In this document: positions 1-14,109 of the stretch, piece by piece | How positions within the stretch are numbered: position 1 is the first letter of the stretch | Layout: every line of letters starts with the position of its first letter | From: an uncultured delta proteobacterium | Lineage (GTDB): Bacteria > Desulfobacterota > Binatia > UBA9968 | Direction of reading: 5' to 3' | DNA: 14,109 nucleotides | Assembly: GCA_963804165.1 (NCBI GenBank) | Contig: CAWDPO010000021.1 | Coordinates: 1 to 14,109, forward strand | Position numbers and translations under genes: made by a program | Notes under the pieces: model-generated | Databases searched by the model: none | Seen by the model: the letters and a program-made list of their open reading frames with translations, nothing else | What the model was told of the DNA's origin: nothing

Positions 1-25
1 AGGGGGACCTACTGATCGCCAGTAA

Positions 26-691
26 ATGGGTCGGTTTGATGTCCGCGGTTTTCCTTCTAACGGCAGCAGCCGTACCGATCGGGTCGTCGTGATTGAGGAC
101 TGGTTGGCCCATGCGGTGAGCCGAAGAGGGATTCCTGCGGGCTGGAAGGGCGAAGCCTTTGGACAGCGTGCCGAGTACGATTTCACGATCGAGCAAGGCG
201 GCGGCAGGCGGGTTATCCACCTAGAGAGTCGAGACGAGCATTCGACCATCGCACGAGACATCACAGGCAAAGTGAACTTGAAAGAAACCCCGATTCTGGA
301 ATGGACCTGGAAGGCGACCATTCTCCCGACGGGCGGCGACCTGCGGCGGAAAGAAACCACGGATATGGCAGCCCAACTCTACGTCGTATGGCCGCGGGTT
401 CCCGCACTCCTTCGCTCGCGGATTATTGGATATGTCTGGGACGCGACGACTCCGGTCACAACGATTGTGCAGAGCCAGAAGACCGGGACGGTCACGTTTG
501 TGGTGATGCGGTCCGGGTCAGGGGATCTCGGTAAGTGGCTTACGGAACGTCGCAACGTCGTCGAAGATTATGCGAAGATCTACGGCGAATTCCCCGATAA
601 TCCCAGTGCCATTACGATTTCGATCGACTCGAATGACACCCACTCGACGGCCGAATCCTTTATGGGGCCGATCGTCTTTCGCGCACAGTGA
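26..691 (+). CDS. DUF3047 domain-containing protein (N-terminus probably frameshifted)
   Basis: Motifs recognised as DUF3047-like: 'LKETPILEWTWK', 'D..AQLYVVW', 'IGYVWD', 'WLTERRNVVEDY..IYG', 'IDSNDT'. A hydrophobic signal-like stretch (LIASKWVGLMSAVFLLTAAA, from nt 12) lies in another frame, so the true 5' end is uncertain. Confidence 0.85.
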   Translation: MGRFDVRGFPSNGSSRTDRVVVIEDWLAHAVSRRGIPAGWKGEAFGQRAEYDFTIEQGGGRRVIHLESRDEHSTIARDITGKVNLKETPILEWTWKATILPTGGDLRRKETTDMAAQLYVVWPRVPALLRSRIIGYVWDATTPVTTIVQSQKTGTVTFVVMRSGSGDLGKWLTERRNVVEDYAKIYGEFPDNPSAITISIDSNDTHSTAESFMGPIVFRAQ

Positions 692-1003
692 GAAACGCTT
701 TCATCGCATTGTCGATATAGCCGGAGATTTTATAGTTTGCCCCGATTCGTTCTGTCAGACGTGACCGCATTCGAATTATTGCCGAGTTTTCTTCTGGCAA
801 AGTAATGGCAAAATCGGAAAATGCGTCTGTATTATTGTGTAGTTATGCGTGCTACGAGAATCCCCAATCCTCGTGTCGGGCGGGATAGGATTGCGCTGGC
901 TGCGGAGGCGTTGAGCAAGCAAAAGGGGTGAGGCAATTGATTGTCCTTCAGATGGCGGATCAAATCGATCTCTCACCTAGAAATCCTTGTCCCGTTGCGT
1001 GGA

Positions 1004-2581
1004 CTACCTCTCTGGATAATGGTCTCTGATCCCGTCGGCTAGCAATTCATCGGGGAGCGTCGTGAACTTCGCTGCCGCATCTTTGAGCGCGCGATGCTCG
1101 ACGGCACGCGAAAGCATCTCGTTCTTGGTCGGCCCCTGCTTTTGTCCGAGGAAGGGTTTAACGATGAGGTAGACGACATCGCGAAGCGGCATGTGACGCA
1201 TGAAGCGCCGCAGCAATCGAAACGTCTGCACCGGATAGTGCGTTAATTTGTAGCGGAATATTTTGCGGAATCCGGCGCTTCGTTCGGCGTTGATTACCGG
1301 ACCCGGCAGGCAGGTCGGATCGATCTCCGAGCATTTAAAGTACTTGAACCAGTCCCTCGCATCGTCGACCAAGCCACGTCCCACGTACTCCTTCCACAGC
1401 GGCGTACCGCGGTAAACGCACAGCCGGTTAAATCCGAACGTGTCCAACCGGAGTTTGGCCGCAAAGTCGAACGTCGCGCGTATATCTTCGACGGTTTCGT
1501 CTGGATTGCCGACGACAAAAAAACCATGAACGATCTCGATTCCGGCTTGCTTGGCCTTGTTGACCGCTACCTTGACCTGCTCCAGCGTTTGATCTTTCCT
1601 TAATCGATCGAGTACTTTCTGGCTGCCGCTCTCGATCCCGAACATCAGCGTGCGACAATGGGCTTTCGCCATGGCTGGAAAAAGGTGCTGCGCGGTGGAA
1701 TCCACGCGACCCTCGCAGCCCCATTGGATGTTGATTCCGTTGTCGTTGATGCCCTTGCAGATCGCCTCGATACGCTTCGGTTGGAGGAGAAAATGATCGT
1801 CGACAAAATAGACCGCGCCATAATCCAGCGACTGCAAGTGCTTGAACTCGTCGACAACGTGCTGGGGGCTGCGTGAGCGCCACTTGCCTTCATTGAAGAT
1901 CGGGATATCGCAAAAAACGCACGGCCACGGACATCCACGCGAAGTCTGCATCGTGGTGAAGCGCTCCATCGACAGCACCGCAGGCACATCGAGGGGCATC
2001 GACTCGACAAAATCCAAAGGTAGGCTCTCTCGGTCCGGGAACGGCCATTGATCAAGGGCGCGATCCAGCGCACGATTCGGGTTGTGAACGGCGCGGCCAT
2101 CTTTTTCCCAAGTGAGACCCGCGACGTCGTCAGGATCATCCAATCTTTCGAGCAAATCGAGGATCAGCTGTTCGCCGTCGCCGCGGCACACGAAATTCAC
2201 CTCTGGACACTGCTGCTTGACGAGTTCGGCGTTCAACGTGGCAAACACGCCGCCAAAGGCCAGGCGGATACGGGAATCGGCGGCGCGAATTTGACGGGCG
2301 AGGATCTTGGCGTACGGGTAACTCGTCGTGCTCAAAAAACTCAACCCGACCAGGTCGGGTTGTTGTCTGCGAATCTCGTCAACAATGACCTCATTCGGTG
2401 TCTCCGGATTGGCCTGATCAAACATCACGCACTCGTGCCCGGCGCGTTTGACCACCGCGGAGAGCGACATGATCCCGATCGGCGGGAAACCCATCACCCG
2501 TATATTGCCGTTCTTTGCGCGGGTCGCCGCCGGTAGAGCATAGAACTGGGGGTCGCGTATATGGATAAGAAAAATCCGCAT
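1004..2581 (-). CDS. B12-binding domain / radical SAM protein (BchE / class B methyltransferase-like)
   Basis: 525 aa ORF. N-terminal cobalamin-binding-like domain (PPIGIMSLSA, PDLVGLS, GGVFAT, RGDGE), CxxxCxxC motif 'SRGCPWPCVFC', 'FVDDHF', 'GIESGSQKVL'. Substrate cannot be determined from sequence. Confidence 0.92.
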   Translation of the reverse strand: MRIFLIHIRDPQFYALPAATRAKNGNIRVMGFPPIGIMSLSAVVKRAGHECVMFDQANPETPNEVIVDEIRRQQPDLVGLSFLSTTSYPYAKILARQIRAADSRIRLAFGGVFATLNAELVKQQCPEVNFVCRGDGEQLILDLLERLDDPDDVAGLTWEKDGRAVHNPNRALDRALDQWPFPDRESLPLDFVESMPLDVPAVLSMERFTTMQTSRGCPWPCVFCDIPIFNEGKWRSRSPQHVVDEFKHLQSLDYGAVYFVDDHFLLQPKRIEAICKGINDNGINIQWGCEGRVDSTAQHLFPAMAKAHCRTLMFGIESGSQKVLDRLRKDQTLEQVKVAVNKAKQAGIEIVHGFFVVGNPDETVEDIRATFDFAAKLRLDTFGFNRLCVYRGTPLWKEYVGRGLVDDARDWFKYFKCSEIDPTCLPGPVINAERSAGFRKIFRYKLTHYPVQTFRLLRRFMRHMPLRDVVYLIVKPFLGQKQGPTKNEMLSRAVEHRALKDAAAKFTTLPDELLADGIRDHYPER

Positions 2582-3049
2582 AATGTCACCGCTGTTATGC
2601 TGATCTTTATCGCGATAGCTAGACCACAGTCAAGGACCGTAACTCTATTTGCAGTCGTAAAGGGTGCCGCTTGCTGAGCGTACGGGCGCCCCAGTAAATC
2701 AAACGCGCACGCGCGGTCTGCGTTTTCCTGAATGGTTCAGTTTATTTTCCAGAAGCGGTGCCGGCACTCTTCGCACCTGAGGGAATGGTCACCACGGCTT
2801 GCGACGGCTGGGCTGGCAGGTGCTCCGCTTCGGCCCGCTCGACTGGCATTGTTGAAGCGGAATCGACTCGATATCGAAACCGGTCATGGCGGGGTGGCGA
2901 GGCTTCGCTTTGCCGAAGCCTTACCACCCGTGCCCGTGGGACGTGAACGCCGCAGCCGTGCCCGACTCCAGCAAACGTAAACCGTGATCGCTTCGCCCTT
3001 GCGTCGTTGATCGCGGCTACATGTCCGCTGGCCGGTGTTCATACCCCGC

Positions 3050-3457
3050 TCAGTCGTATCCCCAAACTTTGATGGTGGCCGTCGGTTTATTATCGAGGAT
3101 CTTGTACTGGACCGCCACCGACGTGAGGGTCGCCTCGCGTCCTGGAGCGTCCTTCTCAGCCGTTTGTCCTCCCGACTTCACGACTCCGACCTTCGTGATG
3201 GTGTCGTCCTTACGACCCTTCCAGCGGAGGACGACCTTCGTGATCTCCACGTCACCGCCCTCGACCGAGATCTTCATCTTCTTGATGTCCTCCTTCCACA
3301 TCTTCCCCGCTTCGGCCTTGATGTCCGTGCTTGGATCGGTGGCCTTGACCATCTTCTCGCTTAGCACGAACCACTCGTCAGCGCTGGCGCTGCCAAGGGC
3401 GACCAGCGAGAGGACCGATGCGAAGCCAACGGCCCTCCCTAGATATCCTATCTTCAT
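3050..3457 (-). CDS. Secreted beta-rich hypothetical protein (DUF2541/YaaI-like)
   Basis: 135 aa. AGGAG RBS upstream of ATG, signal peptide ending ASA-D, C-terminal 'ATIKVWG'. Family assignment is by resemblance only. Confidence 0.75.
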   Translation of the reverse strand: MKIGYLGRAVGFASVLSLVALGSASADEWFVLSEKMVKATDPSTDIKAEAGKMWKEDIKKMKISVEGGDVEITKVVLRWKGRKDDTITKVGVVKSGGQTAEKDAPGREATLTSVAVQYKILDNKPTATIKVWGYD

Positions 3458-3741
3458 CGTTTCTCCTGTCCTTTCTGATCCCCGTTAGCCGGAGATCGTT
3501 GCGCCTACCGCTTAATGCGAGTTGCACAGCCGTGGGACCTGTCTATAAATTTAAACAACCTTTTTCTTTTACTATCTCTAACGGACTCACTCTTTGCTGA
3601 CTATCAGGGGTTTACTGATTTCTTGATACGATTTCCCTTAGTCTCGGCGAATCGGCAATGCCAAGAGTTGAAAGAGAAATCCGACCGTAAAGAGGCGACA
3701 GAATAATTTTGGCCGATTTCTCGGGGGTTTGTGCGCTCTTC

Positions 3742-3921
3742 GATTTGTTCCAACGGGCCGCAACTTATGTGGACAAAATCCTCAAAGGCGCCAAACCCGC
3801 CGATGTTCCCGTCGAGCAGCCGACGAAGTTAGAGTTCATCGTCAAACTCAGAGCGGCCAAGTAAATTGGCCTGACGATTCCGCCGAATGTGCTGGCGAGG
3901 GCGGACAGGGTGATCAAGTGA
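3742..3921 (+). pseudogene. Orphan 3' fragment of ABC transporter substrate-binding protein (ABC_sub_bind type)
   Basis: Translates [58 protein letters not shown]. Internal TAA at 3862-3864 and no upstream coding region. Homologous to 5311-5484. Confidence 0.9.
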
Positions 3922-3950
3922 GCAAAAGAAAACAAAGCAGCGATGCTAGG

Positions 3951-4016
3951 ATTGAGCTGTATTCTCCATCAACGCAATTTCGCGTCACATCATATTGAAG
4001 CGTCGTTCAGTTCAAT
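3951..4016 (+). repeat. Paired-site element copy 1 (subtype A)
   Basis: ATTGAGCTGTA-TTCTCC-ATCAACGCAAT / TTCGCGTCAC / ATCATATTGAA-GCGTCG-TTCAGTTCAAT. Flanks AGG...CCT extend the inverted repeat. Confidence 0.92.
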
Positions 4017-4162
4017 CCTGCGCTGAAAATAGCCTTTCCCGCACGGTGAATTGGGATTATCGAATTTAACCGGATATTGGACAGTTTCTGACGGCCAGCC
4101 GAGGGAGTAACGCTGTGTCCAAAGTTCAGTGGAAGGCGACCGAACTAAAAAGTTTACCAGGG

Positions 4163-4348
4163 TTACCGCTGATGCCGCCAAAAACGTGGCAGCAATAGCG
4201 GCCCACGTGCAGCTCGAAGAATAAAATTCGGCTTCGGCTTGTCCTTTTGCTGCTCAAGACTCTCGAGCCACTGGTCTAACGCCTTGCCTTGAATATCGAA
4301 AATCATCCGGCGTCGACGCCGTTTGCTAAACGACCGAAGGTTTATCAT
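4163..4348 (-). CDS. Possible small basic hypothetical protein
   Basis: 61 aa ORF from the ORF track, in otherwise unexplained space. No recognised motif. Confidence 0.2.
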   Translation of the reverse strand: MINLRSFSKRRRRRMIFDIQGKALDQWLESLEQQKDKPKPNFILRAARGPLLLPRFWRHQR

Positions 4349-4506
4349 CGGATCCTAATTTGACCACGATGTCGGGGATGGTGCAATGCATTTGTATGAA
4401 ATGAAGATGGAGAGACCGCTCGGTGAATCTGGTTCTCTTTCTGCCGTAAATAACACTTTTCTCAGCTTCCGTATCCGTGATAAAAGCCACAAGAACGAGT
4501 TATGCA

Positions 4507-5484
4507 ATGAAGAGAGCTGCGCCGCTATCCCATCCTGTTTGCAGTGATACTGTTTGCGGTTGCGGGATCGCCGAGGCGCAGCAGCCGAAAACATCTCGGA
4601 TAGGCGTGTTGGTTGCCGGCTCGGTTTCGACCCACAAGAGCCGCGACGATGCTTTCCGTCAGGGTCTGCGTGAACTTGGGTACACTGAGGGAAAGAACAT
4701 TGTCATTGAGTATCGATATGCAGAGGGCAATCTCAGTCGATACCCTGAGCTTGCTAATGAGATGGCCCGCCTGAAACCGGATGTTATCGTTGTAGCAAGC
4801 ACCAGGTTCACGGCTGCCGCCAAACAGGCCACCAGCACGATTCCGATCGTCGTTGGAGGAGCTGGCGATATTCTTGGCGAAGGGCTGGTTGCCAGTCTCG
4901 CCCGGCCGGGTGGAAACATTACGGGTTCAACCAACATTTCCCCGGACTTGAGCGGAAAACGACTGGAATTGCTAAAGGAAGTCGTTCCGAAAGCCTCGCG
5001 AATAGCCGTCCTTTGGACTGTCGGTCCGGACGCCAAGGAAGTAAAAGAGACAGAAATTGCTGCCCAGGCGTTTGGCCTGAAGGTTCAGTCACTACAAGTA
5101 CGAGACCCAAACGAGTTTCAGGCCGCCTATGCTGCGATGAGGAAAGAAAATGCCCATGCGCTCATCCTTATTCAGGGGAGCTTCACTTTGTTTCACCGAA
5201 AACAGCTCGTCGGGCTAGCGGCCGAGAATCGACTGCCCACGATGTGTGAATCGCCATCATGGACAGACGACGGTTGCCTCTTATCGTATGGGCCGGATTC
5301 GCTGTACTAATGGCGGCGCGCTGCGGTCTTCGTCGACAAGATTCTCAAGGGCACCAAGCCGGCTGATCTACCCGTTGAGCAGCCGATGAAGTTCGAGCTG
5401 GTGATCAATTTGAAAACGGCGAAGCAGATCGGCCTAACGATTCCGCCCAACGTACTGGCGAGAGCGGACAAAGTGATCAAGTAA
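4507..5484 (+). pseudogene. ABC transporter substrate-binding protein (ABC_sub_bind family), disrupted
   Basis: Family motifs AEAQQPK..RIGVL, FRQGLRELGYTEGKNIVIEYRYAEG, GLVASLARPGGNITG, GKRLELLKE. In-frame TAA at 5308-5310, after which the frame continues [14 protein letters not shown]...ADKVIK* to 5484. Signal peptide scrambled by +1/-1 indels at ~4531 and ~4566. Confidence 0.9.
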
Positions 5485-5491
5485 CGCCAGA

Positions 5492-5555
5492 ATTGAATTG
5501 AATTCTCCTACTAACAAATTCTGTGAGATTTGATCGTTGCGTCGTTCAGTTCAAT
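5492..5555 (+). repeat. Paired-site element copy 2 (subtype B)
   Basis: ATTGAATTGAA-TTCTCC-TACTAACAAAT / TCTGTGAG / ATTTGATCGTT-GCGTCG-TTCAGTTCAAT. Flanks CAGA...TCTG are complementary. Confidence 0.9.
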
Positions 5556-5728
5556 TCTGCCGGTGTTTGTTGGCTGTGGTCTGGAGGAAAATAGGCTGCG
5601 GATCGTTAGGGAGATAGGCCGCCGAGGTTGACAGCGTTTGCAGGCCACAAAGTTGTTGACAAGGGGGGGTATCTGAAGGATATTCCAAACCCCTATGTTT
5701 CCCAACCCACGCTGAAAGGAGCGTTTGA

Positions 5729-6202
5729 ATGAAATCACTCACCTTGATTGCACTTGTTGGTTACGCGATCCTTGCAGGATCTGCCTCCAACGCGGCCCAG
5801 GCCACACGAACGGAAAGTTGCAAGGTCACCACCGAAAAGGAGATCGCATCGTTGTTTGACCGGTGGAATCAGTCGTTGCAGACTGGCGATCCGCATAAGG
5901 TCGTTGCCAACTATGCGGAACGCTCCATTCTGTTGCCTACCGTTTCGAACAAACCACGCTTGACCCCGGCGGAAAGAGAAGATTACTTTCATCATTTCCT
6001 AGCGGATCGCCCCTCCGGAAAGATTGATCTGCGCTTCGTAGAGATCGGCTGCAACACCGCCGTTGACGCTGGCCTCTACACATTTACGTTCGCCAAGACA
6101 GGCGCAGTAGTCAGTGGCCGCTATAGCTATACGTATCGCTGGGATGGTTCGAAGTGGCTCATTACCAGCCATCACTCCTCCGCGATGCCAGAGAAGAAGT
6201 AG
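5729..6202 (+). CDS. SgcJ/EcaC family NTF2-like secreted protein (DUF4440 / CaMKII association-domain-like)
   Basis: AAAGGAG RBS at 5715-5721 and signal peptide. Motifs 'IASLFDRWN.SLQTGDP', 'LLPTVSN', 'DAGLYTF', 'RYSYTY', 'WLITSHHSSAMPE'. Confidence 0.9.
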   Translation: MKSLTLIALVGYAILAGSASNAAQATRTESCKVTTEKEIASLFDRWNQSLQTGDPHKVVANYAERSILLPTVSNKPRLTPAEREDYFHHFLADRPSGKIDLRFVEIGCNTAVDAGLYTFTFAKTGAVVSGRYSYTYRWDGSKWLITSHHSSAMPEKK

Positions 6203-6210
6203 TGACAGGG

Positions 6211-6238
6211 GTATAACCCTTCGTTGCAGCGGACTGCC
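6211..6238 (+). other. Left half of an integron attC-like site (truncated)
   Basis: GTATAAC-CCTTC-GTTGCAG-CGGACTGCC starting 9 nt after the stop of 5729..6202. Matches the R''-5 nt-L'' layout of attC; the right half is replaced by the substrate-binding gene tail. Confidence 0.55.
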
Positions 6239-6396
6239 GCTTATGTCGACAAGATTCTGAAGGGCGCCAAGCCCGCCGATCTGCCAGTCGAGCAACCGAC
6301 CAGTTTGAGTTTGTGATCAATCTGAAAACGGCAAAGCAGATCGGTCTGACAATTCCGCCCCGCGTGCTCGAGCGGGCGAATCAGGTGATCAAGTAA
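6236..6396 (+). pseudogene. Orphan 3' fragment of ABC transporter substrate-binding protein
   Basis: [22 protein letters not shown]-(1-nt deletion ~6301)[30 protein letters not shown]. Confidence 0.9.
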
Positions 6397-6423
6397 CCGA
6401 ACAAAGCGACGCGGCGAGCTAGG

Positions 6424-6485
6424 ATTGAATTGTATTCTCCAACGACTTAATCCTACAAGACGCGACTGTTGCGTTCCAGTTCAAT
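6424..6485 (+). repeat. Paired-site element copy 3 (subtype B, 2-bp deletion in right core)
   Basis: ATTGAATTGTA-TTCTCC-AACGACTTAAT / CCTACAAG / ACGCGACTGTT-GCGT-TCCAGTTCAAT. Flanks AGG...CCT. Confidence 0.88.
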
Positions 6486-6610
6486 CCTGCGGCGATAATA
6501 AGCTTGACTTTGATCGAACTGATAAAATAGCGTGGGCTAGCCAGAGTGTGTTGGGTTTTTCAGAATCATTCGACGAAGCCTAAAATCTCTTTACGTTGAA
6601 GAGGTGCGCG

Positions 6611-7525
6611 ATGCTTTCGCACAATTACTCCTACCAGGAATGTCTCGACAATTCCAAGAAGGTAGCGTGGAAAGAGGACGATGTTTTTGCAGGGAAGAAT
6701 TTCGATTTCTCGAAGCGTTTCCTGCCGAATCGATTGAGCGGTGTTGACAACATCACATGTCTGAACGACAACGAGAAGCGCCAGTTGAACCAGATCATGG
6801 GCAACGCCTACTGCCATATCTTCGCTTTCGTGGAGGAATTTATTATTCCCATGGTGACGCAAGCGGCGTTGAAGGACGCCTACGGGGAGAAAGTCAGGCT
6901 CCGTTCGCTGCTGCGGTTCGCAGAGGAGGAACTCAAGCATCAGGAGCTCTTTCGCCGCGCGGTGGTCTTGTTCGACCAAGGTTTCGGCGCGCAGTGCGGC
7001 TTAATCCCCGGTCGGGAGGATGTGGCGAAGGTCGTCCTGAGCAAGTCGGTGCTGGCCGCGCTGTACTTGACCACGGTAATCGAATGGTTTACCCAGCTCC
7101 ATTACGTCGAACACGTGCGTGATGCCTCGGGTCTCGATGAGCTGTTCCGCGATCTTTTGAGATTTCATTGGATGGAAGAGGCACAACACGCCAAACTTGA
7201 CACCATGCTAATCGACGAGATTGCGGAGACGGCGACCCTCGAGGAGCGAGAAACTGCTGTCGATGAGCTCCTCGAACTTGGGGGAGCTATCGACGGGTTA
7301 CTGTTGCAGCAGATCCAGCTGAACATAGAGACTCTGCAGAACGTGACCGGCCGCAAGTTCACGGAAGCCGAGAAAGAGGAGATTTCGACAAAGACCCATC
7401 GCGCCTGGAGATGGACTTTCCTGGTATCGGGATTGGAGCATCCCAACTTTGTCAAACTCGTCAACGAGTTGACGACAGAAGGACCGGAAAAGATCAAGGG
7501 CGCCGCGAAAGCGCTTTCCGCCTAG
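6611..7525 (+). CDS. Ferritin-like diiron protein (AurF-like diiron oxygenase superfamily)
   Basis: Paired E...ExxH motifs: FVEEFI / EEELKHQ and IEWFTQ / HWMEEAQH. ATG at 6611 is preceded by GAGGTG (the ORF track starts at TTG 6596). Confidence 0.82.
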   Translation: MLSHNYSYQECLDNSKKVAWKEDDVFAGKNFDFSKRFLPNRLSGVDNITCLNDNEKRQLNQIMGNAYCHIFAFVEEFIIPMVTQAALKDAYGEKVRLRSLLRFAEEELKHQELFRRAVVLFDQGFGAQCGLIPGREDVAKVVLSKSVLAALYLTTVIEWFTQLHYVEHVRDASGLDELFRDLLRFHWMEEAQHAKLDTMLIDEIAETATLEERETAVDELLELGGAIDGLLLQQIQLNIETLQNVTGRKFTEAEKEEISTKTHRAWRWTFLVSGLEHPNFVKLVNELTTEGPEKIKGAAKALSA

Positions 7526-7645
7526 CATGACCTGGCCACCAAAGCAAAAACTGGAAAAAAGAAACGCTGAGGCAAGACCTTCCGAGGGAAACAATTGATG
7601 TGCGGTCATCACGTTTCTCAATCACAGGCGATTGTGCTGCCGCTT

Positions 7646-7702
7646 CACCAACTCCTCGGGTTGAGACCGACGCTCGAAGCACCGCTCACCCGAACGTTAC
7701 GA
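7646..7702 (+). other. Degenerate integron attC-like site
   Basis: CACCAAC-TCCTC-GGGTTGAG...CTCACCC-GAAC-GTTACGA. TCGGGTTGAG pairs with CTCACCCGA leaving one extrahelical base, with AAC/GTT ends. Runs directly into element copy 4. Confidence 0.55.
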
Positions 7703-7767
7703 TTGAACTGCATTCTCCATCAACGCAATCTCGCGTCACATCGGACTGAAGCGGCGTTCAGTTGAAT
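7702..7767 (+). repeat. Paired-site element copy 4 (subtype A)
   Basis: ATTGAACTGCA-TTCTCC-ATCAACGCAAT / CTCGCGTCAC / ATCGGACTGAA-GCGGCG-TTCAGTTGAAT. Confidence 0.92.
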
Positions 7768-7913
7768 ATGCCCCGTGTCGCAGCGCACCGTCACGAGCGT
7801 AAAAGCGCCCTTCGCTTTCCCCCTCGTTTATCTGCGTCTTGAGCGGCTGGTGAATTAAAACCCCGCTCTTGGCTGGGAGTCAACTTTGAACAACATTGGA
7901 TAGTGATGCAGTT

Positions 7914-8105
7914 TCAAGTTTGATTCTGCATCGACGGGCACGGCGTATCCCCATAGGAACAAAACACGCAGCAATCACCCGCCTTGGCTTTCATCAGTTC
8001 GTGGCACGATTTGCACTCGTAGAAAAACTGGCAATAATCCACCGGCATCGCTACTCGCTCTACATGGCCACAGTTCGGGCATTTCAAGTTGCTTTCGGTT
8101 TGCAT
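7914..8105 (-). CDS. GDCCVxC domain-containing Cys-rich small protein
   Basis: 63 aa with CPNCGH, CQFFYECKSC, KAGDCCVFCSYG, CPS. The stop codon lies inside the terminal inverted repeat. Confidence 0.9.
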   Translation of the reverse strand: MQTESNLKCPNCGHVERVAMPVDYCQFFYECKSCHELMKAKAGDCCVFCSYGDTPCPSMQNQT

Positions 8106-8110
8106 GCTCT

Positions 8111-8182
8111 TTATCCGATTAAATTGACTATATCAGAGATTTCCCAAACCTTGTTAGTTACTCCCGCTTCCATTGCTGGATT
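8111..8182 (-). pseudogene. C-terminal remnant of IS1-family transposase
   Basis: Reads NPAMEAGVTNKVWEISDIVNLIG*, resembling the 'TPAMxAGxxxxxWxxxxIV' C-terminus of these transposases. It lies between the TIR and the passenger gene. Confidence 0.7.
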
Positions 8183-8220
8183 TTATTTTTCCTGAAATTG
8201 AAACTGCATCACTACCCAAC

Positions 8221-8248
8221 ATTGCGTTGAAGCGTCGTTCAGTTCTAT
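8221..8248 (+). repeat. Element copy 5 (right-hand site only)
   Basis: ATTGCGTTGAA-GCGTCG-TTCAGTTCTAT. Its first 4 nt overlap the IS target duplication. Confidence 0.88.
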
Positions 8249-8410
8249 CTCGGGCCAAATCTGGTTTTGTCACTCGACGAATGTTTCAAGACAGGACAAC
8301 ATTTGGACACGGAGCCGGATCGGATTGACAGCATCGAAGGCGGGTACACTAGAAGAGCAGTCGGGATGATTCGCAAGACTACCTCACCCGATGACACTTG
8401 TTTCTGCGTT

Positions 8411-8911
8411 TCACTTTTCGGATTTACCGAAATTTTTAATCCAGGATGCACCCGTCTCTTCGAGTGCGGAGCGAATCGCATTGCCATGGGCCGGGAAAGT
8501 GCTCGCGGCTTCAGCCCTCGTCGAGGCTTGAGCACGACTGCGGGATATTAAAACCAATTCCACATCCGTGGTCTTTTTTGAAGTGACGCTCACCGTCGCA
8601 ACTTCCGGCTCGAAGGCTACCCTGCTGACCTTTAGGATGTAACTGCCGGGCTCCAAGTCTTTTTTCACGTAGCGACCTTGGCGATCGGTCTGAGAAGTGC
8701 CAAGCAAAACCTTTTGTGAGGTCAAAAGCTCCACGTGCGCGCGCGGAACAGGTGCCCCACCTTGCTCGCGCACGACAGCTGCGATGTCGCCCGGAGCAGA
8801 CGGGAAAAAATTGTAGGCTCCGACGACGGAAGCAACTGAGCCGCCAAGAATCCCTATCCAGGTATTGATTCTTTTCAGCCATAAATCGTGTCGGGTTTCT
8901 GCAGCGCCCAT
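8411..8911 (-). CDS. Membrane-anchored carboxypeptidase-regulatory-like (prealbumin-like fold) domain protein
   Basis: ATG at 8911 with GAGG RBS and an N-terminal TM (WIGILGGSVASVVGAY). Motifs 'V.EQGGAPVPRAHVEL', 'TDRQGRY..KDLEPGSYILKVS..AF'. Confidence 0.8.
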   Translation of the reverse strand: MGAAETRHDLWLKRINTWIGILGGSVASVVGAYNFFPSAPGDIAAVVREQGGAPVPRAHVELLTSQKVLLGTSQTDRQGRYVKKDLEPGSYILKVSRVAFEPEVATVSVTSKKTTDVELVLISRSRAQASTRAEAASTFPAHGNAIRSALEETGASWIKNFGKSEK

Positions 8912-8964
8912 AAAGACCTCTATTGAAATTGACTGTCTCGATTGCCTTGGGACCCATGTCTTGC

Positions 8965-8979
8965 GCAAGCAACATGCCA
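8965..8979 (-). promoter_or_regulatory. Putative sigma-54 -24/-12 promoter
   Basis: Minus strand TGGCATG-TTGC-TTGC matches TGGCAC/TG-N4-TTGC, ~54 nt upstream of the ATG at 8911. Confidence 0.6.
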
Positions 8980-9409
8980 GAATACGAGGCGTTGTTTTTT
9001 TGGGAAACGGGGGGTGGTGATAAGAAGATTCGAGACAAAAAAGTCAGCTTGGTGGGCGAGGAAAGCAACAAGCACTAGGAATTTTTTCCGAGATTCAAGT
9101 AAAATTGTTTCGGATTCGCGAATAACTTCCCGGCCTAATGTGATTCCGCTGTAGTCGCATGGAGCTTGCTCGATTTTTCCACAACCCGGAGAACGTTGAG
9201 ATCTGATATCGAGGACACAGTCCGAGTCATCGTCGAGCGTGTTGGCTCTCGTGACATCGGCGAGTCCGCCCATCGAACTTCACGAAAGAGAATTCTAGAG
9301 CGGGTGGAACAAAACCACCTACCCTCCGTTCAGGGCATAAGCTTATGCAACGTTGTGATCAGAGGTTCCGGCGTTCTCTCAGGCAAATGCGAAACCGACT
9401 TTGCAGCCT

Positions 9410-9565
9410 CTACCGTTCCATCCTACTGCGGAGGCCCAACTCGGAAATCCTTGAGGAATTGTCGCCCAATTGCAACGCAGAGGTGTCCCAAGTGGGATTT
9501 TCCCGAAGCAACGAGATCAGAGACCAGAAAACAAAAACCAGCGCCAGGAGTGTGCTTGTATTCAT
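9410..9565 (-). CDS. Possible small membrane/secreted peptide or gene remnant
   Basis: AGGAG upstream of ATG 9565 and hydrophobic N-terminus MNTSTLLALVFVFWSLISLL. Only 51 aa. Confidence 0.3.
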   Translation of the reverse strand: MNTSTLLALVFVFWSLISLLRENPTWDTSALQLGDNSSRISELGLRSRMER

Positions 9566-9898
9566 ATATTCTCTCCTGTACCCGCGATTGTTCCACAGGA
9601 AAAATTTGATCCTCCGGAACTCGGAAGGGTCTCGGGTTTCAAAGTATCGTCTGATCCAAATAATCAGGTATGCATAACAGTGTCTGTCCAATATTAGACA
9701 GTTCCGAAATAATTATAATCAAGCCCGCGGGTGTGCCCGATCGTAATTGGTGATCGTTGATTTGGTGCCTTCGGCCGTGATGAATTACTTGAAACTTATT
9801 CGTGTGCGTTGTCGCAAGGAGGCTGTTTGGAAAGTCGGGATTCACAACGGCACAAGCGAAAGCCTTTTGAGCAAAGAAAGCGAAGCGGCGATGCTAGG

Positions 9899-9964
9899 AT
9901 TGAACTGAATTCTCCATCAACGCAATCTCGAGCGACATCGCATTGAAGCGTCGTTCAGGTCAAT
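9899..9964 (+). repeat. Paired-site element copy 6 (subtype A)
   Basis: ATTGAACTGAA-TTCTCC-ATCAACGCAAT / CTCGAGCGAC / ATCGCATTGAA-GCGTCG-TTCAGGTCAAT. Confidence 0.92.
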
Positions 9965-10128
9965 CTTAGGCTAAAAATCTGGTTCTTCCGCGCAACCCGT
10001 GCTGGAAATGCGCACCGATAGCAGCTGCTCGCAGCAACGTGACGCCAGAATTGCAATGTTGCGCTCCTGTTTCAGCGGTGACACGCTTATCGTTGAAGGC
10101 ACCTAATTGATTAGGAGGGCATGACAGC

Positions 10129-10362
10129 ATGAACTCCCAAACTACAGGATTGCTAGTGTCGAGCGTGGTGTTCGCTTCGCTGGCCATTGCGCAGCTGGCG
10201 CGGCTTGTAATACGGCCAGAAGTGCTTGTAGGTGGTTATCCGATGCCATTGTGGCCAAGCGTTTTGGCTGTTATCGTTTTCGGCGGTCTGAGTCTTTGGT
10301 TGTGGAGACTTGCTCGCACGCCTACCAGCGAAAACAGTGAGGCGAGGCGCATAAGCCGCTAA
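10129..10362 (+). CDS. Small two-helix membrane hypothetical protein
   Basis: 77 aa with AGGAGG upstream and two hydrophobic segments joined by 'PEVLVGGYPMPLWPS'. Confidence 0.75.
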   Translation: MNSQTTGLLVSSVVFASLAIAQLARLVIRPEVLVGGYPMPLWPSVLAVIVFGGLSLWLWRLARTPTSENSEARRISR

Positions 10363-10424
10363 CCATTGGATCTAACTCGGCGGGGAACTAAGAAAACCCG
10401 CTGTTGGTTTTGGATTAGGCTAGC

Positions 10425-10452
10425 ATCGCGTTGAAGCGTCGTTAAGTTCAAT
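10425..10452 (+). repeat. Element copy 7 (right-hand site only)
   Basis: ATCGCGTTGAA-GCGTCG-TTAAGTTCAAT. Confidence 0.88.
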
Positions 10453-10560
10453 CTCACGTCGATTACAGAATTTGACTGTAGGTTTGAGGACTATCCACGA
10501 ACGCGTTATGCGAGTAAAAACGCTTTCAGGCCATTTGCGTCTTTAGGGATTCTGTAATGT

Positions 10561-11208
10561 TCACTGTTCGCTAACCTCAACGTCGTCGAGAGCCGTAAGA
10601 ATACCGAGCTCCAAGGCCGTGATTGGAAGCGTCGGACAGCCCGAGGGCCGTTTGGCCTCTGTGCCTTCACAATTTCGCGTCACCCGCTGGTAGTAACCGA
10701 CGAATCCGCGCTCCCCTTTGCTCAGGAACAGTTGAATCATCTGGTCGTTTAACCGTCCATTGGTCATCTCGCTGTAGAAGGCAGATAGCTCGCCGAAGTG
10801 TCCGGTTAAAGGTCTGCCGATCCGGTACGAGTAATTGCCGTGAAACGCAACGTAGCTACGGTCATTGGCCAACCGGCGATCCGCTCCACCAAGGAACGCA
10901 TTGGCGCAGGCTGAGTTACAGTACCCCAAGGCAACGGTCGACAGCCCTCGGCGTCGAATCTCGTGAGCAAGGGCTAACCCGATCAAATGTACCCCGCCCG
11001 GGCTGTTGGTGAAGACGACAGTTCGTATGGCTGGGGTTAGGTGCGAAAGGAATTTGTCGTAATCCAACTCGTTAATGAAACCGCTGAGGATGAGCTGAGA
11101 GCCGCTGACGCTCATCTCCATTGCTGAAGTGGGGACGGCTCCCAGCAGAAGCAGCGAGACGTACAGCCAAACGGGTAACTGTTTAATTAACTTCATCGGT
11201 TCCATCAA
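10561..11208 (-). CDS. Secreted ClpP/crotonase-like fold protein (COG3904-like)
   Basis: Signal peptide (likely start 11205 or 11196). Motifs 'LILSGFI', 'NSPGG', 'CNSACANAFLGGADR', 'VAFHG'. Confidence 0.78.
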   Translation of the reverse strand: MMEPMKLIKQLPVWLYVSLLLLGAVPTSAMEMSVSGSQLILSGFINELDYDKFLSHLTPAIRTVVFTNSPGGVHLIGLALAHEIRRRGLSTVALGYCNSACANAFLGGADRRLANDRSYVAFHGNYSYRIGRPLTGHFGELSAFYSEMTNGRLNDQMIQLFLSKGERGFVGYYQRVTRNCEGTEAKRPSGCPTLPITALELGILTALDDVEVSEQ

Positions 11209-11304
11209 TTTCAGTTGATTCGACGTTTAGCGCCTCGGCTCGGTTCGTTGCAAGCGGCTCTCGGCTCGCTTTCAACTGCTCGATTGCGTGAAATGACACT
11301 ATCT

Positions 11305-11399
11305 AACTAACAAAGCGGTGGAGGGGAACGCAGCAGTCCTGCCGCTGGATTCCCTTATCGCTTCGGATCCTCAGCGCTCCCTCAACGCCAACGCTAAGG
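11305..11399 (+). other. Degenerate integron attC-like site
   Basis: AACTAAC-AAAGC-GGTGGAG...CTCAAC-GCCAAC-GCTAAGG gives R''-5-L''...L'-6-R' spacing as in attC, with R' GTT changed to GCT. Ends 5 nt before element copy 8. Confidence 0.55.
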
Positions 11400-11404
11400 C
11401 TGTA

Positions 11405-11468
11405 ATTGAACTGATTTCTCCTACGACTAAATCCTATGAGATTTGACTGAAGCGTCGTTCAGTTCAAT
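11405..11468 (+). repeat. Paired-site element copy 8 (subtype B)
   Basis: ATTGAACTGAT-TTCTCC-TACGACTAAAT / CCTATGAG / ATTTGACTGAA-GCGTCG-TTCAGTTCAAT. Confidence 0.92.
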
Positions 11469-11609
11469 CTCAGGCTGAATCCCGTCTTGTGGCTCGAAGA
11501 ATACCTGTCGCTTTCAGTCGTAAATCTCAGTTTCCCTCTAATGCCGCCCGCGTGATACATAGCAATTGGTGTGGCTTCATGTGACGTTCTTATCCTGGAT
11601 CAGAAACGT

Positions 11610-11637
11610 TGTATATTGGACCTTCGTCCAATATACA
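11610..11637. other. Perfect 12-bp inverted repeat (terminator or protein-binding palindrome)
   Basis: TGTATATTGGAC-CTTC-GTCCAATATACA, ~90 nt downstream of the porin stop. No strong U-tract. Confidence 0.5.
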
Positions 11638-11728
11638 CGCAGAGCTTACGGCCACACTAACTCGCGCTGAAACTCGCTCGGTCCCTACGGCGCGAACGCG
11701 ACGATTAACCGCAGCTGACTTCCATTCT

Positions 11729-13093
11729 TCAGAACACCAACTGAAGCCGTAACCCCAGGATGGTTCCCGTGCCTATGCTCTTTCTACTAAGGCGGGGCAG
11801 CAACCCCAAGGGACCTTGGCCGATGGTGACTTTGTCTTTCTGAGCCCCCCTGATAATCTGGATGTCCGGCGTCAGCAGCGCCCACGGCGTGATCGCAAAA
11901 TTGTAAAAAGCCTCGAACCCGTACTCGTCGCGTAAAAGTTTCGTCGTTTGAAGCGGACCCTGAATGGTCGGGTTATGTATATTTATGAAGTAATAACCCA
12001 GGCCAAACTTGTCGTTGGGCCGGCTCTCGAACATGCCTTTGCCGCCGACGCCGAAGCTCGCGAAGAATTTCATAAAGTTCGGATTGCCGTCGGAAACGCC
12101 CAAACGCGTGAACACGCCGACGCCCCGGTCGACGCCTTTTTTTGGCTCATACAGATACTGGTCAAAATTGTAGTAAATGTTCCAAGAACCTTTCTTAGCC
12201 CTGAGCGCGCTGTTCTCGATGGTGTCCCTGTCCAACCTCTGATCGATCGAAGTAAATTTTTTGTTGGAAAAAGTCGTGCCGAAAAGCTGATGCCCTGTGA
12301 GTCCGAAAACGTCCGTTCTCACCCGACCCTCGGCGGCAACTACGACGGCGTTGCCGTTCAAATTCTCAAAGCCCGAGGTAGTGGGATCACCATTGGCCGA
12401 CATCACAAAGAAACTCACGACAGCCTCGTTGGGATCTTTGGTGGGTACTACAAGCAGTCCGGTGCCCAAGGTCGAGTAAGGCACCGTGACAGCAGTAAGT
12501 GGATTAACGTTAAATGCCATGTTCATGAAATTGGTGTCGCCTTTACCGTGGGCAAACTCGTTCATGTCGCCGGAATTTGCGGTGATGGTGGCGAACTTAC
12601 CTATAGTCAGCCCGAAGTAGGGAGAAAGATACTGCGTGAAATTCCATGCCGGCACGCCGAAAATATCACCAGGGGACAGTGGATAAAGCTGGTTGTGATT
12701 TACCGGCATGAGCGCGCCGGTTTTCGGGTTGACTGAGGACGCCCAATGACCCTCCATTTCAAAATTAAAAAAACCGCCGGGCCACAAACCGAGCTTGCCG
12801 CTGTCCAAATTGAGGATCAGGTCGCCGCGCCCGCCGTATTCCCATGCGCCGTTTTTGCCGCCGCCGACCACGCCTTGGCCGACCTGGGTGATGCTCATAT
12901 CGAGAGTCACGCCCTTGGCGGCTAATTCGTTGCGCAACCCACCCCAGTCACCGGTCAGTGTCGAACGCGACCAGAAGTCTCCTGAGTATGGGTCTGTCGC
13001 CGAGGTATCCTGTGCCCAAAGTGCGCGCCCAGCAACATTCCAAACCAAAATATGATCGGTCCAACAATCTTGGACGTTTTCATCAAGGCTCAC
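11729..13093 (-). CDS. oprB: Carbohydrate-selective porin, OprB family (signal peptide apparently frameshifted)
   Basis: 'TLTGDWGGLRNELAAKGV', 'LDSGKLGLWPGG', 'RPNDKFGLGY', 'EYGFEAFYNFAITPW..LTPDIQII', terminal aromatic 'GLRLQLVF'. The better start is ATG 13083 (MKTSKIVGPIIFWFGMLLG), which is one base out of frame near 13025. Confidence 0.88.
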   Translation of the reverse strand: MSLDENVQDCWTDHILVWNVAGRALWAQDTSATDPYSGDFWSRSTLTGDWGGLRNELAAKGVTLDMSITQVGQGVVGGGKNGAWEYGGRGDLILNLDSGKLGLWPGGFFNFEMEGHWASSVNPKTGALMPVNHNQLYPLSPGDIFGVPAWNFTQYLSPYFGLTIGKFATITANSGDMNEFAHGKGDTNFMNMAFNVNPLTAVTVPYSTLGTGLLVVPTKDPNEAVVSFFVMSANGDPTTSGFENLNGNAVVVAAEGRVRTDVFGLTGHQLFGTTFSNKKFTSIDQRLDRDTIENSALRAKKGSWNIYYNFDQYLYEPKKGVDRGVGVFTRLGVSDGNPNFMKFFASFGVGGKGMFESRPNDKFGLGYYFINIHNPTIQGPLQTTKLLRDEYGFEAFYNFAITPWALLTPDIQIIRGAQKDKVTIGQGPLGLLPRLSRKSIGTGTILGLRLQLVF

Positions 13094-13226
13094 CCTAGGG
13101 CGTGGCGGAAAAAACAGGTGGACCTCATCGACTTTGCCACAACTTTGCCAGAACCATTTGCACGAATGTGTCTGCGCAAAATTTGGTAATAACTCATTGA
13201 CGTCCGTACGCGCATGTCCAGTTTGC

Positions 13227-13569
13227 CTACGCCTTGTTTTTGTTTAATCCGGTCCGCGCCTTTTTGCTGTGGCCGTCCGGCGGTTTCCAGGCTCTTTTTT
13301 AATGCCGCGAAAATATCAACGACTTGGCTGCGCCGCGGCGCCGGCGTGACGGCTTTCGATTTCTGCCTTTGACCTTTTGCTCGACCATGGAGCGCGCTCG
13401 CTCGCGGTATTCATCGGCATAGCGCTAAGGCTCGAAGTCCGGCGAGAACATTTTCTCGATCAGGCTCATGCCAAGCTCTAGCTGCTCGGCAGGAACTTCA
13501 CGCCTTCGCCTTTTGCGATCGCATCGAAGTCGCGGATCTCGTCTTTGAAAAACAGGAAGTGAAGAACGA
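13227..13569 (-). pseudogene. ku: C-terminal remnant of NHEJ Ku protein
   Basis: Reconstructed LVLHFLFFKDEIRDFDAIAKGEGVK / VPAEQLELGMSLIEKMFSPDFEP*RYADEYRERARSMVEQKVKG / ...VVDIFAALKKSLE. In-frame TAG at 13425-13427, frameshifts, and the 5' part is missing. Ends are approximate. Confidence 0.8.
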
Positions 13570-13710
13570 GTGACCGCTCATTAGCGCGTGTTGTAGTAAA
13601 GGCCATCGGACTCGCTGAGTGACGGCAGCGGGCGCTCGATCCTTACACTGTAATTGCACTTCTGCTACTCTGCGAATCGGTTGTAGATGGTGGGTCGATG
13701 GAGCTTGGAC

Positions 13711-13984
13711 ATGACTCAATTCAAGACTGTTTGCCTTGGGTGTTCGTTAGCATTTGGGATTTTGTTAGGAGGTAGCAGCATTGGTGAAAGCCACACTGGA
13801 CTTGTTGACGGCTACGGCTGTCATCGCGGTGCGGACAAGGTCAGCTATCATTGCCATCAGGGGCAGTTTGCCGGCCGGACATTCAAATCGAAGGACGATT
13901 TTCTACGCGAGTTGCGCGGCGGCAAGTCGCCGCAATTGCTCCCAAAGAGAGCCCGCCCAGCCGCAAAGAAAGCCCGAAAAATAG
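13711..13984 (+). CDS. YHYH-domain secreted protein (not in ORF track; 3' end uncertain)
   Basis: GGAG RBS and ATG 13711, then MTQFKTVCLGCSLAFGILLGG..ESHTGLVDGYGCHRGADKVSYHCHQG with the H-x-G..D..GCH..YHCH motif. The frame stays open to the window end; a TAG at 13982-13984 in the neighbouring frame may be the original stop. Confidence 0.75.
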
Positions 13985-14031
13985 CCACGGCTAAGCAGTT
14001 TGTAGACTGCTTAGCGCTCAGGATCGGCTTC

Positions 14032-14109
14032 ATGAAACTGCCGCGCCCGGCCTTGATTCTCAGCGTCGTCGTTGCGGCCGTGTTGATCGTTGTCGGTTTC
14101 GGCGCTCTG
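14032..14109 (+). CDS. 5' end of a membrane/secreted protein, truncated by window edge
   Basis: MKLPRPALILSVVVAAVLIVVGFGAL..., in frame with the upstream YHYH ORF. Confidence 0.5.
   Translation, partial: MKLPRPALILSVVVAAVLIVVGFGAL

Follow-up and report, generated by a model that had tools for sequence, protein, structure and literature searches.

The window analysed here, a 14,109-nt stretch of DNA from a Binatia soil bacterium, carries one element in eight copies on the + strand, six of them composite and two confined to the right half. For a 17-mer from the right half (GCGTCGTTCAGTTCAAT, up to 3 mismatches) the window gives 7 matches where 200 shuffles predict 0.03, and for one from the left half (ATTGAACTGAATTCTCC) it gives 6 where shuffles predict 0.02; every match is on the + strand. 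The copy at 6424-6485 escapes the right-half pattern because of a 2-nt deletion in its right spacer. The first-pass annotation had described eight same-orientation copies, parsed as 28 + 8-10 + 28 bp, with none noticed in the flanks and with intervals of ~0.5-1.7 kb holding about one ORF apiece in either orientation. This repeat observation is confirmed: the eight copies resolve into 6 full and 2 half, neither 17-mer matches the window outside 3951-11468, the loops in the window are 8 or 10 nt long (7-12 nt in the genome as a whole, where 29 distinct full copies were compared), and the intervals are as described.

Each composite element consists of two inverted 28-bp sites of 11-6-11 layout, A then B, namely: ATTGAACTGAA-TTCTCC-weak arm (A) and weak arm-GCGTCG-TTCAGTTCAAT (B). 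The two sites stand back to back, with the weak arms inward and the conserved arms toward gene modules of 0.5-4.4 kb. In most cases 8-10 bp separate the weak arms, though a cargo segment of 0.5-8 kb sometimes takes the place of this gap.

Synteny of the window with congener G044 stops at ~3741, where the array begins. An orphan ABC_sub_bind (PF04392) 3′ fragment, interrupted by an in-frame stop (3744..3922, +), lies directly 5′ of element 1 (3951..4016, +), in which the A site (3951-3978, ATTGAGCTGTA-TTCTCC-ATCAACGCAAT) and the B site (3989-4016, ATCATATTGAA-GCGTCG-TTCAGTTCAAT) are separated by a 10-nt loop. Module 1 carries an ABC_sub_bind gene (4477..5485, +) with a stop at 5308-5310, after which it continues in another frame; element 2 (5492..5555, +; A, 8-nt loop, B) starts 10 nt past the stop codon of this pseudogene. 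The cargo of module 2 encodes a CaMKII_AD/SnoaL-like protein (5729..6202, +) and has a relative within an array of G018 (77% DNA identity over 434 nt). A second orphan ABC_sub_bind 3′ fragment (6220..6397, +) shares its starting codon position with the first. In element 3 (6424..6485, +) the deletion cuts the B spacer to GCGT; the metagenome loci L127 and L130 have identical or near-identical inner sequence with GCGTCG intact. Module 3 holds a weak AurF-like (di-iron oxygenase-like) ORF (6596..7525, +) and is followed by element 4 (7702..7767, +), with the B spacer GCGGCG and the outer arm TTCAGTTGAAT.

An inverted pair of variant sites (7891..8224; arms 7891-7920 and 8195-8224, TTGAAACTGCA-TCACTA-yCCAAyrTTG) flanks a reverse-oriented 63-aa Cys-rich ORF (7914-8105), and this TCACTA spacer class was found nowhere else in the genome. 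The B-only site 5 (8221..8248, +; ATTGCGTTGAA-GCGTCG-TTCAGTTCTAT) precedes module 5, which encodes a CarboxypepD_reg-domain protein (8411..8968, −). Element 6 (9899..9964, +) has the variant outer arm TTCAGGTCAAT. Modules 6 and 7 carry a 77-aa ORF (10129..10362, +) and a 215-aa ORF (10561..11208, −), both without a Pfam family, on either side of the B-only site 7 (10425..10452, +; ATCGCGTTGAA-GCGTCG-TTAAGTTCAAT), and element 8 (11405..11468, +) is the final array site within the window.

Across the 7.5-Mb assembly there are 122 half-sites in 30 regions, of which 59 are A and 63 are B at a limit of 2 mismatches. Controls with the patterns reversed, run at a looser limit (up to 3 mismatches), yield only 3 and 9 matches. 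The A consensus is ATTGAACTGAA TTCTCC TTCAACTCAAT and the B consensus, on the bottom strand, is ATTGAACTGAA CGACGC TTCAGTTCAAT. Read from the conserved arm, only two spacers are in use: after 350 arm-like 11-mers, TTCTCC follows 51 times and CGACGC 49 times, with no further recurrent class beyond variants and hybrids. Nearly all of the matches listed genus-wide have TTCTCC, CGACGC or a near variant as spacer. The outer arms extend to inverted repeats of ~17 nt (GCYAGG ATTGAACTGAA ... TTCAGTTCAAT CCTRSG). The second arm is less conserved than the ATTGAACTGAA arm, yet it has the same palindromic consensus, which suggests a single recombinase species and does not bear out the earlier assignment of the outer arm to XerD and the inner arm to XerC.

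That assignment came from a comparison with the quoted E. coli dif, and the matches of 8/11 and 6/11 are arithmetically correct; they carry little weight because the candidate dif of this genus (TGATAA-GAKATA-TTATGTAAACT) differs. The candidate is found as a single match in 26 of 31 genomes (up to 2 mismatches, some weak) and in 10 of 10 high-quality genomes. Our sites agree with it at 6/11 positions in the conserved arm and 3/11 in the other, with a different spacer, and the element as a mimic of the host candidate dif was ruled out by these arm matches. Thus, the proposed dif flavour is not supported. It is highly improbable that the modules are true counterparts of Acinetobacter pdif, recombined by the host chromosome-dimer resolvases XerCD. 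A conserved and a variable arm in 11-6-11 geometry, the modules bounded by alternating inverted sites and the two Xer-like matches of ~306-343 aa in several genus genomes would fit such a system, as would the insertion sequences in the sites (see below), given that PMC10132070 describes pdif sites as targets of ISAjo2-type elements. Nevertheless, most genus genomes have a separate candidate dif to which the sites are dissimilar, the two arms have a common consensus, as XerC and XerD half-sites do not, and XerCD-type genes are present without any site in 9 of 31 genomes.

The genomic distribution bears on the main rival explanation, in which the 28-mers are weak hairpins of REP type and the A-B pair is a BIME-like mosaic. 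Such palindromes would act structurally or at the mRNA level and would lie mainly in 3′ UTRs, in many cases those of genes for substrate-binding proteins; their arrays would grow by tandem duplication and homologous recombination, and an IS91-type element would use them as a landing pad. Consistent with this, an ABC_sub_bind (substrate-binding-protein) stop codon is found no more than 120 nt ahead of 24 of the 59 A sites, and A-B pairs occupy the spacers of tandem ABC genes. A position just behind a gene is classic for REP-type elements. Lone 28-bp sites also occur in ordinary intergenic regions of G006, G015 (77 nt past a tRNA-Arg) and G019 (adjoining an IS110-family gene). However, conservation peaks in the unpaired 6-nt spacers and one arm rather than in a stem, and the inner arms pair at just 5.5 of 11 positions. 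No RAYT gene is linked to the element: of 18 matches to RAYT-like Y1_Tnp genes, the 15 examined have no flanking inverted arm pairs, and arm-like sequence within 400 nt (up to 2 mismatches) amounts to scattered single matches. No Rfam family matches the element. The multi-site arrays, which hold most copies, cover ~108 kb (1.4% of the genome), and in 17 of 18 of them orientation is uniform, not random as for scattered repeats. It is so even with reversed cargo, since the longest frame of a module runs with the array in 27 of 36 cases and against it in 9. A and B alternate in 77 of 91 neighbouring site pairs, with short A-to-B gaps (29-34 nt) in 32 cases and long ones (482-8275 nt) in 9. The hybrid sites described below, which combine unrelated spacers and arms, also speak against REP/BIME-like palindromes, and we consider these rather unlikely.

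The same elements could be viewed as an unusual attC family, in clusters lacking an integrase (CALINs) and recombined as folded single strands by IntI in trans. Their architecture is that of two inverted ‘simple sites’, and a 7-5-7 parse (ACTGAAT-TCTCC-... and ...-GCGTC-G|TTCAGT) can be made. The length range of attC includes the 63-69 nt of the element. The close spacing behind stop codons (10-32 nt from the upstream stop to the element start in 22 of 24 cases) and the predominance of co-oriented frames would also suit attC, IntI (E≤1e-40) is present in 15 of 30 congeners, and repeats of GTTCAA, a motif contained in the outer arm, are abundant upstream of IntI in G018, G017, G015 and G014. 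Against this, the presence of sites and that of IntI are unrelated across the genus (7/14 site-positive vs. 8/17 site-negative genomes have IntI); no IntI passes the cut-off in the present genome (G000, 81% complete), and G044 (99% complete) has sites without it. The one IntI-linked array examined, in G014, is built on CCTAAC...GTTAGG repeats, which are ordinary and attC-like, and a search of 40 kb in G018 found no element copy next to IntI. Inner arms within an element pair no better than the consensus predicts (5.48 vs. 5.35 pairs, p = 0.30), with no hairpin covariation, and the DNA folding energy is unremarkable (−1.68 vs. −1.73, p = 0.59). Furthermore, a folded attC would be incompatible with the state of about one third of the elements, which are either half sites or interrupted by 0.5-8 kb of cargo. 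The element was rejected as a classical attC on covariation, IntI tracking and the G014 array; described attC families are unlikely to include it, and an unusual attC family is improbable.

DNA has been broken and rejoined exactly at spacer/arm borders, at the 6-bp cores where the first-pass annotation proposed to look for breakpoints, as seen where insertion sequences join, in hybrid sites and where shared blocks end. The genome has three hybrid sites (arm-TTCTCC-arm′); copies of the same cassette account for two, which leaves about two independent events. Modules are found again in different arrays: modules 6 and 7 (9951-11469) have a second copy on contig C23, with 99.3% identity, behind a hybrid site, and the arm variant of element 6 accompanies its downstream block into contigs C23 and C22. 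The block at ~6320-7718 also recurs on C23 and ends exactly at TTCTCC|. Shared-block ends fall at TTCTCC| (window 7718, C12 58066) and at spacer|TTCAGG (window 9951); they coincide with the edge of a conserved 17-mer, where homologous recombination or alignment loss would give the same picture. From ~6320 on, the second orphan fragment is 97-100% identical (40-nt windows) to a full-length paralogue on C23. The left end of this block is inside the paralogous ABC gene, and homologous sequence at a block end is also what REP/BIME-like repeats would give. The arrays are accessory islands; the 13.9-kb array of contig C43 is missing as a whole from the equivalent intergenic spot in G018 and G043. 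Excised circles and polymorphic joints were not demonstrated from the public sequencing runs, whose contigs are short and break at the sites.

A 2529-bp IS91-type element sits exactly between the spacer and TTCAGTTCAAT in this genome. All 4 of its left ends abut an arm plus GGAGAA, GCGTCG or GCGTC, and all 4 right ends abut TTCAGTTCAAT; junctions in G043 are at the same position. Among distinct metagenome flanks, GCGTCG or GGAGAA (up to 1 mismatch) forms the end of 55 of 58 on the left (47 + 8), and 42 of 44 on the right begin within 2 mismatches of TTCAGTTCAAT. Its genes comprise an NF033538 match (430.6 bits) and a tyrosine recombinase that scores best against XerA/IntI-type models, in each case under the cut-off. 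The ATTGAACTGAA arm resembles terminal repeats of the integrase-bearing IS91 subgroup (GTTGAACTAAA, 9/11; TTGGACTAAA, 8/10; ATTGAACGAAG of Bradyrhizobium, 8/11). In addition, G018 has an Xer-like recombinase gene with an A-only site on one side and a B-only site on the other, so the suggested linkage to a tyrosine recombinase was found in two forms. The IS joints could, however, come from the HUH transposase rather than the tyrosine recombinase, and IS91 relatives are described in PMC13181058 as inserting beside a tetranucleotide next to oriIS.

REP elements, like recombination sites, are known insertion-sequence targets, and IS targeting is therefore no proof that recombination is the function of the sites. 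No recombinase was found to co-occur with the sites across genomes, in keeping with REP-like repeats: the IS-type enzyme (E≤1e-40) is absent from the site-rich G018, G044, G024, G003, G017, G045 and G004, and the in-array enzyme of G018 occurs in that genome only, of 31. The latter also weakens the idea that the composite element is itself the mobile unit, a miniature non-autonomous derivative of a tyrosine-recombinase transposon with the conserved arms as terminal inverted repeats, the G018 arrangement of A, recombinase gene and B as its autonomous form, and the intervening genes as mere neighbours. The ~17-nt inverted repeats and the IS91-like arm would agree with this, but inspection showed no target-site duplications, whole modules rather than elements alone turn up in new contexts, and independent insertions are not expected to keep one orientation and a strict alternation of A and B across tens of kb. 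We give this explanation little chance.

We favour, at about even probability, double-strand core-type recombination sites that bound mobile gene modules, in an organisation like that of Acinetobacter dif modules. A tyrosine recombinase would bind the arms as a homodimer-like pair and exchange strands at the spacer border, with events limited to A × A and B × B between direct repeats; because the spacers are unrelated, A × B recombination would be unproductive, which may keep the arrays co-oriented. The enzyme would be neither IntI nor XerCD and would most likely be supplied in trans by the site-targeting IS91-family element, which carries genes for both a Y2 HUH transposase and a tyrosine recombinase of IntI/Xer-like type; the IS-borne recombinases are the leading candidates. 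Thus, of the earlier interpretation, the geometry, back-to-back layout, arrays with bidirectional cargo, breakpoints, recombinase link and array insertion are supported, while the dif/XerCD flavour and the XerD and XerC arms are not.

To date the site family is known from soil metagenomes and a single Binatia genus. Its A/B arrays follow the same grammar as the C and D modules of Acinetobacter, and its A-B pair is reminiscent of the paired ‘simple sites’ in an integron attC; the arrangement is like integrons or dif modules and matches neither. In this soil bacterium, unrelated genes lie between mirror-image pairs of 28-base sites, in what looks like a gene-shuffling system.

The DNA under study, an entire 14.1-kb contig (C21), belongs to a metagenome-assembled genome (7.5 Mb in 46 contigs, 81% complete, 5% contamination). 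In the window, the right-half 17-mer of the repeated element has 7 matches against 0.03 expected and the left-half 17-mer has 6 against 0.02 expected, all of them on the + strand and within positions 3951-11468. The first-pass annotation had described eight copies in one orientation with none in the flanks, and these are borne out as 6 composite elements and 2 right-half copies, all on the + strand. Its division of each full element into paired 28-bp sites of 11-6-11 form is likewise upheld, namely: ATTGAACTGAA-TTCTCC-inner arm (A site), a loop of 8 or 10 nt, and inner arm-GCGTCG-TTCAGTTCAAT (B site). With 11-bp arms around a 6-bp central region, each 28-bp site has the geometry of Xer/dif-type sites. 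As had also been proposed, the cargo is unrelated and lies in both orientations. The intervals of the window hold an ABC_sub_bind (PF04392 substrate-binding protein) pseudogene, a SnoaL/CaMKII_AD-like gene followed by an orphan ABC 3′ end, an AurF-like ORF (weak match), a 77-aa ORF and, on the reverse strand, a small Cys-rich ORF of 63 aa, a CarboxypepD_reg protein and a 215-aa ORF.

Several other features of the window were recorded. Positions 9912-14109 of the window's contig (C21) are 98.9% identical over 4.2 kb to positions 1-4207 of contig C22 in the same bin, which bears on the copy counts; it may reflect a genuine duplication, two strains or overlapping assembly. A third spacer class, TCACTA/TAGTGA, forms a true inverted pair at 7891-7920 and 8195-8224 around the 63-aa Cys-rich ORF; its only occurrence in the genome is there (7891-8224), and it may signal a module of foreign origin or one that has been inverted. 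GGCAAAGTAATGGCAAA is part of a 25-nt inverted repeat with 88% complementarity, whose arms at 792-816 and 13129-13153 enclose almost the entire window. A similar motif is found near an array on contig C5, and position 880 is joined to 13131 in one soil contig. Finally, a 760-bp segment at 2802-3563 with a DUF2541-like ORF (3050-3457, − strand) has a 97% identical copy on C23 (45219-44460), a 90% identical copy on C22 and an 89% identical syntenic copy in the congener genome G044.

In the whole assembly, there are 59 A and 63 B half-sites at up to 2 mismatches, against only 3 and 9 matches for reversed-pattern controls at the looser limit of 3 mismatches. The A halves comprise 33 in full composites (29 distinct), 3 hybrids of the form arm-TTCTCC-arm′ and 23 without a matching B half, two of which are composites with a 2-nt deletion in the B spacer. 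The sites fall into 30 regions, 18 multi-site and 12 single-site. The same orientation and clustering in arrays seen in the window extend to the genome: 17 of the 18 multi-site regions are uniformly oriented, and these arrays hold most of the copies while spanning about 108 kb of the 7.5 Mb. Of 91 pairs of neighbouring sites along the arrays, 77 consist of one A and one B. Gaps from A to B are either short, at 29-34 nt (32 cases), or long, at 482-8275 nt (9 cases), and the modules from B to A measure 545-4416 bp, their longest frame being co-oriented with the array in 27/36 and reversed in 9/36. A and B share a common palindromic arm consensus and differ in their spacers, which read TTCTCC and CGACGC, respectively, from the conserved arm. 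After 350 arm-like 11-mers, the next 6-mer is TTCTCC 51 times and CGACGC 49 times, with no other recurrence beyond variants and hybrids.

Exact composites occur in contigs labelled Binatia or 'uncultured delta proteobacterium' and in a few short contigs binned elsewhere. Within the genus, the looser site pattern is matched in 22 of 31 genomes and the stricter one in 14 of 31; the tallies for the looser pattern, and those given below for IntI, the IS recombinase and the candidate dif, take in the unpublished genome G005, on which no conclusion depends by itself. Almost all genus matches listed carry the same two spacers or near variants. No Rfam family was found in the window, the sole Rfam matches in any sequence searched being two tRNAs in one extracted locus (L069), and the literature, as represented by its abstracts, yielded no published description of the A/B element or of Binatia cassette arrays. 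In G019, another congener, a perfect palindromic B-type site, ATTGAACTGAA-GCGTCG-TTCAGTTCAAT, lies at 3024-3051 of locus L066, about 300 nt from an IS110-family transposase fragment (1907-2725), and a second IS family may therefore use the sites.

The arrays behave as accessory islands. A 13.9-kb array on contig C43 occupies an intergenic spot that measures 17-111 nt in G043 and G018, both of which are site-free there. At the same spot, G044 (C13:336372-341204) and G003 (C19:87064-89662) carry unrelated insertions of 4.8 kb and 2.6 kb, respectively, with no A/B sites; the spot looks like an insertion hotspot. Synteny between the window's left flank and G044, first at 96% and further on at 89% identity, extends to about 3741, where the orphan ABC 3′ fragment that precedes the first element begins, and no A/B sites are found in the next 16 kb of G044 past the end of synteny. 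The GC content is 0.47-0.56 in the array and 0.51-0.59 in the flanks.

The most precise information on the sites comes from a 2529-bp element inserted in them, which carries a tyrosine recombinase gene followed by an IS91-family transposase gene. In the window's own assembly, its left ends follow an arm plus GGAGAA, GCGTCG or GCGTC in 4/4 cases and its right ends precede TTCAGTTCAAT in 4/4, while in G043 it sits between GCGTCG and TTCAGTTCAAT within a full composite. A metagenomic junction set was assembled from 80 loci retained out of 293 relatives of the IS recombinase. GCGTCG stands at the end of 47 of the 58 distinct left flanks and GGAGAA at the end of 8 (at most 1 mismatch), and one of the other three is an IS-to-IS junction; of 44 distinct right flanks, 42 begin within 2 mismatches of TTCAGTTCAAT, 23 of these exactly. 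The cut thus lies between the spacer and the conserved arm, irrespective of the spacer, and the IS marks this exact position in more than 100 independent junction flanks.

Joints of this kind are also seen independently of the IS, in the hybrid sites, where an A spacer is joined to a B-type outer arm. Blocks that are 97-99% identical between arrays end directly after TTCTCC (window 7718; C12 58066) or between a spacer and TTCAGG (window 9951), and the left end of one such block lies within an ABC paralogue, in its conserved 3′ portion. Homologous exchange would likewise give block ends at the edge of the conserved 17-mer. In 20 soil and rhizosphere runs, 23-35% of the sampled words are present. 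Four runs from four studies, represented by short Logan contigs, contain module interiors at 95-99% identity, with contigs that end at sites; the read 'joints' listed from these short contigs are short-sided and fall within repeats or ABC paralogues. The comparison of modules between species gives 77% similarity, in coding sequence only, and so says nothing about module boundaries.

Two enzymes of the IS could account for the joints. Its transposase is of the IS91-type Y2 HUH class (NF033538 at 430.6 bits, cut-off 125). The accompanying recombinase is best matched by XerA- and IntI-type models, below every cut-off (180.6 vs. 220 and 156.3 vs. 265 bits), and it does not have the IntI-model segment between positions 181 and 238. 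A similar pair of integrase and IS91-transposase genes is found on a Bradyrhizobium plasmid at 48% identity, and we found no role described in the literature for a tyrosine recombinase that accompanies an IS91-type transposase. Between the terminal repeats of the IS and the site arm, 8-9 of 10-11 positions agree (counted by hand). Its right end supplies 6 nt of its own, TATCCG and variants, and TT stands to the right of the joint in both partners; the IS-to-IS junction retains ...AAAACC-TATCCG/TTGGAC (the slash marks the joint).

In one possible route, the tyrosine recombinase would exchange a single strand between sites with unlike spacers, at CG/TT as integrons do. In another, the HUH transposase would nick the joint; a rolling-circle transposase that overran the end of its own IS could then stop at the next GCGTCG/TT, so that each event would capture exactly one module. 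Both one-strand tyrosine exchange and HUH nicking fit the pattern of joints. We infer both the enzyme that acts on A/B sites and the mobility of the modules. Across the genus, neither of the two recombinases profiled tracks the sites: at E≤1e-40, several site-rich genomes lack the IS recombinase, and the other, found between an A-only and a B-only site, is a distinct Xer-like gene with a frameshift that only G018 carries. These results speak against a simple dependence on the IS.

The IS resembles IS91/ISCR elements in its subterminal palindromes, its NF033538 transposase, the absence of a target duplication and a right end that is oriIS-like and of the CTATAC type. Canonical IS91 relatives insert single-strand circles beside a CTTG/GTTC tetranucleotide, next to oriIS, according to PMC13181058. 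The IS studied here differs from the canonical elements described there: with few exceptions, the junctions examined lie at one and the same point of a 28-bp site, where the spacer meets TTCAGTTCAAT.

Xer-like genes are present, and the sites were also compared with the host dif. A 23-nt pattern made from the canonical dif quoted in the first-pass annotation has matches in 0/31 genomes, and the form TGAA-N6-TTCAGTTCAAT retrieved only A/B-type sites, bar a few weak one-mismatch matches; both were set aside. A looser local scan, later confirmed across the genus, gave TGATAA-GAKATA-TTATGTAAACT, which in the window's own assembly lies at C15:118091-118113 (− strand), about 15 kb from an XerD-like gene (C15:102475-103407). 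There is a single match in 26/31 genus genomes, some of them weak with two mismatches, and in 10/10 high-quality genomes, and we take it as the candidate chromosomal dif of the genus. The link to dif/XerCD drawn in the first-pass annotation is not supported: the A/B arms match this candidate at only 6/11 and 3/11 positions and the spacers are unrelated.

The organization of the sites is closest to that of dif modules, with some details closer to attC. As far as abstracts describe the Acinetobacter pdif modules, both systems have 28-bp 11-6-11 sites in which one arm is well conserved and the other variable, inverted sites that alternate so that either conserved or variable arms flank a module (D and C modules), cargo in either orientation and a dedicated IS that targets the sites. 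By the same sources, the A/B arrays differ from plasmid pdif in being chromosomal, in an uncultured Binatia genus, in the dissimilarity of the sites to the host candidate dif, in having both arms on one palindromic consensus and in alternating exactly two fixed, unrelated spacers. In addition, the equivalent of a C module is usually just the 8-10-bp loop and two weak arms, unlike in pdif.

Integron attC sites are defined by conserved AAC...GTT triplets with a G/TT crossover. ATTGAAC...GTTCAAT is present in the elements, a 7-5-7 parse is possible, and the joints lie at GCGTCG/TT in B and GGAGAA/TT in A, so that the B sites have the G/TT joint. Like attC, the element is a composite of two inverted simple sites directly 3′ of an ORF, its outer half-site is the more conserved, and the outer arm moves with the downstream module; integron arrays are also co-oriented, with mostly single-gene modules. 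The 7-5-7 parse with the G/TT joint of the B sites keeps alive, as an unlikely reading, an unusual attC family of integrase-less clusters (CALINs), against which several results speak. No IntI (TIGR02249) above 265 bits was found in the 81% complete assembly (best 104.9 bits), and IntI and sites are unassociated across the 31 genomes (IntI in 7/14 site-positive and 8/17 site-negative ones). The IntI neighbourhoods of G018, G017, G015 and G014 have no A/B element beside IntI, nor does one adjoin it in the 40 kb searched of G018 contig C6, and the IntI-linked array of G014 uses different repeats, CCTAAC...GTTAGG, that look like classical attC. Moreover, unlike integrons, the A/B arrays have frequent half sites, sites split by cargo and 25% reversed-cargo modules.

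Folding was evaluated by comparing inner-arm complementarity within and between elements in rigid register, and then by folding energy with DNA parameters. The outer arms pair at 9.8/11 positions, simply at consensus, whereas the inner arms pair at 5.5/11, no more often within an element than with shuffled partners (p=0.30 for pairing, p=0.59 for folding energy). Since neither measure showed an excess, a selected hairpin was dropped as an argument, and a folded single strand under selection is unsupported; the result is still compatible with attC. Separately, clusters of GTTCAANNN repeats with a 9-bp period, arranged in inverted sets, immediately precede IntI in G018, G017, G015 and G014 (locus L038 112-156, 594-640, 910-945 and 7254-7340; L035 495-530 and 980-1045; also L058 and L059). 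They bracket small ORFs of about 450 bp and may serve as binding repeats for the integrase in the attI region or form a cassette boundary of their own.

REP/BIME sequences are small, imperfectly palindromic and paired in inverted orientation; they commonly follow genes for substrate-binding proteins and are targets of insertion sequences. The A/B elements share these traits, with 24/59 A sites just behind ABC substrate-binding genes, and single sites occur in ordinary intergenic regions of other genomes. Both observations support the main rival explanation, a REP/BIME-like repeat that an IS happens to target, which we consider rather unlikely. The A/B elements differ from REP/BIME in their AT-rich weak stems and conserved 'loops', in the concentration of most copies in accessory arrays with uniform orientation and in showing no linkage to RAYT genes: among 18 Y1_Tnp (RAYT-like) matches, none of the 15 ORFs inspected has flanking inverted arm copies within 400 nt. 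As for MITEs, the outer arms are inverted, but by inspection the flanks (GCYAGG / CCTRSG) are inverted too rather than direct, and there is no target-site duplication; these flanks, together with 17 of 18 arrays being uniformly oriented, speak against a MITE.

At least 144 ABC_sub_bind C-termini are present in the assembly (C6, C38, C37, C16 and others), many in tandem runs of 12-29 genes at about 1-kb spacing, and an A site lies behind only 24. Several A-only or hybrid sites are followed by a conserved unit of TGTCCGCCTTTTGTCCG, a terminator-like hairpin and GGTTCTAGTCACGATTGA (C14:163799, C23:267800, C23:240659 and C2:265828; locus L067 2840-3060), and some A-only sites by a conserved 17-nt motif, a terminator-like hairpin and a tRNA-like fragment. 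In G006, the TGTCCGCCTTTTGTCCG-hairpin-GGTTCTAGTCACGATTGA unit continues into a tRNA 3′ fragment. The unit has no Rfam match; it might be a small RNA gene or the terminus of some other integrative element.

Taken together, the best reading is that the A/B elements are DNA-level recombination sites that bound gene modules, for which we see an even chance. The joints at a single position argue for it most strongly, alongside the anatomy of the sites, their two fixed spacers and strict orientation, and the accessory nature of the islands. A more specific version is possible, though we advance it only tentatively: the arrays may be a third, independent kind of gene cassette, in which lox-like palindromic sites with two heterospecific spacers dock co-oriented chromosomal modules and an IS91-family element builds and shuffles the arrays.

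Genes stockpiled between short recombination sites are known from two systems, namely integrons and the dif modules found on Acinetobacter plasmids, and how dif modules move is, as far as we are aware, still unsettled. The A/B arrays look like a further system with the logic of integrons and dif modules, in an uncultured soil lineage and with a sharply defined site family, and they are amenable to bench tests with two or three cloned genes and synthetic sites. Were the elements REP-like repeats after all, they would still provide a clear example of an IS that is specific for one position in a repeat. If they are instead a third kind of gene cassette, they would show in a living lineage how an insertion sequence can give rise to integron-like platforms and the sites these use, and would supply a function for the unexplained recombinase of IS91-type elements.

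Follow-up and report, generated by a model that had tools for sequence, protein, structure and literature searches.

What are the twin repeats that separate the genes of this locus? The window, a stretch of 14,109 nucleotides, is an entire contig of a 7.5-Mb 'Candidatus Binatia'-type MAG (81% complete) from an uncultured soil lineage. It holds six composite units and two lone right sites (Table 1). Cassettes, mostly of a single gene, stand in rows, and the separators are back-to-back pairs of sites with two different 6-base cores; this twin-site pattern recurs throughout the window's own genome. An earlier note had proposed either that mutually incompatible sites flank each cargo or that a folded hairpin is the recombination substrate. 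The incompatible-site alternative fits best, and the hairpin alternative keeps some support. All of the evidence is in silico, and most of the genomes are MAGs, in which near-identical contigs may be strain variants.

At roughly even odds, the repeats serve a chromosomal gene-cassette system as its recombination sites and are not a single hairpin element. The best reading of the sequence (probability about 0.5) is two heterospecific versions of a putative duplex tyrosine-recombinase site of the dif/lox type. Each unit half by itself has the make-up of a complete duplex-type core site for a tyrosine recombinase, including a 6-bp overlap region.

Every site has a 12-6-12 layout: a conserved arm A (GATTGAACTGAA); a 6-bp core; and a weaker inverted arm B. 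The core that follows arm A reads TTCTCC on one strand or CGACGC (equivalent to GCGTCG) on the other. Left sites (A-TTCTCC-B') and right sites (B-GCGTCG-A') thus differ in both orientation and overlap sequence. The core counts first read from the window are borne out by coordinates: TTCTCC in 6 of 6 copies, and GCGTCG in 6 of 8, the others being GCGGCG and GCGT. Genome-wide, the right end GCGTCGTTCAGTTCAATC (at most three mismatches) occurs 75 times, against 5 for its reversed control, well in excess of chance. The 780 own-genome matches to the outer arm (at most two mismatches, and including noise) are followed 3' by TTCTCC 53 times and by CGACGC 51 times; GCGTCG (11 times) is the CGACGC hexamer again, reached from the opposite arm where a right site is nearly palindromic, and each remaining hexamer occurs at most four times. 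Only two spacers exist, each bound to one orientation, and the arrays of genome G018 obey the same two-hexamer rule.

Among 59 distinct composite units from several genomes, selected for at most one core and three arm mismatches, the two cores are each 98% identical to the consensus, the outer arms 91-96%, the inner arms 61-63%, and the loop 47%. (The hexamer count is the less biased measure, since these units were chosen by core and arm mismatch limits.) The inner arms are therefore more variable than the cores, as originally claimed, whereas the outer arms are nearly as conserved as the cores. One conserved arm and one variable arm favor a duplex site. Under strict criteria, the window's own genome contains 53 left half-sites, 51 right half-sites, and 24 composite pairs; the halves of a composite unit lie 5-10 nt apart. 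Sites of either type often stand alone and retain a proper second arm, which scores above the 99th percentile of background in 27 of 29 strictly unpaired left sites and 23 of 27 right ones.

Table 1. Junctions and cargo in the window, in order of position
Feature	Position	Strand	Content
ABC_sub_bind 3' fragment, just 5' of junction 1	3744..3922	+	Remnant end of an earlier cassette
Junction 1, composite unit	3950..4017	+	Outer arm 3950-3961; core TTCTCC 3962-3967; inner arms and loop 3968-3999; core GCGTCG 4000-4005; outer arm' 4006-4017
Cassette, junctions 1-2	4018..5490	+	ABC_sub_bind (PF04392) gene 4477-5483, in-frame TAA 5308-5310
Junction 2, composite, type II inner module	5491..5556	+	Cores TTCTCC 5503-5508, GCGTCG 5539-5544
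Cassette, junctions 2-3	5557..6422	+	157-aa CaMKII_AD/DUF4440 (SnoaL-like) ORF 5729-6202; ABC_sub_bind gene 3' fragment 6220-6397
Junction 3, composite, right site decayed	6423..6486	+	TTCTCC 6435-6440; right core 2 nt shorter, GCGT 6471-6474, then TCCAGTTCAATC; decayed unit recurs at C23:248255
Cassette, junctions 3-4	6487..7700	+	309-aa ORF 6596-7525 (weak AurF-like match, below Pfam cut-off); 98-99% identical C23 copy
Junction 4, composite	7701..7768	+	TTCTCC 7713-7718; right core GCGGCG 7751-7756; outer arm' TTCAGTTGAATA
Module, junctions 4-5	7769..8219	.	63-aa ORF 7914-8105 (- strand), bordered by 30-nt inverted repeats 7891-7920 / 8195-8224
Junction 5, lone right site	8220..8249	+	Arm CATTGCGTTGAA; core GCGTCG 8232-8237; arm' TTCAGTTCTATC
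Cassette, junctions 5-6	8250..9897	.	CarboxypepD_reg-domain ORF 8411-8968 (-); unassigned ORFs
Junction 6, composite, type I inner module	9898..9965	+	TTCTCC 9910-9915; GCGTCG 9948-9953
Module between two right sites (junctions 6, 7)	9966..10423	+	77-aa ORF 10129-10362; 100% identical copies on C22 and C23
Junction 7, lone right site	10424..10453	+	Arm CATCGCGTTGAA; core GCGTCG 10436-10441; arm' TTAAGTTCAATC
Cassette, junctions 7-8	10454..11403	.	215-aa ORF 10561-11208 (- strand; no Pfam match); 99-99.8% identical copies on C22, C23
Junction 8, composite, type II	11404..11469	+	TTCTCC 11416-11421; GCGTCG 11452-11457

With heterospecific duplex sites, recombination of left with left, or of right with right, would excise, insert, or swap a cassette together with its small neighboring module. 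Recombination of left with right, which would invert a cassette, would be blocked by the non-identical overlaps. Sites are strand-uniform on contig C5 (15/15), on C12 (19/19), and in the window (13/13), so that all left sites are mutual direct repeats, as are all right sites. Transitions mostly switch between left and right: 16 of 18 on C12, 13 of 14 on C5, and 9 of 12 in the window. The B-flanked modules (the 'C modules') would mostly be reduced to about 30 nt, and two sites therefore look like a back-to-back pair that is also able to fold; B-flanked segments are sometimes long and gene-bearing (for example, C8:28323-29419 and C12:59206-61893). Two-armed halves, lone sites, and strand-uniform arrays together make mutually incompatible flanking sites, allowing excision and swap without inversion, the best fit of the proposals in the earlier note.

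Near-identical cassettes occur in different contexts with breakpoints at the cores. The crossover mapping suggested at the outset places the breaks in duplicated cassettes directly after TTCTCC, or within GCGTCG plus arm. For example, window positions 6241-7718 match C23 at 98.4% and the match stops directly after the junction 4 TTCTCC, where the soil contig X17 also departs from the window. The cassette C12:70838-71776 has further copies on C20 and at C12:58397; its breakpoints lie at GCGTCG or ahead of it, past the outer arm', or past the left core. In another module, the copies on C8 and C5 begin to diverge inside the outer arm'. Two further observations are less readily accommodated. The cassette 3' of junction 6 directly follows GCGTCG in the window and arm-TTCTCC on C23, a pair of joints that like-with-like duplex exchange could not produce. 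Moreover, IS91-type elements (five copies: two on C23, and one each on C18, C30, and G045:C54) sit precisely at the arm/core boundary without duplicating the core, which points to one-strand exchange.

Both observations speak for the principal rival, a tentative and distinctly less probable one, in which the working substrate is a single strand of the composite unit, folded in the manner of an integron attC or of the CTXphi attP hairpin. Two recombinase-binding duplexes would come from the outer stem (A/A') and the inner stem (B'/B), and between them the two non-complementary cores would stay unpaired as a central bubble; a single strand would be cleaved at the arm/core boundary, with the junction resolved by replication; and lone sites would serve as duplex attI-like partners. 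Candidate enzymes are IntI itself, acting in trans, or an IntI-like recombinase that lacks the IntI insert, of the kind found on the IS91-type elements. Unit geometry is the same as that of attC, whose motif is GTTRRRY; the right end GTTCAGT matches this motif at 6 of 7 positions, and the mapped cassette boundary falls between G and TT. However, the left end has no AAC triplet, the inner arms retain a sequence consensus unlike those of attC, complete lone sites are numerous, and an unpaired spacer would not require cores so strongly conserved. The IS91-type recombinase (156-164 bits on TIGR02249, below the 265 cut-off) occurs in just 8 of the 31 genus genomes; G018 (31 sites), G024, G017, G003, G012, and G004 lack it.

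Folding and covariation give a similarly divided picture. Folded as single strands, five of the six top strands and three of the six bottom strands beat shuffles (z <= -2.2), and the unit 6 bottom strand folds as outer stem, bubble, and 10-bp inner stem; unit 4 folds no better than shuffles (z -0.74 and +0.64). Covariation measures exceed shuffles (0/500 trials), and a residual inner-arm signal across the 59 units (own partner 6.42 versus 5.94 shuffled, p=0.0004; type II units alone, p=0.009) argues against the duplex reading, as do type I inner-arm mismatches, mostly C.A when read on the top strand and thus G.T on the bottom one (8.58 against 6.03 pairs of 12). Nevertheless, half-to-half pairing is mostly accounted for by arm consensus, and the covariation, modest in size, stems largely from the split into two subfamilies (type I units, own partner 5.65 versus 5.53, p=0.23; own genome alone, p=0.17 and 0.07). 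It is absent from the outer stem and flanks. The flank covariation seen earlier (AGG/CCT versus CAGA/TCTG) is literally there in copies 1-3, but dissolves at scale: 4-nt flanks pair with their own partner at 2.05 versus 1.90 shuffled (p=0.10), and 20-nt flanks show an identity of 6.4/20 versus 5.9 for random pairs.

Two other readings are improbable. One, highly unlikely, takes the units for divergent true integron attC sites, and the arrays for CALINs (integrase-less attC clusters) served by a genus IntI. The cargo is integron-like, small and diverse, and IntI is common in the genus (above cut-off in 9 of 31 genomes, or 8 of 30 without the unpublished G005, with fragments in 6 more). A GTTRRRY-like box lies 3-5 nt upstream of 16 of 84 strict left sites, five of them with a full attC-like hairpin, so that integron cassettes and twin-site arrays mix. 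Yet unit half-sites occur at 0 of 14 IntI loci from 11 congeners (0 of 12 without G005), leading to rejection of the units as attC sites of the genus integrons, whereas strict canonical attC (e.g., GCCTAAC...GTTAGGC) occurs at 8 of 14 (8 of 12). Unit numbers do not follow IntI presence, at least 11 genus genomes have units without IntI, and a search of the window's own 81% complete genome found none (best 105 bits, cut-off 265). The other reading, likewise given little weight, holds that the repeats are REP/BIME/REPIN-like palindromes, spread by an HUH transposase or by decay of duplications, or some other structural or regulatory DNA or RNA repeat. Each half is indeed an imperfect palindrome, often after a (C/G)TAG-like tetranucleotide; the halves are inverted as in BIMEs; many units lie 3' of ABC_sub_bind stop codons; and Y1_Tnp (PF01797) genes occur in 5 of 5 genomes tested (15 matches in the own genome, one within the C12 array). 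However, that five-genome survey found no RAYT linkage of units, copies are clustered in strand-uniform arrays and not dispersed, big tandem ABC_sub_bind arrays on C6, C16, and C38 lack units, identical cassettes break at cores in different contexts, and REP elements do not have a pair of invariant 6-nt cores set between inverted arms. A transcribed structured RNA, which the earlier note had named as a refuting outcome, finds no support: there were no Rfam matches, and no unit scored as an intrinsic terminator.

Which enzyme would act on the putative duplex sites? No recombinase gene linked to the arrays was found, and the G018 array borders are ordinary genes. Of the 31 genus genomes, 22 have the putative host dif, TGATAA-GAWATA-TTATGTAAACT (20 of them as a single copy). 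The site arms bear no resemblance to it and are not host-dif mimics, making use of host XerCD, the dif-module mechanism, doubtful. The recombinase thus appears to be neither a linked IntI nor the enzyme of an obvious host-dif mimic.

The proposed grammar would be that of the dif modules of Acinetobacter, in which sites are asymmetric with a 6-bp spacer, module types alternate, and only like spacers recombine. Acinetobacter pdif sites (XerC/XerD) join a conserved arm to a variable one across a 6-bp spacer, and alternate in orientation to give two kinds of module, C and D; like-spacer logic was seen experimentally, with rearrangement between identical or near-identical spacers, excision of module pairs, and replacement of single modules by two crossovers (PMC13141974). 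Insertion sequences targeting these sites are also known (PMC10132070). The present arrays share asymmetric 6-bp-spacer sites, alternating orientation, and site-targeting mobile elements. They differ in belonging to chromosomal contigs of an uncultured soil lineage, in having just two spacers that are each tied to one orientation, in B-flanked modules so short that sites look paired, and in arms unlike the putative host dif.

Integrons offer arrays of small promoter-poor cassettes, two inverted box pairs with non-complementary 5-6-nt spacers, the same G/TT boundary, site-targeting mobile elements, and possibly one-strand exchange; the sites here depart from attC in their 12-bp arms, inner-box consensus, conserved spacers, weak covariation, many lone half-sites, and lack of IntI linkage and left-box AAC. 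In CTXphi attP, two inverted dif-like sites fold in a single strand as arm, mismatched 6-nt center, arm, a likeness that would give one-strand exchange without reversal. Here, phage or IMEX context is absent, dozens of copies bound cellular genes, and the halves, close together, are each by themselves a good predicted duplex site. Engineered cassette exchange relies on heterospecific lox or FRT spacers: shared arms with incompatible spacers exchange like with like, suppressing intramolecular inversion and deletion. The present system would be a natural counterpart, with 12-6-12 sites, and arrays in place of a single landing pad. REP/BIME/REPIN elements share imperfect palindromes in inverted pairs, often right after stop codons, but not the clustering, strand uniformity, mobile cassettes, and two fixed 6-nt centers.

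A literature search found no published description of twin-site cassette arrays. The arrays lie on large chromosomal contigs (0.3-2 Mb in G018) and frame small, diverse cargo genes, often with no assignable function. The layout appears to function like Acinetobacter dif modules or integrons, with sites that match neither system.

Six composite units of 64–68 nt each, together with two lone right-hand sites, occupy positions 3950-11469 of the window, which is the entire contig C21 of 14,109 nt (own genome: 7.5 Mb in 46 contigs, 81% complete, 5% contamination). The order of elements in a unit is: an outer arm, GATTGAA(C/T)TGAA (A); the core TTCTCC; a variable stretch of 29–34 nt; the core GCGTCG; and a second outer arm, TTCAGTTCAATC (A'). 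The core counts of the earlier note hold for the window: TTCTCC in six of six left sites, and GCGTCG in six of eight right sites, the exceptions being GCGGCG and a shortened GCGT (Table). At up to three mismatches, the 18-nt right end matches the own genome 75 times, versus 5 for a reversed control. A census of hexamers that follow the outer arm, selected by that arm alone (up to two mismatches; 780 matches, noise included), returned TTCTCC 53 times, CGACGC 51 times, GCGTCG 11 times, and every other hexamer at most four times. CGACGC is the complement of GCGTCG, and the 11 GCGTCG cases are near-palindromic right sites read from the other arm. Arm followed by TTCTCC lies on one strand and arm followed by CGACGC on the other, both in the own genome and in the long-contig congener G018. 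The unit repeats are neither due to chance nor local to the window.

The first and last 12 nt of the variable stretch (B' and B; rough consensus WTCRAYNNAATC and GATTNNRYTGAW) are degenerate copies of outer arm' and outer arm, so both halves of the unit are complete 12-6-12 sites, A-TTCTCC-B' and B-GCGTCG-A'. The own genome holds 53 left and 51 right half-sites under strict criteria, 24 of each in composite pairs; some of those left unpaired have a partner with one core mismatch. Among unpaired strict sites, the second arm scores above the 99th percentile of background in 27 of 29 left and 23 of 27 right sites. We collected 59 distinct composite units from the window, other contigs of the genome, G018, and public records (at most one core and three arm mismatches). 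Identity to consensus in this set, ascertained by the same features that it describes, is 98% for the cores, 91–96% for the outer arms, 61–63% for the inner arms, and 47% for the loop. Two subfamilies are present: type I, with an inner stretch of about 32 nt (31 units), and type II, with one of 30 nt (28 units).

Sites cluster on about 12 contigs of the own genome, in arrays uniform in strand (15/15 sites on C5, 19/19 on C12, 13/13 in the window). Left and right sites alternate in 16 of 18 transitions on C12, 13 of 14 on C5, and 9 of 12 in the window. Segments flanked by A arms are gene cassettes; modules flanked by B arms are usually about 30 nt, and sometimes carry genes. "Fusion" modules between two like sites also exist (Table).

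Comparison of related arrays places the breakpoints at the sites. One window stretch is 98.4% identical to contig C23, and the match ends exactly after the TTCTCC of unit 4; a contig from a soil metatranscriptome library, X17, spans much the same stretch and then continues into other sequence. A second stretch is 99.3% identical to C23. The module with a 77-aa ORF is preceded by GCGTCG| in the window and directly by arm-TTCTCC| on C23, an unlike-core junction that lacks 38 nt (inner arms, loop, and right core). One cassette of C12 is found again on C20 and elsewhere on C12: copies with a different left neighbor break at or before GCGTCG, and copies with different right neighbors break after outer arm' or right after the left core. 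A 1.05-kb B-flanked module is common to C8 and C5, with right neighbors that diverge inside outer arm'. Some near-identical contigs may be strain variants within the assembly, that is, population variants rather than paralogues, which leaves the break positions unaffected. Other stretches of the window also have 97–99% identical counterparts on C22 and C23, accounting for the shortness of contig C21. Each is a collapsed strain variant or the product of a recent duplication.

Single window cassettes occur at 92–100% identity in soil metagenome contigs of four studies, and the pieces tend to end at units. Short-sided joints between units, and uncovered parts of the window, are indistinguishable in soil sequences from the similarity of one unit to another. 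The occurrence of near-identical cassettes in several studies suggests a widely shared cassette pool.

Coordinates of the features discussed
Feature	Location	Strand	Remark
Variant right core	window 7751-7756		GCGGCG
Variant right core	window 6471-6474		GCGT
Fusion module between like sites	window 9966-10423
Shared stretch	window 6241-7718; C23:248455-246976		98.4% identity
Stretch spanned by X17	window 6453-7719
Shared stretch	window 9951-11469; C23:256832-255309		99.3% identity
Shared stretch	window 9912-14109; C22:1-4207		97–99% identity
Shared stretch	window 2802-3563; C23:45219-44460		97–99% identity
Recurrent cassette	C12:70838-71776; C12:58397; C20
IS91-type copy	C23:251628-254240
IS91-type copy	C23:259524-262121
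IS91-type copy	C18:37246-39713
IS91-type copy	C30:154974-157055
IS91-type copy	L120 (G045:C54) 8978-11525
IntI gene of G018	L012 (G018:C6) 6039-7975
Long inverted repeat after IntI gene	L014 (G012:C72) 7298-7416
Recurrence of that repeat	C5 ~5100-5230
Full-length ABC_sub_bind gene	window 4477-5483		in-frame TAA 5308-5310
ABC_sub_bind 3' ends upstream of units 1-3	window 3744-3922, 5307-5485, 6220-6397
attC-like box	window ~11305-11400		GCTAAGG
30-nt inverted repeats	window 7891-7920, 8195-8224		enclosed 63-aa ORF on - strand
Cassette 5' leaders	window 4018-4040, 9966-9990, 11470-11495; loci L017-L096
~205-nt repeat	C12:48668-48873

Which enzyme would move the cassettes? Integron integrase (IntI) was sought in the own genome, in five relatives, and then in 31 genomes of the genus. 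None was found in the own genome, where the best TIGR02249 score is 105 bits against a cut-off of 265 (genome 81% complete). IntI exceeds the cut-off in 9 of 31 genus genomes (8/30 without the unpublished G005), and 6 more hold fragments. Scans of 14 IntI loci from 11 congeners, 3.7–20 kb each, identified strict canonical attC sites such as GCCTAAC...GTTAGGC at 8 (8/12 without G005) and unit half-sites at none (0/14; 0/12 without G005). IntI linkage was rejected: no unit adjoins IntI, and unit counts do not track its presence. In G018, the IntI gene and an ORF that by eye resembles lexA are arranged head to head, and no sign of a cassette array was seen for some 13 kb around them.

Of 31 genus genomes, 22 (21/30 without G005) have a putative dif site, TGATAA-GAWATA-TTATGTAAACT, which is single-copy in 20 of them; the reversed control gave no match. 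Outer arm' TTCAGTTCAAT agrees with its XerD-side arm at only 6 of 11 positions. Mimicry of host dif was dismissed, the putative host site being unlike the unit arms, and a role for host XerCD appears doubtful from this comparison. One G018 module, TTCTCC|...|CCGTCG, contains a Xer-like gene; this gene carries a frameshift and lacks close kin elsewhere in the genus, where the next best match has 44% identity, and it was treated as cargo.

The most suggestive lead is an IS91-family element that encodes an IS91 (Y2) transposase and, upstream of it, a tyrosine recombinase of 278–299 aa. The latter has the IntI-type N-terminal domain PF13495 and no IntI insert, and scores 156–164 bits on TIGR02249 (best model XerA/integron-integrase, below cut-off). 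At least ten copies or fragments are present in the own genome, and five copies lie exactly between outer arm and core: four of one own-genome subfamily (two on C23, one each on C18 and C30) and one in genome G045. The junctions read arm|(TGTACA, TGTATA or CGGATA)-hairpin...tnp...int...GGTTTAGTCCAA|TTCTCC, or |CGACGC in G045; on C18 the core at this junction reads GACGC, having one base fewer. None of these insertions duplicates the core. One end of the element has a perfect hairpin with a stem of about 18 bp (GGTTTTAACCTGAATGCG...), and the gene pair is flanked by an inverted arm pair, TTGGACTAAA / TTTAGTCCAA. Judged from their sequence, such junctions are what a one-strand exchange between a site of the element and arm|core would leave; the alternative is targeting of arm|core by the HUH transposase. 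As the enzyme of the arrays the recombinase is a candidate only: it is present in just 8 of 31 genus genomes, and was not found in the unit-rich G018, G024, G017, G003, G012, and G004. In congener G012, a true IntI gene is followed immediately by a long inverted repeat (TACACTGACCAGTGTAT... / ...ATACACTGGTCAGT...), which recurs on contig C5 of the own genome, adjoining the recombinase end of a second IS91-type subfamily.

The earlier note had offered two mechanisms: cassette exchange between duplex sites with mutually incompatible cores, or a bubbled single-stranded hairpin as the recombination substrate. We rank duplex recombination of like with like first, at a probability of roughly 0.5. 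Folding of a single strand ranks second, and we regard it as possible and appreciably less probable. The fold itself can form (single-strand z ≤ −2.2 for five of the six top strands and three of the six bottom ones). In unit 6 the bottom strand folds into outer stem, bubble, and an inner stem of 10 bp; unit 4 does no better than shuffled sequence. The complementarity, however, can largely be put down to a single sequence of which all four arms are versions. Three observations favor a one-strand exchange at arm|core: the unlike-core junction, where one cassette is preceded by TTCTCC| or by GCGTCG|; the GTTCAGT of the right end, with a G|TT boundary; and the IS91-type insertions. A transposon with target duplication was rejected, since the two cassette flanks differ (GCGTCG versus TTCTCC). 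A transcribed structured RNA, which the earlier note had weighed, gained no support: there were zero Rfam matches at E ≤ 1 across the whole window, and none of the units looks like an intrinsic terminator.

Among 29 distinct units of the own genome, B' pairs with its own B at 6.03 of 12 positions, versus 5.80 with the B of other units (p=0.17; p=0.09 with G.T pairs), and the folding energies of own and chimeric combinations are −3.51 and −3.09 kcal/mol (p=0.07). In the 59-unit alignment, paired cells make up 74.6% versus 72.5% after shuffling, and the covariation score is 0.143 versus 0.116, each exceeded in 0 of 500 shuffles; these shuffles ignore kinship, and relatedness alone can give such an excess. 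Inner-arm pairing over all 59 units is 6.42 of 12, versus 5.94 shuffled, with type I at 5.65 versus 5.53 (p=0.23) and type II at 7.29 versus 6.83 (p=0.009). Type I mismatches are mostly C.A on the top strand, hence G.T on the bottom (8.58 versus 6.03 pairs of 12), an asymmetry of three positions in a shared consensus rather than of many independent events. The outer stem shows no covariation (p=0.27). The co-varying flanks reported in the earlier note, present in copies 1–3, gain no support in the larger set (4-nt flanks pair at 2.05 versus 1.90 shuffled, p=0.10), and flanks of 20 nt are no more alike than random pairs, so that extended terminal inverted repeats or a longer hairpin were also discarded. 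The larger alignment retains a weak signal for the inner arms, and none for the outer stem or flanks.

In the window the cargo comprises an ABC_sub_bind gene interrupted by an in-frame stop, SnoaL-like and CarboxypepD_reg proteins, a protein of 309 aa whose AurF-like match is weak, and several unassigned ORFs on either strand. Past its TAA, the full-length ABC_sub_bind frame continues to the conserved C-terminus; this is a pseudogene, or else the stop reflects a sequencing or strain variant. The 3' end of such a gene is repeated just upstream of units 1-3, in two of the three cases as a fragment without the 5' part. Cassette 2-3 has its fragment behind an unrelated SnoaL-like gene, an arrangement that looks like replacement of the front of an ABC cassette by illegitimate recombination. 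In own-genome arrays outside the window, ORFs of about 313–341 aa, the length of an ABC_sub_bind gene, are commonest, and the stop codon of an ABC-type gene immediately precedes many left sites. The units are not a general 3' signal of these genes: the tandem ABC arrays of C6, C16, and C38 are free of units, and a left site comes next in only 17 of 806 loose matches to the ABC_sub_bind 3' end. Well over a hundred ABC_sub_bind genes are present in the own genome, some in very large tandem paralogue arrays (C6, C16, C37, and C38) with repeat-rich spacers of about 50 nt and no units. G018 arrays carry MgtC, TENA/THI-4, methyltransferases, a response regulator, and a serpin, with ordinary genes at the array borders.

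Some cargo has the marks of another cassette system. A GTTRRRY-like box lies 3–5 nt before the outer arm in 16 of 84 strict left sites, five of which have a full attC-like hairpin of about 100 nt; from these boxes and hairpins, integron cassettes have entered the arrays. Canonical-attC-like ends (..GCTGAGC..CGTTAGCGC) stand at the same fixed 3–5 nt before the outer arm of many units. One attC-like box of the window is degenerate, its hairpin being judged by eye.

Other small features accompany the cassettes. Two 30-nt inverted repeats, 87% complementary, enclose a 63-aa ORF in the window, and the right one resembles a diverged outer arm with a different center, CACTACC; this module may be invertible or decayed. 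Cassette 5' leaders, the 20–30 nt after outer arm', fall into a few conserved families (CTACGTCGAAATTAGCCTTTTT, TCAGGCTAAATCTGGTCTTCCC, and CTACGGGTCCGCGAGCACTTCT); between the C8 and C5 copies of one module, about 16 nt in the middle of the leader look inverted (11/15 identical after reverse complement). A repeat of about 205 nt at one cassette start on C12 recurs at 94–98.5% identity in 16 other places, on 12 contigs (two on C12), and is probably a small mobile element.

In logic, the closest match is the dif-module system of Acinetobacter plasmids. Excerpts of one report describe pdif sites with distinct XerC and XerD arms around a 6-bp spacer, excision of module pairs, and replacement of single modules through two crossovers at like spacers (PMC13141974). 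Each of these points can be mapped to the arrays. Shared features are the architecture (12-6-12 here, two arms of about 11 bp around a 6-bp spacer there), with one arm conserved and one variable, and alternating site orientation with two module types. In the arrays, lone sites keep both arms, and breakpoints lie at cores, with one unlike-core junction. The systems differ in that the units have only two spacers, each bound to one orientation; their arms are unlike the putative host dif, and nothing links the arrays to XerCD. Moreover, pdif sites reside on Rep_3/OrfX plasmids of Acinetobacter, whereas the units are chromosomal and belong to another host lineage, on Binatia-type metagenomic contigs of up to 2 Mb.

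Integron attC sites carry complementary R'' (RYYYAAC) and R' (GTTRRRY) boxes. The right box of the unit, GTTCAGT, fits at 6 of 7 positions, but the left box, A(C/T)TGAAT, has no AAC, and its final T stands opposite a G. In attC the structure is kept, with strong covariation and extrahelical bases, while the stems vary, whereas the inner arms of the units keep a consensus, and the units neither adjoin nor appear serviced by IntI (0/14 loci). Membership in the attC family fails on linkage, left box, and covariation. In a CTXphi-type attP, two inverted dif-like sites are active as a folded single strand; a fold of this kind could form in the units, where covariation is weak. REP, BIME, and REPIN elements were set aside, the units being clustered in strand-uniform arrays and not dispersed. 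So was a link to RAYT/Y1 transposases: Y1_Tnp genes occur in 5 of 5 genomes tested, which is uninformative, and no linkage to units was seen.

The right-end motif is present at up to two mismatches in 21 of 24 sampled congeners, and at up to one mismatch in 6 of 201 genomes across the class: the own genome, 4 of 13 genomes of its family, and one weak match elsewhere. Titles of the public records that match exactly include Binatia, "delta proteobacterium", Pyrinomonadaceae, Blastocatellia, and Verrucomicrobiia, among others. One "Verrucomicrobiia" record (L072, genome G044) has the same matches as genus member G024, and belongs by assigned taxonomy to the genus of the window. A spread across phyla inferred from record titles was rejected, titles being unreliable; such spread is not established, because at least one "Verrucomicrobiia" record belongs to this genus. 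All results come from sequence, mostly of metagenome-assembled genomes. The literature searched has the arm and core strings only as unrelated primers, with no description; no paper joins Binatia with integron; and only integron and tyrosine-recombinase papers were among the matches listed for integron-like or dif-like cassette systems.

To our knowledge, only two natural shufflers of single-gene cassettes are well described: integrons and the more recently described dif modules, each known chiefly from Proteobacteria. We tentatively propose, as an idea more apt to fail than to stand, that the units could form a third, independent platform of this sort, made of chromosomal arrays in uncultured soil bacteria, in which every cassette lies between two heterospecific versions of one site and can be excised, inserted, or swapped like with like, without inversion, by a dedicated recombinase (candidate: the IS91-borne IntI-like enzyme). 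If true, the twin-heterospecific-site cassette exchange used by engineers would have a naturally evolved counterpart, and the arrays would provide a clean test bed for how identity of the overlap sequence steers partner choice. They would also be a new source of mobile soil genes, mostly for ABC-type solute-binding and small unknown proteins. Moreover, because canonical attC-bearing cassettes are embedded in the arrays, the two cassette systems may feed each other.
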